Source of the DNA: a virus
Reading direction: 5' to 3' (one strand)
Virus record (IMG/VR): IMGVR_UViG_3300046167_000924
Span: 1-64,000 of that record
Length of the DNA stretch: 64,000 bases
Shown here one piece after another: positions 1 through 64,000 of the stretch (position 1 is its first letter; the number at the start of each line of letters is the position of its first letter). The notes under the pieces are model-generated. The model ran no database searches. It saw only the letters and a list, made by a program, of their open reading frames with translations, and was not told the origin of the DNA. The translations under genes were made by a program, and so were the position numbers.

Positions 1-1149
1 AATTTTATCTTTTAATTTATCGTTAATTGAAGGTTTGTAAAACAATTTTAATAATAACGCAGGATCTCCAATGCCAATTTTCGCAGCGTCGTAACCTTTG
101 GATTTTATCCACTTTAAACTAAGCGGGCCGCGAACGCATCTTGGAATTGCATTTTTAGTATTAATATCTTGAGAATTATGATGAATACCTACCCCGCAAA
201 TATAATCTCCATCTTGAATATCTGAACCAAGATTAGATCCAATAAGAAAAATATTCTTACTTAAACCTTCTTGATTAAAACAAACTTCGTCTTCAAACAA
301 AAATTGTGCTACAGGAACATTTAACTCGTCTCCAAAATTATTTCTACTATCGGACCAGTATTTTATATTCACGGGCTCTTGAGTGGCTTTATTACCTGCA
401 ACACCTATCTCTTCAAATTTCTCTCCACTAAATCTTAAATCTGAATTCTTATCAAGTTCAGTATTACCGTTTTTTTCATGAAGCTGGTGAGACATTAATG
501 GGTTTAAGTGAAAAAACCTTCCTGGGTCGCCGCAGACTGAATCGTGATTTAAAAATCGTATTAAAAAGTGATCTAAAGCAACGCTAAAACCTACGTCATA
601 AATTCTAGAACACAAGTCAACCGCCGCCTTTTTGCTGATTATATAAGAAGAAGCATTCATATGCCAATAGTGATCATCCTTACTAAAGAAATCGTTCTTT
701 TTGATCCTGTTGAAGAATTTATTTTCAGGCTCACACACATACTTGTAATACGGCCTATTCCAAGGCTGGCACCCGCCGAGATATATGATCGAAAAATCCT
801 GAGGTACATGTTCGCGGAAACCCTGATTCCAGTAAGAAGCGAATCCATCTTTAAAGCATACATCATCTTCAAGTATAAGATACGAGTCGGACTCATCGTC
901 ATTAACTAGTTTTTCCCAAATTTTAAAATGACTTAGTGCGCATGCTATTTCCGCCTTAGAAAACTTGAAATAAGTTTCGGGAAACAAACTTACAATCTTA
1001 TCATTTAGCTGCAAAGACTTTCCATCAATAGCTTCAAATCTTTCCGCAAAAAAAGGAAGATTTTCTTCTACATGATTTAATCTATCAGTTCGTCGATCAA
1101 GATTTATAAAAAAACATTTTGATATAGAATTTAACTTTGTCTGGTTCAT
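1..1149 (-). CDS. Glycosyltransferase family 25 domain fused to polysaccharide pyruvyl transferase domain (3' end runs off window)
   Basis: Not in ORF track; hand-translated from ATG 1149: MNQTKLNSISKCFFINLDRRTDRL..FEAIDG..EIACALSHFKIW..LILEDD (GT25 motifs), then YWSDSRNNFGDELN..GSNL..VRGPL..GDPALL (pyruvyltransferase motifs); open to base 1. Confidence 0.8.
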   Translation of the reverse strand, partial: MNQTKLNSISKCFFINLDRRTDRLNHVEENLPFFAERFEAIDGKSLQLNDKIVSLFPETYFKFSKAEIACALSHFKIWEKLVNDDESDSYLILEDDVCFKDGFASYWNQGFREHVPQDFSIIYLGGCQPWNRPYYKYVCEPENKFFNRIKKNDFFSKDDHYWHMNASSYIISKKAAVDLCSRIYDVGFSVALDHFLIRFLNHDSVCGDPGRFFHLNPLMSHQLHEKNGNTELDKNSDLRFSGEKFEEIGVAGNKATQEPVNIKYWSDSRNNFGDELNVPVAQFLFEDEVCFNQEGLSKNIFLIGSNLGSDIQDGDYICGVGIHHNSQDINTKNAIPRCVRGPLSLKWIKSKGYDAAKIGIGDPALLLKLFYKPSINDKLKDKI

Positions 1150-1160
1150 AGTATATTATA

Positions 1161-2264
1161 TTAAGAATCAATGGATTTAATTAAATTATTATAATAAATA
1201 ATATTGTCAGAATTATGCGGGTCATATTGTTTGATAAAATTTCTACAATCTTTTGTATAATCCTCAAGAACAAGTTCATGATTAATTACAGCACTCTTTA
1301 ATTGCTTTGCGCCCATATCTATATCAAATTCAGGGTAGTAATATCCTAAATTCATCAACTCTTCAGAATTATGGATTAAGGGCATACCTAGATACAAAAC
1401 TTCTAAATGAGAATAGTTTAAAGAGTTGTGAGTTTGACTACTCACTATAGTGCTGCCCCACCTACTCAAGCCTGCAAGGGTCGACCATTTATTATTAAAA
1501 AAACAAAAGTTCTGTCTATCTTTTACAATAGAAAGCCTCTTCATAAATTTCTTAAAAAAATGACCTTTCCTTATGTGATCGCAACAAAAAACATTTACCG
1601 AATCCAATGTTTCCGGAAATATCTGCTCAAGTTTTTCGCATATCATAATTGGAGTTATGCAATTTTTTATATGAGAGATATTAGGTTCGAATATACATAC
1701 CTTAGAAACATGTTTACTCTGAAATGAAACGGGAGATCCTGCCTCAGATAACTCTTTGTTTTTTTGGTCAATAAAGAAGGAATTCCATAAATAAGGAACA
1801 ACCTTTACGTTATCAAAATTATAATAACATTTAATATATTCCTTAAAAAATTCGTGATGAGGAAGAATCCAGATTTCAGATAAATGCTTCGGTTTTTCTA
1901 TTGGATTTTTTTGTGTCCTTTGGTCGTTTATAGCATAATGAATATCGTCCATAAATTTATTAAAAAAATGAACGAGAATGATTTTAAGTTTTGGGTTTCT
2001 AGATTTTAGCTTATCATACATTGAGTTTTTTAAGGTAAATCCAGCAACAATTAAAACATCAAGAATTAAAGAGTCACTGTCAAGTAAATGCTCAAGTAGT
2101 ATACCCTCCCCCTTTTTTATTTTTTTATCTGGGTCTTTAGCAGCGATGTAAAAACAATTAATCGCCCCCTCAGCATCTAACAAATGTTTTAAAAAGACTA
2201 TATTTTGCTGAAGTCCGTTCGCCCAAAAGGCGACAGATGGGTCTATAGTTATTCCAATTTTCAC
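1161..2264 (-). CDS. DUF2827-family putative glycosyltransferase
   Basis: W.NG.QQN..FL N-terminus, EPNIS..KNCITP and LNY..LE.LY.G.PLIHNS..GYYYP.FD motifs recalled from DUF2827; paralog of 2261..3331. Confidence 0.65.
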   Translation of the reverse strand: MKIGITIDPSVAFWANGLQQNIVFLKHLLDAEGAINCFYIAAKDPDKKIKKGEGILLEHLLDSDSLILDVLIVAGFTLKNSMYDKLKSRNPKLKIILVHFFNKFMDDIHYAINDQRTQKNPIEKPKHLSEIWILPHHEFFKEYIKCYYNFDNVKVVPYLWNSFFIDQKNKELSEAGSPVSFQSKHVSKVCIFEPNISHIKNCITPIMICEKLEQIFPETLDSVNVFCCDHIRKGHFFKKFMKRLSIVKDRQNFCFFNNKWSTLAGLSRWGSTIVSSQTHNSLNYSHLEVLYLGMPLIHNSEELMNLGYYYPEFDIDMGAKQLKSAVINHELVLEDYTKDCRNFIKQYDPHNSDNIIYYNNLIKSIDS

Positions 2265-3331
2265 GCAAATAATTTACGGTATCTTTCTTTGACTAAAGGA
2301 TTTTCGGGAGAATATCTCCACAATACTTTTGCAGCTTCTTCCTTATATTGATCTAAATTTTTATCATGAAAACTTATAGCGCTTTTTAAAGCGGCAGCAG
2401 CATCCTGAGTATTGTAGTTTGCATAATAATAACCCGCCTCCTTTATGTATTCAGAGTTATGAACGACTGGTATATTGAAATACAAAGCTTCAAGGTATGT
2501 ATAATTTAAAGCGTTTAACAATTGATGAGAAAGGACGATAGAGCATTCCTTAGCGAAAACCTTACTAATTTTTTGTCTAGAATCAAAATATATTTTATTC
2601 TTTTTTGCTAAGTTCAAGCACCACATTAAAGACCTAAAATATCTTTTTTTAGCCATCTTCGCAGAACAGTAGACAATTAATTTATCAAACGAATCCTCTT
2701 CGAAATTCAGCAACTCTTCCGCTGCCATAATTGCAGGAATACAACTTTTGGTTATATTTAAATTTGGTTCAACGATAGCTATATTTTTTGGCCTATCTGG
2801 ATTATAATAGCAACTTTCTCCAGCGGTATTCCATATTCTTTCGTGAGCTTGAACATATTTTGGACTCCATATATAAGGAAGGATAAATACTTTTTGAGTA
2901 TTGTAAAAAGTTTTAAAGTACTGAGTTGAAATTTCATAGTGAGGTGAAATCCAAACCTCGTCAACACCATGATTACCAACGCAAATGTTATCGCGGGGAG
3001 CCTGCTCTATGTCGGCGAGCATTCTATTTCCATAATGGATGTGCACATTTTTCAATTTAGGGTGAATCTCTTTTAATTTATCAATCAAAACATTCTCAAC
3101 AACCCAACCAGTCTGTAGGACATAATCGATATTATTTAATTTAATTAAATCTTTTCTATTTATAGTCATTATATTTTCAGGCGCATCAATTGATTTATCC
3201 AAATCATGATTTAAACACAAAATAGGTTCGTGACCTATATCTTTTAACAATTCAGCTAAAAAAACTATATTTTGCTGAAGCCCGTTACAAAAAACCCCCT
3301 TATCGAAGCCTGCGGTTAATACAATATCCAT
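2261..3331 (-). CDS. DUF2827-family putative glycosyltransferase (paralog 2)
   Basis: Same motif set (CNGLQQNIVFL, EPNLNITKSCIP, LNYTYLEALY..PVVHNS..GYYY). Confidence 0.65.
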   Translation of the reverse strand: MDIVLTAGFDKGVFCNGLQQNIVFLAELLKDIGHEPILCLNHDLDKSIDAPENIMTINRKDLIKLNNIDYVLQTGWVVENVLIDKLKEIHPKLKNVHIHYGNRMLADIEQAPRDNICVGNHGVDEVWISPHYEISTQYFKTFYNTQKVFILPYIWSPKYVQAHERIWNTAGESCYYNPDRPKNIAIVEPNLNITKSCIPAIMAAEELLNFEEDSFDKLIVYCSAKMAKKRYFRSLMWCLNLAKKNKIYFDSRQKISKVFAKECSIVLSHQLLNALNYTYLEALYFNIPVVHNSEYIKEAGYYYANYNTQDAAAALKSAISFHDKNLDQYKEEAAKVLWRYSPENPLVKERYRKLFA

Positions 3332-3363
3332 ATCTAAGATTACACGACCTTGAGCCTAAAATC

Positions 3364-3828
3364 CTAGCTAATATTAACATTTAATTTATGCCCGCTTTCA
3401 ATAATGGTATCAGAAAAAGATACAAAAAAACCTGTACTTGATACATTATATACAGAGTATGCATAAAAAGAATCGGAATCATCGTCGAATTGCATAGACG
3501 CGACAACATTAGGCAGTGAAGAGAAATTAAAAGCTGTAGATATCTCGTCAAACATAATACCCGTAGAAGATATTCCAATAGGAATATCTAAAGAATCGGA
3601 AACAGACTGAAGTGGGTTATCTGAAGATTGCCCAAGTTGCCTTATTTTTACCCAGTCTAGCTGGTTATCATCTCCAACTTTTTCGTATAAAAAATTATTA
3701 GAAGAATCTAAATATTGAGACCCAACTATCCCCGCAGCCTTGAAGCTTCCAGATGGATGCCCAGAATCCGTAATAAGAGGCTTTCTTATTCCCAGATTGG
3801 CATTGACGAAAGTTTCGAATGCACCCAT
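3364..3828 (-). CDS. Putative virion structural protein
   Basis: 154 aa downstream of portal; C-terminal F..LP.VV..Y.V..VS.TGF.V.F segment resembles the N-terminus of 38258..40384. Confidence 0.4.
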   Translation of the reverse strand: MGAFETFVNANLGIRKPLITDSGHPSGSFKAAGIVGSQYLDSSNNFLYEKVGDDNQLDWVKIRQLGQSSDNPLQSVSDSLDIPIGISSTGIMFDEISTAFNFSSLPNVVASMQFDDDSDSFYAYSVYNVSSTGFFVSFSDTIIESGHKLNVNIS

Positions 3829-3831
3829 TTC

Positions 3832-5817
3832 TTAAACCTCCTTTTCGCTGTGGTAAAGTAAAGCTGCGGAATATAAATCTAACCCGTGATTCGCAGAGAT
3901 TTCTTGAACGCCATCTAATGTGCCTAAATCAGCAATAACATCATTATCTTCCACGCATTCTTTTAAAACATCCTCCCACTCTCCCCTTTCTCTTGCTATA
4001 GCTATAGATTGACATAATTCATCTGCCAACTCAGTTTCTTTTTTAGAGAGCTTCTTTTTGTTCATTTTTTTTCTCATGGCCGTTTGCGCAAATTTTCTAA
4101 AACTTTCGGTGGCGTAGATAGAATTTTGTATACTTTTTCTAGAGTACAAATGTTCCGCCGAAGATTCTTGAGGTATACCTGAAGAACCTACTGGTCTACC
4201 AACTTCTTTGGCGGGGTTGTCAAGAGGAGCATCCGTCGGCCCATCTTCTTGAGGGTTAAACATTGGAACACCACCAACGATTGGATTAAACAGTCCTTCT
4301 TTTCTATGAGACCTAAACTCTCTTTGGGCTTGCTCAAGATCTTGGGGTTTGGGGTATACCCCTTTATCCAGAACCTCCATACCCTGCTTTGGAGTAATAA
4401 CCCCAAGCTCTATCAATCTAGTAGCAACCCGCTGAAGTTGAACTTCATCCTTTATATCTACCTCTTCAAATTTCACAGTGGGATACTTCCTAAATCCTAA
4501 ATTTTTGCAGACCATTTTTATTTGAGGCTGTAAAAAGTCATAAATAAAAGCATTCCTAGCCTCCTTCAATCTTTCCATAAAAATAGAAGCCTTAACTTGA
4601 GTATTGCTATACCTTTCGTCGCCAACTATAACATTCTGAAGGCCTTCTTTTATATCGTTATTTATAACTTCGTATTTACTTGGCCCGACAACCTTACTAA
4701 TATCAGGGATAACGAAAGAAGCTTTTGTGGTAAAATCACTAACCAAGACTCTACCGACGCTTTCGTTTTTAAATAGGTTTTGCATGGCCTCCATATTCTT
4801 TGGGTTAATACCTCCCTTATCAGGTTCAGCGCCCATTGTAATAAGAAGAATTACGTTTTCAATTGTTCTACAAATAGCCTGGTCGATTTTTTTTAACTCA
4901 AGTTTAAAGTTAATATCATCCAACACGGGGTAACCAAAAGGAATCGCAAAAGGCTCATAGTCTTGTTTTTTATAAAAAGAATATACCATTTTTTCCGGAT
5001 CAAGTTTAATCCTTATTCCATCAGAATTAAAACTCTTATTGTTTATCTTTTCTTGAACATCCGGAGGTAAAGCTTTAAAAACCTCCAAATCGTATTCAGT
5101 TTTAGGGTTCTTGATTCTTTCAATATCGTATTCAGATAATATTTTTTCGTAAACCCCTGAATCGAAAGAAGATCCTTTTGTTGCCACTATATCATAAGGA
5201 TTTAATAAAATATATTTAACAGGCAGCTTTCCTGGCTGTAAAGATATTGTTGACCCATAAATTTTTGAAAGTCTATCAAAGTCACTTTTGGAGAAAGCTC
5301 CATCCACTCGATACAAAAATATATTACCACTCCTATAATACTCTCTAAAATACTGATCTTTTAATCCCCATAAATTAATTTTTTCAAACCACTTATAAAT
5401 AAAGTCTTGAGATTTTTGAGTTCCTCCATCTAGATATATACCAGCGTTAGCAAATTCAGACATTACATCAACTGCGTTTCTAAAAACAGAAACATTAGCA
5501 TAAGCCTTCTGACATAACTCTATAGCCTCTCTAACATCGACTCCGTCAGATCCATATTGATAAGGTAATAACCCACCAGAAATATTTGAAAACCTGAATT
5601 TCTTATCTGATTTATGGATAGAATTCCTTCTAGACGCGAAATCATCTGAACTAGATTTTGTTCGAGAATATGAAGCTTGAGACTCTGTATAAAAAGGTTC
5701 CCCCACAGAAGACGGGGTAATTAACGGGGCTTCTGGGTAATCATCTATTTTTGCGGTAGACTCTTGGTTGAATTTTTCCCAATATTTAGATTTTTTTACA
5801 TATTTCCTCTTACTCAT
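3832..5817 (-). CDS. Portal protein (putative)
   Basis: 661 aa; FRNAVDVMSEFAN / YFREYYRSGNIFLY segments resemble phage portals; GTGTA motif upstream; terminase and capsid genes elsewhere in window. Confidence 0.65.
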   Translation of the reverse strand: MSKRKYVKKSKYWEKFNQESTAKIDDYPEAPLITPSSVGEPFYTESQASYSRTKSSSDDFASRRNSIHKSDKKFRFSNISGGLLPYQYGSDGVDVREAIELCQKAYANVSVFRNAVDVMSEFANAGIYLDGGTQKSQDFIYKWFEKINLWGLKDQYFREYYRSGNIFLYRVDGAFSKSDFDRLSKIYGSTISLQPGKLPVKYILLNPYDIVATKGSSFDSGVYEKILSEYDIERIKNPKTEYDLEVFKALPPDVQEKINNKSFNSDGIRIKLDPEKMVYSFYKKQDYEPFAIPFGYPVLDDINFKLELKKIDQAICRTIENVILLITMGAEPDKGGINPKNMEAMQNLFKNESVGRVLVSDFTTKASFVIPDISKVVGPSKYEVINNDIKEGLQNVIVGDERYSNTQVKASIFMERLKEARNAFIYDFLQPQIKMVCKNLGFRKYPTVKFEEVDIKDEVQLQRVATRLIELGVITPKQGMEVLDKGVYPKPQDLEQAQREFRSHRKEGLFNPIVGGVPMFNPQEDGPTDAPLDNPAKEVGRPVGSSGIPQESSAEHLYSRKSIQNSIYATESFRKFAQTAMRKKMNKKKLSKKETELADELCQSIAIARERGEWEDVLKECVEDNDVIADLGTLDGVQEISANHGLDLYSAALLYHSEKEV

Positions 5818-5910
5818 TCATTATGATACACAAAAGTTAAAGTAAAGTCTACTAAAAGTCCAAAGTTAACTTTCAACTTTTAATAAAAGTAGAATTGTGT
5901 ATATACCAAT

Positions 5911-6087
5911 ATGTCTGAAGAAAAAAAGAAAATGTGCATCGTTTCTACCGAAAATGGAGAAATGCTCGGGGAGGTATTGAATCAATACGAAGAAATAGGA
6001 GGGCCAGAGGACGGCGCTATATTCGCAATTATAAGTTTGGAAAACGGGCAAACCCTTACTGTAAAAATACAAGAGTATATAGACTAA
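5911..6087 (+). CDS. Small acidic hypothetical protein (58 aa)
   Basis: Hand-translated MSEEKKKMCIVSTENGEMLGEV...KIQEYID; GTGTATA 7 nt upstream of ATG. Confidence 0.6.
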   Translation: MSEEKKKMCIVSTENGEMLGEVLNQYEEIGGPEDGAIFAIISLENGQTLTVKIQEYID

Positions 6088-6110
6088 TAACAGTGTAATA
6101 TAAAGATCGC

Positions 6111-7103
6111 ATGAACGACCACTTAAATAATAAAAACTTTAGATACCCGAATGATAACAGAGAATTGGATTTCACAGAGCATGATTATCCATCCCAGCAA
6201 TCAATAGATCCATTCGCTCAAAAAGGAGAAAGACAATTTTACCCAAATGATAATGGAGGGCATTACCCAAATTCAAATAGAATAAATATTGATTATATTG
6301 ATCCCGAATCAAACACTCAATCACCAAACTCAAATTCCATATGGACTCCTAGAAAAATTTTGCCTCAATTGTCTATGTGGCACGACGCAGATGATAAAAA
6401 AACCATATATGCAGATTTAGGGAAAACAACCTTATCTACAGATAAAATCGCCGTACTAGAAGATAAAACCGGAAACGCAAAACATGACTTAACTCAGATC
6501 GACCAATTAGATCAGCCTAGTTACAGTATCATGAATAATTCAAATAATAAATGCACAATTTATTTTGATGGAGACGATCACATGCAAACTGCGGCATCAA
6601 ACATAGAAACAGCTCCTAGCTTTTCTATTTTTATAATCTCAGAACTTATAACCATTGACAACGGCGCAGATTCATTGATTTCTCTTGGAGGTCTAATTAA
6701 TTGGCAGATTCAATCATCATCAACTTCACAATTTCTATGTAGGTGGAACTCAAACCAAACAAACAACACTCCCAAAACATTTTCTAATACAGGTTTAATT
6801 AACCCAAGAATTTTTGAATTTATTTTCGACTTGAGCAGTTCAACTCTATCGGCCTTCGTAGATGGAGTGCTCCTCGGCTCAACCACCTATGCAGTTCCAC
6901 ATACCAATGCAAGATATATACTATTTGGAAATAGAGCCAGAAACCAAAGCCCAAGGGGCTGGGTTGGAGAAAATATAATTGTAAACGAAGCCGCCCAAGA
7001 CGCCTTGAGGTACAAAATAGAAGGATACCTTGCTCACAAATGGGGTTTAGAGCAAAACCTCCCAAGTAACCATATATACAAAAAACAAACACCAACTTTA
7101 TAA
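6111..7103 (+). CDS. LamG/concanavalin-like domain virion protein
   Basis: LSMWHDADD..DKTGNAKHDLTQ..FDGDD and C-terminal IEGYLAHKWGL pattern; related to 53057..53971. Confidence 0.55.
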   Translation: MNDHLNNKNFRYPNDNRELDFTEHDYPSQQSIDPFAQKGERQFYPNDNGGHYPNSNRINIDYIDPESNTQSPNSNSIWTPRKILPQLSMWHDADDKKTIYADLGKTTLSTDKIAVLEDKTGNAKHDLTQIDQLDQPSYSIMNNSNNKCTIYFDGDDHMQTAASNIETAPSFSIFIISELITIDNGADSLISLGGLINWQIQSSSTSQFLCRWNSNQTNNTPKTFSNTGLINPRIFEFIFDLSSSTLSAFVDGVLLGSTTYAVPHTNARYILFGNRARNQSPRGWVGENIIVNEAAQDALRYKIEGYLAHKWGLEQNLPSNHIYKKQTPTL

Positions 7104-7107
7104 AATT

Positions 7108-9066
7108 ATGATTTTTGCAATAACAACTTTAATTTCAGCTTTAAGTATATCTTTAATCGCAGCCTATTTTAGTATTATAGGTTTAGCAACAATTTTCCCA
7201 GGCTCAATGTATGCAGTTATAGCTATGGGTTCAGTATTAGAAATAGGAAAAATAATAGCTTCTGTATGGCTGCATAAAAACTGGAAATCTGCACCAGCTA
7301 TGATAAAAGTTTATTTATTTTCTGCCATTTTAGTATTAATGGGAATAACAAGTATGGGTATTTTTGGATTTTTATCCAAGGCTCATATTGAACACGAACA
7401 GAATAGTGAAAAAGCAAGAGCCCTAGTAACGCAAGTTGAATCCAAAATAACAAGAGAAAAAGAATACATACAAACACAAAAAGATTTTGTCTCAAAAAAC
7501 GAACAGAAAAATGAAAACCTTTCAGATAAAAGCTCTGAGAACATAAAACTAGAACAAGATAAAATATCCCAACTAACAACTCAACTAGAAAAAGACATTG
7601 ATTTAGACAATAAAATGTTGTCCCCAATTACATTAAGACTAAAAGAGCTTAATGAAGAATTAAATACTATTAAAAATAAATCTGGCGGATTATTTTCCAG
7701 TAAAAAGAAAAACATAGAAGAAAAGATAGCAGAACAAGCAAAAGAAAGAGAAGATCTAGACTTAAAGAAAAAAGAAATACAAAAAAGAATATCTAAATAT
7801 CGCGAAGAAACATCTGAATTGATTTCCGACATAAGAAAAAGGATACAGGAATATCAAACTATCGGATTTGACAAACCAGAAGATGTAGAATTAAAAATTG
7901 AAAAATTCAATCAAAATATATCAGAAGCATTAGACCGGATAGACGAACTTGAAAGGCAGAAATTTGACTTAGATGACGGATCAAGGCAACTCGAAGCTGA
8001 AGTCGGACCATTGAAATATGTTGCGGAATTTATATCAGATATAACAGGTTCGTCATTCGACATCAGTAAAGCGGTAAGAATAGTTATAATAATATTAATT
8101 TTTGTTTTTGACCCGCTCGCTATATTACTTGTTTTAGCGGCACATATTAGTCTTTCTAAAAGATTTCCAAGCGCAGTAATAGATGAAGGCGTTTACATTG
8201 AAAAGATTTCTGAATTTCAAATCAAAGAAAAAGAACTAGAATCCAAAGGGCTTGAACTATCAGAAAGGCAGAAAGACCTAGAAGAAGAGCAGAAAATAAT
8301 AGAACTTCACGAAACTCAAACAAAAAAATATCAAGATGAAATTGTTAAAAACAAAGAAACTGCGAGGAAACTTAGATTAGAGACGGAGCAATCAAACATA
8401 GAAAGAGAACAAACAACTCAAGTTCATAAAGACATTGGAGAACTCAATCAAGAAAAAGCAAAAATCAAAAAAGACATCAATAACTTTAAACAAGAAAAAA
8501 GCTCCCTACTCTTAAAAGTGGATGAAACAAAAAAAGACGCTCAACAAATTAAAGCCGTACTTGGAAATCATAAAGAAAATAAAGAAAAAATATCCGAAAT
8601 TCAAAAACAGCATGAGTCAATCAACAGAAGCGTGCTAAGTTTAAAACAGACAATAAGATCTCTATCTGAACAGAATGAACAACTAAAGCTAAATACAAAA
8701 AATCAATCAGAATTAGAAAAACAAGTTCAAGACTTAATATCTCAAAAAAATAAAATATTAAAAGATCAACTTAACGCTCAAACATTATTAATAATCAGCA
8801 AAGAAAGAGGTGGGCAAGGAGAATTTGTATTAAAGCTTCCCTCTTCTCTTGGAGGGGTTCACGAATTAACAAAAATAACAGAATTCTCTAAAGACGACAT
8901 TGAGTCCTATAAAATACTTGTAGATGAAATCGACGCAGAATGCCCGAGTAGAGATCCAGGAGTATTGATTCAGAGTTTTGAATCTAAAATGGCACAAAAG
9001 ATAAATCCGTCAATCAACAACAGGGAATACAATAAAAATAAACCTTCCTATAAATTTAATCCTTGA
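7108..9066 (+). CDS. Membrane-anchored long coiled-coil protein
   Basis: Three N-terminal hydrophobic helices, K/E/Q-rich coiled coils, internal TM (IIILIFVFDPLAILLVLAA). Confidence 0.6.
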   Translation: MIFAITTLISALSISLIAAYFSIIGLATIFPGSMYAVIAMGSVLEIGKIIASVWLHKNWKSAPAMIKVYLFSAILVLMGITSMGIFGFLSKAHIEHEQNSEKARALVTQVESKITREKEYIQTQKDFVSKNEQKNENLSDKSSENIKLEQDKISQLTTQLEKDIDLDNKMLSPITLRLKELNEELNTIKNKSGGLFSSKKKNIEEKIAEQAKEREDLDLKKKEIQKRISKYREETSELISDIRKRIQEYQTIGFDKPEDVELKIEKFNQNISEALDRIDELERQKFDLDDGSRQLEAEVGPLKYVAEFISDITGSSFDISKAVRIVIIILIFVFDPLAILLVLAAHISLSKRFPSAVIDEGVYIEKISEFQIKEKELESKGLELSERQKDLEEEQKIIELHETQTKKYQDEIVKNKETARKLRLETEQSNIEREQTTQVHKDIGELNQEKAKIKKDINNFKQEKSSLLLKVDETKKDAQQIKAVLGNHKENKEKISEIQKQHESINRSVLSLKQTIRSLSEQNEQLKLNTKNQSELEKQVQDLISQKNKILKDQLNAQTLLIISKERGGQGEFVLKLPSSLGGVHELTKITEFSKDDIESYKILVDEIDAECPSRDPGVLIQSFESKMAQKINPSINNREYNKNKPSYKFNP

Positions 9067-9100
9067 CTTTTAAACGAATATCTGATACCCTCAATGGGTG
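9063..9100 (+). promoter_or_regulatory. Sigma70-type promoter, start codon at predicted TSS
   Basis: TTGACT-17nt-TACCCT-6nt-GTG(9098). Confidence 0.6.
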
Positions 9101-9430
9101 CCAAAATTTAACAAAAGAAAAGTAATACAGAAACTCGTCGTAGAGCCAAGTTCTCAAAAAAGAATCTTTTGGGCTCGCGAGATGAAGCTGTTAAATACCA
9201 TATTAGAAATTTTTCCCGATACAGATTTTTGGGAAAAAGTTAGACTTAGAAAAGTCAACAGTCTAGCGATGTTAAAAACGCAAAAAAGCCTTTCCTTTCT
9301 GAGGAAAAAATATAATGAATTTCATTATAAAATTCCAGAAAAAATAGAAATACCTCTTGGAGAAAAAACAGGGGAAGATAAATTTTTCTCGAAAAAACCA
9401 AAAACAATCAGACAATTCATAGATGAGTAA
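9098..9430 (+). CDS. Hypothetical protein
   Basis: 110 aa ORF at start of replication operon, overlaps recA start. Confidence 0.65.
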   Translation: MPKFNKRKVIQKLVVEPSSQKRIFWAREMKLLNTILEIFPDTDFWEKVRLRKVNSLAMLKTQKSLSFLRKKYNEFHYKIPEKIEIPLGEKTGEDKFFSKKPKTIRQFIDE

Positions 9431-10529
9431 AATAAAAGAAATTCAAACAACAGATCAAATTGCAAAATTCCTTGAAGATAAAGACAATAAAAAATATCAC
9501 TATAATTTTCACGAAAGTGAAGAGTATAAAATTTCAAGCGGAAGCCTAAATTTAGATATAGCTCTTGGAGGCGGACTCCCTAGTGGGGCTCACAGATTTA
9601 CAGGTATAAATGAGGGAGGTAAAACTAGTTGCGCCATGGCCTTTGCGAGGAACTTTCAAAAACACTTCTCTAAAAATGGAATGGTAATCTACATTAAAAG
9701 CGAAGGTAGGTTTAGTAAAGAAATGATGGAAAGGTCAGGAATCGACACAGACCCAGAAAAGCTTTTTATTTTTGATTGTAATATTTTCGAAAAAGTCTTT
9801 GAGTTAGTTAGAGACTTGGTCTTCAATAACGATCACGACAAAAAATATATGTTTATCATTGACAGCGTAGACGCTTTATGCAGAATTGGAGATATAGACA
9901 AACCGTTTGCTGAATCAGAGCAGGTTGCGGGTGGAGCCTTGATAACTTCTGTTTTCTTAAAGAAAATGGTTCTCCCGATAACTAAAATGGGGCACACAAT
10001 GATCCTAACTAGCCAAGTTAGAGTTGAAGTAGCAACAAACCCCTATGCAGCAAGGGGAGGGCCTAAAGTTAAACAGGCAGGAGGTAACGCAATAAAGCAT
10101 TATGCTAATTTTATTCTAGAGTTTGAAGAGAGGTATACAGGAGACTTAATGTTCAAAAACCCTACTGCCACCAAGCTCGACGACAAAGGAGAACCTATAG
10201 GACATTACTGCAAAATACGTTTTAGAAAAAGCGTTAACGAAAAAACAGGTTCCAGTGTAAGATATCCAATAAAGTATGGACAGAAAGATGGCAAATCCGT
10301 CTGGAGAGCAAGAGAAATATTAGATATGCTTTATCTATTTAATTTGATCCAGAAAAAAGGTGCATGGATATCTGTCTCAGAAGACTTAATAAAAGAACTT
10401 CAAGAAAAAGATTTAGAAATTAATGAAAAATTCCAAGGAGAGCAGAGGATAATCGACTTCCTGGAAGAAAACGAAAAGCTTTCTGATTTTCTTTATGAAG
10501 ATTTCAAGAAGTTAACAAATGCGCTTTAA
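9423..10529 (+). CDS. recA: RecA/UvsX-like recombinase
   Basis: SSGSLNLDIALGGGLP, Walker A variant GINEGGKTS, IIDSVDAL, GGNAIKHYA motifs. Confidence 0.9.
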   Translation: MSKIKEIQTTDQIAKFLEDKDNKKYHYNFHESEEYKISSGSLNLDIALGGGLPSGAHRFTGINEGGKTSCAMAFARNFQKHFSKNGMVIYIKSEGRFSKEMMERSGIDTDPEKLFIFDCNIFEKVFELVRDLVFNNDHDKKYMFIIDSVDALCRIGDIDKPFAESEQVAGGALITSVFLKKMVLPITKMGHTMILTSQVRVEVATNPYAARGGPKVKQAGGNAIKHYANFILEFEERYTGDLMFKNPTATKLDDKGEPIGHYCKIRFRKSVNEKTGSSVRYPIKYGQKDGKSVWRAREILDMLYLFNLIQKKGAWISVSEDLIKELQEKDLEINEKFQGEQRIIDFLEENEKLSDFLYEDFKKLTNAL

Positions 10530-10929
10530 GACTTTAACTGGCGCAACCAGAACCGTCAAGAAGTCAAAAAACTTCTTAATAGACTGGGACGCAAAAAGTC
10601 GAAGTAAGATACAATTCAACGTTAAACAATACTTAAAAAAGTATTGGATAAATCATATTGTATTTGAAGAGTTTCCGGTTGCCGGAACAAAACTATCTTT
10701 AGATTTTTACAATGCGAATAAAAAAGTCGCCATAGAGGTTCAAGGCCAACAGCATACAAAATACGTACCTTTTTTTCACGGAGGTAATAAAATTAATTAT
10801 TTAAACCAACTAAAAAGAGATCAAGATAAACTTAAATTCTGTGAATTAAACGACATTCAATTGATCGAGGTATATCAAAACGACAAGCTTGATAAAGATT
10901 TATTTGAGAATCATGGATTAATCCTGTAA
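10519..10929 (+). CDS. PD-(D/E)XK / DUF559-like endonuclease
   Basis: EEFP..LDFY..KVAIEVQGQQH..DQDK..C motif. Confidence 0.65.
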   Translation: MRFKTLTGATRTVKKSKNFLIDWDAKSRSKIQFNVKQYLKKYWINHIVFEEFPVAGTKLSLDFYNANKKVAIEVQGQQHTKYVPFFHGGNKINYLNQLKRDQDKLKFCELNDIQLIEVYQNDKLDKDLFENHGLIL

Positions 10930-10948
10930 TGTGTGTAATATATAATAC

Positions 10949-11230
10949 ATGAGCAACGAAGATATTGACCCAGAAAATTTAAATAAATTTAATTTGCCAG
11001 AAAAGATCTTAACACAACTTTTTGAGTTTTCTGGATTTACAGACGGAGATAGTGGATTTATACTAACATACGTAAATCAAGACGGAACTCCTTCTATAGT
11101 AACAAAGACAAATTCCCCTGTTGTAGAAATGGGTTTAAGAAAAGCTTTAGAGCAATACCTTGAACAGGTTTCAGCCCAAGGCATTGAATTAAACTTTCCA
11201 GGAGAAGGGGGAGACGAAGAAACTCCTTGA
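10949..11230 (+). CDS. Hypothetical protein
   Basis: 93 aa acidic ORF with GTGTAAT motif upstream. Confidence 0.65.
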   Translation: MSNEDIDPENLNKFNLPEKILTQLFEFSGFTDGDSGFILTYVNQDGTPSIVTKTNSPVVEMGLRKALEQYLEQVSAQGIELNFPGEGGDEETP

Positions 11231-11264
11231 CTTATTTCTGTTTGTGTGATACCATTGTCTTATG
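11227..11264 (+). promoter_or_regulatory. Sigma70-type promoter, start codon at predicted TSS (dnaB)
   Basis: TTGACT-17nt-TACCAT (TG extended -10)-6nt-ATG(11262). Confidence 0.65.
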
Positions 11265-12776
11265 GTATATTCATACGAACTAGAACAACATTTACTCGCG
11301 GGCTTAATAAAATATCCAGAATCTTACCCGCTGATAGCGTCCTTTATTACAGATAAAGACTTTTTTGACAAAAACAGCATAGTAAACAAAACTATATTTT
11401 GCGTACTAAGGCAATCACTCGAAGCTTCAGAAATTCTTGATGAAGTTATTTTATCCCAAAGAGTGCAGTCCCTAGGAATATCTTTCGAGGATAATATAAA
11501 TATAGCAGATTATATAAAAGCTTTATCTATGAGGCAAATATCTAAAGACGGAGTATTAAAGGCCGCGAAAGAGCTTAAAAAAATTACAGTACGGAGGGAG
11601 ATTTATGAGGCATCGATTGATGTTGCTCAAAATATGAAATCTATATCCTCGGCATCAACCTATGACGAAATTGTTTCGGAAGCAGATAAAATATATAATG
11701 AAAAAATCAACCTCTATGAAATAGGGGCTAATAATCCAGAAAACCTTTTTGATGAAATGGAGCAATTTATCGAAGAAAGAGGTAATAACCCAATAGATGA
11801 ATTCGGATTAATGGGCCCTCACCAAAGAGTCAACGAACTTTATGGGTCATTACTTAGGCCAGGAAATATAACCGTTGTAGTGGCAAGAGCGGGTGTAGGA
11901 AAAACTCAATTCTGTATGGATTTCTGCACAAAGGTGTCAGCAATAAACAACAACACCCCTATATTGCACTTTGATAATGGAGAAATGAGCAAAGAAGAAC
12001 TTATCGTCCGGCAATGCTCAGCCCTATCTGGAGTACCCATGCACCTGCTGGAAACTGGCAGATGGAGGCAGGCTGGAGAAGAAGTTATTAACAAAGTCAG
12101 GCAAACATGGAGTAAAATAAAAAACTTCCAATTCTTTTATTATAATGTCGCAGGTCACTCTATAGATAGTATGTTAAACATAATTAGAAGGTTTTACTAT
12201 TCTGAAGTAGGAAGAGGTAATAGAATGATCTTTAGCTTCGACTATATAAAAACCACCTATGAGAGACAAAATGGAGCAAGCTCGTGGGAGACGGTTGGAA
12301 GAATGGTTGATAAATTCAAACAGTTAATCCAAAAAGAATTGTGCTTTAATGGGTCACCAACAGTTGCTATGTTAACAAGCGTTCAAAGTAATAGACTTGG
12401 AATCACAAACAACAGAAACTCTGACAATGTGGTTGATGATGAAAGCGTTGTGTCCCTTTCTGATCAAATTACTCAGTTCTGTTCTCACCTCTTCCTTCTT
12501 CGCCAAAAAACTATTGATGAAATACAAAATGAACCAGAAGGGTTTGGTACTCACAAATTTATATGCCTAAAATATAGATGGCTCGGTAAAGACGTGCACA
12601 GGGCGCTTCAACCAATAGAAATGCCAGATGGAAGTAAAAGAAAAAACTATATTAACCTCCACATGGAAAACTTCTCAATAGAAGAGCGCGGCGACCTTGA
12701 AGACTTGGTTGGACATTTAAACTCCGAAGGGGTTGGTGCAGCAGAACAATTTATGGAAGACTTACCAAACATATAA
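11262..12776 (+). CDS. dnaB: Replicative DNA helicase
   Basis: N-terminal E..LLAGLI helical domain, Walker A ARAGVGKT, FDNGEMS, FDYIK, SQ.NR-like motif. Confidence 0.88.
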   Translation: MVYSYELEQHLLAGLIKYPESYPLIASFITDKDFFDKNSIVNKTIFCVLRQSLEASEILDEVILSQRVQSLGISFEDNINIADYIKALSMRQISKDGVLKAAKELKKITVRREIYEASIDVAQNMKSISSASTYDEIVSEADKIYNEKINLYEIGANNPENLFDEMEQFIEERGNNPIDEFGLMGPHQRVNELYGSLLRPGNITVVVARAGVGKTQFCMDFCTKVSAINNNTPILHFDNGEMSKEELIVRQCSALSGVPMHLLETGRWRQAGEEVINKVRQTWSKIKNFQFFYYNVAGHSIDSMLNIIRRFYYSEVGRGNRMIFSFDYIKTTYERQNGASSWETVGRMVDKFKQLIQKELCFNGSPTVAMLTSVQSNRLGITNNRNSDNVVDDESVVSLSDQITQFCSHLFLLRQKTIDEIQNEPEGFGTHKFICLKYRWLGKDVHRALQPIEMPDGSKRKNYINLHMENFSIEERGDLEDLVGHLNSEGVGAAEQFMEDLPNI

Positions 12777-13819
12777 TGCAGTCTCTATCTTCAGATAAAA
12801 TAAAAGATTGTTTAATCAATCTAGGCTACAAGCTCAATGATCGCGGACCCTATTGGCAGACGAATGCTATTTTTAGGAATGGAGATAATAACACAGCAAT
12901 CCAAATATACAAAAACACAGGTGTTTGGAAAGACCACGTTCAAGGGTCAAGCTTTTCTCCCCTAAAAAGATTGGTTGAGATAACGCTAGGAACTAACGAT
13001 AAGAACGAACTAAAAAAGTATTTAGAAGAAGAAGATATAGGTGCAAATTACAATAAAATAGAATCAATAGAAAAAATAGAAATGGACGAAATTTACCCAG
13101 AAGACTGCTTAAGCAAACTATTACCTCATTATAAATTTTACAACGACAGAGGTATTAGCGACGAAACCTTGAAAAAATTAAAAGGAGGATTCGCCACAAA
13201 CGGAAAATTAAATAAAAGATTCATCTTTCCTATATATAATGAATTCAACCAAATCCACGGTTTCTCAGGTAGAGATATGACGAGTTCAGAAGGAAGGCCA
13301 AAATGGAAACATATTGGAAAGAAAAAATCATGGATTTACCCTTTATACGCAAATAAAGAAACAAAGATCGCAATCCAAGAAAAAGATTCGGTCATATTAG
13401 TCGAAAGTATTGGAGATTTATTGAAATTAAATGAACGCGGATATTATAATGTTCTTGTAACTTTTGGCTTAGATTTGCCCAATAAATTAATTTTTTCCTT
13501 AATATCTTTAAATCCATCCAAAGTTATCTTATCATTGAACAACGATTTAGGATCCTCAAGGAATAGAGGTCTTGAAGCTTCAATAAAAAATTATTTAAAA
13601 TTACTGAATTACCTAGAGCCAGATAAAATTTTAATATGTTTACCTACTGCAAAAGATTTTGGAGAAATGTGTCCCGATCAATTTAATTCTTGGGAAAATA
13701 AACTATTATCTACAGAACCAAAAACACAACAAACATTTATAATAAAAGAGATACAAAAGCTGGAAAAGATCATACCAAAAAGTATATTAAAAAATAAAAA
13801 AATAATATCCAATGAGTGA
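12776..13819 (+). CDS. dnaG: DNA primase (DnaG/TOPRIM-type)
   Basis: RFIFPIYN..GFSGR, KWKH, VILVESIGDLL and LNND TOPRIM motifs; follows dnaB. Confidence 0.7.
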   Translation: MQSLSSDKIKDCLINLGYKLNDRGPYWQTNAIFRNGDNNTAIQIYKNTGVWKDHVQGSSFSPLKRLVEITLGTNDKNELKKYLEEEDIGANYNKIESIEKIEMDEIYPEDCLSKLLPHYKFYNDRGISDETLKKLKGGFATNGKLNKRFIFPIYNEFNQIHGFSGRDMTSSEGRPKWKHIGKKKSWIYPLYANKETKIAIQEKDSVILVESIGDLLKLNERGYYNVLVTFGLDLPNKLIFSLISLNPSKVILSLNNDLGSSRNRGLEASIKNYLKLLNYLEPDKILICLPTAKDFGEMCPDQFNSWENKLLSTEPKTQQTFIIKEIQKLEKIIPKSILKNKKIISNE

Positions 13820-14897
13820 ATTAACAAAACTTTCAGCGAGTAGAATAAAAACAGCGCAAACATGTTCTTGGACCTATTGGTGCAATTATAAATTAAAATT
13901 ACCTCAAGCAGGAAATGACGGATCAAGCAGAGGGACCATTTGCCACAACATCTTTGAATTACTAGGAGATCATCATAAATCTGAATTTGATAAAATTATA
14001 AAAGAAGGAACAATATGGAATACAGAAGTGGTCGCAGCCCAAGTTAAAAATGAAGCTCAAGAACTCAATGTCTCAGACCAAGAAAATTTAGATCTCATTG
14101 ACGAAATGATTGTTGCAGGACTAAGGTGTGATTTTTTTGGAGACTCTGACGAAGAACCCACTGCAGCTGAGTCTGAAAGATTTTTTGATCTCGAAATAGA
14201 TAAACCAGAAAAAGGAATTAGATATGCAGTAAGAGGTTACATAGATAAACTTTTTAAATATAAAGATAATTCTGTAATAATTCGAGACTTTAAAAGCAGT
14301 AAGCAAGTCTTCAAGGGAAAAGAAATAACAGATAATTTGCAAAATTTAATTTATAGTTTAGCCGTAAAACATTTAATGCCAGAAACTGAACCTCAAAGTG
14401 AATTTATATTTTTAAGATTTGACTTAGATAAAGATGTTCTTGGTGAAAGGGGTAAGGGTTATGTAAAAATGGACAAGATTAGCGAAGAAGAGCTTGAAGG
14501 CTTCGAGTATCAACTAACAGAATTCCAAAAATATATAGACAACTTCGATGAGGATTGCGGAAAATCGAACTTTGCAGCAAAACAAGACTACCCTAAAGAC
14601 GGAACATTTGGTGGACCTTTAGCTTGCGGAAAGGATGGATTTAAAATGTCTTACGGGCAGCCTGTTTTGGATAAGTCAGGAGAACCGATTAAAGCCTTTA
14701 TTTGCCCATACAGAAAACCCATGGAATACTATGTACTACAAGACAAGCACGGCAAGATACTAAAAAGTGCATTTACAGAAAAAAAAGATTCTCTCGAAGC
14801 TAAAACTAAAGAAGGAGAAAAAATCGTTAAAATGAATTATGATGGATGCCCTCACTGGCAAAATAAAAATAAAATAGATGACTTCTTAGATGGATAA
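13812..14897 (+). CDS. PD-(D/E)XK nuclease superfamily (RecB/AddB-like exonuclease)
   Basis: LSASRI..C, GT..H, RGYIDKL..IIRDFKSS, Q..IY motifs; C-terminal Cys residues. Confidence 0.75.
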   Translation: MSELTKLSASRIKTAQTCSWTYWCNYKLKLPQAGNDGSSRGTICHNIFELLGDHHKSEFDKIIKEGTIWNTEVVAAQVKNEAQELNVSDQENLDLIDEMIVAGLRCDFFGDSDEEPTAAESERFFDLEIDKPEKGIRYAVRGYIDKLFKYKDNSVIIRDFKSSKQVFKGKEITDNLQNLIYSLAVKHLMPETEPQSEFIFLRFDLDKDVLGERGKGYVKMDKISEEELEGFEYQLTEFQKYIDNFDEDCGKSNFAAKQDYPKDGTFGGPLACGKDGFKMSYGQPVLDKSGEPIKAFICPYRKPMEYYVLQDKHGKILKSAFTEKKDSLEAKTKEGEKIVKMNYDGCPHWQNKNKIDDFLDG

Positions 14898-15288
14898 GAC
14901 TGACGCCGCAGGAATTTTAGTAAAACTAGGAGATTTAATTTTATTAGGCCGTAGATCAAAAGCTTGCGAAAGCCTTTCTGGATATTGGGCTATTCCGGGT
15001 GGAGCGATAGAATTAAATGAAACACCCGAAGAAGCTGCGCTTAGAGAATTTCTTGAAGAAACGGGCGAGCAAATAAACCAACAAATATCATATTTGACTA
15101 GATTCTCAACCCCAAATGGCGGAACGTTTTTTGTGTACTATACAGAGTTACAAGATTTAATTTTTCCCAGCTCCGACGCTAAGGACGCTTTTGAGCACGA
15201 CGAATGGGGATTTTTTAAAATAGAAAAAAACTGTTTACCAACACCAATAACAAAAGAAACTACAAAAGCAATTTTAATGACAAAATGA
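14890..15288 (+). CDS. NUDIX hydrolase
   Basis: Canonical Nudix box GGAIELNETPEEAALREFLEETG. Confidence 0.9.
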   Translation: MDKTDAAGILVKLGDLILLGRRSKACESLSGYWAIPGGAIELNETPEEAALREFLEETGEQINQQISYLTRFSTPNGGTFFVYYTELQDLIFPSSDAKDAFEHDEWGFFKIEKNCLPTPITKETTKAILMTK

Positions 15289-16316
15289 AAAAAATCATAA
15301 TAACAGGAGTTACAGGTCAAGACGGAAGCCACATGGTTGATTACCTTCTTAAAAATACAAATCACGAATTATACGGAACAGCCAGGAGGCTTAGCGTGAA
15401 AAATCATGAAAATATACTACATCTAGAAAAAGAATCTAGATTTAATTTAATTAACATGGACCTAAATGACGCGCACAGTATAAGAGATGTAATACTAGAT
15501 GTTCAACCTGATTACTTTATAAATTTTGCGGCACAATCTTTTGTTGCCGGAAGTTGGGATTACCCAATTCAAACTTGGGATACAGATGCAGATGCAGTTC
15601 TGCATATACTTGAATCTATCCGAAGATTCTCTCCGCACTGCAAATTTTACAATGCAGGATCCTCAGAAGAATTTGGTGATGTGATTTGCTCACCCCAAGA
15701 CGAAAAACACCCATTAAGACCTCAATCTCCATATGGTGCCGCAAAATGCGCGGCAAGGCATATTGTCAGAGTCTACAGGGAATCTTATAATTTATACGCA
15801 GTCCAAGGATGGCTTTTTAACCACGAAGGTAGTAGGAGGGGCTTAGATTTTGTTACAAGGAAAATCACGCACACAATAGCAAGAGTCAAAATAGCAATGG
15901 AAAAAGGCAAGACTCCTCCAGTTTTAAAGTTGGGAAATATAGAGGCTAAAAGAGATTGGAGCGATGCGGAAGACTTCATGGAGGGTGTGTGGCTAATGCT
16001 AAATCAAGATTTTCCTAAAAATTACGTATTAGGGAGTGGAGAAATGCATACAGTAAGAGAATTTCTTAATGAGGCCTTAAAAAATGCTGGCATAAAATTC
16101 ACTTCCTCTGGAGAAAATGAGGCAGAAAAATATTTCAATGAAAATAAAGATTTAATCTTCGAGGTTGACCCAAAATTCTACAGACCTGCGGAAGTCCATG
16201 AGTTATGTGGAGACTGCTCCTTAGCTGAAAATGAAATGGGGTGGACCCGCAAAACAGATTTTTATGGACTCGTTAAGAAGATGTATCAAAGCGATTACAT
16301 GCTTTTGAGTCAATGA
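15285..16316 (+). CDS. gmd: GDP-mannose 4,6-dehydratase
   Basis: ITGVTGQDGS, AAQSFV, PQSPYGAAK, FNHE..RRG..FVTRKI, RDW motifs. Confidence 0.95.
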   Translation: MKKIIITGVTGQDGSHMVDYLLKNTNHELYGTARRLSVKNHENILHLEKESRFNLINMDLNDAHSIRDVILDVQPDYFINFAAQSFVAGSWDYPIQTWDTDADAVLHILESIRRFSPHCKFYNAGSSEEFGDVICSPQDEKHPLRPQSPYGAAKCAARHIVRVYRESYNLYAVQGWLFNHEGSRRGLDFVTRKITHTIARVKIAMEKGKTPPVLKLGNIEAKRDWSDAEDFMEGVWLMLNQDFPKNYVLGSGEMHTVREFLNEALKNAGIKFTSSGENEAEKYFNENKDLIFEVDPKFYRPAEVHELCGDCSLAENEMGWTRKTDFYGLVKKMYQSDYMLLSQ

Positions 16317-17269
16317 AGTATACAAAAATTTTTGTAGCAGGTCACGCAGGAATGGTTGGCTCTGCAGTTGTGGATTATCTAAAATCAATAGGTTGCAAAA
16401 AAATTTTAACAAAAACAAGAAAGCAACTAGATTTAACGAAGCAAAGTGAAGTCCATAAATTTTTCGGAAGAGAGCGCCCAGAAATAGTAATCATTTGCGC
16501 CGCTAAAGTTGGAGGAATTCTTGCTAATAACACCTATCGCGCAGATTTTATATATGAAAATTTACAAATAGCCACAAACTTAATACATGCCTCCCATATA
16601 TACAATGTTCATAAGTTGATCAATCTTGGAAGCTCATGCATCTACCCTAGAGATTCAGAAATTCCGATTAAAGAAGAATATCTATTGACAGATATTTTAG
16701 AAAAAACAAATGAACCTTATGCAATTGCAAAAATAGCAGCAATTAAGCTCTGCGAAAGCTTTTACCAGCAATATAATAATAATTTTTATTCTATCATGCC
16801 TTGTAATATGTACGGAACAAGAGATAACTTTAATTTAGAAACTTCTCATGTTTTACCTGCATTAATAAGAAAAGTTTACGAAGCTAAGCAGAATAAAAAA
16901 GAGTCAGTCGAAGTCTGGGGTAGCGGAAAACCATTGCGTGAATTTTTACACGTCGATGATTTAGCTAGAGCAATAACATATTGCCTAGAGAATATTGACG
17001 CAAAAGATATATATAGCAAAGAAATTTCCCACTTAAACTGCGGCTCAAATAGTGAAGTATCAATACTGGATTTAGTTTTACTCATAAAGAAAATTGTAGG
17101 TTACGAAGGGGACATTGTTTTTGACAGCTCAAAACCTGACGGAACATTTCGTAAAAAAATGGATAACACCCAAATATCCAATATGGGATTCGAGCCAAAT
17201 ATATCATTAGAAAAAGGGCTGACAGATACATATAATTGGTATATAGAAAATCAACATAAATTTGTGTAA
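16313..17269 (+). CDS. fcl: GDP-L-fucose synthase
   Basis: AGHAGMVGSA, AAKVGGILAN, LGSSCIYP, YAIAKIA, SHVLPAL, REFLHVDD, KPDG motifs. Confidence 0.95.
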   Translation: MKYTKIFVAGHAGMVGSAVVDYLKSIGCKKILTKTRKQLDLTKQSEVHKFFGRERPEIVIICAAKVGGILANNTYRADFIYENLQIATNLIHASHIYNVHKLINLGSSCIYPRDSEIPIKEEYLLTDILEKTNEPYAIAKIAAIKLCESFYQQYNNNFYSIMPCNMYGTRDNFNLETSHVLPALIRKVYEAKQNKKESVEVWGSGKPLREFLHVDDLARAITYCLENIDAKDIYSKEISHLNCGSNSEVSILDLVLLIKKIVGYEGDIVFDSSKPDGTFRKKMDNTQISNMGFEPNISLEKGLTDTYNWYIENQHKFV

Positions 17270-17278
17270 TAAATAACT

Positions 17279-18490
17279 ATGGAAAAAAAATCTTACTCAG
17301 CAAAACGATCTGGGCCAAAGAGCTCGGCGCAAACACCCGCAAAAAAGTCCGAACAAAAAAAAGGTTCCGATAAAAACAAACCTGGAAGCGCAGGAGAAAA
17401 AGGCGGAAAAATAACTTTTTCAGATAGAGTTCTTGAATCTTTAAAATCTAAAGTTAAGGAGCACAATTCTAAGAGTAAAAAAAAGGTAACCTTATCTCAA
17501 TTAAAGAAAATATACAGAAGAGGCGCAGGGGCTTTTTCATCAAGCCATAGACCAGGAAAAAGTAGAGGTCAATGGGCGATGGCCAGAGTAAATATGTTTT
17601 TAAAAATGGTTAGAGGTGGAAAAGTTAAAGATAGCTACCGCAAGGCTGATCAAGATGTAGCTAAAGCTTCTGCTGGAGTTTTGATTGATGATGGAGTAAG
17701 AGACGAAGCTAATTTATTCACAGAAGAAGATCTTATTACCGCAAATCTAGATATTTGTAACCACCAGCTTCAAGAAGATCCTGAGTTCTCGAACGAAATG
17801 TGGAGTACAATCTTTATTGATGTAGACGAACTTGGCTTTGAAGAGTATGTTGATGAAGAAAGCTGGGCCTCAGAAGCGAATAAAGGAAAAAAATTAAATA
17901 AACCATTCAGAACGCCCAAGGGGCCAAAGAAATTTTCTGTTTATGTTAAAAATGAAAAAGGTAATGTTGTTAAAGTAAATTTCGGCGATCCAAATATGGA
18001 GATTAAGCGCGATAACCCGAATCGCAGAAAAAGCTTTAGAGCTAGACATAATTGCGCAGACCCAGGCCCGAAAACAAAAGCTCGCTATTGGAGCTGTAAA
18101 ATGTGGAGCAAAAAAAGCGTGACAAACGTAACAAAAGGAGAAGAGAATCTGGAAGAAGGTCAAGAGGAACCGTCTGAAAGTGATGCTGGTCTTTGGGAAA
18201 ATATTCAAAAAAAGAAAAAAAGAATGGGTAAAAACTATAAACCCGCAAAGCCAGGAGACAAAGATTATCCATCTAAAGAAGCAATCAAAAAAGCGCAGTC
18301 TAAAAAAATGAAAAAAGATTATGCTGCAGAAGATGAATTTAAACCTCATATGATGTACGACCCTAAAACAGGGAAAGCTTATAAAGCTAAAACCCTAGAG
18401 GATCATTTAAAAATGAAAAAAATGGGATACACACATGAAAAACCAGATCCTTCGAAAGCGGGTTACCAAGACAAAAAAGAAAAAAGTTGA
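17279..18490 (+). CDS. Modular basic/acidic hypothetical protein (DUF5824-like N-terminal module plus other short phage modules)
   Basis: KIYRRGAGAF..HRPG..QWAMARVN; KKFSVYVK..VNFGDPNM..RRKSFRARHNC..YWSC; GLWENI; MYDPKTGK..DHL modules; GTGTAAT upstream. Confidence 0.6.
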   Translation: MEKKSYSAKRSGPKSSAQTPAKKSEQKKGSDKNKPGSAGEKGGKITFSDRVLESLKSKVKEHNSKSKKKVTLSQLKKIYRRGAGAFSSSHRPGKSRGQWAMARVNMFLKMVRGGKVKDSYRKADQDVAKASAGVLIDDGVRDEANLFTEEDLITANLDICNHQLQEDPEFSNEMWSTIFIDVDELGFEEYVDEESWASEANKGKKLNKPFRTPKGPKKFSVYVKNEKGNVVKVNFGDPNMEIKRDNPNRRKSFRARHNCADPGPKTKARYWSCKMWSKKSVTNVTKGEENLEEGQEEPSESDAGLWENIQKKKKRMGKNYKPAKPGDKDYPSKEAIKKAQSKKMKKDYAAEDEFKPHMMYDPKTGKAYKAKTLEDHLKMKKMGYTHEKPDPSKAGYQDKKEKS

Positions 18491-19083
18491 ACTTAATTGA
18501 CGGCAAAGATCGAGTAGTTTTAATACTCTCGCATTTTTGGACGCCTATTAATATAACTACAGCAAAAGAAGGAATAAGAAAACTTATATCATGTGGATCA
18601 AAATCTAATGAAATTCAATCGGTTCATGCTTTAAGTTTTTCTGGAGAACCTTTATCCTGGGAGGATTGGATTAATTCCGAGCGAGCAACTTATTACAAAA
18701 ACCAACCATTTTTAAGTTCTTGCAATAGATTGTATCCAGTACCTACGATTTTATTAACAACCTCTAAATGGGTATATAAAAGCAAAAACCCTCCCAACTT
18801 ACGCTATCTATACCAAAGATATGAAGGTGTGTGTCAGATTTGCGGCGAACATTTCGACATGAAAGATATGACCATCGAACACGTATACCCTAAAAGCAAA
18901 GGCGGAACAAAAGAAGATTTCAATGTAACAATGACTTGTCAGTCATGTAACTGCAAAAAAGGCACCCTATATCCATACAAAAACTATAAAGGAGAAAACC
19001 TAAAAGGGTTCAAGCCTTGGCGTTTTTTTCACGCCTTCCAAAAAGAGCGGGAGGAGTGGCGCCCGTTTCTATTTAAAAATTAA
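18487..19083 (+). CDS. HNH endonuclease
   Basis: CQICG..TIEHVYPKSKGG..N..TCQSCNCKKG; TTG start overlapping upstream stop. Confidence 0.85.
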   Translation: MNLIDGKDRVVLILSHFWTPINITTAKEGIRKLISCGSKSNEIQSVHALSFSGEPLSWEDWINSERATYYKNQPFLSSCNRLYPVPTILLTTSKWVYKSKNPPNLRYLYQRYEGVCQICGEHFDMKDMTIEHVYPKSKGGTKEDFNVTMTCQSCNCKKGTLYPYKNYKGENLKGFKPWRFFHAFQKEREEWRPFLFKN

Positions 19084-19288
19084 TTGGCACAATTATAGCA
19101 AATATAGTATTGTAAATTCAATAGCGCAGTCGTTATTGAGACACATTTACACACTACAAATAAACCGCAACCATGAACAGTGGATTATTGAATGTGAAAA
19201 ATACCCAAGATTAAAAATAAAACAAGTGCAAGAATAAAAATAGCTTGACATTTCCCAGAAATAGTATATTATAGTGTTCATTAATATT

Positions 19289-19942
19289 ATGAAAACAACA
19301 ACATTAATTATTACAGCCCTTTTTGGGTTTTTTATCAACGCAGTTCTAGCAGGAAATCATACTCTAGGTACAAAGTACAGCTCGGATTATTTCTATCGAG
19401 GCACACTAAAGTCTCAAGAATCTATTCAGCTGAATGTCGGAACAAGCGGCAAAGCTCTTGGCTTAGATTATTCCCTTGGAGCGTTCACGAACCAGTCTAT
19501 TGACAATGGAACAGATACATACATCTTATCTGCAGGAGTCTCAAAGTCTTTTCTTGACAGCTTAGTTTCTGTTTATGCGGGAGTTAATCATGTTGAAGAT
19601 GTAGATGGAGAAGCTCTTATGGAAGGAGCTTTAAGTTTTGAGTTTAACACTCTACTTTCTCCGACAGTTTCTGTTTTTAGAGACCTGGATCAAGATAACT
19701 GGACGACAGAGCTCGCCGTTTCTCATAGCGTAGATCTCACATTCGCTTCCTTAGGCCTTGGAGGTTCTATTGGAAATACAGAAAATGCAGCCTCTCAAGA
19801 TGAGACTTATTATTCTATTGATGCAGGGCTATCTAAAGCTATTTCAGAAAAATCTGCAATCTCGCTAGATGTGTCAAGGGTTGACTCAGACTCAATCGGT
19901 GGAGAATATGTTTTAGGCTTAGGCGTTTCAGTTCAATTCTAA
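19289..19942 (+). CDS. Outer-membrane beta-barrel protein (TIGR02001-like) with signal peptide
   Basis: Signal peptide MKTTTLIITALFGFFINAVLA, S.Y..RG near N-terminus, alternating amphipathic strands, C-terminal aromatic residue (VSVQF); TTGACA..TATTAT promoter upstream. Confidence 0.65.
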   Translation: MKTTTLIITALFGFFINAVLAGNHTLGTKYSSDYFYRGTLKSQESIQLNVGTSGKALGLDYSLGAFTNQSIDNGTDTYILSAGVSKSFLDSLVSVYAGVNHVEDVDGEALMEGALSFEFNTLLSPTVSVFRDLDQDNWTTELAVSHSVDLTFASLGLGGSIGNTENAASQDETYYSIDAGLSKAISEKSAISLDVSRVDSDSIGGEYVLGLGVSVQF

Positions 19943-19949
19943 TCTATTT

Positions 19950-20192
19950 ATGAAAAATACAATCGATACGATTAAATCATATGCAGGAGGCGTCACAAGC
20001 GTCTTGCTGTCAATTATCGGCCTATTGGTCGTAGCTCAAGTCGTCTTTGGCGCCGGAGCTCCTATTAACGTAATCGGCAACCTTCAGGATGTCGTAACAG
20101 GCTTTGTCGGACAGGGCGCCTCGCTAGCAGGAATCATCACGCTGCTTCTTCTGGTCGCACTACTCAAACCACCAAGTTCAGACAAAGGTTAG
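19950..20192 (+). CDS. Small integral membrane protein
   Basis: 80 aa with two hydrophobic segments and central NVIGNL motif. Confidence 0.7.
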   Translation: MKNTIDTIKSYAGGVTSVLLSIIGLLVVAQVVFGAGAPINVIGNLQDVVTGFVGQGASLAGIITLLLLVALLKPPSSDKG

Positions 20193-20214
20193 ATCTATTT
20201 TAGATCCTATTATG

Positions 20215-20238
20215 AAGCCGCCTTCGGGCGGCTTTTTT
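20215..20238 (+). terminator. Rho-independent terminator
   Basis: AAGCCGCC-TTCG-GGCGGCTT then T-run. Confidence 0.85.
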
Positions 20239-20252
20239 GTGTAATATAAGAT

Positions 20253-20774
20253 ATGCGAAAATTATACTTTTTAGTATTTTTATTTCATCAAGTTACCTGC
20301 CTAGGTTATAGCGTTCAAGATTTTCTCTGCGGGTGCGATTACTGCAACACAATAAATCCATCTCAGCCGCTCAGCATAGCAACTCACCACATGAATTGTG
20401 AATCTTTCAAAAAGAATAAAATCATGAAAAAATTAATAGAAGCGCAGGATCAAAAAAACATAATGCAATCCTCGCAACCTGAGTCGATTAAATCAATATC
20501 CTTGCACGATCAACTTACTAAATCGCAGCGAGAGAAACGTAATCTAGAAAAAAAAATACAAGAGAAAGATAACTTCATATCTATGCTACAAGAAAGCTCC
20601 AGATCTTTTATTAATGGCTGGATATATGAGCCAGAACATTTTAATTGGATATATGTCTCAAAAAGCTTTGCTCCGTATATTTACTCAGAAGAATTGGGTT
20701 GGATTTTTATTAAAAAAGAATACTATTATGTATACAGTAAACTACAATGGAAAAAAATACCAAAAGTAGAGTAG
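20253..20774 (+). CDS. Secreted protein with Cys/His cluster, coiled coil and W-rich C-terminal domain
   Basis: Hydrophobic N-terminus; CGCDYC..HHMNC; GWIY..WIY..PYIYSEELGWIF resembles the C-terminal domain of Opitutae surface proteins (recalled). Confidence 0.55.
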   Translation: MRKLYFLVFLFHQVTCLGYSVQDFLCGCDYCNTINPSQPLSIATHHMNCESFKKNKIMKKLIEAQDQKNIMQSSQPESIKSISLHDQLTKSQREKRNLEKKIQEKDNFISMLQESSRSFINGWIYEPEHFNWIYVSKSFAPYIYSEELGWIFIKKEYYYVYSKLQWKKIPKVE

Positions 20775-20788
20775 TGTATAATATTATT

Positions 20789-22522
20789 ATGAAAAATAAA
20801 ACATCAAAAAAAATATCCTTACTCAGTTTAATCCTAGGATACTTAAGTTCAGCGTTATTTATAGCGTTAATAATTTTCAACATAAAACTCGATAAATCAA
20901 AAGGTCAACAAGTTTTGGCAGAACCAATAAAAGATATTGTTGAGAAAAATTCAACAAAGATTATATATATCGATAGGTTTGTTGATGGCAAAACAGATAC
21001 TCCATTAAAAATCTGGAATGACCCAAGTTTAATTAATCTACCTTATGGTAAAGTTGATTCTTTCATAAGCGACGGCGGTTATAAAACTGCGCGTGTCGAT
21101 AATGATTATAGCCACCCCCGCTTAGAGCGCAATGCTCGAGACAGTGAACTTGGAGGTATTGCAAGTTACAAGAAAGGGAAAAGAGGGGTTCATAGAAGTC
21201 GAGGTGGTACAGTAATTGATGATAATATAGATACTGGTTTATTAGATCGCAGGTTAGCCTTCATTGACCATGATAAAGAATTAGTCACTATTGAGGACAA
21301 TGATCTAATATCCCGGTTGAGGCAAGAAGATATCGGACTTAACCAAGGAGGTAATAATCGAATCAATGTTGGAAGTTTCGTGCCCGATGCTCGCCGTGGA
21401 GATTTCGATAATGAAGAATTAGGGGCAGTTGGTAATTTTGATAAAAATGGTGCTGGATTCGGTAAAGGCACAACGCCTGGAGTTGGACAAGGCTCAGAAG
21501 TCTACGCCTACAATTTTCCTTCACAGGGCGTTGGAGCTGGAATAGGCAGCCCAGCAGTTGGCGCCGCCGCAGGTTTTGCGGGGTTGAGTGCGGGAATTGG
21601 CCAATCAGTCATAAACGGACAGGCTGTGCCAGCTCTTGGAGGCGTAGGGTCTTACATAGCGAGCCAATCACCAAAAACTAGTGAACTAACACCTACATTT
21701 ACTTCGGGAGCCACTAGTGGAGCGGCAGGCTTAATTGGCGGAGCTGGAGCTGGCGCAGCGGCGGGGCTAAAATCAGGCCGAGCACAACTCCCATTAAAGC
21801 TTGGTTCGGGAGTAGGAGTTGGCTACGGAGGAGGGCGTGGCGATTTTGATTTTCAACATTTGCCTAAAGACGGAGCTTTGCACATTATGATTCACGTAGA
21901 CGGAAGCGGAAGCATACTGAAAACAAGAGGCCATTTAGAAGTAATGAAAAACACATTACTAAAAACTGCCTTACTACCATACTATAACAACGATGAGTCT
22001 CTTTATTCCAAAAGAGTTACTATTGTAGATGGGGCTGGAGAGAGAACTTTAAAGTTTTTTTCTAAGGCTGCAGAAAAAGATAATGTGTTAGCTTTTGTTT
22101 TTCAAGATGAAGCTCAACCAGCTTATCACTTACCAAACTTCAACAAAAAACCAGAAGAAGTATATAAAGAAGACTTGGGCGCACTAAAATCAGAACTAGA
22201 AAAATATAAAGGGCTGTACAGAGGGGTTATGTTTCAAGTTGGCGAAAAGGTTTTCTCAAAGTCTTTTAAGCAGTTTGTGGAGAACGCTTGGCAAGGTCAA
22301 GGATACTTAAAAGATTTAAACTTAAAAAAATACCACTGGCAAGACAACACATCCAACATTAAAAACAAAAAAGGCGTAGTTTTTATCGATGAATATAATA
22401 CAAAAATCAACGGAACTCCTCAGTATTATCTTGATTTAATTTTCAAAGCGAGCAAAAAAGCGGGGATTGACCTAAGCGAGTATAAAGCGGGACTTACAGA
22501 CGGAGAAGATGTAAGAAAGTAA
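20789..22522 (+). CDS. Membrane-anchored Gly-rich protein with C-terminal vWA-like domain
   Basis: N-terminal TM, Gly/Ala-rich centre, IMIHVDGSGS (MIDAS DxSxS-like); start set at ATG 20789, 8 nt after GTGTATA. Confidence 0.55.
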   Translation: MKNKTSKKISLLSLILGYLSSALFIALIIFNIKLDKSKGQQVLAEPIKDIVEKNSTKIIYIDRFVDGKTDTPLKIWNDPSLINLPYGKVDSFISDGGYKTARVDNDYSHPRLERNARDSELGGIASYKKGKRGVHRSRGGTVIDDNIDTGLLDRRLAFIDHDKELVTIEDNDLISRLRQEDIGLNQGGNNRINVGSFVPDARRGDFDNEELGAVGNFDKNGAGFGKGTTPGVGQGSEVYAYNFPSQGVGAGIGSPAVGAAAGFAGLSAGIGQSVINGQAVPALGGVGSYIASQSPKTSELTPTFTSGATSGAAGLIGGAGAGAAAGLKSGRAQLPLKLGSGVGVGYGGGRGDFDFQHLPKDGALHIMIHVDGSGSILKTRGHLEVMKNTLLKTALLPYYNNDESLYSKRVTIVDGAGERTLKFFSKAAEKDNVLAFVFQDEAQPAYHLPNFNKKPEEVYKEDLGALKSELEKYKGLYRGVMFQVGEKVFSKSFKQFVENAWQGQGYLKDLNLKKYHWQDNTSNIKNKKGVVFIDEYNTKINGTPQYYLDLIFKASKKAGIDLSEYKAGLTDGEDVRK

Positions 22523-22545
22523 CGGTGGAGGTGTAACATATTGTT

Positions 22546-24795
22546 ATGAAAATTATTGTTTTATTAGTTTTATCGTCCTTGTTGTCTTTTGGGGATGTTT
22601 TGTATTTTAACGATGGAAATAGCGTTAGGGGAGAAATAGTAGAGTCAAATAGCACACATGTTATGTTAAAAAGGGATCACGACTTGCAGCTTTTTCGAGT
22701 ACCTCTTGAGTTGCTAACTAAAGACCACAGAGCTTATGTAAAAAATAATTTTCCACCGAAACTTGAATATCTACCTAAATTTAAAAAACCTCTCTCCGAA
22801 AAGAGTTTAATTTTAAATGCAAGATACATAGACCAACTAGTCGAAAATAAATTAAGATCTTACAGCCAAAGACCAAATAAGGAAATAGACGACTCTACAT
22901 TTCTAAGAAGAGCTTATTTAAAAATAGCAGGTAGAACACCCTCGCATGCAGAATCCAAGCTCTTTCTCGAGGATCGCGGCAAAAATAAGAGAACAAATCT
23001 CATAGACGACCTATTGGCTAGTAATGGATATAATAGTCATTGGTTTAACTTTTGGGCAGATATATTAAGATTAAAAGACAGGTTAAGTAATAGAATATCA
23101 GGAATTCCATATAAAAATTATGTCAAGGAATTTGTATCTCAAAATAGGCCATACGACGAATGGGTAAGGGAAATGCTTTCTTCTTCTGGCCCCATATGGG
23201 AGAAAGGTAGCGAAGGAGTAGGTTACTTTGCGAGGGACGCAGGCATGCCTTTAGATAACATGGCAAACACTGTCCGGATCTTTCTTGGTACAAGTTTAGA
23301 GTGCGCGCAGTGTCACGACCACCCATTTGACAGATGGACGCAAAAAGAATTTTATGAAATGGCTGCATTTACTAGCGGGTCAACAAATTTAAGAAGAAAA
23401 GGCGTGGATAATCTCAACGAATTTAATAAACTAGTTAGAGAAGAACAGAAAAGGCTTGAAGAAGCTGGAGAGCCTCAAAAAGTACCTCAAATTAGAAACG
23501 CATCAAGGTCAATACAAGATATACTTCAGGCGGGGCTAGATCAGCCAGGATCAGGAAAAATCAACTTACCTAAAGATTATCAGTACGACAACGCAAAACC
23601 AAACGATTCTCTTTCAGGAAAAACGCTTTTTGGCAACGCCATAGAACTGAAATCAAAAAATACTGGCTCAAGGAAATTGTACGCAAACTGGCTAGCGTCA
23701 GAAACAAACCCAAGATTTACATCTGTAATTGTTAACAGATTATGGAAAGAAGTTTTTGGGTTAGCTCTAATTGAACCAATAGATAATATGTTTGACGAAA
23801 CAATGGCGACAGACCCAGTGCTACAATTGCATTTAGAAAAAATTATGGTCGCATTAAACTACGATATAAAAGAGTTTTTAAGAATACTTTATAATACAAA
23901 AACCTTTCAAAGACAATCCGTTTCTCGAGATATTGTACCCAGAGACGGAAAAGACACCATTATGCCAGTGGATGTCGAATGGGTTATTGCTGGACCAAAT
24001 GTTGAAAAACAATCTTTTAATGCAGTTCCATTCTTCTATCAGGGCCCTATTTTGCAAAGAATGAGCGGCGAGCAACTATGGGATTCGCTGGTCTCTTTAA
24101 ATTTTAAGGATATAGACTCTCGAAGACTTCAGCCAAAAAATTCAGGCTATCAGGATTTTGAGAGGTTTTCTAGTATGACAGGAGAAGAACTACTTGAAGA
24201 ATTGTTGTCTCGAATAAATAAGACAGAAAAGCCCAAGGCCAATAAAAAATTTGGAGATCCAATTAATATAGACTGCCCAATCAAACCTGGTCGAGCTATT
24301 GACCCAACTTTATTAGCGCTGAACGAAAACGGAGAAACTCTTGCATTCTGTTGCAAATCTTGCGTAGAAAAATTTAATTCTCAGAAAAAACAGCAATATA
24401 AGAATAATTTCGTAAAAGATAGAAACTCCGTTCGAGCATCAGAATTAAGCTCTCCAGCGCCCGTAGGTCATATAGTTAGAGAATTTGGAGGTTCAGATCG
24501 CGAACAAATTGAAAACTCAAATACAGACCCATCAACAACTCAAGTTCTTAATTTAATTAATGGTTTTGTTGAAACAAAAGTTATAAACAATAAAAACTCA
24601 GAGATAGTAAAATTAATAAAACAACAAAAAACATTAGATGATAAAATAAAAGTTGGCTTTAAGTCTATTTTAAATAGAAAACCTTCTATAGCAGAGTTAA
24701 AATTATTCAAAGACGCATTAATAAATAAAGAAGATATATACAAAGAAATAATATGGTCTTTAGTAAATTCACATGAATACATTTTTATAAAATAA
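22546..24795 (+). CDS. DUF1549/DUF1553 (PSCyt2/PSD1) protein with CxxCH motif and YHS-like insert
   Basis: IDQLV..DDSTFLRRAYLKIAGRTP, FLGTSLECAQCHDHPFDRWTQKEFYEMAAF, NPRFTSVIVNRLWKEVFG, REFGGSDRE, TQVLNLING, WSLVNSHEY; DCPI..FCCKSC insert. Confidence 0.9.
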   Translation: MKIIVLLVLSSLLSFGDVLYFNDGNSVRGEIVESNSTHVMLKRDHDLQLFRVPLELLTKDHRAYVKNNFPPKLEYLPKFKKPLSEKSLILNARYIDQLVENKLRSYSQRPNKEIDDSTFLRRAYLKIAGRTPSHAESKLFLEDRGKNKRTNLIDDLLASNGYNSHWFNFWADILRLKDRLSNRISGIPYKNYVKEFVSQNRPYDEWVREMLSSSGPIWEKGSEGVGYFARDAGMPLDNMANTVRIFLGTSLECAQCHDHPFDRWTQKEFYEMAAFTSGSTNLRRKGVDNLNEFNKLVREEQKRLEEAGEPQKVPQIRNASRSIQDILQAGLDQPGSGKINLPKDYQYDNAKPNDSLSGKTLFGNAIELKSKNTGSRKLYANWLASETNPRFTSVIVNRLWKEVFGLALIEPIDNMFDETMATDPVLQLHLEKIMVALNYDIKEFLRILYNTKTFQRQSVSRDIVPRDGKDTIMPVDVEWVIAGPNVEKQSFNAVPFFYQGPILQRMSGEQLWDSLVSLNFKDIDSRRLQPKNSGYQDFERFSSMTGEELLEELLSRINKTEKPKANKKFGDPINIDCPIKPGRAIDPTLLALNENGETLAFCCKSCVEKFNSQKKQQYKNNFVKDRNSVRASELSSPAPVGHIVREFGGSDREQIENSNTDPSTTQVLNLINGFVETKVINNKNSEIVKLIKQQKTLDDKIKVGFKSILNRKPSIAELKLFKDALINKEDIYKEIIWSLVNSHEYIFIK

Positions 24796-24810
24796 ATAAA
24801 AGGAAAATAT

Positions 24811-26109
24811 ATGAAAACAAATTTTAATAATATAGATGAATTAGGAAGAAGAGAGTTTATTGCACACGCCGCAAAGGCTTGCTTTGGGGTTGGCTTGATG
24901 CCTATGGCTGGCGCTTATATACATAACAATGTTCAAGCTCTAGAAGCTGGAGCTAGGGTAGCCACAGCTAGACACGTAATTTATTTAAACATGGCGGGAG
25001 CTATGTCCCATTTAGACACTTTTGGAACAAAGCCAGATTGCCCTGACATTCAAGGGCCAACTAAATCTATCGCCACGAGTGCCGACGGCATATTACTTTC
25101 AGAGTATTTACCCAAGACCGCACAATTAATGGATCGCGCTTCAATTATCAAAACAATGGTAACAAGTCAAGGCGCGCACGAGCAAGCTAGCTACCTTATG
25201 CACACAAGCTATCTAAAAAGAGGGACAATTGTTCATCCCACTTTCGGAAGTTGGGTGTCTAAACTTTCTGGTTCAATTAACGAAACAATCCCCTCTAATA
25301 TCAAAATTGGAGGAGGAGGATTAGGCGCTGGATTTTTAGAATCTAAATATGGCCCACTATCAATAAATAATCCAAAATCAGGCTTAGCCAATAGTAAACT
25401 GGCAGGATATTTAGATAAAGAACATTTTCAAGGAAGAATATCATTAATAGAAAAGTTAAATACTAATTTCTCTACAGAATTTCCACAAAAACAAATAAGA
25501 GCATATTCAGACTTATACAAAGACGCAATTAAATTAATGAACAGTCAAGATTTAAAAGCTTTCGATATATCTAAAGAGCCAGAAAATATACGCGAGCAAT
25601 ATGGACTCTCAAATTTTGGACAGGGATGTTTGCTTGCTAGAAGATTAGTTGAAAATGGAGTTCGGTATGTTGAAGTAACTAGAGGAGGATGGGATACTCA
25701 CGATAATAACTTTGAAAGAGTTGGCGAAAATTGTGCAGATATAGATGGGGCTTTGAGCGCTTTATTAATTGATCTTGAAATGAGGGGACTACTAAGTGAA
25801 ACGCTAGTTGTCTTAACTTCTGAATTCGGAAGAACTCCCAATATTAATGGCAGAGAAGGTAGAGATCACTGGCCGTACTGTTTTACTGCTTTTATGGCAG
25901 GAGGAGGAGTAAAAGGAGGATTTTCTTATGGAGAAACAGACGATCAAGGTAGATCCCCAAAGGAAGGAAAACCTGTTAAGCCAGAAGACTTAAACGCAAC
26001 AATAGCATACGCATTAGGATTAAAAATTAATGATGTACAGTATTCTCCCTCTGGAAGGCCATTCACGATTGCAAATAAAGGAAAACCTTTGTTTGATGTT
26101 TTGGGGTAA
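24811..26109 (+). CDS. DUF1501 protein with Tat signal
   Basis: GRREFI twin-arginine signal; ARHVIYLNMAGAMSHLDTF, FGQGCLLARRLVENGVRYVEV..GGWDTH, SEFGRTP, GRDHWP motifs. Confidence 0.92.
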   Translation: MKTNFNNIDELGRREFIAHAAKACFGVGLMPMAGAYIHNNVQALEAGARVATARHVIYLNMAGAMSHLDTFGTKPDCPDIQGPTKSIATSADGILLSEYLPKTAQLMDRASIIKTMVTSQGAHEQASYLMHTSYLKRGTIVHPTFGSWVSKLSGSINETIPSNIKIGGGGLGAGFLESKYGPLSINNPKSGLANSKLAGYLDKEHFQGRISLIEKLNTNFSTEFPQKQIRAYSDLYKDAIKLMNSQDLKAFDISKEPENIREQYGLSNFGQGCLLARRLVENGVRYVEVTRGGWDTHDNNFERVGENCADIDGALSALLIDLEMRGLLSETLVVLTSEFGRTPNINGREGRDHWPYCFTAFMAGGGVKGGFSYGETDDQGRSPKEGKPVKPEDLNATIAYALGLKINDVQYSPSGRPFTIANKGKPLFDVLG

Positions 26110-26110
26110 T

Positions 26111-26134
26111 AAAAAAGCCCCACTTGGGGGCTTT
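26111..26134. terminator. Probable bidirectional terminator between converging genes
   Basis: AAAAAAGCCCC-ACTT-GGGGGCTTT. Confidence 0.7.
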
Positions 26135-26195
26135 AGTAATAAATGATGCGTTAAATTATAAATTAATATAATGACAGCTTAAACTTATTACTTGT

Positions 26196-27209
26196 TTAAA
26201 AATCATCCTCAAGAGAACCGCTTTGTTGATACTCCCTAACCCTTCTTTCAAAGAAGTTGCCCATAGCTTGTACATCGACAACTTCGCTCAACCAAGGGAA
26301 AGGGTTTTTATCGCTAGGAAAGCGATAGTCAAGACCTATACCTTCAAGCCTTCTATTTCCTATGAAGTGCATATACTCGACAAACATATCTGCATTTAAA
26401 CCTAAAATTCCCGTAGGTAATACATCATGAGCGTAAGCTATTTCTAGCTCTACAGCTTTTTTCATATGTTCTACGAATTCGTTCTGAATTTCTTGAGTCC
26501 AAATTTCTGGGTTTTGTTCAATTAATGTGTTAATTAGATATGTGCCAAATGCAATATGAGAACTTTCATCTCTTAATGTATATTTAATTTGATCAGAAAT
26601 TCCCTGTAATTTGTTTTGTCTGCCCAGGGCAAGCAACATAGCGAAACCGCTAAAGAAAAATGTGCCTTCGCAAACAATCCAATAAGTTAAGAAATTTCTT
26701 AAAATTTCTTGTTTGCCTTCGATAGAATTAGCGTCAAAGTCTTGCCTGCTAATATCGTTTGTAATTTGCATAAGAAAATCATCCTTGGCTTTGATACTAG
26801 GAATTGTATCGTATGCCGCAAACACCTCTTCGATATCGAGGTCTAAACTGTCACAAATATATACTACCGTAAGATTGTGAAGACTTTCTTCAAACGCTTG
26901 CCGCAAGATATACTGACGACATTCAGCGTCCGTAACATAGCGAAAGGCAGACAACAAAAGATTATTACCAACCAAAGACTCAGATCCAGCAAAAAATCCA
27001 AGACAGCGTTTAACAAGTAATTTTTCATCTTCTGTAATTTCATTGTTTTTCCATTGTTTAATGTCGTTCTGCATACTGATTTCAGTAGGCATCCAGTTAT
27101 TGGCACAACTTTTTAAAAATAAATCCCATGCATATTTATGCTTATGAGGTAAGATCCTATTGACTCCAGCAATATTCTCTGTTAATAATTTTCCTGTTTT
27201 TTCTTCCAT
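26196..27209 (-). CDS. nrdB: Ribonucleotide reductase class Ia beta subunit
   Basis: W.P.EI.M..D, E..H..T, EGTFFFSGF, RDESSH, NFFE motifs. Confidence 0.93.
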   Translation of the reverse strand: MEEKTGKLLTENIAGVNRILPHKHKYAWDLFLKSCANNWMPTEISMQNDIKQWKNNEITEDEKLLVKRCLGFFAGSESLVGNNLLLSAFRYVTDAECRQYILRQAFEESLHNLTVVYICDSLDLDIEEVFAAYDTIPSIKAKDDFLMQITNDISRQDFDANSIEGKQEILRNFLTYWIVCEGTFFFSGFAMLLALGRQNKLQGISDQIKYTLRDESSHIAFGTYLINTLIEQNPEIWTQEIQNEFVEHMKKAVELEIAYAHDVLPTGILGLNADMFVEYMHFIGNRRLEGIGLDYRFPSDKNPFPWLSEVVDVQAMGNFFERRVREYQQSGSLEDDF

Positions 27210-27300
27210 GATATAATATAACGTATTAAATGAATTTTAAGTTCACTTAGTATACGATATATATACTAAAAAATCAAGAACAAAATCAAGAACTATTACT

Positions 27301-28356
27301 TTACCCCCAAATCTCAGATAATAAAAAGAGAAATCCGCCAATTATTGCCGCAGCTACGACTTTAAATGCGTTACTTTTCCTGCTTTTTGGTTCTGGCTCA
27401 GGTTCTGGCTCAGGTTCTGGCTCAGGTTCTGGCTCAGGTTCTGGCTCAGGTTCTGGCTCTGGCTCTGGCTCAGGTTCTGGCTCAGGTTCTGGCTCTGGCT
27501 CTGGCTCTGGCTCAGGTTCTGGCTCAGGTTCTTTTAGTTGAATCTCTAAATACATTGGTCCGATACCCCCTAAAACATGAGATGCAAATAAAGAATGTTG
27601 CATGTAAAAATACCCGTCATCCCCAAACCAAGTACCCCAACTGTTCTGAAATTCCCAATATAATTTAGCTCCAATATATTTCCAGCCTATCATAGCTACT
27701 GCGTGACCGCCAACAGACTCTGAATTTAAATATTTTCCTGTATCAACTATTCCATCAGAACGAACAGAATAAAAAGCTTCCCTAACTCTAAATGCACACC
27801 ATAAAGGCTGATTCATTAACATACCTTTTATTTGGTTAATTTGGTTTACAGGAATAACCTTATAAGATTTAATTTTTTTTGAATCAGCGTCTTCTTTAGC
27901 GCCTTCTTTTGGCAAAGAAGATTCGTCTGCGACGTAAGGCCAAAACCTTTCAAAACAGCAACCTTCTTTTTGTACAGCTTTCGCTGCGCCCCTTATAGTT
28001 GTTCCTGAATAATCTTCTCCAGCAAAAACGTCATGCTCTTTGCCTTTTTTATATATCCACATTGGACTAGATTCTTGCACTTGAAATAATTCAGAAGAGC
28101 TCAATAAAACCCTCCCACTATGACCCACGCAAGAACCTATTGACCCTTGATCTAAAACTTTTGGAGTTAAATCTCTTCTTGAAAATTCTTTAAGTTCGGG
28201 AGATGTAAATTTTACACGCTCATGAAGCCAATCTCTTTCGTCGGGCTTGGATTCTGGGACACTAAGTATCTTTTTTGAAAAAATATCTTTTTTAATTTTG
28301 TCAGATATTTGATTATCTAAAAGTGTTTTCTTGATTGATTTTAAAATTCTACTCAT
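27301..28356 (-). CDS. Papain-like cysteine peptidase (C1A) with (EP)24 stalk and C-terminal membrane anchor
   Basis: [12 protein letters not shown] (Gln/Cys), [10 protein letters not shown] (His), FQNSWG (Asn); C-terminal [14 protein letters not shown]; start ATG 28356 after GTGTATA. Confidence 0.85.
27388..27531 (-). repeat. 6-bp tandem repeat encoding (Glu-Pro)24
   Basis: 24 x GAR-CCW over 144 nt. Confidence 0.95.
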
Positions 28357-28435
28357 ATATATTATATACACTATAACAAAAAAAACCAGCTAACTATTAA
28401 ATTAACTGGCTTTAATTATGAATATAAATAAAAGA

Positions 28436-28705
28436 TTAACTTATATTATCTAATATACTTTGATATTTTTGTATATCTAATGCAACTCTGACTGACTCAT
28501 CAGCTTCCACATTTAAGGACAAATATTTTTTACCGCGACTAATTATTTCTTCCAGAGTTTTCGTATATGCATGTTCTGCATAACTTCTGTGTTTTTTATA
28601 GTTAAGGGATTCTACATTAGAGTTTATTTTATCTAAATCTTTACGAATTAGATTGCATCTCAAAATAGCTTCTTTAAAAGCTTTTAAATGTTGATGTCGG
28701 GTCAT
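28436..28705 (-). CDS. Hypothetical protein
   Basis: Start reassigned to ATG overlapping the nrdA stop (ATGA); MTRHQHLKAF... Confidence 0.55.
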   Translation of the reverse strand: MTRHQHLKAFKEAILRCNLIRKDLDKINSNVESLNYKKHRSYAEHAYTKTLEEIISRGKKYLSLNVEADESVRVALDIQKYQSILDNIS

Positions 28706-31161
28706 TGACAGCTTTCGCAACTTCCTCCGTTTTTCATAGCTTCGATACTGCACGCTTTAGCTTCTTCTGTTTTTGATGAATCGTTATGCGCCTTTTCGAC
28801 TTTAGATGCAGCTCTATTCCTCAAATAGTAAGTTGTCTTTAGCCCAGCCTCCCAGCAGCTCATATAAACATCATTTAAATACTTAAGAGAAGTAGATTTA
28901 TTATAAAGATTGAAACTTATAGCTTGATCCATCCACTTTTGGCGAGCAGAATTACATTCTATCAACTTAAACATGTCTCGATCAAATGCAGTTTTATATT
29001 TTTCTTTCAATTCAGAAGGTATATCTCCATTCAATAAAGATAAATCCCCATCGACGCTTTTAACAAGTTTGGCGACTTCGCTATTCCAAAGCCCTGCGCC
29101 TTTCATATCGTCAATAAAATGCTGATTAGTTATAAAGAAATTTCCGCTTTTATTCTCGTAAACAAAAAGCACAGAAAAGTTAGGTTCAATACTTTGTTCT
29201 ATCCCATTAATATAGCCAATTGTTGCCGTGGGAGCTATAGCCATAACATTTGAATTTCTCATTCCAAATTCACCAACATGAATTCTGATTTTTTTCCATT
29301 CATCCAAAGTTTGACCTTTACCCGTAAGAGGTTTGCCGGTAACAGATTCTTTAGGAACCTTTTGTTTACCTCTATAAACCATTAAATTATTATAAGAGTC
29401 GATTGGAAATGTCCCGCCGCTCCAGAGAGAACCTTCATAGGTTTCGTATTTTCCGCGCTCCGCAGCAAGCAGGGAGCTGGCATAAATCGCATGCATAGAA
29501 TAAAATTCAAATAGTTTATCATTGAATCTTACAGCCTCATCACTATCAATTTTAATATTCATCTTGTGAAGGATATCATGTAGCCCCATGAGCCCAAGGC
29601 CGATTGGTCTATTTTTTAGATTAGAATTTCTGGCTTCTAGTGTTGGATAGAAGTTTAAATCAATTACATTGTCTAATGCACGAATAGCAGTGTGTATTGT
29701 TTTTTCTAATTTAACATAGTCTATATCGACTCCATCTTCATTCATATGGTTTAGAAGATTAATTGAGCCGAGATTACAAACTGCAGTTTCCCCTATTTTT
29801 GTTTTTTGCCCCTTTTCATAAGAAGAAGCTTTTGTGTGAAGGGTTATTTCCGTACAAAGGTTTGAGCTATGCACGACACCTTCGTGCTGATTTGTATAAC
29901 GCATGTTGCAAGGATCCTTAAATGTATTCCATGGGTGAGAAGTTTCAAATAAAACTTTTAGCATTTTTTTCCACAACTCCTTTGCAGGGGTTATTCGGTA
30001 ATTTTTTATTAAACCTTTTTCTGCTTGATTGCATAGTTGATTATATTTTTCGTCAAACTCGGTACCAAAGCAGTCGTGGAGATCGGCCTCTGTTGGGTCA
30101 AAAAAGTACCAAACATCTTCGTTTTGAACTCTTCTCATGAATTCGTCAGGAATCCAAGACGCCGTGTTCATGTCGTGACATCTGAGTCTGTCGTCTCCAG
30201 TGTTCCTCCTCAAATTTAAGAAGTCTTCATAATCTAAGTGCCAAGGTTCAAGATAGGCGCATCCTGCGCCTGGTCGTTTCCCCCCTTGATTGACTGCGAC
30301 TAAAAGATCGTTGTAAATTTTTAGCCAAGGAATTAGGCCTCCAGAAATTCCATTTGTTCCTTTTATATGGGAGCCGGACGACCTAAAGGGTGTCACATCA
30401 AAACCAAGCCCTCCAGCATATTTTGACTTACGAGCCTCTTGCCATGCACCGTCAAAAATTCCATCTATACTATCATCAAAAGTGTTAAGGTAGCAGGAGC
30501 TTAATTGTGAATGCGTAGTGCCACTATTAAAAAGGGTTGGCGTTGAAGAAGTGTATAAAAACTGGCTAAACATATCATATATTTTAATTGCGCTGGCTTC
30601 TTTATTTTCTTCGTTTAAAGATAGCCCCATAGCAACCCTCATCCAAAAGCATTGGGGCGCCTCCATTATTTTACCTTCGTGTCGAATAAAGTATCGGTCA
30701 GTAAGAATCTGTATACCTAAATATTTAAAGTCCTTATCTCTTCTTATTTTTATTGCCTCAGACAGTTTAGGCAAGTCAAACTCAAGCATTCTAGGATCAA
30801 GCTTCTCAAGCTTAACCAACTTTTTAGTATTTTGTATAAAGCTTTTTCTGTACTGCAGTCTAAATGCGTCAGAATCTACGCCCTCCTTGAAAACCTCCTT
30901 ATATACTGTGTTGAGTAGCAGTCTGGCTGCTGCAAGGCTATAGTTGGGTTCCTTTTCTATTTTTTCTCTTGCGCTTAATATCAACGCAGAATCGATTTCG
31001 CTAGTAGTGATCTTGTCAAACAACTGTAACTGAGCATCTAGCACGATTTCACTCACAGAAACATCTTGAATTTCCTCGCAAGCCCGCTCTACGTTTGTAT
31101 TAATTTTTTCTACCCGAAAATCCTGAAGTCGTCCGTTTCTTTTTTTTACTTTTATATTCAT
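28702..31161 (-). CDS. nrdA: Ribonucleotide reductase class Ia alpha subunit with ATP cone
   Basis: VKKRNG ATP cone, STPTLFN, LSSCYL, SNLCTEI, CNLGSINL, APTATI, TTYYLR, C-terminal CESCQ. Confidence 0.95.
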   Translation of the reverse strand: MNIKVKKRNGRLQDFRVEKINTNVERACEEIQDVSVSEIVLDAQLQLFDKITTSEIDSALILSAREKIEKEPNYSLAAARLLLNTVYKEVFKEGVDSDAFRLQYRKSFIQNTKKLVKLEKLDPRMLEFDLPKLSEAIKIRRDKDFKYLGIQILTDRYFIRHEGKIMEAPQCFWMRVAMGLSLNEENKEASAIKIYDMFSQFLYTSSTPTLFNSGTTHSQLSSCYLNTFDDSIDGIFDGAWQEARKSKYAGGLGFDVTPFRSSGSHIKGTNGISGGLIPWLKIYNDLLVAVNQGGKRPGAGCAYLEPWHLDYEDFLNLRRNTGDDRLRCHDMNTASWIPDEFMRRVQNEDVWYFFDPTEADLHDCFGTEFDEKYNQLCNQAEKGLIKNYRITPAKELWKKMLKVLFETSHPWNTFKDPCNMRYTNQHEGVVHSSNLCTEITLHTKASSYEKGQKTKIGETAVCNLGSINLLNHMNEDGVDIDYVKLEKTIHTAIRALDNVIDLNFYPTLEARNSNLKNRPIGLGLMGLHDILHKMNIKIDSDEAVRFNDKLFEFYSMHAIYASSLLAAERGKYETYEGSLWSGGTFPIDSYNNLMVYRGKQKVPKESVTGKPLTGKGQTLDEWKKIRIHVGEFGMRNSNVMAIAPTATIGYINGIEQSIEPNFSVLFVYENKSGNFFITNQHFIDDMKGAGLWNSEVAKLVKSVDGDLSLLNGDIPSELKEKYKTAFDRDMFKLIECNSARQKWMDQAISFNLYNKSTSLKYLNDVYMSCWEAGLKTTYYLRNRAASKVEKAHNDSSKTEEAKACSIEAMKNGGSCESCQ

Positions 31162-31238
31162 AATTTGTATATTATAATAGTAACATTTAGTCAGTCAACT
31201 GTCAACAAGAATAATATTGTGTTAATAACTTTTATAGC

Positions 31239-31277
31239 TTGACAGTGATTGAATATTCTGCTAATATAGTAAGCATG
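31239..31277 (+). promoter_or_regulatory. Sigma70-type promoter, start codon at predicted TSS
   Basis: TTGACA-17nt-TAATAT-7nt-ATG(31275). Confidence 0.65.
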
Positions 31278-32027
31278 TTAGCATTATTTAAAAGTCATTT
31301 CTCTATCGGCAAAAGCATACTAACTCTTGATGATCCAATTACACATAAAGAAGGCAGAGCAGATAGCATTTTTTCAATAGCGAAAGAAAATAACTTAAAA
31401 GAAGTTGTTTTAGTTGAAGATTCCTTAACGGGATTCCTTCAAGCCAAAAAAGTAGCAGAATCGATGGGTATACAACTCATTTTTGGACTCAGAGTGGATA
31501 TGTGTGAAGATTCCAAGGTAAACCCAAAAGAGTCTCAAGATTCCCGCCACAAGATTATCATTTTTGCCAAGAACTCCAATGGATGCATTTTATTAAACAA
31601 GATTTATAGCGAAGCCTTCAGCGAGTCGTTCAATTCGGTAGATAAAAAAATATTAAAAAACCACTGGAATGATGAAGACTTGAAACTAGCCATACCTTTT
31701 TATGATTCATTTATATTTCAAAACACAATGAAGTTCGGAAATTGCACCCCAAATTTTTCGTTCACAAAGCCAACCTTCTTACTTGAAAACAATAGCTTGC
31801 CATTTGATCTCTTATTAAGATCGAGGGTTATGAAATATGCGGCAGAGAATAAGTGCGAAACAGAACAGGCTAAAAGTATTTATTACAAAAATAAAAAAGA
31901 TGTATCAGCTTTACAAACATACAAATGTATAACAGGTCGTACATTTGGAAATAAAACATTATCAAAACCCAATTTAGACCACTTTGGTAGTAATGAATTT
32001 TGCTTTCAAAGTTGGAAAGAAAATTAA
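31275..32027 (+). CDS. Stand-alone PHP domain of DNA polymerase III alpha
   Basis: LFKSHFS.GKS..(degenerate HxHSxYS), V.L.ED.L.G..A, LIFGLR, IIFAKN.NG..LNKIYS. Confidence 0.75.
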   Translation: MLALFKSHFSIGKSILTLDDPITHKEGRADSIFSIAKENNLKEVVLVEDSLTGFLQAKKVAESMGIQLIFGLRVDMCEDSKVNPKESQDSRHKIIIFAKNSNGCILLNKIYSEAFSESFNSVDKKILKNHWNDEDLKLAIPFYDSFIFQNTMKFGNCTPNFSFTKPTFLLENNSLPFDLLLRSRVMKYAAENKCETEQAKSIYYKNKKDVSALQTYKCITGRTFGNKTLSKPNLDHFGSNEFCFQSWKEN

Positions 32028-32028
32028 T

Positions 32029-32676
32029 ATGAAAGAATCACTATTAAGATTTAAAAACAAACAAAAGTATTTACTTTTTGATTACGAAACTTGTAATTTA
32101 AATTTAATATCTGGACACAATAAACCCTGGCAGTTAGCTTTTTTAGTTATCGAAAACAATAAAATTGTAGAAGAAAAAGATTATTGGTTAAAATGGGATG
32201 ACTTGAGGGTTTCCCCAGAAGCTGCTAAAATTACAGGTTTCACTCAAGCAAAATACAAAAAGAACGCCGTTGACCCAAAGTTAGCTCTAGATCATTTTGA
32301 GAAATATTTATATGACGATTCTTATATTAAGGTCGGCCATAATTTATTAGGATTCGATGTTTATATGCACAATTTGCACAGAAAATTAATCAATCCGAAA
32401 GCGGAGTCCGATTTCAGTTATTCAGAGCAACTAGTAGATACGCTATGTTTAGCAAAAGCAGTTAAAAAACAAATTAAATTAAATAAAGAAGACAACTTTC
32501 TAGCTTGGCAGTATAGATTGAATCATTTAATCGAAAGAGGGCTCTCCTGCAACCTTAAACAATGTTGTAAGGATTTCGATGTCCCCTTTGACGCGGCCAA
32601 ATTACATGACGCATTATATGACATTAGAGTTAATTATGAAGTATTTAAAAAAATGATATGGGAGATAGAAATATGA
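32029..32676 (+). CDS. DEDDh 3'-5' exonuclease (DnaQ/epsilon-like)
   Basis: FDYETC, GHNLLGFD, DTL, HDALYD motifs. Confidence 0.85.
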   Translation: MKESLLRFKNKQKYLLFDYETCNLNLISGHNKPWQLAFLVIENNKIVEEKDYWLKWDDLRVSPEAAKITGFTQAKYKKNAVDPKLALDHFEKYLYDDSYIKVGHNLLGFDVYMHNLHRKLINPKAESDFSYSEQLVDTLCLAKAVKKQIKLNKEDNFLAWQYRLNHLIERGLSCNLKQCCKDFDVPFDAAKLHDALYDIRVNYEVFKKMIWEIEI

Positions 32677-35231
32677 GTTTTACAGAACAGTTTACAGATT
32701 ATAAAGATTGTTGCCCTCCAGGGGTGCGCTTACCTGAAATTAAGATTGAACAAAAGTATTATGATATGCTCGAAGCAGATAATACTATATCCAATTACGA
32801 CTTTCTTCGTAAGCTATGTCATAAAGGAGTATATGATAAAGGAATAGATAAATTTAAGAATAAAAAAGATTATTTTGATCGTGCAAAATCAGAATTAAAA
32901 ATATTAAATGAACTAGGCTTTATTGATTATATTTTATTGAACTGGGATATAATTAATTTCTGCCACGAACAGGATATACCTACTGGTCCAGGTAGAGGGT
33001 CAGCAGCAGGATCACTTGTGTTGTATTTAATTGGAGTTACCAACGTAGACCCAGTAGAGTATAACTTGTTTTTTGAGCGCTTTGTTTCGAAAAGTCGAGC
33101 TAGAAAAATAGAAAAAGATGGAATAACTTACCTTGATGGAAGTTTGTTGGCGGATGTTGATAACGACATTGCTTATGAGCGTCGAGTAGAAGTGATCGAG
33201 TACATCGAGAAGAAACACCCGGCTCGTACTGCAAAGATTTTGACACTAAACACCTTGAGCGGAAAACTCTGCATTAAAGAATGTGGTAAAATTGTTGGAG
33301 AATACTCCGAACAAGAAGTTAATGAAGTGAGCGATACGATACCAAAAAAGTTTGGAGTTGTTGTGCCTCTCTCGACAGCAATCCAGGAAAGTGAAAAATT
33401 TACAGATTGGGCAGTTGAAAACCAAGAGGTTTTTGAAGTAGCTCTCAAGCTAGAAGGTTTAAATAAAAATACTGGAGTTCACCCAAGCGGAATAGCTATA
33501 TCCTTCGCCCAAATGACGGATATCTGCCCAGTTCAACAGACAAATGATGGCGCATTGGTTACAGGTTACGACATGAATTGGGTATCTGAATTGATGGTTA
33601 AATTTGATATTCTTGGACTAAGAACCTTGAGCGTTATCTATGATGTTTGTAAAAATATTGATATTGATATATCTAACGTAGACTTAAATGATAAAAAAAT
33701 GTTTAAACCGCTTCAGTCCTTAAGAGCTCCCCACGGACTATTTCAGCTTGAGTCTGATACAAATTATCGAGTGTGTAAGAAAATCAAGCCAAGAGATTTG
33801 GAACAGCTAAGCGCCGTGATTGCTATCGGCAGACCTGGAGCTTTAGATTTCCTCGACTCATATACAACTTATTCCGAAAGCGGAGAGGCTCAGGTTATTC
33901 ATGAATTTTTTAGAGATGTTCTTGATTATACTGGAGGAATACCTCTTTACCAAGAGCAGTTGATGCAAATGGCGGTTAAAGTTGGCTTCACCCTAGATGA
34001 ATCAGAACAGCTCAGAAGGATTGTCGGAAAGAAAAAAATCGACCAAATGCCAGCGTGGCAAGCAAAGATTCAACAAAAGATTATTGATAACGATCTACCT
34101 ACCGAAGTGGGGGATGTACTTTGGAGCGTTGCTGAAGACAGTGCAAACTATTCATTTAACAAATCCCACTCTTTGGCGTATGCAACTTTGGCGGCATGGA
34201 CAACATATTTGAAATTCAAGCACCCCCAACAGTTCTTTCTGTCTTTGCTTAAAATGACTAAATACGAACCTGCGCCACAAGAAGAAATATCTAAGGTCTC
34301 TCAAGAATTATCTAACTTTGGAATTAAGCTTCTCTCTCCAGATTTAGCTAAATCTAAAATGGACTTTTCTATCGAAGGGAAAAATATAAGATTTGGCCTT
34401 AACAGCATCAAAGGGGTTAGCGAAAAATCTCTCGCATCATTAAGAGATTTTAGATCTACAGAAACACCAACAAAGTATGATATTTTTCTTTCGGCCAAAC
34501 AGGCTGGGCTAAATATAGGCGTACTATCTTCGTTAGTTCAGGCTGGAGCTCTTCAAAGTAAAGGCTCTAATAGATCCTTAATGGCTCTTGAGGCGCAAGC
34601 ATTTAACCTCCTAACAGACAGAGAGAAAAGAAACTTTATTTTGCTTGGAGAGGAATATGAGTATAAGCTTCTTAATTGTATTGCAGATGCAAAAAGCGAG
34701 AAACTTGTAGGAGATGACGGAAAACCATTGATGAAAGAATCAAGATTTAAAACATTCAAGAAAAAGTATGACTTATACAAGTCTATATATGATAAAAATA
34801 AACAATATGAAACTTTTGCAAATTGGTATTTTGAAAATGAACTTCTTGGCTATAGCCACAGCTCGAAACTAAAAAGCTGTTTTATCGATTCCTACAAAGA
34901 CTTAAAAGATTCCACAGATTTAGAATTAATGAACCTAGATGAATCTGGAAAGTTTATAGGTGTTGTAGAAGATTGCCTGAAGGCCACCTCAAGAAACGGA
35001 AATAAATATATTAAATTATCAATCACAGACGAAAACGGAAGGTACAATGCAATGTTGTTAAACTCGAGAAGAGGTAATTTTTATGACAGATATTTTGAAA
35101 AAAATGAAAAAGCTCCAAGCAAAAAAAATATCGTAGTCGCATATGGAAGAAAAGCTGAAGACATAGTATTTCTTGACTCTATAAGGATTATGGATGAAAA
35201 GATATATATGAAAATGTCTGAAGTTAAGTAA
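32673..35231 (+). CDS. dnaE: DNA polymerase III alpha, catalytic part lacking the PHP domain
   Basis: GPGRGSAAGSLV, LFFERF, ADVDND, HPSGIAIS, KFDILGL, FQLES, LYQEQLM, YSFNKSHS, IRFGLNSIKG, C-terminal OB fold. Confidence 0.93.
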   Translation: MSFTEQFTDYKDCCPPGVRLPEIKIEQKYYDMLEADNTISNYDFLRKLCHKGVYDKGIDKFKNKKDYFDRAKSELKILNELGFIDYILLNWDIINFCHEQDIPTGPGRGSAAGSLVLYLIGVTNVDPVEYNLFFERFVSKSRARKIEKDGITYLDGSLLADVDNDIAYERRVEVIEYIEKKHPARTAKILTLNTLSGKLCIKECGKIVGEYSEQEVNEVSDTIPKKFGVVVPLSTAIQESEKFTDWAVENQEVFEVALKLEGLNKNTGVHPSGIAISFAQMTDICPVQQTNDGALVTGYDMNWVSELMVKFDILGLRTLSVIYDVCKNIDIDISNVDLNDKKMFKPLQSLRAPHGLFQLESDTNYRVCKKIKPRDLEQLSAVIAIGRPGALDFLDSYTTYSESGEAQVIHEFFRDVLDYTGGIPLYQEQLMQMAVKVGFTLDESEQLRRIVGKKKIDQMPAWQAKIQQKIIDNDLPTEVGDVLWSVAEDSANYSFNKSHSLAYATLAAWTTYLKFKHPQQFFLSLLKMTKYEPAPQEEISKVSQELSNFGIKLLSPDLAKSKMDFSIEGKNIRFGLNSIKGVSEKSLASLRDFRSTETPTKYDIFLSAKQAGLNIGVLSSLVQAGALQSKGSNRSLMALEAQAFNLLTDREKRNFILLGEEYEYKLLNCIADAKSEKLVGDDGKPLMKESRFKTFKKKYDLYKSIYDKNKQYETFANWYFENELLGYSHSSKLKSCFIDSYKDLKDSTDLELMNLDESGKFIGVVEDCLKATSRNGNKYIKLSITDENGRYNAMLLNSRRGNFYDRYFEKNEKAPSKKNIVVAYGRKAEDIVFLDSIRIMDEKIYMKMSEVK

Positions 35232-35252
35232 AATAATGTGTAAATTATGAAG

Positions 35253-37718
35253 ATGACGCCAAAGCCTAATTTTACGCCGCGCGCACAGCAGGCAATCAAT
35301 GAAGCGAAAAAAGTTGCCGAGAAATATAAAAATAACGATGTATCAATAGAGCATTTATTTTATGGAATGCTCAAGTTGACAGCAGGAATATTAAGTGAAA
35401 TACTTTTTTTATTAAATATTAACCAAAGATTATTACTTGAAGAAGTAGAAAATTCTTTCGTAGACTCACTCGCTAATGAAGATTATGATCTTGATACAGA
35501 ATATGAAGAGCCCAGTTATGACGAACATTTTCACCTAATCCTTAAAGTTGCAGCCTCAATCAGCTCTAAGCTTGGTCATGAATATGTTGGACTAGAACAT
35601 ATGCTTTTAGCTTTATTGAAATATGAAGAATCGAGTGTGCCTCAATTTTTTGTTCCTTTCAATGCCTCTGAAGAAGATATTATCATAGAAGTAAGAGAAT
35701 ACCTGCATCTTTCAAAAGAAAATCACACAAGCAGTAGGACTCAGAAAAGCAACCCCACCCCGCCCAAACCTATAGTTAAAGACCTTGCGACCCCAACGCT
35801 TGAAAAGCATGCCTTAAATTTAAACATGCAAGCGATAAAAGGTAAATTTGATGGGATCATAGGAAAACAGCAAGAAATTATGGAAGCTTGTGAAATTTTA
35901 TGCCGAAAAACAAAAAATAATCCAGTTTTACTTGGAGAGCCTGGCGTAGGAAAAACGGCCATAGTTGAAGGTTTAGCTCAAAAAATAGTAAAAGCAGAAG
36001 CCCCAGATTTCCTACTAGGCAAGATTATATATGCCCTAGACCTAGGATCACTCATAGCTGGAACAAAATATAGAGGACAATTCGAGGAACGACTCAAGAA
36101 AATTATCGACGAAGCAAAGAAAAACCCAGAAATAATACTATTCATTGACGAAATTCACACCCTAGTAGGCGCAGGTAGCGCAGAAGGAAGCATGGACGCA
36201 GCGAATCTATTAAAACCCTTACTTGCAAGAGGAGAACTTAAATGTATTGGCGCAACAACAGTTGATGAATACAAAAAAAGTATATTAAAAGACGGAGCTT
36301 TAGATCGAAGATTTCAAGCAGTAAAAGTTATCGAGCCAACAAAGTCAGAAACTAGACAAATTTTACAAGGAATAAAAAATAAATACGAATCATTTCATAG
36401 TATTCATTATACAGATGAAATTTTAGATTTGATTGTTCATTTGACTTCTAAATACATTCTTGATAAACAGTTTCCAGATAAAGCGATTGATGTTATGGAT
36501 CAAGCTGGTTCAAAAGTTAAAATTAAAAATATAGAAAGACCACAAGAAGCAAAAGACATAGAAAAGCATTTAGAAAATCTAGCACTAAAAGAGTCTGATC
36601 TAAGCATAGTAGGAATGGATACATATGCAGTAACAGAAGAACAATTAAATTTATTAGAAGAATATGATACTATAATAGATAATTGGTTAACTAAAACATT
36701 AAAATCAAAAATAAAAGTTACTAAAAAAGATATTTTTGAAGTTGTGTCCTCGAGAACAGGAATACCGGTTTCTCAAGTTTCTAAAAAAGATTCAACAAGG
36801 ATGCTTGGATTGTTCAAAAAGCTAGACAAGAAAATTGTTGGCCAAACAGAAGCCTTACAAGAAATTTCTCAATCAATTTTAAGATCTAAATCTGGATTGC
36901 AGGATGCAGGTAAGCCAGTCGGAAGCTTTTTATTGGTTGGAGCTAGCGGAACAGGAAAAACTTATACAGCAAAATGTATTGCTGAATTTATATATGGAGG
37001 TATAGACAAATTAATACAGCTTGATATGAGTGAATTTTCCGAGAAGATTTCGTCTAGTCGACTAATTGGCGCATCCCCAGGGTATGTGGGATACGAAGAA
37101 GGTGGAGATCTAACTGAAAGAGTAAGAAGGAATCCTTACAGTGTTATACTATTTGATGAAATTGAGAAGGCTCACCCAGAGGTCCTAAACATATTGTTGC
37201 AAATTCTTGAAGAGGGTTTTGTTACAGACAACTCAGGAAGAAAGATTAATTTTAATAATTGTATAATTATCCTAACAGGTAATATTGGTAGTGAAAAAAT
37301 ATCCAAACCAACTATTGGATTCGGAGGAGATGGAGAAACTGCCGCAAAAGACAAAATCAAAAACGAACTAAAAGGGTTCTTTAGGCCAGAATTTCTAAAT
37401 AGGCTTAACGAAATTATTGTTTTTAAAGATTTCCAAGAAGATGAGTTGGCGGAAATAGCAAAACTTGAGATGCAAAAATTGATCAACAAATTAAAAGACA
37501 TGGATTTAAAAATGTCAGCAACTCCAAAAGTATCAAAGTATATAGCTTCCCTTGCGACATCAGAAAAAATGGGCGCGAGACCAATTAAAAGATTAATTCA
37601 AAAACACTTAGAAAATCCGCTATCTGAACTTATTTTAAATAAATCGCTAACAGAAGAATCGGAAATTAAATTCTCTATCGTAAAGGAAGAGGTAAAATAT
37701 ACTATTAAGGAAGTATAG
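35253..37718 (+). CDS. clpC: ClpC/ClpA-family AAA+ chaperone
   Basis: Clp-N repeats, GEPGVGKT, FIDEIH, GASGTGKT, LFDEIEKAHP, IGF loop (PTIGFGG), GARP; start probably ATG 35253 (ORF track 35247). Confidence 0.88.
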   Translation: MTPKPNFTPRAQQAINEAKKVAEKYKNNDVSIEHLFYGMLKLTAGILSEILFLLNINQRLLLEEVENSFVDSLANEDYDLDTEYEEPSYDEHFHLILKVAASISSKLGHEYVGLEHMLLALLKYEESSVPQFFVPFNASEEDIIIEVREYLHLSKENHTSSRTQKSNPTPPKPIVKDLATPTLEKHALNLNMQAIKGKFDGIIGKQQEIMEACEILCRKTKNNPVLLGEPGVGKTAIVEGLAQKIVKAEAPDFLLGKIIYALDLGSLIAGTKYRGQFEERLKKIIDEAKKNPEIILFIDEIHTLVGAGSAEGSMDAANLLKPLLARGELKCIGATTVDEYKKSILKDGALDRRFQAVKVIEPTKSETRQILQGIKNKYESFHSIHYTDEILDLIVHLTSKYILDKQFPDKAIDVMDQAGSKVKIKNIERPQEAKDIEKHLENLALKESDLSIVGMDTYAVTEEQLNLLEEYDTIIDNWLTKTLKSKIKVTKKDIFEVVSSRTGIPVSQVSKKDSTRMLGLFKKLDKKIVGQTEALQEISQSILRSKSGLQDAGKPVGSFLLVGASGTGKTYTAKCIAEFIYGGIDKLIQLDMSEFSEKISSSRLIGASPGYVGYEEGGDLTERVRRNPYSVILFDEIEKAHPEVLNILLQILEEGFVTDNSGRKINFNNCIIILTGNIGSEKISKPTIGFGGDGETAAKDKIKNELKGFFRPEFLNRLNEIIVFKDFQEDELAEIAKLEMQKLINKLKDMDLKMSATPKVSKYIASLATSEKMGARPIKRLIQKHLENPLSELILNKSLTEESEIKFSIVKEEVKYTIKEV

Positions 37719-38232
37719 GTTTTATCGGATCCTTGATTTCAGGGTCACTTGGCTTCATGGGGTCTTCGAACTTCTCTCCAGGATTTCCAGATAAATCCTG
37801 GGGAGCTTCGCTTTGTTTTTCGTTAAAAATAGTCATGCATGCACCAAACCTATCACCTTGAATTGGATAACGTTTTTTCATATTCGCATCCAATATACAT
37901 CTTGTAACGAACTGGTCTCCAGTTTCTGCCGCGGTTGGAATTGGATACCTTTTGTCCTGATTAGAGAGAAAATTGTTTGAACCTTCATCGGGTGAAGACT
38001 CTGCTTTTTGATTTGGAAATATCTTTTGATATTCGGTATAAGTCATAGCTTCGTCTAAAGCTTCATAAGATTCTCTTATCTTATTTTTTACCCAATCCTC
38101 AAGCTCAGAATCATCTTGCATCATATCGTACATAATTCTAGCTTTTTTCCAAATATGATAAAGTTCTGACTTAACAACTTTGGAGACTTGTTTTGAGTCA
38201 GCGTTTGATTCGTTTTGAGCTGTGTTATCCAT
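37705..38232 (-). CDS. Hypothetical late protein
   Basis: 175 aa; LEDWVKNKI motif; GTGTAAT upstream. Confidence 0.6.
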   Translation of the reverse strand: MDNTAQNESNADSKQVSKVVKSELYHIWKKARIMYDMMQDDSELEDWVKNKIRESYEALDEAMTYTEYQKIFPNQKAESSPDEGSNNFLSNQDKRYPIPTAAETGDQFVTRCILDANMKKRYPIQGDRFGACMTIFNEKQSEAPQDLSGNPGEKFEDPMKPSDPEIKDPIKPILP

Positions 38233-38257
38233 AATATAAAATTACACCTTTTTTATG

Positions 38258-40384
38258 TTATCTATAATAATTATCTAAACTTGGATTCGATCCTGTGGTA
38301 GGGGCGTCCCCGCCAACTACTTGGCTAGGTTTAGCTCCATATAAATTGTATGCATAAACTAAATCTTTAACCTTTGATTGTGAAGCTGTAAATGCATCAT
38401 AAATACCTTTTGCTGCGACATTTTTATTTGGTTTTTGTATCATAGAATCACCTTCTCGTATTACTTGAAAATCAGAAACCCCGTCGGTACCTGCGATTCC
38501 TCGCAATACATTTCTATGAGCCTTTCTGTTGTATTCAGTTAAATACATTTCGCGCAAGATAGCTTGTTCTTCTAAATTAAAACCCTGAGGGTTATACCCG
38601 CTAAAAGAAGTAAATATTAAAGTGTTAAGTTCGCCTAAATGACCTTCGAGCCAATTAGAAATCAATCCAATTTCTGTTGTCCTTTCTTGCCCTGTGTGGA
38701 AACCTAACTCTTCGTCGTATATTTTTGTTGCTAGAACTCCTAGGTCAGTTCCATTATAACTTACTGGATTCTCAAGCCCAATACTAGCAAATAAATCAGA
38801 AAGATCTTCAACCGCCTTGGATAGGCTTGATATTTCCGTTTGATCTAATGCTGGGCTTGCGGCAAGGCTGGAAACATCTGTATCTAAAGAAATGTCTTTT
38901 GCGGCAAGGCTGGAAATTTCTACTGATCCTGATAAAGGATTCTCTGCTAAACCTGATAGACCACTTTCTAACTCTGCATCTTTCGCTGCTAAACTAGATA
39001 TTTCGGTGTTTGCAGATAAAGGGTTTGCAGCCAAGCTAGAAATATCACTTTCTAATTCAACATCTTGCGACGCCAGACTTGAGACGTCTGTGTCTAAACT
39101 TAAATCTTTTAAATTTAAGGCTGTGTCCTGTGCAGCCAGACTAGAAATGTCAGTAGAGTCAACTGCGTTCTGAGCCGCGAGGCTAGAAACATCAACATCT
39201 AAATCTAAATCCTTGGCAGCTAAACTTGAAACGTCTGTAGTCGATTCAGTGTCCTGTGCAGCCAGACTAGAAATGTCAATAGAGTCAACTGTATTCTGAG
39301 CTGCGAGGCTAGAAACATCAACATCTAAATCTAAATCCTTGGCAGCTAAACTTGAAACGTCTGTAGTCGATTCAGTGTCCTGTGCAGCCAGACTAGAAAT
39401 GTCAGTAGAGTCAACTGTATTCTGAGCTGCGAGGCTAGAAACATCAACATCTAAATCTAAATCCTTGGCAGCTAAACTTGAAACGTCTGTAGTCGATTCA
39501 GTGTCCTGTGCAGCCAGACTAGAAATGTCAGTAGAGTCAACTGTATTCTGAGCTGCGAGGCTAGAAACATCAACATCTAAATCTAAATCCTTGGCAGCTA
39601 AACTTGAAACGTCTGTAGTCGATTCAGTGTCCTGTGCAGCCAGACTAGAAATGTCAGTAGAGTCAACTGTATTCTGAGCTGCGAGGCTAGAAACATCAAC
39701 ATCTAAATCTAAATCCTTGGCGGCTAAACTTGAAACGTCTGTAGTCGATTCAGTGTCCTGTGCAGCCAGACTAGAAATGTCAGTAGAGTCAACTGTATTC
39801 TGAGCTGCGAGGCTAGAAACATCAACATCTAAATCTAAATCCTTGGCAGCTAAACTTGAAACGTCTGTAGTCGATTCAGTGTCCTGTGCAGCCAGACTAG
39901 AAATGTCAGTAGAGTCAACTGTATTCTGAGCTGCGAGGCTAGAAACATCAACATCTAAATCTAAATCCTTGGCAGCTAAACTTGAAACGTCTGTAGTCGA
40001 TTCAGTGTCCTGTGCAGCTAGACTAGAAATGTCAATAGAGTCAACTGTATTCTGAGCTGCGAGGCTAGAAACATCTTCGTCTAGCGATACATCTTTAAAC
40101 GCAAGACTAGAAACATCTGAATCGATATCTCTAACACCCGTAGCTTCTGCATTAACGCTTAATTCATATCCATCAAAATTTAAAGCGCTACCAAAATTAA
40201 CATAAAAACCTGAAGAGGAAACTCCAGATACAATATAAGGAACAATCGCAGATGTTAAATCATTATTTAATTCAGTAACGACTGAAGGAGTTTCCAAAAA
40301 AGATTCTGGAAATTCAATAAAATATAAATTAGATCCTTTTTGTAAAGGTTCTATAAATGAAACAACATCTGGATCGCCAGCCAT
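38258..40384 (-). CDS. Repeat-rich coiled-coil fibre protein with non-repetitive C-terminal domain
   Basis: 14-aa (D.SSLAA) repeats in 42-aa superunits; downstream of the capsid genes. Confidence 0.65.
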   Translation of the reverse strand: MAGDPDVVSFIEPLQKGSNLYFIEFPESFLETPSVVTELNNDLTSAIVPYIVSGVSSSGFYVNFGSALNFDGYELSVNAEATGVRDIDSDVSSLAFKDVSLDEDVSSLAAQNTVDSIDISSLAAQDTESTTDVSSLAAKDLDLDVDVSSLAAQNTVDSTDISSLAAQDTESTTDVSSLAAKDLDLDVDVSSLAAQNTVDSTDISSLAAQDTESTTDVSSLAAKDLDLDVDVSSLAAQNTVDSTDISSLAAQDTESTTDVSSLAAKDLDLDVDVSSLAAQNTVDSTDISSLAAQDTESTTDVSSLAAKDLDLDVDVSSLAAQNTVDSTDISSLAAQDTESTTDVSSLAAKDLDLDVDVSSLAAQNTVDSIDISSLAAQDTESTTDVSSLAAKDLDLDVDVSSLAAQNAVDSTDISSLAAQDTALNLKDLSLDTDVSSLASQDVELESDISSLAANPLSANTEISSLAAKDAELESGLSGLAENPLSGSVEISSLAAKDISLDTDVSSLAASPALDQTEISSLSKAVEDLSDLFASIGLENPVSYNGTDLGVLATKIYDEELGFHTGQERTTEIGLISNWLEGHLGELNTLIFTSFSGYNPQGFNLEEQAILREMYLTEYNRKAHRNVLRGIAGTDGVSDFQVIREGDSMIQKPNKNVAAKGIYDAFTASQSKVKDLVYAYNLYGAKPSQVVGGDAPTTGSNPSLDNYYR
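39124..40075 (-). repeat. 126-bp near-perfect tandem repeat, about 7.5 copies
   Basis: GAGGCTAGAAAC recurs at 39179, 39305, 39431, 39557, 39683, 39809, 39935, 40061. Confidence 0.95.
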
Positions 40385-40387
40385 ATA

Positions 40388-40795
40388 TTATCCTTTTAGA
40401 TAGTCTATAACCTCTTTATGTTTGGGGTTACTTGGATCGAGTGTGATTGGTTGACCCATGACTTGAACGCTTCCTTGTCCATGTAAACTGGACTCGAAAG
40501 CTCTTTTGATTTTATTCTTTAATACAGTTTTATTTCCAGATGGAAATACTCCAACTTTTACTGCGAAAGCCTGAAGATCAGTTAAATTCATATCTTCAAG
40601 CATATCTTTAAAGATTCTTTTGTCGTTGGTTTTAAAAGGGTTTATCTTCGCGATACCCAAAATTTCCTCCAACTCCTTGGCTTTTGCTACTTGATCCTCG
40701 TAGCTCTTACCAGTTGTTTGATTGAGTTCTTCAAGCTTTGGGGCTTTTTTTACCGCAGCCTTGCTCGTTTTTTTAGTTGTTTTTTTATTTGCCAT
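40388..40795 (-). CDS. Hypothetical protein downstream of major capsid
   Basis: 135 aa; basic N-terminus, LEDMNLTDLQAFAVKVG helical segment. Confidence 0.65.
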   Translation of the reverse strand: MANKKTTKKTSKAAVKKAPKLEELNQTTGKSYEDQVAKAKELEEILGIAKINPFKTNDKRIFKDMLEDMNLTDLQAFAVKVGVFPSGNKTVLKNKIKRAFESSLHGQGSVQVMGQPITLDPSNPKHKEVIDYLKG

Positions 40796-40850
40796 AATTG
40801 TACCTTATTCCTTTGTATTTTAATACACTATATAATAATGATTTTAAATA

Positions 40851-40879
40851 AAAAATCCACCCCAGTTGCCTGAGGTGGA
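40851..40879 (-). terminator. Rho-independent terminator after major capsid gene
   Basis: Minus strand TCCACCTCAG-GCAA-CTGGGGTGGA-TTTTT. Confidence 0.85.
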
Positions 40880-40907
40880 CTTTTATAAAACGTTAATTCT
40901 ATTTAAA

Positions 40908-42030
40908 TTAAACGATCAGACCAAGTAATACGCGGTCGTCGATGATCATACGTCCCTCTTCAAGAGAACCGTAGTAACCAATCTTAGATTGACGTGTTAC
41001 GAATTGGTCATCGGATACAAGACTAAACTCGTCTCCGGACTCGGAATCGGTAGCTACTGCGCGAATCATAGACTCGCGACTGAGATCAACACCAACAAGG
41101 ATTTGCTCATCTGCCTGCGTAAAGGTTGTCTTTGCGGGGCTAGTTGCAACCGAATAATGGTCATCATAAGAAGCGCTTGAAGATGAGTCGAAGACTTTGT
41201 TCCAAGCTTGATCAACACCCATTTCATTGTACTCTTGAATGGATACGCCATAGAACTCAGGAATTCCAGCGCTATTGAAGATAGCATCGCGCATACTGTC
41301 TGTACCAGCGATATCTGTGTTACTTCCTTTTGTGTTGATTGGGTTATAAGCTAAACCACGAATTTCTTCTACGATTTCAGGCGAAACCAAGATGTCTGTA
41401 ATTCCACGCCCACGACGATCAGCAGGAGTTCCGCCAGTCCAAGAAGTATTAATTCTTTTTGCTCTGGTAAACAACTTATTCAAGTCTGAAAGTAAAAACC
41501 TTCCAGCTTGAGCGGAACGAATAACGTGCTTGTCGTTATTTGTGCTTGCGTTAGCCAATGCAGTCATGATCATGCTGGCAGAAGTTTTTTCTTGTTTAAG
41601 AAGAACTTCTTGAGCCATACGTGTGAATGTCTTGCTTACAACGTCAAGTCTTGAACGAGAAGCGTAGCGCTTGTCGAAGCTCAATGCACTGTCGAGAGTA
41701 TAAGTTGTGAACTTAAGCTCGCTTTGTGAAGGAGCGACTTGGTTTGTTGGAAGACCTCCTGGAACGGATTGACTCCAAACTTGGATGTAATCTTCGTCAG
41801 TAATGTCGTGATAAAGATCCAAAGGAATACTTGGGCTCTCATCGCTGTTGAACTGAAGGCTTGTAAACATGTTACTTACTGTAGGAGCTGCGTTAACAAC
41901 TTCTGCTAAAACTGGACCGATAAATTCAGCCAATGCAGTTTGAGCTTCGTAAGCAACTTCTCTGTTTCTTGGAAGCCATAGCTTTGATAAGCTCGACTTG
42001 CTCGGGTGTTCTTTCTAAAGTAATTTTCAT
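40908..42030 (-). CDS. Major capsid protein (one frameshift near 41965)
   Basis: MKITLERTPEQVELIKAMASK joins NREVAYEAQTALAEFIGPVL if one A is removed; about 373 aa; follows protease/scaffold, has AAAGGA SD and a strong terminator. Confidence 0.7.
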
Positions 42031-42047
42031 TTTCTTTAATTCCTTTC

Positions 42048-42675
42048 TTAGAAGCTGATTTTGCAGAGAAACTTTGTTGCATCGCTGTCTACGGCTATAC
42101 AAGTACCAACAGACGAACCTGCTGATGAGCTTACTCAACTGGCCGTTAGCTCCAACATACAATGCTTCACCAACTGAAGGCTCTTCGCTTGTAGTAAATG
42201 CAGTTTTCTTTAATAAAACTAATCCGCGAGTCAAAACAGGAACTGTTTGACCAGGAAGAACTGCTTGAGCTTCGTCCAATTTTTGTTTATAATAGAGAAG
42301 TTTTTCTCCGTTTTCGTCGTAAGCCAAGGTTTCACGAAGTGTGATACCTAAAGCTACGTCGCCAGCACTTGTAGCAGCGTCAACTGTCATACCGTTAAAC
42401 GGGTATGCGTTATATCCGATGTGTGCACTTGTAGGAGTAGCGCCCAAGTAATCTCTGAGTTTTCCAGAGGTAGCTAGGCCGCTATCCGCGTTGTACATAT
42501 CACCAGTATTCCCCGCTTTACCGGACACAACAACGCCTGCATCCAAACGCCAACTAGTACGCTTCAGTCATCAACAATCGCGTGAGATGAGTATCGCTCT
42601 GTATACGTCAAGAGCGAATAAGTTAACAACGTCGTGTTCACTGTAGTCTCGGTATGGTAGTATTCTTTTTGCCAT
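42048..42675 (-). CDS. Capsid-associated/decoration protein (frameshifted)
   Basis: MAKRILPYRDYSEHDVVNLFALD..., DAGVVV..ALGITLRETLAYDENGEKL..VPVLTRG..., ..GTCIAVDSDATKFLCKISF* spread over different frames. Confidence 0.5.
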
Positions 42676-42694
42676 AATTTTTTTCTTCTATATA

Positions 42695-44312
42695 TTAGTA
42701 TGAAATTTTAACTGATTCTTTGAAGGTCTTCGCAAATCTATCGCGAAGAGATTCTCCTTCAGAAGAGCTTTCATTATTGTTTACGATTGCAGCTTCTTCA
42801 ACTTGAAGGCTGTCAAGAGCTTCTTCGACTTCGTCAGAAGAGTCTTCTTGTTCGGTTTGTGAAGCTTCAGCGACTTCAGCTCACTTCAGGGAGTTTCAGT
42901 GGAAACTTCTTCTGTTGCCTCTACTGTTTCAAGACGTTTAGCAACTTCTTGTGCCACGCGGTCTTCAAAAGCTTTTTGCTCAGTAGCAATAGTTTCTTTG
43001 TTTTTGTGCTTCCAAACCTTGGAAAGTTTTTCTTGATAATTTGCGAAGCTATCTTCTGTTTCGTCTAAATCAGAAAGATCTGCAGGCAAGTATCTTGCGG
43101 TCTTCATCATCAAGTTCATAAACTTCGCTTAAAGCTTCCATGCGGGAGTTAAAACGAACTTCTGCTTCGCGAGCAGAATTTTCTTGCTCTAAAGCTGTAA
43201 GCTGCTCTTTAGTAGAATTAAGTTGCTCTTCGACTTCAAGCATTTTCTCTTGAAGAGAATTTTGAGCCTGAACAGCTTCTTCTTTTTCAGCTTTTGTTTT
43301 CTCGAGGTCAGAAAGATATTGTTCACTTTTCTCTCTGATGGCTTCGATGAAAACTTTAGAAATGCTAGCAACGCTCTCTTCGGAGAAGTCTTGTTTGCCA
43401 AGCTTTTCGTCTAAAGCTGCTCGGAATTCATTGATGATTGTTTCTTTATCCATAATTATATTATTAGGTTCTTTGTTTAGTACATTTTCTTGAGAGGAAT
43501 GGGAAGTTTTTTGATTATTTATAATAATCTTATCAATCGGTTCGTTTCTGCTAGATTCTACCGCTTTGGGCGATCCAACCTTTGTAATCAAGCCTTTTAC
43601 GTCTGCCGCAGGGTTAGAAGTGAAACCAATTCCTAGTGGATAAATATCACCAACAATTAATCGATTAACTTTTCTTCCGTCTTTGAGAGTTCCTTTTCCT
43701 CCGAAAGATTTTAAATATGGGGTGTAAGCTTCTATTTCTTGTGGGTCAGAAATTAAAGAAGATTCGTGAAGATCATCTCCGCCAACAGCGATCACATAAT
43801 CATTAAAGCCAACTTCCCAACTTGCAGAAACAGTATTGAAATAATCTCCAGATTCATCTGTTGAGCTTTCAACGAGATCTGCAAACTCCTTGCTGGCAGT
43901 GCGGTAAACTACAGCGGCAAGCGCTATATTATAAGGGCCTTCCTCGATAAGCGCCTGATCGTCGCTCATTAAATCCGAAGTATTATCATATCGAGAAAAT
44001 CCAGCAGAAACAATATGACCAACGATTCTATCTCGATCATGTTCGATGTTTGTTGGTTTATGAACAAAGTAGTCCTTGACTGCAACTGCGGTTTCGCTAT
44101 CGATACCGTCTCCATTTTTATTAAATTTATTTACAACAGCGGCGTTAAACGCCACTCCCAACTAGGTCAATATTTTTATCCAGATCTATATTCGATGGAA
44201 TCAAAGGTCTCAGCGACTCAAGAGAAGCGCGGCTAATATTTGAATCTTCTATCTGGCTCGAAGCGACGATGATATTATCAAAACTTGCTGTGTATTTATA
44301 CGGTAAAGACAT
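42695..44312 (-). CDS. Prohead protease/scaffold protein (several frameshifts)
   Basis: ATG 44312 after GTGTATA; KPTNIEHDRDRIVGH and VSASWEVGF protease-like motifs; acidic coiled-coil C-terminus; frame breaks near 44160, 43095 and 42885. Confidence 0.65.
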
Positions 44313-44329
44313 GTGAATTAAATATACAC

Positions 44330-46201
44330 TTAGTTTATAAACATGGGAGTAAAGGTGGTAGCTACTGTTTCTACTTTAGAATCCATCATATCATAATAAA
44401 GTTTTATCATCCAATTTCCAAGTACCAATGCAGAATAACTATCTTTTCTCGCTTTTTCTGGCCCAGTTTGCCTTTTTAAACTTGGAGGTAAATCAAAATT
44501 TTGAGTGCCCGCTGAAGAGGTTGTGATTTGAATCAAAGAGCATTGCGTCTTGATCAAATTCATCATATCAAATTGATGCTCAACAAAGTCAATCATTTTT
44601 GCTTCTTTTGTTTGTCGCTCTCCAGATAAAGATGTTCGTAGAAAATTTATTTTATCGATTGGAATCTTTTGTCTTCGCTGAGTATTGTATTCATCATCAA
44701 TCGCACGAGAAGCGAATGCAATTCTGCGGTGATCGAAATTAGATTGCAATAATTCGTTTGCTCGCCTTATCCATTGACTAGTGGGTTTTCGCAAATAACA
44801 AATTGTATTATTATCTAAATTATATTCGCGCTTACCTTCTATTAATTTTTGTTGATAATTTTCTATATCATCAAAGTTTGTATTGATAAACTTTATATTG
44901 ATTTTATTCTCTTTAAACAAACTACTTTCATTCGCAGCATTCATAAACTGTACTCCACCATTATAATCGCCAACAATACTTACAATATTAAAATGTTTTA
45001 ATAAATAATAAAAATAATAAATATGTTGTTTTAAATTTGCTCCAGACAATGCATAGCTGTGAACCACAGTACCAGTTTTCTTTTCGTCATTTAATTTTAT
45101 AACCATCATTGCAAAGTCATCGCTACTCTCACTCTCAGCCCAACTTGGGTCGAACGCAAGAATATACTTTGAATCTGGAGCTCCTTTAATTTCTGTTGTC
45201 GGAGATTCTCCATCTTTTAATGTGCAGGCTGCCATTTTTGAGGTCTTAAAATAACCAGAACTATCGTCAGTAAAAATAGCCCCAAACTCTCGATCAAACT
45301 GACTTTGACTCATAGTTGATTTCGCCTGATCGATCAAATTTTGATCGTACAGCTGCCTGGGAGCGCAATCATAACTAAACTGCATTATAACTCGGTGGGC
45401 ATCCGATTCCTTTTTTCCGCCAACCCGAATGAGCTCTTCAAATTGCTCGTAAGCTTTATACATATATTCAAACTTGTAACTGGCAGAGGACAAAGCTATC
45501 AGTTTATTGTTTGGCCAAATATGGCGATCCTTTTCCTGCATTTTGCCTTGGCGTATAAGTTCTGTTTCGACATTATACAAATCCTCACGCTGTGTTGGAT
45601 TTTCAACAACACTCAAGAATGGTATAATAACCTCATTATAAATTCTTTCGGGCATCAAAGCAAACTCATCAATAATGATTCTGTGAAAACGAAATCCCCG
45701 AAGCTTCTCACCATCACCAAGAGGCAAGGCTCGTATTCTAGAACTTCCAATTTCTAGAAGCCACTCATCATTACTTTTAGATTTGTGAGTTATGCACTGC
45801 GAAAGGTACATAGCTTCAGGCTTAGCGGCGATATCCTCAATTTTTTTGAAAATCATTTTCGCCTGACGAAAAGATTTAGAAAGAATACCAATCTCAACAC
45901 CTTGATTCATTATCGCTTCTAAGTATGCATAAATAGCCGTAGTGAATGATTTACTCATTCCTCGACTCCAAACCCCCATAAAATAATCTGTTTCAAACAT
46001 AGCCTTGATAGCCATATGCTGAAAAGGAAAAAGTTTGACGCCAGATATAAGATCCGTAGTAAAGGTTATATTTTCCCGCAGAAACTTGTATAAAAGAATT
46101 TTAGCCTCTTCCTCTTCTAAATACCCTTCTAGTTCAAACAATTTTTTATTAAAGTCTGGGTCAGCATTTCTGCTTACCTGATTTCCTATTTCCCAAGCCA
46201 T
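44330..46201 (-). CDS. terL: Terminase large subunit
   Basis: LFPFQ..., SRGMSKSF (Walker A-like), LRGFRFHRIIIDEF (Walker B), nuclease AFDPS and KDSYSAL motifs. Confidence 0.85.
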   Translation of the reverse strand: MAWEIGNQVSRNADPDFNKKLFELEGYLEEEEAKILLYKFLRENITFTTDLISGVKLFPFQHMAIKAMFETDYFMGVWSRGMSKSFTTAIYAYLEAIMNQGVEIGILSKSFRQAKMIFKKIEDIAAKPEAMYLSQCITHKSKSNDEWLLEIGSSRIRALPLGDGEKLRGFRFHRIIIDEFALMPERIYNEVIIPFLSVVENPTQREDLYNVETELIRQGKMQEKDRHIWPNNKLIALSSASYKFEYMYKAYEQFEELIRVGGKKESDAHRVIMQFSYDCAPRQLYDQNLIDQAKSTMSQSQFDREFGAIFTDDSSGYFKTSKMAACTLKDGESPTTEIKGAPDSKYILAFDPSWAESESSDDFAMMVIKLNDEKKTGTVVHSYALSGANLKQHIYYFYYLLKHFNIVSIVGDYNGGVQFMNAANESSLFKENKINIKFINTNFDDIENYQQKLIEGKREYNLDNNTICYLRKPTSQWIRRANELLQSNFDHRRIAFASRAIDDEYNTQRRQKIPIDKINFLRTSLSGERQTKEAKMIDFVEHQFDMMNLIKTQCSLIQITTSSAGTQNFDLPPSLKRQTGPEKARKDSYSALVLGNWMIKLYYDMMDSKVETVATTFTPMFIN

Positions 46202-47118
46202 TATATTAATTCCTTATCTATATAGTACTGCAGATCAACGTTCCACAATTTTTTTCCAAGTGTTAATAATTTAGGTATCATAGACTCAGACTTTTTACGG
46301 CTGCCAGTAAATATAAATTGGCAATACCCATGAAACTGATGGTTAAGTACTCGCATGTTATGATAAATATATTTTAAATTAGATTTGTGCGCGCCGCGCC
46401 TATTATTCCGCTCTATCTGATCTATATCGCTTTCTACGACTATAAATAAATAACTATCAAAATCTTTTGTTCTTTGCAGTTCGTATTCAAATCTCTCAAG
46501 ATTATTTTTGCTGAGTGTGGACTTGAAGTCTTGCTCCCCCTTTCGATCTACATAAGTATAGTCGTAATTTTCTCCTCCTACTGCATAATCCCCAAACTCT
46601 AATTTCATGGATTCTGAATTTGGAAAAACTAAAGGTTGCTGTTCACGCGTGTCTATAAATATTTTTATATTGGGGTCTATATTGTTTTTAAAAACTTCGG
46701 GTAATCTCTCACCAAACATTGGCTTTACGCCAGCAGCTTCGCAGGCGGCGGTGTATGAACCGCAATGATGCTGGAATATATCAACGGTAGGTAGATCGTT
46801 GATCTTTAACTCTATATGGCAGGGCGCGGTTTTCAAGTCTTTCGCGGCGACTCTTTTTTGCAGTAAATTAATTATATATTCTTTTACTTTTTTAGAATCT
46901 TCCTTTTCACACCATTTTAACAATTGATCTCTATTTGAAAAATCTTTATTAAAATAATCATCCTTATTCTTAAATGGCAATGGATCACCAGTATATAAAT
47001 TATATCGAGGATAATATTTTGTATAATATTCTGCAAGCATAATTTTGTGCGTTTTTAAATGCGCATGCAAACTCCTCTCGGAAGGAAATTCCTCTGAACA
47101 TATTTTGCAGACGTTCAT
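46201..47118 (-). CDS. C2H2 zinc finger plus ERCC4-like nuclease
   Basis: CKICSEEF..LHAHLKTH; IDTREQQP..GDY..DRK..DF..RF..EL. Confidence 0.7.
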   Translation of the reverse strand: MNVCKICSEEFPSERSLHAHLKTHKIMLAEYYTKYYPRYNLYTGDPLPFKNKDDYFNKDFSNRDQLLKWCEKEDSKKVKEYIINLLQKRVAAKDLKTAPCHIELKINDLPTVDIFQHHCGSYTAACEAAGVKPMFGERLPEVFKNNIDPNIKIFIDTREQQPLVFPNSESMKLEFGDYAVGGENYDYTYVDRKGEQDFKSTLSKNNLERFEYELQRTKDFDSYLFIVVESDIDQIERNNRRGAHKSNLKYIYHNMRVLNHQFHGYCQFIFTGSRKKSESMIPKLLTLGKKLWNVDLQYYIDKELI

Positions 47119-47789
47119 TTTTCGAAATCGTATATTTTAAGCCAAGATTCTGGAAACTTTCTTCTTACTCCCAGCCAGCCCCTTCTCTGCGCAGTCCAAA
47201 ATAACTTGACAAACAAACGAGGCACTCGCAGACCAAATCCGTGGCAGTTTTCCACGGTGGGCGTCTCAGAAAACAACCTTCTATACAAAACACGAAAGCC
47301 AACCTTTTCCATTTTACAATCTTTTATCAATACATTTCTCATCATAGGACGATCAACATCATCGTAATCAGTCCAATTACCTAAATCAATACATGCTCCA
47401 TCATAAAACTTATAAAAAGAATTAACAAAAGTACAATTATTAAAAGATAAATTTTTTACTCCACCTTTTGCAGTAATATGTTGTTTTGTATTTTGAGCAA
47501 TAAAAACGCAATTATTGAAAGAAATATTTTCTCCACGAACAATGTCAACACAGTCTTCGTATCCGCCGCGAATAATACAATCCTCCACCTCCACATTCCT
47601 GCAGAAAGATAGCTTCAAGCCCTCTGCAACACCGCGACCGTCAATTTCACACGATCTTACGCTTAAAGAATACTCTTCTGAACCTGGCCTCCAAGAAAAA
47701 CCTAAAGCGCTTGAGTCTTGGAATTTAGAATTAGGATTTCCAGTATCAGGATTAAAGAAAAATTCTTTTTTTATTTCTATATGCTTCAT
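47115..47789 (-). CDS. Right-handed beta-helix (pectin lyase-like) protein
   Basis: Repeating N(V/I).(V/F)..C.(I/F) strands, EDCVDI. Confidence 0.6.
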   Translation of the reverse strand: MKHIEIKKEFFFNPDTGNPNSKFQDSSALGFSWRPGSEEYSLSVRSCEIDGRGVAEGLKLSFCRNVEVEDCIIRGGYEDCVDIVRGENISFNNCVFIAQNTKQHITAKGGVKNLSFNNCTFVNSFYKFYDGACIDLGNWTDYDDVDRPMMRNVLIKDCKMEKVGFRVLYRRLFSETPTVENCHGFGLRVPRLFVKLFWTAQRRGWLGVRRKFPESWLKIYDFEK

Positions 47790-47804
47790 GCGAAGAGGGG
47801 TTCA

Positions 47805-48857
47805 CTATACTATATCGTCTTTTGACACGCCCAACACCCTAGCCTTCCAGTCTGGCATAGACTCTATATTGTCCGCTTCTTTTTTTGCCGCTTTCTTTTG
47901 CATATCTGCGATTTTAATCATCACTTTTCTTTCCTCTTCTTCTTGAAAAAGTTGTACGAGAGCTAGAATACTAGCGTTTTGCTTGTGCTGTGAAGATATT
48001 CTTTTTGAGCGGTCACCCTGAAGCTTTTGAATCAGAGATTCCATTCTTTTTTCGCACTGATTATACTCTTCACTCTTGGTTTTCAATAACTCTGCAAGTC
48101 GAACAGTTAAATCTTGCTGATCTTCCGCGTCATCAAACATTCTATTCAATTTATTTATAGCTCCCTGTATGTTTTTCAAATGTATATAATCCATGCACAC
48201 ATTAATATATAAATTAATCTCATCATTGCTTAAGTCTGGCTTATCCCAAGTTGCTCTCACGAACTCAGCTTCGAATAAATTTCTATCTTCCATACTATCA
48301 TAGTTATTTATAACCTGAACAAGTCGAGGAGAAGATAAAAAACAACCAAGTGACTCGATCGATTTTCTTTCGCCAATGCTGAGCTTAGACTCTTCGATTT
48401 CCTTTTGGCAAGAATCATTTATTTTTTTTATAATTTTACTGACAGCCTTCGGTGAAGAATAACTCTTATTTACCGCATTTTCTGAAGGATGAATAACAAG
48501 AGATTCTTGACTTTCTACATATTTAAGTACACAATCATACTCTTTTGAGTTTCTGGTTACCCTTATATCCGGAAACAATACAATGGCTATTTGCAAAGCG
48601 CTCATCCCGTCTTGCGTTGAATTTGACGCGAACTCCTGCTGGACACTGGAGAGCTTAATTTCATCTTTTGGGTAAACATGTTTTGTTGCATAGTCAATCC
48701 CGCTTTCTAGCATAAAAGCTCGAACAGCCCTACCCTGCTTACTTCGTCCGTCTATATTATCTATTTCTGGAAATGCTAATTGAGTTAACTGAGTCAAGTC
48801 TGTAGTATTTTTACAGTTCTCAATTACAACTTGCTTTTGATCTTCTGTTAACTCCAT
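47805..48857 (-). CDS. Hypothetical protein (helical, possible DNA-binding)
   Basis: 350 aa ORF coupled to the sigma gene; function not recognised. Confidence 0.6.
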   Translation of the reverse strand: MELTEDQKQVVIENCKNTTDLTQLTQLAFPEIDNIDGRSKQGRAVRAFMLESGIDYATKHVYPKDEIKLSSVQQEFASNSTQDGMSALQIAIVLFPDIRVTRNSKEYDCVLKYVESQESLVIHPSENAVNKSYSSPKAVSKIIKKINDSCQKEIEESKLSIGERKSIESLGCFLSSPRLVQVINNYDSMEDRNLFEAEFVRATWDKPDLSNDEINLYINVCMDYIHLKNIQGAINKLNRMFDDAEDQQDLTVRLAELLKTKSEEYNQCEKRMESLIQKLQGDRSKRISSQHKQNASILALVQLFQEEEERKVMIKIADMQKKAAKKEADNIESMPDWKARVLGVSKDDIV

Positions 48858-49591
48858 GCTATTGGGGCTTTTACAGATATAATATCTTGAGTTTTTAAAA
48901 TTTCTTGAGCCTTAGTTTTGAAAATCTTTTTTAAATTTTTAATTTGCTTGTAGCCAGCTTTTCTACCCTTTTCAGATGTCTTATAGCCCATTTTTTTCGC
49001 AACCTCTTCTTCCTCTATATTCTTGATAAATAACAATTCATAAACAAGGTACTGTTTTTTTGATAATTCTTTTTTCATAGCTTGATTTAATTTACCTTGG
49101 GCAGTAAGCATGTCAAAACTTTCGTCCTGCATAACTCCAACTTCGTGAGCATGATTTTCTAACGCCAATGCCATTTTGATTCCATACGCAGACTTTTTCG
49201 TTTTTTCCCATTTTGCATAAAGCGGGCAAGAGGAATCCTGCATACCGCTCTTCGTAAAGCCGCAAAGAGATCCTGTTGCGGAGTCCTGAGATGCGCACGA
49301 TTGATTAAATGGGCAATTAAGGCACGGTCTTACGAAATTACTATAATTATTACGCAAGATATTTTTCATTTGATTGGTTATAATTTTATTAATCCATGGC
49401 TTGAGCGATCTAGATTGATCCCATTGATCCCATTTTTTATGAATGTGAGCTTTTATGATTTGTTCTACATCTTCAAAATCAAACCACGCCAATGAATCTA
49501 AGAACCATTTTCCGCGTCTTTTTCTGACTTCTAAATCAATTTCGTCAGATTTGTCTTCGTATCTAAACTTAGGACTTTCTTGGTCTGCCAC
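48848..49591 (-). CDS. Phage sigma70/ECF-like sigma factor with Cys-rich insert
   Basis: Region 2-like DFEDVEQ..KKWDQWD..LKPWINKIITNQMKN; CLNC..C..C..C insert; region 4-like LSKKQYLVYELLF..EEVAKKMGY; start GTG 49591 assumed. Confidence 0.7.
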   Translation of the reverse strand: MADQESPKFRYEDKSDEIDLEVRKRRGKWFLDSLAWFDFEDVEQIIKAHIHKKWDQWDQSRSLKPWINKIITNQMKNILRNNYSNFVRPCLNCPFNQSCASQDSATGSLCGFTKSGMQDSSCPLYAKWEKTKKSAYGIKMALALENHAHEVGVMQDESFDMLTAQGKLNQAMKKELSKKQYLVYELLFIKNIEEEEVAKKMGYKTSEKGRKAGYKQIKNLKKIFKTKAQEILKTQDIISVKAPIAWS

Positions 49592-49946
49592 GTTTCTTAG
49601 GTTTTGGAGCTTCTTCCTGGAAATTTTCAAACTCATCTAAAGGAATTAAATCCTTAAGATTCATCTTGTTATTGTCTTGCTCAATGCTATAAGAAAAATT
49701 TGATATATCGGGAACCTCAAAAATATCAACGCCGTCAGGATCGAAATCCTCTGAAGGCATAGGTCTACTTCGCTTGGGTGAAGATCCTAATTTCCTAGGC
49801 GCAGCCTTAGGGCTACCTAGGTTAGCGTTCGTTTGTTTTGCTGCCGACAATATGCTCAAACCTTCTCCGCAACCACCGCAAAATTTTGGTGCCTGCAAAG
49901 AGTACATATTTTTAAAACCACAATGAGGACAATAAGAAAAAGCCAT
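49569..49946 (-). CDS. Zinc-ribbon protein
   Basis: YCPHCG..KFCGGCG. Confidence 0.7.
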   Translation of the reverse strand: MAFSYCPHCGFKNMYSLQAPKFCGGCGEGLSILSAAKQTNANLGSPKAAPRKLGSSPKRSRPMPSEDFDPDGVDIFEVPDISNFSYSIEQDNNKMNLKDLIPLDEFENFQEEAPKPKKRGRPRKS

Positions 49947-49973
49947 AATATCATATTATAGCTTAAAAAAAAA

Positions 49974-50564
49974 TTATATCAAATAACCGCTTATTACCCT
50001 AGCTTGTTTTTTTGTGAATTCTTCGGCCCCAGAACTCCACATTCTTTGATCCTTCACATATTCTAAACATATTACTCCTATAATTTTACCATTTAAGGTT
50101 TTTATGGGGCGAGCGAAAAGACTTTTAACGCCCTTTGCTTGAAGAAATGATCTAAACGCGAGATCTTCATCATAAATTGAAATATCTTTGCACGCAAACG
50201 TTTTTTCTTGAGATATGCATTTCACTAATCCGTGAAAATTAGATATACGAATATTTTGGAGAGAATGCGCTTCCACACTAATACCATCACCGACAACCTC
50301 ATATGTACAACTCATTTTTTGTTGACTTCTTCCTGAGAAATAATGCTCTCCATTGTGAAACTCTAAAATAGATACTCGATCTGCTTCAGTTTCTTCTTTT
50401 ATATATTCTAATGCCGTAATAACATTACTATGTAATTGCGGGTCATAATTTAATTGTTTATGCTTTTTTTCATCGTATTTGACTTTCAGCCACATTCCGA
50501 CTACTGCAGTCGCGGCAGATACGGCTCCAGTTAACACGGTTATAATATCTAAACCTAAATTCAT
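49974..50564 (-). CDS. Single-TM protein with GAF-like domain (holin-like architecture)
   Basis: N-terminal TM then DRVSILEFHNG..SCTYEVV..PIK..G.IIGVICLEY; start ATG 50564 overlapping upstream stop. Confidence 0.55.
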   Translation of the reverse strand: MNLGLDIITVLTGAVSAATAVVGMWLKVKYDEKKHKQLNYDPQLHSNVITALEYIKEETEADRVSILEFHNGEHYFSGRSQQKMSCTYEVVGDGISVEAHSLQNIRISNFHGLVKCISQEKTFACKDISIYDEDLAFRSFLQAKGVKSLFARPIKTLNGKIIGVICLEYVKDQRMWSSGAEEFTKKQARVISGYLI

Positions 50565-50833
50565 GTTCTTTTTGTAAAAAATGATAGCCCTACAGAAGTT
50601 GCAAAAACAAGAAATATTATAAACAAGAACCATTTTACAGGAGCCTGGTTTTCATATGTATTGATCTGAGATTCTGAATATTCCTCCATCGAGATTACTG
50701 AGTCTCGATTTACATCTACTTGTTCAAATTGCTTTGATTGAACTGGGACTGGATTTAACTTATTGTTTATTGGCTTATTTATTGAGCACGACAAAACAAA
50801 AAATAAAGATAATATAAATAATATTTTATTCAT
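50561..50833 (-). CDS. Putative lipoprotein with EF-hand and C-terminal TM
   Basis: Signal MNKILFILSLFFVLS-C; EF-hand-like DVNRDSVISMEE; C-terminal WFLFIIFLVFATSVGLSFF. Confidence 0.55.
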   Translation of the reverse strand: MNKILFILSLFFVLSCSINKPINNKLNPVPVQSKQFEQVDVNRDSVISMEEYSESQINTYENQAPVKWFLFIIFLVFATSVGLSFFTKRT

Positions 50834-51264
50834 CTTTTCTTGCTAGGGATAGCGTAAAAGCCTACTACCATAAAACATAAATCCATAAACGATGCAAGCA
50901 TTAAACCTCCAGTCATTTGCACCATCTCCCAATCTTTACCTCCCAGGATCCAAGAAAAGAAACCCCATTTTGCTCCGTCGCCCTTGGGGACAATTAAATT
51001 ATAAGTTATATGAGGATTCATTGCATAATAAATCATCAAAAAACACATAGTAAAAGTGATGGTCATAAACAGTATTCTTCTTGTAACCTTAACAAATGAA
51101 TCGCTTGCATTTTTCTCTTGGCTTTCGATTAACGCATGCAGCATTTTTTCGTCTCTTGCGGCGAGAGCTAATTGATCTTGTCTTTTTTGCTCAAGCCAGG
51201 AGTTAAGCAGGTTGCAGCCTAATTTTATTCCAGCTCCAATTATCGTATTCAATATCGGTCCCAT
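50830..51264 (-). CDS. Multi-pass membrane protein (possible holin)
   Basis: Several hydrophobic segments in 144 aa; GTGTATA upstream. Confidence 0.5.
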   Translation of the reverse strand: MGPILNTIIGAGIKLGCNLLNSWLEQKRQDQLALAARDEKMLHALIESQEKNASDSFVKVTRRILFMTITFTMCFLMIYYAMNPHITYNLIVPKGDGAKWGFFSWILGGKDWEMVQMTGGLMLASFMDLCFMVVGFYAIPSKKR

Positions 51265-51319
51265 AGCTATATATACACCCTCAATATGAAAAAAAATAGT
51301 TTTTGTGTAATATATATTA

Positions 51320-51520
51320 ATGTCACACAGGAGAATTTTAGAAACGCTTAGTAAAAATTTAAATTCGTATCAATCAACCCGTTGGTTAAAAACAGAAAAT
51401 GATCGACTAAATGGATCAACTCCAGCAGAATTAATGATGGAAGATCAACAAGATAAAGTATTTAAAATACTAGACGAAGAAATTAAAAGAATAAAAAGTA
51501 AAAAAGGTACCAATATTTAG
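51320..51520 (+). CDS. Antitoxin Xre/MbcA/ParS C-terminal (DUF2384-like) domain protein
   Basis: WLKTENDRLNGSTPAELM..G-like pattern (WL..pN..L.G.tP..ll); no toxin gene adjacent. Confidence 0.65.
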   Translation: MSHRRILETLSKNLNSYQSTRWLKTENDRLNGSTPAELMMEDQQDKVFKILDEEIKRIKSKKGTNI

Positions 51521-51521
51521 A

Positions 51522-52073
51522 TTAAGCTTTTATATTAGCCTGCAATGTTGCAGATATAGTAAAGGAATTATAGCTAAGCCGCCAACCACGACTAGACTTG
51601 CTGGAATGATAGCCAAAAACCTTCATATTCGAAATTTCTATAATATCATCATAAATTTTGATTGTTGCAGTTAATTTGATTGGCATATCACCCCCGAATG
51701 ACCTGGAGCTTTTTCCCGTCAGTATATCAACATTATTTGTTGTACTCGGTATTCCATAATTGGTGAAATTGGCAATTCCTGCAGATTTAGTTAGAGAAAA
51801 TTTCCCGTCGAAACCGTTACTAGTAACTTGCACTAATGCTGCGCTATTTAACGATAATAGATTGTTATAGCTAAAGATTATTTTTCCAGGGTTGTTTCCT
51901 GCCGCAGTAGTTGTTTTGGTTTCTGTTTGAACTTCTCCTTGCGAAATTGAAGACAAGGCAGTCGCTGCGAGCATTTTGTATGTCGCCCCATTAGGCTTTT
52001 GAATGATAATTAAATCCTGTGAGGGGTCAAAGTTATTCGCGGGTAAATCCGGCAGGTCATTAATTTTGGTCAT
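51522..52073 (-). CDS. Putative virion/tail-associated protein
   Basis: Start reassigned to ATG 52073 (MTKINDLP..) after GTGTATG; beta-rich, S/T/N/G-rich. Confidence 0.5.
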   Translation of the reverse strand: MTKINDLPDLPANNFDPSQDLIIIQKPNGATYKMLAATALSSISQGEVQTETKTTTAAGNNPGKIIFSYNNLLSLNSAALVQVTSNGFDGKFSLTKSAGIANFTNYGIPSTTNNVDILTGKSSRSFGGDMPIKLTATIKIYDDIIEISNMKVFGYHSSKSSRGWRLSYNSFTISATLQANIKA

Positions 52074-52221
52074 GAGATATATACATACACTATTTCTAAT
52101 TAAATAAAATATTTCTGCAGAAACTCTCTGCATTTTATTATTGTATAATACATATATTATTGAATATATTCTATTGCAAAACAATTTATAGAATATTACA
52201 ACACACACTATATAATATAAT

Positions 52222-52446
52222 GTGAATCAGCCTTTAAGTATTGTTAGTTTGTTATTATTGATATTTTATTTAGGGTGGTTCGCATGGGAGCAACGAGGAT
52301 TACTACATGAGCAACAAAGAGAAATACAAAAATTAGAACAACAATTAATATTTCAATCTATAGTAATAGACGCTACGCTTCAAGAAAATAATTCACCACT
52401 GAATAAACAAAAATATAATTCGCCGCAAAAATACTTTAATTTTTAA
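52222..52446 (+). CDS. Small TM plus coiled-coil protein
   Basis: N-terminal hydrophobic helix, Q/E-rich. Confidence 0.55.
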   Translation: MNQPLSIVSLLLLIFYLGWFAWEQRGLLHEQQREIQKLEQQLIFQSIVIDATLQENNSPLNKQKYNSPQKYFNF

Positions 52447-52468
52447 CAATAACTTATACTATATACAT

Positions 52469-52759
52469 ATGACAACGGAAAATACAACATCTGAATCAAA
52501 CGAAAACGTCGATCCTAAGCAAGAAGAAGCTACGGTTGCATTAGCAAATCAAATTCTTGCAAGAGTGAATGTATCTGAGGCATTGTCCATGATATCCTTG
52601 AATGCTGTTCTGCAGTTAGTTCAAAATAAAGTTGTTGAACAAGCGCGCTCAGAGGTTGAGAAAATGGATGATGATCAAATTGAAGATCTATTGAATCCTC
52701 CTGCTGAAACAGAAGACGTCGAAGACGATTCTGAAGAAGCTAGTAGCGAAGACTCCTGA
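52469..52759 (+). CDS. Acidic hypothetical protein
   Basis: 96 aa ORF, E/D-rich. Confidence 0.65.
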   Translation: MTTENTTSESNENVDPKQEEATVALANQILARVNVSEALSMISLNAVLQLVQNKVVEQARSEVEKMDDDQIEDLLNPPAETEDVEDDSEEASSEDS

Positions 52760-53054
52760 TCCAAGTCAGGATTTCATTCATATTAGAATAATTTATACGA
52801 TCCGTGGTGTAATTTGCGCCACGGGTCGTTTTTATTTTATGTCCAGATTGATTTTCTGTTTCTAGAATCATTTGCGATACAAAATCATGTGCGCCATTAG
52901 ATTTTAACCAATTCCAATATATTGCACGAGTTCCAGGTTGACACTCGACAAGAACATCTTCAAAAACAAATAATTTAGCAAATAATGTAACATCGCGAAA
53001 ACATGTTACTTCACTGGGTGGTTCTGTTAAGCAAGATTCTATAATTAAAATCAT
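52740..53054 (-). CDS. Hypothetical protein
   Basis: 104 aa ORF downstream of 53057..53971. Confidence 0.6.
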   Translation of the reverse strand: MILIIESCLTEPPSEVTCFRDVTLFAKLFVFEDVLVECQPGTRAIYWNWLKSNGAHDFVSQMILETENQSGHKIKTTRGANYTTDRINYSNMNEILTWIRSLRY

Positions 53055-53056
53055 AA

Positions 53057-53971
53057 TTATGCTCGCTCAATATCCCATTTTTTTATTAAATAATTTGCAA
53101 CAGGGTTAACATCTGTAGTAGGAATGCATATCATTTCTGCGATATCAGCTTTTAATCTTTGAGTTTGAGCGTGATTACAACAAATGTTTAATTTAGAAGG
53201 AAACCAATATCTTGGATTTGATACGTCGGGCTCAAAACCAGCTTGGTTAGTTTGTTGATTAGTTCGAATAAATCTTACGGCTTTATGATATACATTATCT
53301 TCATAATTAAAAATTTTAGTAGTCAGATAGTTCACTGTTACAGTTGATTTTATTTGTGGAAGCGTATTAGGTATAACCTGCTCAGGTCTGCCGTCTACAG
53401 AAAGAAAGATTGATCCTGACCTAAAGCTAATTGACAGCAAGTGCCAATCTTGACTAACATTAATGTTATTGTTGGCTGTTCGCTTGCTACTTGAATACAT
53501 ATGGTCGTGCACATAGTCGCTTCCACTAAACGTTTTATTTACATTGTTTTTGTATCTCATTCTCCCCATAAAGTTTTTTGCTAGACCTGCTCTATATTCC
53601 CAGTCTTTATGGTGTGAAATTAAACTTTGAAAAGCATTAGTCACTTGATTAACCTTGAAAACAAGATAAATTGTATTATTGTCATAACTAAAATCCCATG
53701 GAGATTCTAAATAAGATTGACCATTAAAAGATAAATATCTTAAATCCAGTCCTCTACTATTTGTATAACTTTTAACTGTTATTCCTGATGAAGAAGGACC
53801 TTCTTGTGTGAAATTTTTAAGTAAACTATTTGATGATTTATTATATGCATATTCAATGAAATTAGTGCCGGAGTGGTTTAAAACTGAAAAATCATCAGAA
53901 GGATCCAACCATAAAACACTTCGAGTAGATAAATATGCATCCATCAAAGAAAAGTTTGTTATATAACTCAT
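53057..53971 (-). CDS. LamG/concanavalin-like domain protein
   Basis: VLWLDPSD, FNGQSYL, DIAEMI..NYL..KW patterns shared with 6111..7103. Confidence 0.5.
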   Translation of the reverse strand: MSYITNFSLMDAYLSTRSVLWLDPSDDFSVLNHSGTNFIEYAYNKSSNSLLKNFTQEGPSSSGITVKSYTNSRGLDLRYLSFNGQSYLESPWDFSYDNNTIYLVFKVNQVTNAFQSLISHHKDWEYRAGLAKNFMGRMRYKNNVNKTFSGSDYVHDHMYSSSKRTANNNINVSQDWHLLSISFRSGSIFLSVDGRPEQVIPNTLPQIKSTVTVNYLTTKIFNYEDNVYHKAVRFIRTNQQTNQAGFEPDVSNPRYWFPSKLNICCNHAQTQRLKADIAEMICIPTTDVNPVANYLIKKWDIERA

Positions 53972-53979
53972 ATTATTAT

Positions 53980-54711
53980 TTACACTTTCTTTTGTATTTT
54001 ACTTATTACATATTTTAGTATTTCACTTCTTTTTATATCTTCTGCTCCAAAATGAAATGTATGTATACCTTTTTCTTTACTTTGATCATCATTAAAAAGA
54101 GAATACATGTCTGCGAAGCCACTCTTTCCATTGATATCACTTTGCATTGGATCACCACAAATAATTAATTTACTGCCGCGACCAAGTCGGGTCATGAGTG
54201 TGGTAAGTTCTTTGAATGTAAAATTCTGCGATTCATCAGCAATAACAATTTCATTCATCCAACTTGCGCCGCGAAGATAATTTACAGGCATTCCTTTGAC
54301 GATATTCTTCTCTTTTATGAGACTGGCTTGGCCAGGAATCAAAAGTTCGTCCAGCTTTTCATTCATAGGCATCATGTATGGATTGATTTTCTCGGCCATT
54401 TCTCCAGGTAGTGCGCCAAGGCTTTTTTCGCCACTCTCGGCGATTGTGCGGACATATGTAATGCCGCGGTCATTATTCATATTATATAATTGTAATGCTC
54501 CATATATTGCTACATATGTTTTACTTGTTCCAGCAGGTCCACTTATAAATATGATACTGGATTCTTTATCAAATATTATTTTTAATAAAGCTAGTTGCTT
54601 TTCTGTTAGGCTTATTTTTTTTAGCTTGATATTGCGTTTGTGGATTGATGAAGCGATTTTGTCAATCTCGTTCTCATCCGTTATCTCGGGTTGTTTACGT
54701 TTTCGAGCCAT
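53980..54711 (-). CDS. phoH: PhoH-family ATPase
   Basis: GPAGTSKT, LGALPG..EK..PY, YLRGASW, DESQN, TRLG, GDPMQSD. Confidence 0.92.
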   Translation of the reverse strand: MARKRKQPEITDENEIDKIASSIHKRNIKLKKISLTEKQLALLKIIFDKESSIIFISGPAGTSKTYVAIYGALQLYNMNNDRGITYVRTIAESGEKSLGALPGEMAEKINPYMMPMNEKLDELLIPGQASLIKEKNIVKGMPVNYLRGASWMNEIVIADESQNFTFKELTTLMTRLGRGSKLIICGDPMQSDINGKSGFADMYSLFNDDQSKEKGIHTFHFGAEDIKRSEILKYVISKIQKKV

Positions 54712-54873
54712 TTTACTATTATATTATACACTTATTTAAGTTATTTTTATATAGTGGCCGGATTTTTTTTGAGTCGAGCAATATGTTATAATTTATTAGG
54801 TTGTATTTCATATTGAAAAAAGGCACCCCCGGCGTCTATTGCACAATGCGATTGAAAAATGAATTCATTTAAT

Positions 54874-54899
54874 GGGTAGGGTCATAGGGGGGTAGGGGG
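54874..54899 (+). other. G-quadruplex-compatible G-tract cluster
   Basis: GGG-TA-GGG-TCATA-GGGGGG-TA-GGGGG in AT-rich intergenic DNA. Confidence 0.55.
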
Positions 54900-54953
54900 T
54901 ACAATATATCTAATAAATATAAACTTTTTTAAACTTTTTTTTCTATGTTTTCA

Positions 54954-54978
54954 TAAGTACTTCTTTATCATATACTTA
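54954..54978 (+). repeat. Solo 25-bp palindromic box
   Basis: TAAGTACTTCTTTATCATATACTTA followed by CAGCACAAAG, upstream of a TTGACT promoter. Confidence 0.6.
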
Positions 54979-55082
54979 CAGCACAAAGTTTTTTTGCTAT
55001 GGGCTTGACTTTTGGCCAAAGTATGTTAGATTGTATATATAAGATTAATTAAAACACTTTAACAATTAACAAAATAAAAATT

Positions 55083-55331
55083 ATGAAATTATCACAAAAT
55101 AAAATACAAGCTCTCTTTTCAATACTTGCCGACGCTGACGAAGGTTGTAACGATCGTGCTTGCGATAACTTAGCAGAAGCCTTTGGTGGTAAACTTGGGC
55201 TTGGTGAAGTTGTTTCTTTACCTTCTGAGTTGTCATCTGAAAAAGTTGTTTCTGAAATACAAGATCCTGAGTTGTTTTGGGAGTCAGGATGCGTCGAAGC
55301 TTGTGAAGAAATACTTGAGCTTGTAAAATAA
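55083..55331 (+). CDS. Early-region hypothetical protein
   Basis: 82 aa ORF after TTGACT..TAGATT promoter. Confidence 0.6.
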   Translation: MKLSQNKIQALFSILADADEGCNDRACDNLAEAFGGKLGLGEVVSLPSELSSEKVVSEIQDPELFWESGCVEACEEILELVK

Positions 55332-55370
55332 AGCTTGCATTTTAAATCTTAAAACCTATAATAAATAATT

Positions 55371-55586
55371 ATGAATAAATCACAAATACTTTTCAAAATA
55401 GAATGTTTAAACAGTCGCTTAGATGCTTTTGAGTATGTTCGTGGAATCGGATGGTCTCCTGCTAAAGGGAAAGACAGAATTGAAATTCTTTCAGAAATTA
55501 AAAATTTAAGAGCTGAATTGCCTCGCGCAGAATACGAGCAAGAAGTTGCACAATACGGATGGAAGTCTGTAGAGCGTAATGCTTAA
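55371..55586 (+). CDS. Early-region hypothetical protein
   Basis: TTGCAT-16-TATAAT-8-ATG. Confidence 0.65.
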   Translation: MNKSQILFKIECLNSRLDAFEYVRGIGWSPAKGKDRIEILSEIKNLRAELPRAEYEQEVAQYGWKSVERNA

Positions 55587-55589
55587 ATT

Positions 55590-55666
55590 GTCAGAATAGC
55601 TCAGCAGGTTAGAGCGTTGGAATCATAACCCAAAGGTCGGCGGTTCAAATCCGCCTTCTGACACCA
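55590..55666 (+). tRNA. tRNA with CAT anticodon (Met or lysidine-Ile2)
   Basis: Acceptor GTCAGAA/TTCTGAC, D arm GCTC/GAGC, loop ATCATAA, T loop TTCAAAT, encoded CCA. Confidence 0.88.
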
Positions 55667-55667
55667 A

Positions 55668-55742
55668 GGGCTAATAGCTCAGTGGTAGAGCACCGCCTTG
55701 ATAAGGCGGCGGTCGGTGGTTCAAGTCCACCTTAGCCCACCA
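55668..55742 (+). tRNA. tRNA-Ile(GAT)
   Basis: Acceptor GGGCTAA/TTAGCCC, anticodon arm CCGCC-TTGATAA-GGCGG, T loop TTCAAGT, encoded CCA. Confidence 0.95.
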
Positions 55743-55753
55743 CTTTAATCTCG

Positions 55754-55830
55754 TAAAGTGTTAAGCGTCAACAACTTACGAGAAATTCTCCTAGGCTTTT
55801 TTGCGTAACTCGTTGGTATACAGCGACTTA
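55754..55830 (+). repeat. 77-bp two-box element 1
   Basis: Box 55754-55778, 27-nt spacer, box 55806-55830, then CAACAAA. Confidence 0.85.
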
Positions 55831-55884
55831 CAACAAACCTAAAACTTTTCTCAAAATAAACAAACTTTTTTTTGCGTGTTTGCA

Positions 55885-55909
55885 TAAGTATATGATAATC
55901 AACAGCTTA
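55885..55909 (+). repeat. Solo 25-bp palindromic box
   Basis: TAAGTATATGATAATCAACAGCTTA followed by CAACACAAAC. Confidence 0.75.
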
Positions 55910-55970
55910 CAACACAAACTTTTTTTGTTTCAGGCTTGACTTTTGTCGATTTATAGATTAGTTTAATAGT

Positions 55971-56117
55971 ATGTTAGATAAGAAAATAGAACAATTCATT
56001 CAAGACAACGGTCTTGTTCGTGTTCAAGCAAGCCCAATGTCAGAGGCTTTTGACCTTTGGGAATGTCCTGGTGGTCATGTTTGGAATCTTGAGATGATTA
56101 AACAAGCAATAAAATAA
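55971..56117 (+). CDS. Early-region small protein (48 aa)
   Basis: Hand-translated MLDKKIEQFIQDNGL...MIKQAIK; TTGACT-17-TAGTTT-6-ATG. Confidence 0.6.
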   Translation: MLDKKIEQFIQDNGLVRVQASPMSEAFDLWECPGGHVWNLEMIKQAIK

Positions 56118-56166
56118 TTCGCTTTTTGCTTGCAATTACATAAAAAATAGTTTACATTTAAAACAT

Positions 56167-56445
56167 ATGATTAAGACAAATAAAACAACATTCAAAGCAA
56201 TCGTCCATGTACATTCTATTGACGGAGATAAACTTCCATTGTGGAACACACACATGAACGCTTTTGTAGACACTACCTTAACACATCACATCTTGGAAAT
56301 TACTGCTGAAAACAAGCACGAAGTTCGTGCCAAGATCTCTCGCATGATGCCAAAATTACAACACAAAGTCCAACTTAAAAAAGGCTTTGAAAGAAAAGAA
56401 GGCGACAATGCCACTTGGTACATTCAACAAATTTATTCGAAATAA
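56167..56445 (+). CDS. Early-region protein, paralog of 57475..57750
   Basis: MIK start; TTGCAA-17-TACATT-8-ATG. Confidence 0.7.
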   Translation: MIKTNKTTFKAIVHVHSIDGDKLPLWNTHMNAFVDTTLTHHILEITAENKHEVRAKISRMMPKLQHKVQLKKGFERKEGDNATWYIQQIYSK

Positions 56446-56484
56446 GTTTGACACAATAAACAAAATACTTTAATCTACTATCAT

Positions 56485-56700
56485 ATGACAAATACATTAG
56501 AAGACAAATACCCAACTCTCGCAGTCGGGCTTGCAATGTCCAAAGCAGAAGGAAACTTAAAGTTTCTTGCTCAAGCTGAGATGTCAACCTTTACACAAGG
56601 GGAAGCCGTACTTGATGCGTTGCACGCATTACAGCAAGCACGCAAGGCATACGCTGAAGTCACAAAAGAGTTGAGTGAATTAAGAGACGGCTTAAAATAA
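56485..56700 (+). CDS. Early-region hypothetical protein
   Basis: TTGACA-17-TAATCT-8-ATG. Confidence 0.65.
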   Translation: MTNTLEDKYPTLAVGLAMSKAEGNLKFLAQAEMSTFTQGEAVLDALHALQQARKAYAEVTKELSELRDGLK

Positions 56701-56758
56701 TGCTTGACATAATCATTCTGTCTGTCATAATAGGAATCATAACAACAATAAAAGAATC

Positions 56759-57067
56759 ATGCGAAAAGTAACACAACAAATTAAACAAGCATTTGAACGC
56801 GGCGAAGCTAAGACGATTGGCAACACCACCACAGACGGCAACACCGTTTGGTTGCATGGTAACGCGATTGTCAAGCGTGACGCTGACGGCTTGGTTAGAT
56901 GGTCGCTTGCAGGATGGAACACACCCACCACACGCGAACGCGTCAACGGCATAGCTAATGCAGATGTTTGCCAATTCAAATTCGAGCCTATACTAAACGG
57001 GCAAGTCATTGACTCATCCGATTGGTTCGCATCGCCTAATTCATTGCCCGATCCTCTTGTGTTCTAA
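56759..57067 (+). CDS. Conserved phage early protein
   Basis: LHGNAI and SLAGWNTPTTRERVNG motif recalled from other phage small proteins; stop codon lies in box of element 2. Confidence 0.7.
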   Translation: MRKVTQQIKQAFERGEAKTIGNTTTDGNTVWLHGNAIVKRDADGLVRWSLAGWNTPTTRERVNGIANADVCQFKFEPILNGQVIDSSDWFASPNSLPDPLVF

Positions 57068-57141
57068 GTAGCACAGAGTCAACGACTTAGGGCAAATCGC
57101 CCTAGGCTTTTTTGCGTAACTCATTGAATACCAACAGCTTA
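57065..57141 (+). repeat. 77-bp two-box element 2
   Basis: Box 57065-57089, spacer GGGCAAATCGCCCTAGGCTTTTTTGCG, box 57117-57141. Confidence 0.9.
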
Positions 57142-57217
57142 CAACAAAATGAAAAAAAAGTTAAAAAAAATGAAAATAATACTTGACTTTTGCCGTTTTG
57201 TCTGATACATTGTATAT

Positions 57218-57415
57218 ATGATTAAGAATAATAAAATACAAGTTCGCATTAAAGAATGGTCAACCCATTGGTCAGTTAAGATCTTTGATCAAGGCACCGA
57301 CTCACAAGGCAATGATCGCCCACGAGTTCGCACGGCATCAAGCCAATCACATCTTAACAAGATCATGAGAGACGAAGGATTTAATCAATTCCGTTTTAAT
57401 GTTGTCTTTCAATAA
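57218..57415 (+). CDS. Early-region hypothetical protein
   Basis: MIK start; TTGACT-17-TACATT-6-ATG. Confidence 0.7.
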   Translation: MIKNNKIQVRIKEWSTHWSVKIFDQGTDSQGNDRPRVRTASSQSHLNKIMRDEGFNQFRFNVVFQ

Positions 57416-57474
57416 TAAGAAAAAAAAGTAAAATAAAGCTTGACTTTCAACCAAAACTAGATTAGATTATATAT

Positions 57475-57750
57475 ATGATTAAGAATAAAACATTCATTGC
57501 AAGCGTTCATGTCTCTTCCCTCGATGGTGAAGCAATTTCCTTATGGAATAGTAATACCAAGTCATACATCGACATTGACAAGACACATCATGCAATCACT
57601 ATCGAAGCTGAAGATAAGCATGAAGTCAGAAGAAAAGTTGCTCGCATGATTCGCACACTTCAACCGAAATTGCAATTCCAAACAAGCATTCAACGCAAAG
57701 ATGGCGATAATGCACAATACTACATCCAAGAAATAAGAGAGAAGAAATAA
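57475..57750 (+). CDS. Early-region protein, paralog of 56167..56445
   Basis: MIK start; TTGACT-17-TAGATT-6-ATG. Confidence 0.7.
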   Translation: MIKNKTFIASVHVSSLDGEAISLWNSNTKSYIDIDKTHHAITIEAEDKHEVRRKVARMIRTLQPKLQFQTSIQRKDGDNAQYYIQEIREKK

Positions 57751-57794
57751 ACTTTTCTCTTGACTCGATCACAAAAATTTGCTTTAATAATAAA

Positions 57795-57950
57795 ATGATA
57801 AATGTATTCAGACACCCGAATTTTGCTAATTGGTTTAATGTCGTCTTTAATGGCGAGCTAATTGACGGAGCGAGAACGCACGCACAAGCTCTTGAAATAG
57901 CCAAGGAATTAAGCGTAAAGTACAGTTCGCCGATTCTTTCTTCTAAGTAA
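57795..57950 (+). CDS. Early-region small protein (51 aa)
   Basis: Hand-translated MINVFRHPNFANWFNVVFNGELIDG...; TTGACT-17-TTTAAT-6-ATG; stop in element 3. Confidence 0.6.
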   Translation: MINVFRHPNFANWFNVVFNGELIDGARTHAQALEIAKELSVKYSSPILSSK

Positions 57951-58020
57951 CTGAAGGTCAACGACTTAGGGTAAATCGCCCTAGCCGGTTTTGCATAACT
58001 CCTTGATAGTCAGCGACTTA
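57944..58020 (+). repeat. 77-bp two-box element 3
   Basis: Box 57944-57968, 27-nt spacer, box 57996-58020. Confidence 0.9.
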
Positions 58021-58126
58021 CAACAAAAGTAAAAATAATTAATCTTTTTTTAAAAAACGCTTGACTTTGCTCCATTTTCTGATACATTGTATATATAACA
58101 TTAAATTAATATAACAAAAATAAATT

Positions 58127-58252
58127 ATGAATTACGACATCTTGCTTCTTTTAACTTTTATTCCTGCTTTCTTCTTTATGTATAAATCTATGGCAGAAAA
58201 GAAAATTGATCTTTTTTCAGATGTGAGTAAAGAAAAGCTTGACACAAAATAA
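58127..58252 (+). CDS. Small membrane peptide (41 aa)
   Basis: MNYDILLLLTFIPAFFFMYK...; promoter TTGACT..TACATT upstream. Confidence 0.45.
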   Translation: MNYDILLLLTFIPAFFFMYKSMAEKKIDLFSDVSKEKLDTK

Positions 58253-58301
58253 AATTACTATAATATAAAAATTATAAATCAAATTGCTAAAAATAAAAAA
58301 T

Positions 58302-58847
58302 ATGAAAATTAAAATATCTGAAGCTTGGAATAAACATCATGGAAAAAACTCTGTAAAGAGTAACAGAACAGATCTCGATCTCGGAGATATGCTTAAAATC
58401 TCAGAGCAAGCACAAGTCAAGTCAGAGCTTGAGGGAATCGAAAAGCTAGAAAAGATGATCGAAGCAAAAAAGAAAGAGATTGCAAACATCAAAGAAAAAT
58501 ACAAAAGAATAAGAAACAAAATCGCCCACGATCCGAAAGTGAAAATGTTAACAGACAGAGAGGAAAGAAACTGCTTTCATCAATCAATTTCAAATCTTGG
58601 AGTAAGAAAAAAGAGTCTTGGATGCTCGCTCGATCAATTCAGAATATTCTTAGATGTTCAACTCGAAGACGGCAAGTCTTGGTCTAATTGGACAAATAAA
58701 AATGTAGACAACGCTTGGAACATTGACCACATACAAGAGCGACAAAGTGGCGGGGGCAATCATTGGTCAAACTTCGTACCTCGTGACAGAAAAGAAAATC
58801 TTAACAAGGGTAAACTTGAAAGTGCATTCAATCATTTCTTGAAATAA
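58302..58847 (+). CDS. HNH-like endonuclease with N-terminal coiled coil
   Basis: WNIDHI..GGGNHWSNFVP..ENLNKG. Confidence 0.65.
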   Translation: MKIKISEAWNKHHGKNSVKSNRTDLDLGDMLKISEQAQVKSELEGIEKLEKMIEAKKKEIANIKEKYKRIRNKIAHDPKVKMLTDREERNCFHQSISNLGVRKKSLGCSLDQFRIFLDVQLEDGKSWSNWTNKNVDNAWNIDHIQERQSGGGNHWSNFVPRDRKENLNKGKLESAFNHFLK

Positions 58848-58897
58848 TTCGCATTCACACTTGACAGAAACAAAAAAATAGATTAGATTAAATACAT

Positions 58898-59098
58898 ATG
58901 ACAGAAACATTACTACAAGAAAAAAGAAGGCTTCAAGCCATCATTGACGACAATAACGACGATGCAGAAAATGGATCTACCTCAGCTAAAATGTGCGTGA
59001 TCTCAGCTCAAGCAGATCTCGACAGAATTGCTCAGAGTGAGCTTGCTGAGTTCGTCGCCCACACTCCACTACCTGACCCTCTCATCATAGTTGACTAG
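58898..59098 (+). CDS. Early-region hypothetical protein
   Basis: TTGACA-17-TAGATT-8-ATG. Confidence 0.65.
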   Translation: MTETLLQEKRRLQAIIDDNNDDAENGSTSAKMCVISAQADLDRIAQSELAEFVAHTPLPDPLIIVD

Positions 59099-59100
59099 CG

Positions 59101-59177
59101 TAAAGCGTTAGTAATCAACAACTTAGGGTAAACCGCCCTCCGGAGTTTTCCGTAACTCGTTGAAAGATAACGACTTA
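59101..59177 (+). repeat. 77-bp two-box element 4
   Basis: Box 59101-59125, 27-nt spacer, box 59153-59177. Confidence 0.9.
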
Positions 59178-59306
59178 CAACAAAATCAATACAGATTCCG
59201 TGCCAACTTTGCAAGAAAATAGCAGTCGAATTGTGCAAAAACATAGTTGAAAGGTAAGTGAGAATAAATTTGACAAACCCCTTTTTATGTGTTACCTTGT
59301 AGGTAT

Positions 59307-59510
59307 ATGATTAAGACAAAAGAAACAATAATAAAAGAAATCGACTTCGGAACTAAGCTCGCACAAATGGAGGGAGCGATCGACTTTCTTCATTATATGC
59401 AAACAGAAAAAAAAGATTCCGACAGAACTTTGACCGAAGAAATGACCACCAAAGGACTTCTCGAAAAGGTTCAAGAGCTTAGAAAAATATTCAAAGAATT
59501 ACAAAAATAA
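59307..59510 (+). CDS. Early-region hypothetical protein
   Basis: Start reassigned to MIK ATG; TTGACA-17-TACCTT-8-ATG. Confidence 0.65.
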   Translation: MIKTKETIIKEIDFGTKLAQMEGAIDFLHYMQTEKKDSDRTLTEEMTTKGLLEKVQELRKIFKELQK

Positions 59511-59559
59511 TTCACTTTGTGCTTGCAATTTACGAAAAAATAGATTAAATTAAATACAT

Positions 59560-59748
59560 ATGATTAAGAAAATTAAATTCAAAAAAGGCGATGTTCTCAT
59601 CTCACGAGATAATAAAGTCTTTCAATTTATTCAAGCTACCAAGCACGACACGCTTGGAATTATCGCAATGGTTCGCCCATACAGAACCAATCGCAAGGTT
59701 GGCATCCGATTTGAGGATGTAAAAATTCATCCACTTTTTGCAAAATAA
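59560..59748 (+). CDS. Early-region small basic protein
   Basis: MIK start; TTGCAA-17-TAAATT-8-ATG. Confidence 0.65.
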   Translation: MIKKIKFKKGDVLISRDNKVFQFIQATKHDTLGIIAMVRPYRTNRKVGIRFEDVKIHPLFAK

Positions 59749-59787
59749 GTTTGACAAACTCACATAATTAATCCATAATACTAAAAT

Positions 59788-60075
59788 ATGAATAACATTG
59801 ATCTCATTCGCCAAGCAATCGAAAACGCAAAAGATGCACCTGTTTCTAAAGGTTTGTCTAGCTTCATTCAAGACATGAAAGCCGAAATTATGGCTGAGGA
59901 GTTGGTCGTTGAGCATGGCTTGCTCGAAGCAACTCAAAGAGATGTCGAGGATGAGGTTTCAGAATTGGCTTCATCCGAAGACAAAGCCGAAGAAGATGAT
60001 GACTTCGACAATGACGAAAACCTCCACGATATGGAGTCAGTCAGTCCATCTATGCGAGCAATCTTTGAAGATTGA
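59788..60075 (+). CDS. Early-region acidic protein
   Basis: TTGACA-17-CATAAT-8-ATG; D/E-rich C-terminus. Confidence 0.65.
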   Translation: MNNIDLIRQAIENAKDAPVSKGLSSFIQDMKAEIMAEELVVEHGLLEATQRDVEDEVSELASSEDKAEEDDDFDNDENLHDMESVSPSMRAIFED

Positions 60076-60112
60076 TCTCGACAAGTCGCCCTCAATATGG
60101 TATAATAATAGC

Positions 60113-60286
60113 ATGAACAAAGCAATAACAGAAAAAATTGATACATTAATCAGCACGCTTCAAGCGTTGACAATTCAAAGAGTCAATGCCTTGAGACTCG
60201 GCAAGCAAGAAGAAGCAAGCCAAATTCAAGCCGTGCAAATTGATATTGACAATAAAATTCAAGAGTTAGAAAGGTCAATGTCCTAG
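60113..60286 (+). CDS. Early-region coiled-coil protein (57 aa)
   Basis: Start reassigned; TCGACA-17-TATAAT-6-ATG. Confidence 0.6.
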   Translation: MNKAITEKIDTLISTLQALTIQRVNALRLGKQEEASQIQAVQIDIDNKIQELERSMS

Positions 60287-60404
60287 TGGATTTGTTAACA
60301 ATTATGATTATCGCATCGTTAATTGGAATTTTTAGAGGCTTAACTGATTGTGCCTTTTAATTGCACAATCCCTTTATAGGGCAAGAGAAAAGTTTAGTTT
60401 TTCC

Positions 60405-60481
60405 TAAGTTGTTGCAAGTCAATGACTTAGGGAAAGCCGCCCAAGGCTTTTTTTCGTAAGTCCTTAATTACAAGTGACTTA
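60405..60481 (+). repeat. 77-bp two-box element 5
   Basis: Box 60405-60429, 27-nt spacer, box 60457-60481. Confidence 0.9.
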
Positions 60482-60536
60482 CAACAGAATGAAAAAAAAG
60501 TTTGACAAAGCTGTACGATTTTGATAGATTACAATT

Positions 60537-60728
60537 ATGGAAAATAATGATTCACTCACTCGCCTCTCTCACGCCAACGGCATCACCGATGTCGATCTTG
60601 ACGAGCGTCAAGCAATCCTTGGCCAGCTTGTTCAAGACGAGCTGGAGGAGTCTGATCGTCAGGCTCTAAAACAATTCTCTGAAAATGAGGATATAGACTG
60701 GGGCTACCACGACCAATACGACTTTTAA
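60537..60728 (+). CDS. Early-region acidic protein
   Basis: TTGACA-17-TAGATT-6-ATG. Confidence 0.65.
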   Translation: MENNDSLTRLSHANGITDVDLDERQAILGQLVQDELEESDRQALKQFSENEDIDWGYHDQYDF

Positions 60729-60730
60729 CA

Positions 60731-60807
60731 TAAGTCGTTAAACATCAAGGGCTTAGGGAAAACCATCCTAGGCCTTTTTTCGCAAGTCGTTGATACTCAA
60801 CACATTC
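60731..60807 (+). repeat. 77-bp two-box element 6
   Basis: Box 60731-60755, 27-nt spacer, box 60783-60807; at convergence of the + and - gene blocks. Confidence 0.85.
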
Positions 60808-60852
60808 GGATTTCTTAGTTCAAATCATTATTTATGTATTTGTATTTGTTGT

Positions 60853-61029
60853 TTAAATATTTGGTATTTGCAACTTTACCGTTCGTTTGGTCAATTCAAT
60901 TGTATAAGGTGAATGTTCAGTTACTCGATCAAGATCTGATTCGAGGTTACGAATGGCGTTGACAATATAGTCGAGCGTGCCAACGATTCCGGCGGGCTCT
61001 CCGTTTTTAAGTATTTGGTAACTAGTCAT
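60853..61029 (-). CDS. Hypothetical protein
   Basis: MTSYQILKNGE... start overlapping upstream stop. Confidence 0.5.
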   Translation of the reverse strand: MTSYQILKNGEPAGIVGTLDYIVNAIRNLESDLDRVTEHSPYTIELTKRTVKLQIPNI

Positions 61030-61354
61030 TTTTTTGTTTATCTTGTTTTGTTTTCTGCAAAAGCTTTTCGTGTTGCACTCCATCTTGTTGAAATTGACTC
61101 ATCAACTTAGAAACTTGCATTCTATCCTGCCAACCAAGAACATCGTCAAAAGGTTGCAACGGAACAAAATCTCCACGCTGATTGAATACTGCGACTTCGT
61201 AAGTGTTTGGGTGATCTCCATAAAAACAAGTTCCACCTTCTACATTGGATACAACGCTAATAGCGTAACCATTATCGAAAGTTATACTTGCTTGGACTCC
61301 CAAATCTTTTGCACTAGAGTGAGGTTGAAAGTTCAAATCATCAAAGGTCTTCAT
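61022..61354 (-). CDS. Conserved phage hypothetical protein
   Basis: MKTFDDLNF..FDNGYAISVV..YEVAV..DDVLGW motif. Confidence 0.7.
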   Translation of the reverse strand: MKTFDDLNFQPHSSAKDLGVQASITFDNGYAISVVSNVEGGTCFYGDHPNTYEVAVFNQRGDFVPLQPFDDVLGWQDRMQVSKLMSQFQQDGVQHEKLLQKTKQDKQKND

Positions 61355-61541
61355 GGTAGATATATATTGGATTATTGTTGTGTGTGAGTGTTGCGTGTTT
61401 TACGAATGTTTTACTTGAGATGTTCTTCTCGAATGTTGCTTGCGAGATAAAGACATCGGTCTGCTCGGTCTTCTTCTCTGCTTTAATAAGGACAACGCAT
61501 CCGTCTTTGCTTTTGGTAATTAGATGTTTTTCTTTGTTCAT
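61341..61541 (-). CDS. Hypothetical protein
   Basis: 66 aa ORF in a tightly packed operon. Confidence 0.6.
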   Translation of the reverse strand: MNKEKHLITKSKDGCVVLIKAEKKTEQTDVFISQATFEKNISSKTFVKHATLTHNNNPIYIYHEDL

Positions 61542-61784
61542 TTAGTTTCTGTAATGAGATGAGTCTTGCGATTCTGTGAGAGTTTCGTAAGCGTGAGCTT
61601 TTTGAGCGATGCACTTTAACGCACTACCAACTACATTTAACATTGAAAGTTGATCATTGTCAAGCATATTCTTGTCGGTCATAGGCTCGATCATATTGTC
61701 ATGGATGAATGCCATAACTAATTCGTTTGCTTCGAGCGAGTCAACATCTTGGACTTGCAAGTGGTTTGGGTCGTTAAGATACAT
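61542..61784 (-). CDS. Hypothetical protein
   Basis: 80 aa ORF in a tightly packed operon. Confidence 0.6.
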   Translation of the reverse strand: MYLNDPNHLQVQDVDSLEANELVMAFIHDNMIEPMTDKNMLDNDQLSMLNVVGSALKCIAQKAHAYETLTESQDSSHYRN

Positions 61785-61899
61785 AAGTCAATTTGGTTTT
61801 GTGTTTTAGTTTTCTGTCAAGAATTTTGTTTTTCATCTTGAAAGGGCGAGCTTTTGTAAAGAGAATGGATTGTCTTATCTTAATTTTTTTCGCTTTCAT
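61774..61899 (-). CDS. Small basic protein (41 aa)
   Basis: MKAKKIKIRQSILFTKARPFK...; TTGACT-16-CATACT-7-ATG. Confidence 0.6.
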   Translation of the reverse strand: MKAKKIKIRQSILFTKARPFKMKNKILDRKLKHKTKLTYVS

Positions 61900-61961
61900 A
61901 ATTAATAGTATGACAGAATTTTTTGTGAAGTCAAGTGTTTTTTTAGTGAATAATAAAATGA

Positions 61962-62065
61962 TACCAAACACGGAGGGAGTCGAACCCACAAGAGTATAAT
62001 TAGGACTGCAATCCGCACCTCTCTTAATCACCACTAATTTGCAGATTAGTTTGATCGTGTTGGTA
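61962..62065 (-). ncRNA. tRNA-like structured RNA
   Basis: Terminal stem TACCAA-CACG/CGTG-T-TTGGTA, T-arm GTGGG-TTCGACT-CCCTC, two hairpins with YTGCAR hexaloops; own promoter TTGACT-16-CATACT; no CCA. Confidence 0.55.
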
Positions 62066-62130
62066 AGTATTAGTATGTCAGAATCTCAAACTAAGTCAAC
62101 CCCTAAATGCAAAAAAAATGAAAATAGTTG

Positions 62131-62207
62131 CAAGCTCTTGATGCTCAATGACTTGCGCGAAAACGCCCAGGGCTTTTTGCCCTAACTAGTTCATAGCCAA
62201 CAGTTTA
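62131..62207 (-). repeat. 77-bp two-box element 7 (inverted)
   Basis: Boxes 62131-62155 and 62183-62207, 27-nt spacer reads GGGCAAAAAGCCCTGGGCGTTTTCGCG on minus. Confidence 0.85.
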
Positions 62208-62287
62208 TGACATCTGCATAAATACATAATAAAATGTATGCACTAAAGGTTAATAAAATTGATGTAAATAATAATGCTTTAATCATT

Positions 62288-62455
62288 TTAATATCCTAAC
62301 CATTCCAATACTTTTTGTGCATTATACTCTTCTTTGTCGCCCATGTCCAAAATAAATTGATGAATATCTTGGCAACCATGTTTTGAGAGTTCCTCAAACG
62401 CTCTTGTTTGGCTAATCATTAAATCTTCGGCTGAATCGTAATATGTTTCACTCAT
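62288..62455 (-). CDS. Small phage protein (55 aa)
   Basis: Hand-translated MSETYYDSAEDL...DMGDKEEYNAQKVLEWLGY; ATGA overlap with upstream gene. Confidence 0.65.
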   Translation of the reverse strand: MSETYYDSAEDLMISQTRAFEELSKHGCQDIHQFILDMGDKEEYNAQKVLEWLGY

Positions 62456-63174
62456 GAGTTTATCCCTTCCTTTACAAATCCTGTACTATCCTTTTTTGCC
62501 ATACCTTTCTCGATAAGACCAACGACCACACCTTGCTTGTCTAAAAAGCGAAGGTCATTATCATCGCCATTGATAACTTCAAAACCTTGCCAAGTTTTAG
62601 GTAATTGATTGCGAAACACTACGGCAACATTGCCACCCATGCCCAAAACCATTTTGCCAAGTTTCTGATTGGTTTCGGAAAGTGAGAAAGTTAAATGGTA
62701 GTTACTTGGCAATTCTCCATGAATAAATTGTTTCATCCGTTCAAATGACTTTGTATAGTCATAAAATTGAATTGACGGAAACTTATCAAAGATTGACTTT
62801 GGCTGATCTTCGCTGAAGAAAACAGATTCCCAAGCGATGTCGCTTGTAAGGTTAAGTCTGAAGACGGACTTCATTCCTTTCTTTGTAGATGTCTTAATTG
62901 AATTAGAAATTTCCTTTGATAACTTTGCAAGAAAATCCAACTGCTGAGTAAAAAACAATTTTGTCTTTGCTATGCGAGACTTTTGGATTGAGTCCATGCG
63001 ACCACGACCAGCAGTGTTAAGGCAAGAAGCAGTGCAACCTTTACTTCGCCAACGACAAACTTCGAAGCCCGAAAGTTGAGCAGGAGCGAGGTGAATTCCT
63101 TTAGTTGTATAGCCTAGCTTTTCGCCTTTGACTATCTTTGCGTTTCCTTGAGTGAGTAGTGTTGTCTTAATCAT
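62452..63174 (-). CDS. Gp88-like phage protein
   Basis: NAK..K..LAPA..SG.EVC..GC..SCL..AGRG, FRLNLTSDI.W, FYDYTK, NYHLTFS, DGD..DLRFLD motifs; MIK start after TTGACT-16-CATAAT-7. Confidence 0.7.
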   Translation of the reverse strand: MIKTTLLTQGNAKIVKGEKLGYTTKGIHLAPAQLSGFEVCRWRSKGCTASCLNTAGRGRMDSIQKSRIAKTKLFFTQQLDFLAKLSKEISNSIKTSTKKGMKSVFRLNLTSDIAWESVFFSEDQPKSIFDKFPSIQFYDYTKSFERMKQFIHGELPSNYHLTFSLSETNQKLGKMVLGMGGNVAVVFRNQLPKTWQGFEVINGDDNDLRFLDKQGVVVGLIEKGMAKKDSTGFVKEGINS

Positions 63175-63247
63175 GTATTCCATTATGACAGAATAAGGTG
63201 TGAAGTCAACCCCTAAATGCAAAAAAAGTAAAAAAAGTTTTGTTGCG

Positions 63248-63324
63248 GATGTCGTTGATACGCAAAGGCTTACGAAAAAAAGCCTAGGCCCGTTTTCCAT
63301 AACTGCCTGGCCTGCAACGACTTA
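63248..63324 (-). repeat. 77-bp two-box element 8 (inverted)
   Basis: Boxes 63248-63272 and 63300-63324, 27-nt spacer. Confidence 0.8.
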
Positions 63325-63344
63325 CGAAACAATAATTCAAGATG

Positions 63345-63370
63345 CAAAAAAGCCTCCCCGAAGGGAGGCT
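63345..63370 (-). terminator. Rho-independent terminator
   Basis: Minus strand AGCCTCCC-TTCG-GGGAGGCT-TTTTTT. Confidence 0.85.
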
Positions 63371-63397
63371 TGAGCCTACTCGTTTCCGAGCTTGCGA

Positions 63398-63628
63398 TTA
63401 ACCAACTGACCTCTTAAAAGATTTGTTAGCACAAGTCGCACGAAGAACATGGCGACGATTAACTCGACGATTTGCTCCATTCATGTCCGAAAACATAACA
63501 TGACGAGAAGTCACGCTATTGACTTTAGCAGAGAAGACCTTGCGTTGCTCACCTTGCTTGACAAGAAGAGAAACGAAACGACCTTTGAGACTATCAACTA
63601 CATTTTTGAGTTTTGCTTGATTTTTCAT
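63398..63628 (-). CDS. Small basic hypothetical protein
   Basis: 76 aa, beta-rich. Confidence 0.6.
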   Translation of the reverse strand: MKNQAKLKNVVDSLKGRFVSLLVKQGEQRKVFSAKVNSVTSRHVMFSDMNGANRRVNRRHVLRATCANKSFKRSVG

Positions 63629-63675
63629 AATTTTAATTTTTGTTAGGTTTGTGTTTTGGTTTTGATTAAGAATGA

Positions 63676-64000
63676 TTACTTTACAAGTGCGACTTCGGAG
63701 TCAAGAACACCATGCAATGCGAGAGAACGATTTGGTAAGGCATGAACTCCACCTTTAAGGACATGAGTAAAGCCGTTATACAATGAGTGCATATTCCGAG
63801 CAGAAAAGTCATCATGTTCGGGTTTGTGCCATTGCTCAACTACATCAGCGATTTTGCCCTTGCTGATAGCACCATTTTGAAAAGCACGGATAACAAGGTC
63901 ATGGGCTTGCTCGTTGCCAAGTTCGTACTCTTTGTACGCTTCGATGCGTTTCTCATCGCTTGCCCATGTCTCAGTCATCTTGCCGAGAGTGCGAGCGATA
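63676..64000 (-). CDS. DUF932-like protein, C-terminal part (5' end outside window)
   Basis: Frame open to window edge; W..P.H..F..RN..SLYN.FT..LK motif. Confidence 0.55.
   Translation of the reverse strand, partial: IARTLGKMTETWASDEKRIEAYKEYELGNEQAHDLVIRAFQNGAISKGKIADVVEQWHKPEHDDFSARNMHSLYNGFTHVLKGGVHALPNRSLALHGVLDSEVALVK

Follow-up and report, generated by a model that had tools for sequence, protein, structure and literature searches.

The locus described here raises the question of why a marine phage carries genes of a bacterial module whose function is obscure, and which of four adjacent genes belong together. Genomes of Planctomycetes and Verrucomicrobia contain tens of DUF1501 and PSCyt/PSD1 genes each, and no function has been known for these genes since their naming. 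A 'conserved genetic module' made up of DUF1501, PSCyt1, PSCyt2 and PSD1 has been described in Planctomycetes, Verrucomicrobia and Lentisphaerae (Kamneva et al. 2012, PMC3542564; also He et al. 2017, PMC5615132), with cluster types that contain or lack PSCyt1 (Kamneva et al. 2012, PMC3542564). We found no activity or substrate for any DUF1501 protein in the literature. Nor did we find a publication reporting the DUF1501 pair on a phage, in agreement with a sequence-only reading of the locus, which had regarded it as undescribed there.

Gene layout and phage context

We analysed 64,000 nt of the uncultured marine phage record IMGVR_UViG_3300046167_000924 (hereafter, the window) and inspected four ORFs on its plus strand between positions 20253 and 26109. 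The coordinates were reproduced by an ORF check: P0001 at 20253..20774 (173 aa), P0002 at 20789..22522 (591 aa; longest ORF from 20747), P0003 at 22546..24795 (749 aa) and P0004 at 24811..26109 (432 aa). Phage replication genes were found on both sides of P0003-P0004, and the phage genes of the context were UvsX, DnaB, primase, RNR, DnaE and TerL. The two genes are located in a variable region that adjoins nucleotide-metabolism genes (RNR), with nrdB (minus strand) convergent with P0004 (plus strand). NCBIfam and PADLOC searches with all four proteins gave no meaningful match. The ORF at 3832-5817, previously taken for a portal gene, had no PHROG or Pfam match and one weak match to a hypothetical protein.

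An intrinsic terminator with a 9-bp GC-rich stem and a T-run (20214..20235, plus strand) ends the upstream unit, and directly 3' of it lies the first GTGTA promoter-like motif (20239..20243, plus strand), 14 nt 5' of the P0001 start. The second motif (20774..20778, plus strand) is inside the 3' end of P0001 and 15 nt 5' of Met15 of P0002, while the third (22531..22535, plus strand) stands 15 nt 5' of the P0003 start and arrived with the P0002 cassette. In the relatives L040 and L041, the counterpart of the motif at 20774 directly precedes the DUF1549/1553 gene. No promoter motif precedes P0004 itself, the start of which lies 15 nt past the P0003 stop. The earlier claim that GTGTA precedes three of the four genes was therefore reproduced, at -14/-15; the count is three and not two because the start of P0002 was moved to Met15 (nt 20789), the likely start according to its homologues.

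Across the window, 15 of the 36 GTGTA occurrences stood 8-11 nt ahead of an ATG, and a PhoH gene elsewhere also carried the motif. GTGTA was absent from the replication genes, which had TTGAC-type boxes instead. The relatives conserve the phage promoter-like motifs, and in them GTGTA is located 16 nt downstream of a TTGAC(A) box, resembling a host-type promoter. Mononucleotide shuffling told little about GTGTA-N8-11-ATG, since the window as a whole is depleted in GTGTA about 4-fold; a more specific GTGTA pattern was observed 4 times against 0 expected. GTGTA is a real motif of promoter-like character, and its late-promoter role is putative.

The proposal that a terminator closes the stretch after P0004 held in part. 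A GC-rich hairpin is present at 26114..26134, but it lies between the convergent DUF1501 (plus strand) and nrdB (minus strand) genes and is common to both, with the better T-run on the minus strand. It is probably a bidirectional terminator.

P0001 and P0002

P0001 has a signal peptide, an N-terminal Cys cluster and a Trp/Tyr-rich C-terminus, consistent with the secreted Cys/His protein that had been described from the sequence. It is an ORFan with homologues in the closest relatives only, and the ESM Atlas gave only sub-threshold leads to unnamed clusters. Judged from sequence comparison, it is not part of the conserved pair.

P0002 consists of a TM helix (aa 23-46, nt 20813-20884), a Gly-rich linker and a C-terminal domain (aa 367-580, nt 21845-22486) that was modelled with confidence as an alpha/beta fold. 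The best structural neighbour of this domain was PitA (Z 8.2, with 164 residues aligned at rmsd 3.7). vWA domains made up the majority of the top 50 neighbours, with Z 6-8, which is a common range, and the top ones were those of pilus adhesins, integrin, Ku, Sec24 and TFIIH; the description of P0002 as a TM/Gly-rich/vWA-like protein was upheld, the vWA fold itself being a candidate. The domain resembles vWA domains with a MIDAS in its alpha/beta fold and in a MIDAS-like D-x-S-x-S motif (DGSGS) after the first strand. D385 and S389 do not vary over the 28 rows of alignment A2, host homologues included, and S387 hardly does, and the downstream T434 and D454 are also invariant; from the order of secondary-structure elements, these two may be the MIDAS Thr and Asp. 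Unlike such domains, it had no match to Pfam VWA families (up to E 10 for the domain and at 0.01 for the whole protein), its Z scores stayed at 6-8, and Foldseek returned nothing for the model at E <= 0.001. A PDB sequence search with P0002 also found nothing.

P0002 is missing from L040 and L041, which are 97-99% identical relatives and reveal a precise cassette insertion in the window. It is also lacking in a phage genome that carries the P0003-P0004 pair and is estimated to be complete, and it is present elsewhere in other phages. Its source is an unrelated Opitutales vWA/TSP3 protein of about 850 aa, encoded downstream of a MotA/ExbB gene, of which P0002 is a trimmed copy. P0002 was acquired by cassette insertion, and its product is probably a membrane-anchored periplasmic vWA-like protein.

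The four-gene module of the sequence-only reading did not withstand these absences of P0002, the restriction of P0001 to near relatives and the four complete-estimated phage genomes that have DUF1501 but no haem-motif partner. A complex of the four products was rejected. On balance, we take the two-gene auxiliary operon P0003-P0004 to be the core of the finding, and P0001 and P0002 to be independent cassettes with a common GTGTA promoter-like signal.

The P0003-P0004 pair

Profile searches with PF07583, PF07587 and PF07394, which had been suggested as a check, matched all three families. P0003 combined PSCyt2/DUF1549 (PF07583, E 4e-43) with PSD1/DUF1553 (PF07587, E 5e-25), and the Pfam profile search found no PSCyt1 (PF07635) in it. 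A hydrophobic, Sec-type signal peptide is predicted at its N-terminus, CAQCH is located at aa 253-257 (nt 23302-23316), and a single Cys-rich TRASH/YHS-like insert at aa 577-606 (nt 24274-24363), so that the intact 749-aa DUF1549/1553 protein was recovered with every feature first noted. All full-length partners examined, from phages and hosts alike, kept CAQCH, save for one host variant, CAMCH; the motif region lies outside two host ORFs that are truncated at the N-terminus. Haem attachment to P0003 is predicted from this CxxCH motif. The insert matched TRASH_HVO_1752_C weakly (E 0.043, and E 2.7e-5 with 24.7 bits against a cut-off of 27 in the host orthologue). The corresponding CP[IL]KP...FCCxxC pattern is conserved: most hosts have it twice, the clade of the window once and the L025 clade not at all. 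A PDB sequence search with P0003 found nothing.

P0004 matched DUF1501 (PF07394) with E 6.3e-109 over profile positions 1-388 of 390 and carries a twin-arginine signal, RREF, at aa 13-16 (nt 24847-24858), as anticipated for a 432-aa Tat-type DUF1501 protein. The RR at aa 13-14 was invariant among 12 phage DUF1501 copies. Export of both P0003 (Sec) and P0004 (twin-arginine) is accordingly a prediction from sequence motifs. P0004 retains all residues invariant across the DUF1501 alignment A3; the family-invariant S66, D295, H297, R351 and H353 are all kept, and WDTHDNN (nt 25690-25710) and GRDHW (nt 25858-25872) are family-invariant segments. The invariant Ser, Asp and His residues among these five positions are candidates for a nucleophile and metal ligands.

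A deep DUF1501 profile searched against PDB matched about 30 chains of S1 sulfatases, LtaS and alkaline phosphatases (best E 7e-4), every match falling on a single conserved helix-strand segment, and a host DUF1501 orthologue scored 24.2 bits against Pfam Phosphodiest (cut-off 23). A shallow profile gave chance-level PDB matches only. DUF1501 thus resembles the alkaline-phosphatase superfamily (type I sulfatases, NPP-type phosphodiesterases, LtaS) in weak but consistent profile matches and in its invariant Ser, Asp and His, and differs from it in that the similarity is confined to a local stretch, short of the usual significance, and that the formylglycine motif C/S-x-P-x-R is absent from P0004. 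When DUF1501 was compared with host sulfatases by hhalign, the match was only local (probability 6%), and a P0004 model built by AlphaFold2 on a 12-row alignment was of too low quality for use (pLDDT 48). The ESM Atlas gave a sub-threshold lead to DUF1552.

Distribution in phages and host origin

The DUF1501 gene was detected on at least 49 IMG/VR phage contigs with 59-99% identity to P0004. The partner was found upstream of it in 32 of 50 phage loci, and the order of the pair thus recurs in IMG/VR, a viral database search having been proposed as a check; the other 18 loci had DUF1501 without a haem-motif partner. Four CheckV-100% (complete-estimated) phage records contained DUF1501 without PSCyt2. 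By tblastn, P0003 and P0004 had no match in 50,697 GenBank phage records. The carriers form a marine phage lineage of about 150-215 kb, and the gene order is found on dozens of viral contigs, the longest of 214 kb. Every join of the locus was repeated on an independent 7.9-kb contig, and the outer joins also in close relatives.

The DUF1501 gene and its partner are under strong purifying selection in phages: dN/dS against L040 was 0.024 and 0.058, respectively, and 0.02-0.08 overall. On the phage branches, the partner evolves much faster than DUF1501 (branch length 0.43 vs 0.067). The composition of the pair is ameliorated to the phage, with GC3 of 0.26-0.28, which matches the phage, compared with 0.34-0.45 in host orthologues.

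The nearest cellular copies came from one conserved chromosomal locus, syntenic across about 30 marine Opitutales species (Verrucomicrobia), where identity reached 72-79% for DUF1501 and 48-64% for the partner and no phage genes flanked the pair. In particular, two phage clades were placed inside different host subclades in both the DUF1501 and the partner tree, which indicates that phages acquired the pair at least twice. The phylogeny against host copies, another check proposed at the outset, thus nested the phage pairs within hosts at no more than 79% identity; near-identical host copies coupled with absence from related phages, which would have spoken for a host fragment, were not what we found, and related phages carry the pair. 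Marine Opitutales are the likely hosts of the phage group, to judge from these sequences. Host MAGs of 2.5-3.7 Mb had 18-30 DUF1501 matches each. P0003-P0004 are therefore phage auxiliary genes of host origin: flanked by phage genes, conserved in relatives, under purifying selection and distinct from host copies.

The phage pair resembles the PVC module in that a twin-arginine DUF1501 protein comes after an adjacent PSCyt2-PSD1 protein bearing CxxCH, in the order and spacing of the host orthologues, and it is orthologous to one specific marine Opitutales locus. It differs from the module in lying behind phage-type GTGTA motifs, in a shorter partner (749 vs about 841 aa) with one TRASH-like module instead of two, and in DUF1501 standing alone in some phages. 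Moreover, the phage partner lacks PSCyt1, and the third gene of the host locus, a triple PSCyt1 cytochrome, is carried by no phage locus.

Marine phages carry auxiliary metabolic genes for the periplasm and nutrient acquisition, such as cyanophage pstS and phoA. The pair is similar to these in being host-derived, phage-flanked, ameliorated, under purifying selection and located beside RNR, and dissimilar in that its family has no known activity and its hosts are Verrucomicrobia.

Proposed function

We lean towards the reading that the captured P0003-P0004 operon encodes a DUF1501 esterase and its partner, which top up periplasmic ester cleavage. The phage lineage captured the operon from the single Opitutales locus. 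P0004 would be the catalytic part: an esterase of the alkaline-phosphatase/sulfatase type that is exported by Tat, depends on metal and uses a Ser nucleophile. P0003 would act as a partner in handling substrate, metal or electrons, and one that the host is able to provide. The periplasmic activity added during infection may free S, P or C from organic esters, and these would serve the large demand of phage DNA synthesis. The repeated uptake of one paralogue, the trimming of the partner and the solo DUF1501 genes argue for a direct fitness benefit during infection and suggest that catalysis resides in DUF1501. That DUF1501 alone would be the working enzyme of this large orphan PVC family, a Tat-exported esterase freeing S or P in phages of marine Verrucomicrobia with a dispensable or host-supplied partner, is a tentative and somewhat doubtful proposal; if true, it would represent a class of auxiliary metabolic gene in the periplasm that has not been described before, and the compact single-copy phage versions, solo DUF1501 of complete phage genomes included, would make the function of the family directly assayable. 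The poor P0004 model, the low hhalign probability and the absent formylglycine motif count against an esterase, as do the multihaem and PSCyt1 cytochromes around the host locus, which point to a redox role that plain ester hydrolysis leaves unexplained.

Those cytochromes would fit a redox or electron-transfer complex, in which P0003, as a c-type haem protein, exchanges electrons with DUF1501 and keeps periplasmic electron flow or an oxidative glycan step running. Electron transport has been proposed for the module (Kamneva et al. 2012, PMC3542564), the CAQCH motif is conserved, and the host neighbours include a multihaem cytochrome-TPR protein besides the triple PSCyt1 cytochrome. We consider this unlikely, given that phage loci never include the PSCyt1 gene, that DUF1501 lacks a haem-motif partner in 18 of 50 loci and in four complete-estimated genomes, that the partner evolves so much faster, and that no redox cofactor motif was seen in DUF1501. 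The missing PSCyt1 gene and the solo DUF1501 of some complete phages also leave the haem-containing complex of the sequence-only reading putative.

Envelope remodelling or superinfection exclusion appeared more improbable still. Here the exported enzyme would alter an envelope lipid or glycan in the manner of LtaS or EptA and, with P0002, block later phages or change a receptor; all four products carry a predicted export signal or membrane anchor, LtaS is among the weak PDB matches, and P0002 is a trimmed host vWA/TSP3 protein from beside a MotA/ExbB gene. Against this, the phage gene is no diverged weapon but orthologous to a conserved, housekeeping-type host locus, linkage between P0002 and the pair is not kept across phages, the membrane domain of LtaS and EptA has no counterpart in DUF1501, and PADLOC found no match. 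Finally, a host fragment, mis-binned contig or chimeric assembly, in keeping with the bacterial character of DUF1501 and PSCyt2 and with the empty GenBank phage search, was rejected as extremely improbable on the repeated joins and gene order, the phage genes on both sides, the limited host identity, the phage-like GC3 and the promoter-like motifs conserved in relatives, and the pair stands as phage-encoded, as first suggested.

The phage DUF1501 copies, which are small, single-copy and well sampled, offer a practical entry to the biochemistry of the family, and they tie a widespread group of marine phages of about 200 kb to Opitutales hosts. A conserved sulfatase gene also neighbours the host locus, which is a sulfur-related lead.

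Phage origin and gene content of the DUF1549/DUF1553-DUF1501 pair

ORF calling placed four plus-strand genes at 20253-26109, with a strong terminator ahead of the unit (20214-20235) and a GC hairpin (26114-26134) between the DUF1501 gene and the convergent nrdB. Profile matches bore out the domains named in the sequence-only reading: P0003 (749 aa; 22546-24795, plus strand) matched PSCyt2/DUF1549 (E 4e-43) and PSD1/DUF1553 (E 5e-25), and P0004 (432 aa; 24811-26109, plus strand) matched DUF1501 end to end (E 6e-109). P0003 begins with a predicted signal peptide, has CAQCH at aa 253-257 and contains an insert rich in Cys (aa 577-606) that weakly resembles the TRASH domain, a YHS relative; P0004 has RREF at aa 13-16. 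P0001 (173 aa) carries a Cys cluster along with a predicted signal peptide, and the domain family search assigned it to no family. In P0002, a TM helix is accompanied by a linker of 28% Gly and a C-terminal domain. The window is phage DNA, encoding a UvsX-like recombinase, DnaB helicase, primase, exonuclease, class I RNR, DnaE-type polymerase, Clp-type ATPase, large terminase and virion structural protein; cultured phages were all distant from it.

We found 49 IMG/VR loci, on contigs of up to 214 kb, with a DUF1501 59-99% identical to P0004. The viral databases also held the pair in the same synteny: a PSCyt2/PSD1 gene (the partner) lay directly upstream of DUF1501 in 32 of 50 phage loci, with the same phage neighbours. 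Relative to L040, a close phage relative, dN/dS was 0.024 (DUF1501) and 0.058 (partner). At 0.26-0.28, the GC3 of the pair agreed with that of phage core genes (0.31-0.33) and not with that of host orthologues (0.34-0.45). The pair, which had been proposed to be truly phage-encoded, is thus a stable phage gene set. The reading as an assembly artefact was rejected, and an independent 7.9-kb contig has the identical order (80-aa gene, P0001, P0002, P0003, P0004, nrdB). Our literature search returned no description of a phage-borne copy.

P0002 is a cassette insertion

The proposed four-gene module was rejected. P0002 was missing from the closest relatives, L040 and L041, whose DUF1501 is 97-99% identical, as well as from four complete-estimated records, one of them bearing the pair. 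In both relatives (L040:7700-7740; L041:7700-7740) the GTGTA-bearing 3' end of P0001 abuts the DUF1549/1553 start codon (ATG); in the window (20789-22545) this 3' end and GTGTA abut Met15 of P0002, which is followed by a second GTGTA, brought in by the cassette itself, and then the P0003 start. P0002 is a clean insertion of about 1.76 kb. It is found elsewhere in other phages, including between NUDIX and IMPDH/DnaE genes of another ~178 kb phage contig. Its homologues sit at differing places near the RNR/DUF1501 region (L030, L031, L033, L044, L046), which makes this region a cassette hotspot. P0001 likewise argued against the module, having only eight near-identical clusters among the 5.8 billion proteins searched.

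The vWA-like character proposed for P0002 stood in part. The TM helix and Gly linker were present, and VIA-align of the only confidently folded part of the model (aa 367-580) gave a top list dominated by vWA domains (best Z 8.2), with D385-x-S387-x-S389, T434 and D454 invariant or nearly so; no Pfam VWA model matched, and Foldseek returned nothing significant, so "vWA-like" is a fair label. P0002 was 71% (aa 157-306) and 63% (aa 367-586) identical to ~850-aa chromosomal Opitutales proteins with an Ig-like domain and TSP3 repeats, encoded downstream of a MotA/ExbB gene. In one Opitutales chromosome (L050:6631-14525, a 1.4 Mb contig), the 854-aa host parent (Ig-like, TSP3 repeats, Gly-rich region, vWA-like) follows the MotA/ExbB gene and two unknown genes and may belong to a surface apparatus linked to a motor; its TSP3 region showed a weak likeness to CglD, a gliding lipoprotein of Myxococcus (48.6 bits, far under the cut-off).

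The GTGTA motif

GTGTA occurred 36 times on both strands of the window, against ~136 expected from base composition; this ~4-fold depletion is consistent with stray copies of a functional signal being selected against. Fifteen of the 36 copies lay 8-11 nt before an ATG, and GTGTA-W10-ATG was observed 4 times (0.00 expected). As had been noted, the motif precedes three of the four genes: P0001, P0002 (corrected start) and P0003. Further copies stand before a DUF2827 gene, the 661-aa ORF previously read as portal, DUF5824, a papain-like peptidase and PhoH, and one lies at -18 ahead of a virion structural gene; replication genes carry TTGAC-type boxes without GTGTA. In relatives it was kept before the DUF1549/1553 gene or, in one subclade, before DUF1501, often 16 nt downstream of TTGAC(A). 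The geometry (GTG, TAATAT-like hexamer, about 7 nt, ATG) suggests a promoter with transcripts starting at or beside the start codon. Judged from sequence, GTGTA marks a separate gene class, for which "late" is a candidate label only. For the papain-like peptidase (28354-28371, minus strand), whose C-terminal acidic repeat matches Trypan_PARP, GTGTA 10 nt before ATG 28356 suggests a start there, not at GTG 28371.

Host origin of the pair

The nearest cellular copies among GTDB species genomes (DUF1501 72-79%, partner 48-64% identity) all came from marine Opitutales/Opitutia MAGs, including Puniceicoccaceae and Candidatus Seribacter; matches beyond these reached at most 52%. The flanks of the Opitutales loci held no phage genes. 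The host locus formed one syntenic block across about 30 Opitutales species. In order, it comprised a multihaem cytochrome-TPR gene on the minus strand, a PSCyt2-PSD1 gene bearing two TRASH-like modules, DUF1501, a triple-PSCyt1 cytochrome of 700 aa, and genes for a class V aminotransferase, a minus-strand sulfatase and a glyoxalase. Since each host genome had 18-30 DUF1501 matches, the phage copy represents one specific paralogue.

Phage and Opitutales DUF1501 sequences formed a single clade in the tree (support 100). The window fell in a phage clade of 30 members, the sister of one host subclade; a phage clade of 9 members was nested within another host subclade, and a 10-member phage group was basal. 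The partner tree agreed for both paired clades; the pair therefore entered the phage lineage at least twice. The pair is distinct from the host copies (at most 79% identity) and conserved in related phages.

Conserved features and putative function

CAQCH was kept in all full-length partners. TRASH-like modules usually numbered two in hosts, one in the window clade and none in the other phage clade, and no phage locus examined had the PSCyt1 cytochrome gene. DUF1501 is the constant element, because the partner was absent within 10 kb in 18 of 50 phage loci and PSCyt2 was found nowhere in four DUF1501 records of 150-214 kb (CheckV 100% complete). All residues that did not vary among 59 sequences from phages, hosts and distant PVC members are retained in P0004 (S66, H123, W294-D295-T296-H297, N300, D312, R341, R351, H353).

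The bacterial DUF1501 module has been described as conserved and exported, with no known function, and as possibly related to electron transport or carbohydrates (Kamneva 2012; He 2017). A deep DUF1501 profile gave weak, uniform matches to S1 sulfatases, LtaS and alkaline phosphatase, a host orthologue was barely above the Pfam Phosphodiest cut-off, and P0004 had no formylglycine motif. Our best reading is that P0004 would be a Tat-exported metallo-esterase, with the partner handling substrate, electrons or metal, and that this would let the phage sustain periplasmic nutrient release. The host neighbourhood, rich in cytochromes, points to a redox role as a less likely alternative.

Among loci with a solo DUF1501 (lacking the partner), L082 (JAYQMT010000004.1, 210,818 bp), labelled a Cellvibrionales MAG, carries the phage-type gene together with one homologous to window gene 19274-19942. 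Its MAG otherwise contained no PSCyt2, and L082 most likely represents a phage genome mis-binned into a bacterial MAG. In L043, the solo DUF1501 starts 7 nt downstream of a complete phage-encoded tmRNA (9617-9984, plus strand; Rfam RF00023, 125.9 bits, E 9e-51), which an ARAGORN run did not report; the same position is likely in L034-L039, L042, L048 and L082. The sister loci share this tRNA-like 3' arm at the end of their upstream sequences. Finally, the adjoining 276-aa protein (L043:11336-12166, minus strand) combines an APS-kinase-type P-loop domain (E 8e-12) with a cytidylyltransferase-like C-terminus and may reflect a sulfur link, or may simply be a NadR-like nucleotide enzyme.

Follow-up and report, generated by a model that had tools for sequence, protein, structure and literature searches.

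Repeated elements in the early gene block

The window analyzed here, a 64,000-nt stretch of IMGVR_UViG_3300046167_000924, comes from an uncultured marine phage whose TerL is at most 27% identical to that of any cultured phage and which did not come out as T4-type. It carries eight repeats that are real gene-boundary modules. A preliminary description had given these as 77-nt copies, i.e., two 25-bp palindromic boxes around a 27-nt centre, with six copies on the plus and two on the minus strand. All of its coordinates were right and the copies contain no gaps; the eight elements align gap-free across about 91 nt. A box-pattern search with up to three mismatches gave 11 matches in the window compared with 0.09 expected from shuffles, and it verified the two solo boxes that had been described at 54954 and 55885. 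We built a covariance model (CM) from the element and scanned the window with it. The eight sites scored 70–91 bits and no further copy was found in positions 1–54000; all eight copies are confined to the early small-gene block. The features are:

54954..54978, no strand assigned: solo box 1, between divergent genes; the -35 of the first early promoter (55005) lies 26 nt further downstream
55754..55838, plus strand: e1, with box1 55754-55778, hairpin and T-run 55779-55805, box2 55806-55830 and CAACAAAC tail; CM 87 bits
55885..55909, no strand assigned: solo box 2, followed after 26 nt by the promoter at 55936
57065..57149, plus strand: e2, with hairpin 57086-57106, T6 57108-57113, box2 57117-57141 and CAACAAAA tail; CM 91 bits
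57142..57220, plus strand: downstream cassette half, as an example, with phased A-tracts, TTGACT-N17-TACATT and an ATG 6 nt past the -10
57944..58028, plus strand: e3, box1 containing the stop codon of ORF 57795-57950
59101..59185, plus strand: e4, a weak terminator variant (CCGGAG, T4), next promoter 93 nt downstream
60405..60489, plus strand: e5, RNA fold with three clean hairpins (z -6.2), T7 run, promoter 20 nt past box2
60731..60807, plus strand: e6, at the convergence point, with the strongest terminator, a degenerate box2 and no downstream promoter
62123..62207, minus strand: e7, box1 from 62131, reverse complement, promoter TTGACT at 62099, 31 nt past box2
63240..63324, minus strand: e8, box1 from 63248, reverse complement, the most diverged copy, promoter at 63209, 38 nt past box2

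As described earlier, element orientation tracks gene direction with a switch at about 60.8 kb, and the upstream stop codons at 57067, 57950, 59098 and 60728 match the ORF list. In e2, the TAA of box1 is itself the stop codon of ORF 56759-57067, and e1 starts 11 nt 3' of tRNA-Ile. A fresh sigma70 promoter (TTGAC-N16-18-TAnnnT) follows e1–e5, e7 and e8, with e6 as the exception. A second, canonical terminator is located at 63350-63371, just upstream of e8. Solo box 54954..54978 is part of the 84-nt direct repeat D6, and the two solo boxes bracket a segment missing from relative L001.

The central hairpin and the flanking boxes

The spacer hairpin had been called terminator-like, and covariation together with a T-run in the 27-nt centre bore this out. 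RNAalifold retained the central helix only, and this helix alone covaries, with pairs 32-40 and 33-39 occurring as CG, AU, UG and GC types. Among 80 family copies, the mean dG of the centre was -6.7 kcal/mol compared with -2.5 kcal/mol in shuffles, and a T-run of at least 4 nt, beginning 3–5 nt past the stem, was present in 71. Of 62 contexts in relatives, 41 have the upstream stop codon at column 0, 5 or 9 of the element. The centre has the properties of an intrinsic terminator, i.e., a G+C-rich hairpin with a nearby U-run, co-oriented with the genes and placed 3' of a gene. Terminator strength is uneven: e6 and e2 are good, and the e4 type, where the T4 run lies away from the stem, is poor. 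For e6, RNAfold paired 12 bp (about 9 in the consensus register) with the T6 run immediately after. Many high-GC relatives have no T-run behind the spacer hairpin. Contigs from RNA libraries cover relatives of the region, although transcript ends are not visible in contigs and assemblies break at repeats.

In the boxes we found no covariation, neither in the 80 family copies nor in 781 boxes of related phages. Paired cells amounted to 74.2% for local hairpins (74.0% when shuffled) and to 75.2% under a nested model (75.7% when shuffled). At 11 stem positions of the 781 unique boxes, the Watson-Crick frequency was about that expected from independent half-sites (|z| ≤2.3); pairing was under-represented at the outer loop pair 12-14 (z -5.7) and over-represented at the flanking pair 0-26 (z +5.1). 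Box RNA hairpins are weak, with means of -2.2 and -3.4 kcal/mol. As the boxes neither covary nor fold well as RNA, we read them as a sequence motif and not as a stem. They are conserved inverted repeats without compensatory arm changes, as expected for dyad-symmetric transcription factor sites, which is consistent with the selection for protein binding proposed earlier. In recently diverged repeats, however, a hairpin may be functional even where covariation is missing.

Box1, centre and box2 might instead form an RNA element of three hairpins or one nested hairpin, serving as a 3'-end stabilizer or an RNase III-type site as in the T7 early region. Orientation with transcription and the start at the stop codon agree with this, and single-sequence folds indeed show three separate hairpins for e1 and e5 and one long nested hairpin for e3 and e4 (z -1 to -6), the nested arms b1R:b2L being 80% complementary. 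The early region of T7 is also similar in that its small early genes are separated by homologous repeats running in the direction of early transcription. T7 RNase III sites, however, are long continuous dsRNA stems, whereas pairing in the window elements is 68–80% and does not covary. We consider an RNA element unlikely, given that the boxes lack covariation under either pairing model, that A.C mismatches are commoner in them than G.U, that their hairpin stability barely exceeds that of shuffles and that a broken left arm was retained across orthologues of the e2 lineage. Moreover, solo boxes sit 5' of a promoter, between divergent genes, helical phasing to the promoter (see below) is a DNA property, and a working terminator would halt transcription ahead of box2.

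Boxes in related phages and upstream of promoters

The exact box pattern occurred in at least 119 IMG/VR stretches, compared with 2 and 2 for composition-matched scrambled palindromes, i.e., it was over-represented about 60-fold. The wider box consensus is CG-TAAGTCGTTGA-N3-TCAACGACTTA-CG. About half of the box-bearing loci have genes in common with the window phage, and the GC content of box-bearing loci ranges from 29 to 59%. In whole related genomes (125–195 kb), boxes are limited to one 9–11-kb region. The spacing had been said never to diverge. This is true of the window and of its close family, in which 80 of 86 unique copies lack gaps, but not of wider relatives, in which the distances between box starts cluster at 41-42, 48-50, 52-53 and 58 bp. 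Box-to-box spacing across the wider set has no single helical phase, and this range of 41–58 bp weakens the earlier argument that a 52-bp distance places both boxes on the same DNA face for cooperative binding. Tandem overlapping forms (box-spacer-box-spacer-box) also exist. In distant phages, the centre varies in sequence and length (16–33 nt) and sometimes loses its T-run, and the boxes are far better conserved.

That the boxes outlast the centre argues against a degenerate terminator family homogenized by gene conversion, in which the flanking palindromes would be functionless. Covariation in the central hairpin only would suit such a family, as would recombination of the repeats, but the excess over scrambled controls and the helical phasing of boxes to the promoter would not, and we regard it as quite improbable. 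A selfish miniature inverted-repeat element (MITE, REP or BIME-like) that spread in the early region with no regulatory role is suggested by the 25-bp terminal inverted repeats with TA at both ends, the multiple copies and the tandem overlapping forms. This origin appears extremely unlikely, because indels between relatives are gene cassettes and not elements as for a MITE, copies are limited to one roughly 10-kb region of the 125–195-kb genomes, orientation is invariably with transcription, and the box is both conserved over phages of 29–59% GC and promoter-phased. The synteny comparison, which was not a systematic search, also found no empty-site polymorphism. Enterobacterial BIME/RIP repeats, inverted REP pairs around an IHF site to which architectural proteins bind, share with the window elements the two inverted palindromic units around a short centre at gene 3' ends. 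Unlike the window elements, BIMEs are chromosomal and dispersed, and REP hairpins covary whereas the window boxes do not.

Distances between box and -35 show a 10.6-bp period, with a power of 27 in 157 contexts and of 15 after clustering to 74 contexts; none of 5000 jittered sets reached the observed power. With this period the boxes keep a fixed helical register to the promoter, as transcription factor sites do. Box2 is 20–42 nt away from the -35 in 48 of 79 contexts. The window family has a box-to-promoter series of 20, 30–31 and 40–41 nt, about 3 nt off the global preferred phase. Part of the quantization could stem from A-tract units of roughly 10 nt being gained and lost. Based on the many IMG/VR matches, the shared genes and the 10.6-bp phasing, the boxes look like DNA-level protein sites linked to the sigma70-type promoter that comes next. 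They lie 6–105 nt upstream of the -35 and not over the promoter core, so activation or insulation is equally possible, and the earlier idea of operators for shut-off is weakened. Aca operators, which are paired inverted repeats at strong early anti-CRISPR promoters of small anti-host genes, bound by a phage HTH protein for shut-off, are alike in their pairing and their location at early promoters, but overlap the promoter core; we identified no gene resembling Aca. For two other roles considered earlier, T5-like DNA entry signals and decoys for a host DNA-binding protein, we found no support. The majority of promoters in the early block are without a box. In 12 promoters, the ATG lies 3–14 nt past the -10, with no Shine-Dalgarno visible. 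The sole element with no promoter after it, e6, has a decayed box2.

The half-site invariants TCAA-N4-TTA match the IHF core WATCAANNNNTTR. The W and A ahead of them vary, however, and the resemblance, which would presuppose a host with IHF, is a lead only. Two related records contained no HU/IHF or ParB homologue.

Cassette borders and the proposed boundary module

Comparison of cassette order between relatives, an approach that the preliminary description had pointed to, showed that the elements mark borders of exchanged cassettes. Promoters, elements and solo boxes cover 28% of the region and contain 32 of 47 unique synteny breakpoints (promoters 20/47, elements 10/47). Compared with the relatives L001, L006 and L025, gene 60537-60728 is gained or lost precisely from one box to the next, and a contig joint 60456->60731 likewise skips it. 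One breakpoint lies inside box1 of e1. Homology at joints was 3–6 nt in two clean contig joints, and alignments had overlaps of 26–83 nt. One contig joint goes back, but in an assembled contig this does not prove that circles exist. The window codes for a UvsX-like recombinase (9423-10529).

T4-type phages have promoter-early and promoter-middle stem-loop cassettes (PeSL/PmSL; Arbiol et al. 2010, PMC2839356; Comeau et al. 2014, PMC4122927). The window motif resembles PeSLs in that a stem-loop or terminator lies just 5' of an AT-rich tract and a sigma70-like early promoter, in that it repeats among small ORFan genes of a hyperplastic region, and in that borders of indels or replacements between relatives fall in the motif. 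It differs in the two conserved 25–29-bp dyad boxes flanking the terminator, which are undescribed for PeSLs, and in having no Shine-Dalgarno and start codon at its 3' end; also, the window phage is not T4-type. The earlier statement that no named element has this architecture stands for the box, whereas the cassette principle is that of the published PeSL. Since the repeated promoters show a stronger excess of breakpoints than the elements do, the pattern fits ordinary homologous recombination, as in PeSLs, and cassette gain and loss fit PeSL-like homologous shuffling.

The same comparison bears on a possible site-specific recombination system that uses the elements to move cassettes like an integron or an invertase, the former having been suggested earlier. 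Cassette 60537-60728 is bounded by boxes and its absence in three relatives leaves one shared box; moreover, there is the breakpoint within box1 of e1, and e7 and e8 are inverted against the other elements. We nevertheless judge such a system very unlikely. A promoter of its own is present in every cassette, the excess of breakpoints is greater at promoters than at elements, and the joints share short homology. Comparing about 55 window ORFs with Pfam/PHROGs gave no integrase or recombinase hit, which is weak evidence as no dedicated integrase model was included. The box also has no GTTRRRY core. In an integron, promoterless cassettes with attC sites (R/L boxes) lie next to a tyrosine integrase. 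An odd 3-bp centre is ill-suited to serine recombinases.

We lean towards the element being a compound boundary, in which a terminator is combined with boxes as DNA-level sites of a putative regulator and with a recombination substrate. Its 27-nt centre, an intrinsic-terminator-like hairpin with U-run, would end the upstream unit at or just past its stop codon. Both 25-bp boxes would be copies of one dyad-symmetric DNA word bound by a putative sequence-specific protein, with phased A-tracts presumably keeping them on a fixed helix face relative to the next sigma70-type promoter. As the box is conserved among related phages and sits on a fixed helix face upstream of early promoters, it is most likely the docking site of this putative regulator. 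Binding might repress, boost or insulate the early promoters, and terminator read-through may change too. Cassettes have modules of 80–200 bp in common (box, terminator, box, A-tracts, promoter, shared 5' ends), which would therefore be substrates for homologous recombination, through which related phages may gain, lose and swap small early genes.

The half-site TCAACGACTTA recurs upstream of early promoters in the unrelated Stenotrophomonas phage DLP6 (KU682439), with 28 forward and 4 reverse occurrences compared with 0 for the control. It is found there 10, 20–21 or 31 nt upstream of TTTAC-N17-TATAAT promoters. As in the window, this 11-mer is found in identical form on the sense strand, immediately 5' of a stem-loop that adjoins an early-type promoter, and the promoter distance is quantized. 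In contrast to the window, DLP6 half-sites form tandem direct pairs 25 nt apart and not inverted ones, and are scattered across 110 kb of genome. The terminator table of the DLP6 paper (PMC5349666) gives these sequences solely as terminator flanks. Tentatively, the 25–29-bp dyad with this half-site may be the dock of one conserved factor controlling early transcription, as a module portable across the uncultured phage group and DLP6. Candidates for the docking factor would be a host protein shared by many bacteria and a phage protein that is either delivered with the virion or made early. If this were true, the group would comprise environmental phages of roughly 125–195 kb and 29–59% GC, with a rearranged form in DLP6, and the box would be a cross-lineage early promoter enhancer or insulator word that also seeds cassette exchange. 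DLP6 is T4-like and has only three to four proteins in common with the window, including PhoH and RNR; PhoH and GP88 co-occur with boxes, but not specifically.

Anatomy of the elements in the early gene block

The window comes from a large uncultured marine phage that is present in seawater metagenomes and encodes DnaB, a Pol III alpha-like polymerase, ClpB, RNR, a UvsX-like recombinase, TerL and PhoH. We found no close cultured relative of this phage, and DNA relatives of its early region among GenBank phages were limited to tRNA-like pieces. A 749-aa protein (22546-24795, +) has PSCyt2 (DUF1549) and PSD1 (DUF1553) domains, typical of Planctomycetota and Verrucomicrobiota, which give a hint at the phage host. 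No parts of large phage genomes are less well understood or change faster than the early 'host-takeover' regions. Here, very small genes make up the block at 54.8-63.4 kb, on the + strand from 55083 to 60728 and on the - strand beyond 60853.

Repeat features of the early block (window coordinates)
Elements e1 to e6, 77 nt each, start 55754, 57065, 57944, 59101, 60405, 60731 (+)
Elements e7 and e8, 77 nt each, start 62131, 63248 (-)
Solo boxes, i.e., single 25-nt dyads, 54954-54978 and 55885-55909
Order within an element: box1 of 25 nt, 27-nt centre, box2 of 25 nt, CAACAAAA-type tail
Downstream of the tail: A-tracts about 10 nt each, TTGAC-N16-18-TAnnnT promoter, ATG 3-14 nt past the -10 box

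The preliminary description had reported eight copies of one element, oriented with transcription. Both points were confirmed: the copies aligned gap-free over about 91 nt, and six on the + and two on the - strand each lie in the direction of their genes. The covariance model it had proposed, built from the eight copies, recovered all of them at 70-91 bits in the window; beyond these it gave only lower-scoring matches on the reverse strand, a match to the 55885 solo box and noise, with none in 1-54000. The box pattern occurred 11 times in the window versus 0.09 times expected from shuffles.

The centre hairpin takes in the last bases of box1 (CTTAGGGC / GCCCTAGG in e2) and is followed by a T-run. 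In 41 of 62 contexts the stop codon of the upstream gene sits at element column 0, 5 or 9, and in 19 contexts it is the TAA of TAAGT itself. The two gene blocks converge at element e6, whose terminator is the strongest; its box2 is decayed, and no promoter lies downstream. Directly upstream of e8 lies a canonical strong terminator (63350-63371, -; 9-bp stem, TTCG loop, T-run), that boundary therefore has two consecutive terminators. A tRNA-like origin of the 77-nt unit was dropped, as neither ARAGORN nor Rfam made a call.

Nearly every small early gene has a promoter of its own (55335-60539, +; 63172-63209 and 61897-61934, -). With the ATG just 3-14 nt past the -10 box and Shine-Dalgarno sequences absent, early mRNAs would carry no leader or almost none. 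Several unrelated early ORFs start with ATGATTAAGA. Rfam found two tRNAs and nothing else on the window. The promoter that follows e7 drives about 100 nt without any ORF (61963-62099, -), in which a T-arm-like GGGTTCGACTCCC occurs; neither ARAGORN nor Rfam called it. A 31-codon hydrophobic ORF (MIKALLFTSILL..., 62191-62286, -) has its stop codon within e7 box1.

Distribution of the box

A degenerate core pattern gave 25 loci in IMG/VR, and nhmmer then found 110 sites with 86 unique copies, 80 of these gap-free. In each of two related records taken whole (140 and 126 kb), all sites lay within one region of about 11 kb, and boxes in complete 170- and 195-kb genomes were likewise found in one 9-11-kb region. 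The exact 25-nt box pattern matched at least 119 IMG/VR stretches versus 2 and 2 for two composition-matched scrambled palindromes. Among the matches listed, loci with the box had a GC content of 29-59%, and 57 of 118 had genes in common with the window, among them PhoH, a GP88-family protein and structural genes. In these listed loci there are 834 boxes, mainly in pairs that enclose a G+C-rich centre of 16-33 nt, which often forms a hairpin; as a result, box spacing clusters at 41-42, 48-50, 52-53 and 58 bp. The constant 52-bp spacing described earlier thus stands as a family trait but not as a universal constraint, with 41-58 bp in the wider set. The box is conserved far beyond its surrounding sequence, across lineages; both the box word and its distribution are first reported here.

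The preliminary description had suggested scanning PVC host genomes for the element; its core pattern had 0 matches in a set of 185,579 species genomes, bacterial and archaeal. The bare box pattern matched more than 120 stretches in bacterial genomes, the scrambled controls having been run on IMG/VR only. In these matches the variable positions were rich in A/T, the arms covaried and the stems were extended, and many followed tRNA genes. We therefore read them as ordinary perfect hairpins caught by a palindromic query, plus unrelated repeat families (e.g., WOR-3, Microscillaceae), and rejected them as phage boxes. Rfam gave no family on the box at 18 bacterial loci, and BLAST of a box pair against GenBank phages returned nothing useful. 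WOR-3 MAG contigs (L027, L029, L040, L091 and others) and a Hydrothermia MAG carry many copies of one unrelated family, a perfect TAAGTnnTTGATAATCAAnnACTTA palindrome beside a GGGGGGCGAAGCCCCCC hairpin, partly in tandem units of about 215 bp.

Box sequence, promoter register and cassette exchange

Dyad symmetry could reflect RNA structure or a DNA sequence word. Across the 80 gap-free copies, standard pairs in the boxes reached 74.2% versus 74.0% in the shuffled control for local hairpins, and 75.2% versus 75.7% for a nested model. Two-sided changes were confined to the central helix, e.g., pair 33-39 is CG, AU, UG or GC; covariation is thus centre-only. The centre RNA folded at -6.7 kcal/mol versus -2.5 kcal/mol shuffled, and box RNA folds averaged -2.2 and -3.4 kcal/mol, a gain of about 1-2 kcal/mol over shuffles. 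Conservation was much higher in the inner half-sites (columns 19-29 and 57-67) than in the outer ones, and the 'broken' left arm of the e2 lineage was retained in all orthologues. Mutual information over all column pairs was uninformative, with subfamily structure dominating.

In 781 unique boxes, Watson-Crick frequency at 11 stem positions was about that expected from independent half-sites (|z| <=2.3), whereas pairing was scarcer than expected at the outer loop pair 12-14 (z -5.7) and more frequent at the flanking pair 0-26 (z +5.1). The extended consensus is CG-TAAGTCGTTGA-N3-TCAACGACTTA-CG. RNA data comprised four RNA-library runs, i.e., assembled contigs of relatives only. One contig ends at the e2 T-run; this was not counted as a transcript 3' end, since repeats break assemblies.

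The distance from box to the next TTGAC -35 box was quantised, with a periodogram peak at 10.6 bp (power 27, 157 contexts). After clustering to 74 contexts this periodicity had a power of 15, reached by 0 of 5000 jittered sets. Distances in the window were 20, 31, 38, 40, 41 and 93 nt; the two solo boxes precede the first early promoters by 26 nt, and one of the two is in a divergent intergenic region. Such helical register, a property of double-stranded DNA, ties the boxes to the downstream promoter.

We aligned the window region with the 25 loci for synteny breakpoints. Breakpoints, which the preliminary description had proposed looking for at the elements, were enriched at three kinds of feature: of 47 unique breakpoints, 20 fell at promoters, 10 at elements and 2 at solo boxes, features that together cover 28% of the sequence. 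One locus, L001, lacks 55015-55862, the segment between two solo-box repeats. The HNH-like gene 58284-58847 (+) is missing from L001 and from contigs of two RNA libraries (joint 58246->58842). The 187-aa ORF has its own promoter and matches HNH / endonuclease VII-like sequences weakly; a free-standing homing endonuclease was probably inserted here. Gene 60537-60728 is missing from L001, L006 and L025, where one box serves both e5 and e6; the same loss was found in a contig (joint 60456->60731).

LPDPL occurs at the ends of two unrelated ORFs (SLPDPLVF*, 57040-57067; PLPDPLIIVD*, 59069-59098), just before e2 and e4. Exactly these two sites are connected by the joint 57031->59114 in a contig, so exchange homology may extend into gene 3' ends. 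tRNA-Met and tRNA-Ile (55590-55742, between an early gene and e1) are missing from L021 and L001, with the breakpoint within e1 box1. A 79-bp segment, 62208-62286, is missing from L005, L006 and L021.

The best-supported account is that each element is a compound boundary cassette. It would have a terminator in the middle, flanked by two copies of a dyad that would bind protein and serve the next promoter; recombination at the repeats would be a by-product with evolutionary consequences. We infer protein binding at the box, the sign of the binder's effect and actual termination at the T-runs. Cassette exchange needs no dedicated recombinase. Gain and loss of cassettes at repeats is the behaviour described for promoter-early stem-loop (PeSL) cassettes of T4-type phages (Arbiol et al. 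2010, PMC2839356; Comeau et al. 2014, PMC4122927). The window offers a precise, testable control word, terminator-coupled, in promoter register and at small-gene exchange seams. A box binder, if found, would explain timing or insulation of early genes in a large uncultured phage group and would carry the PeSL idea of recombining regulatory cassettes past T4-type phages.

Candidate binders and the half-site in phage DLP6

PhoH and GP88 adjoin the box region in many loci and were considered as binders. Both were dropped, as cyanophage S-RSM4 has PhoH and pelagiphage HTVC309P has GP88, yet neither carries the motif. Phage-encoded HU/IHF or ParB/KorB was absent from two related records. Likeness to N4-type hairpin promoters, T7-type promoters, lambda boxA or Chi sites was considered and dropped for a misfit in spacing or context.

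A literature string search located the half-site TCAACGACTTA in the terminator table for DLP6, a T4-like Stenotrophomonas phage (KU682439; PMC5349666); the table and a passage of that paper give the stem-loops as terminators and do not comment on the repeat. The DLP6 genome has 28 forward and 4 reverse half-sites versus 0 for a control. Usually two half-sites stand in tandem, 25 nt apart, immediately before a stem-loop abutting a TTTAC-N17-TATAAT promoter, and their distances to the promoter are 10, 20-21 or 31 nt.

DLP6 cassettes, about 14, each [TGTAAAATCAACGACTTA]x2, stem-loop, GCTTTAC-N17-TATAAT; examples in KU682439.2
45312-45420
74441-74540
121605-121700

The DLP6-type tandem arrangement was found in 3 IMG/VR stretches only. 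DLP6 and the window overlap only in PhoH, RNR and one more ORF, the word is therefore common to unrelated phages; a shared factor of host type, transfer of a regulator or convergence could each account for this. As the half-site is also present in DLP6, a culturable phage of Stenotrophomonas maltophilia, the question can go to the bench.
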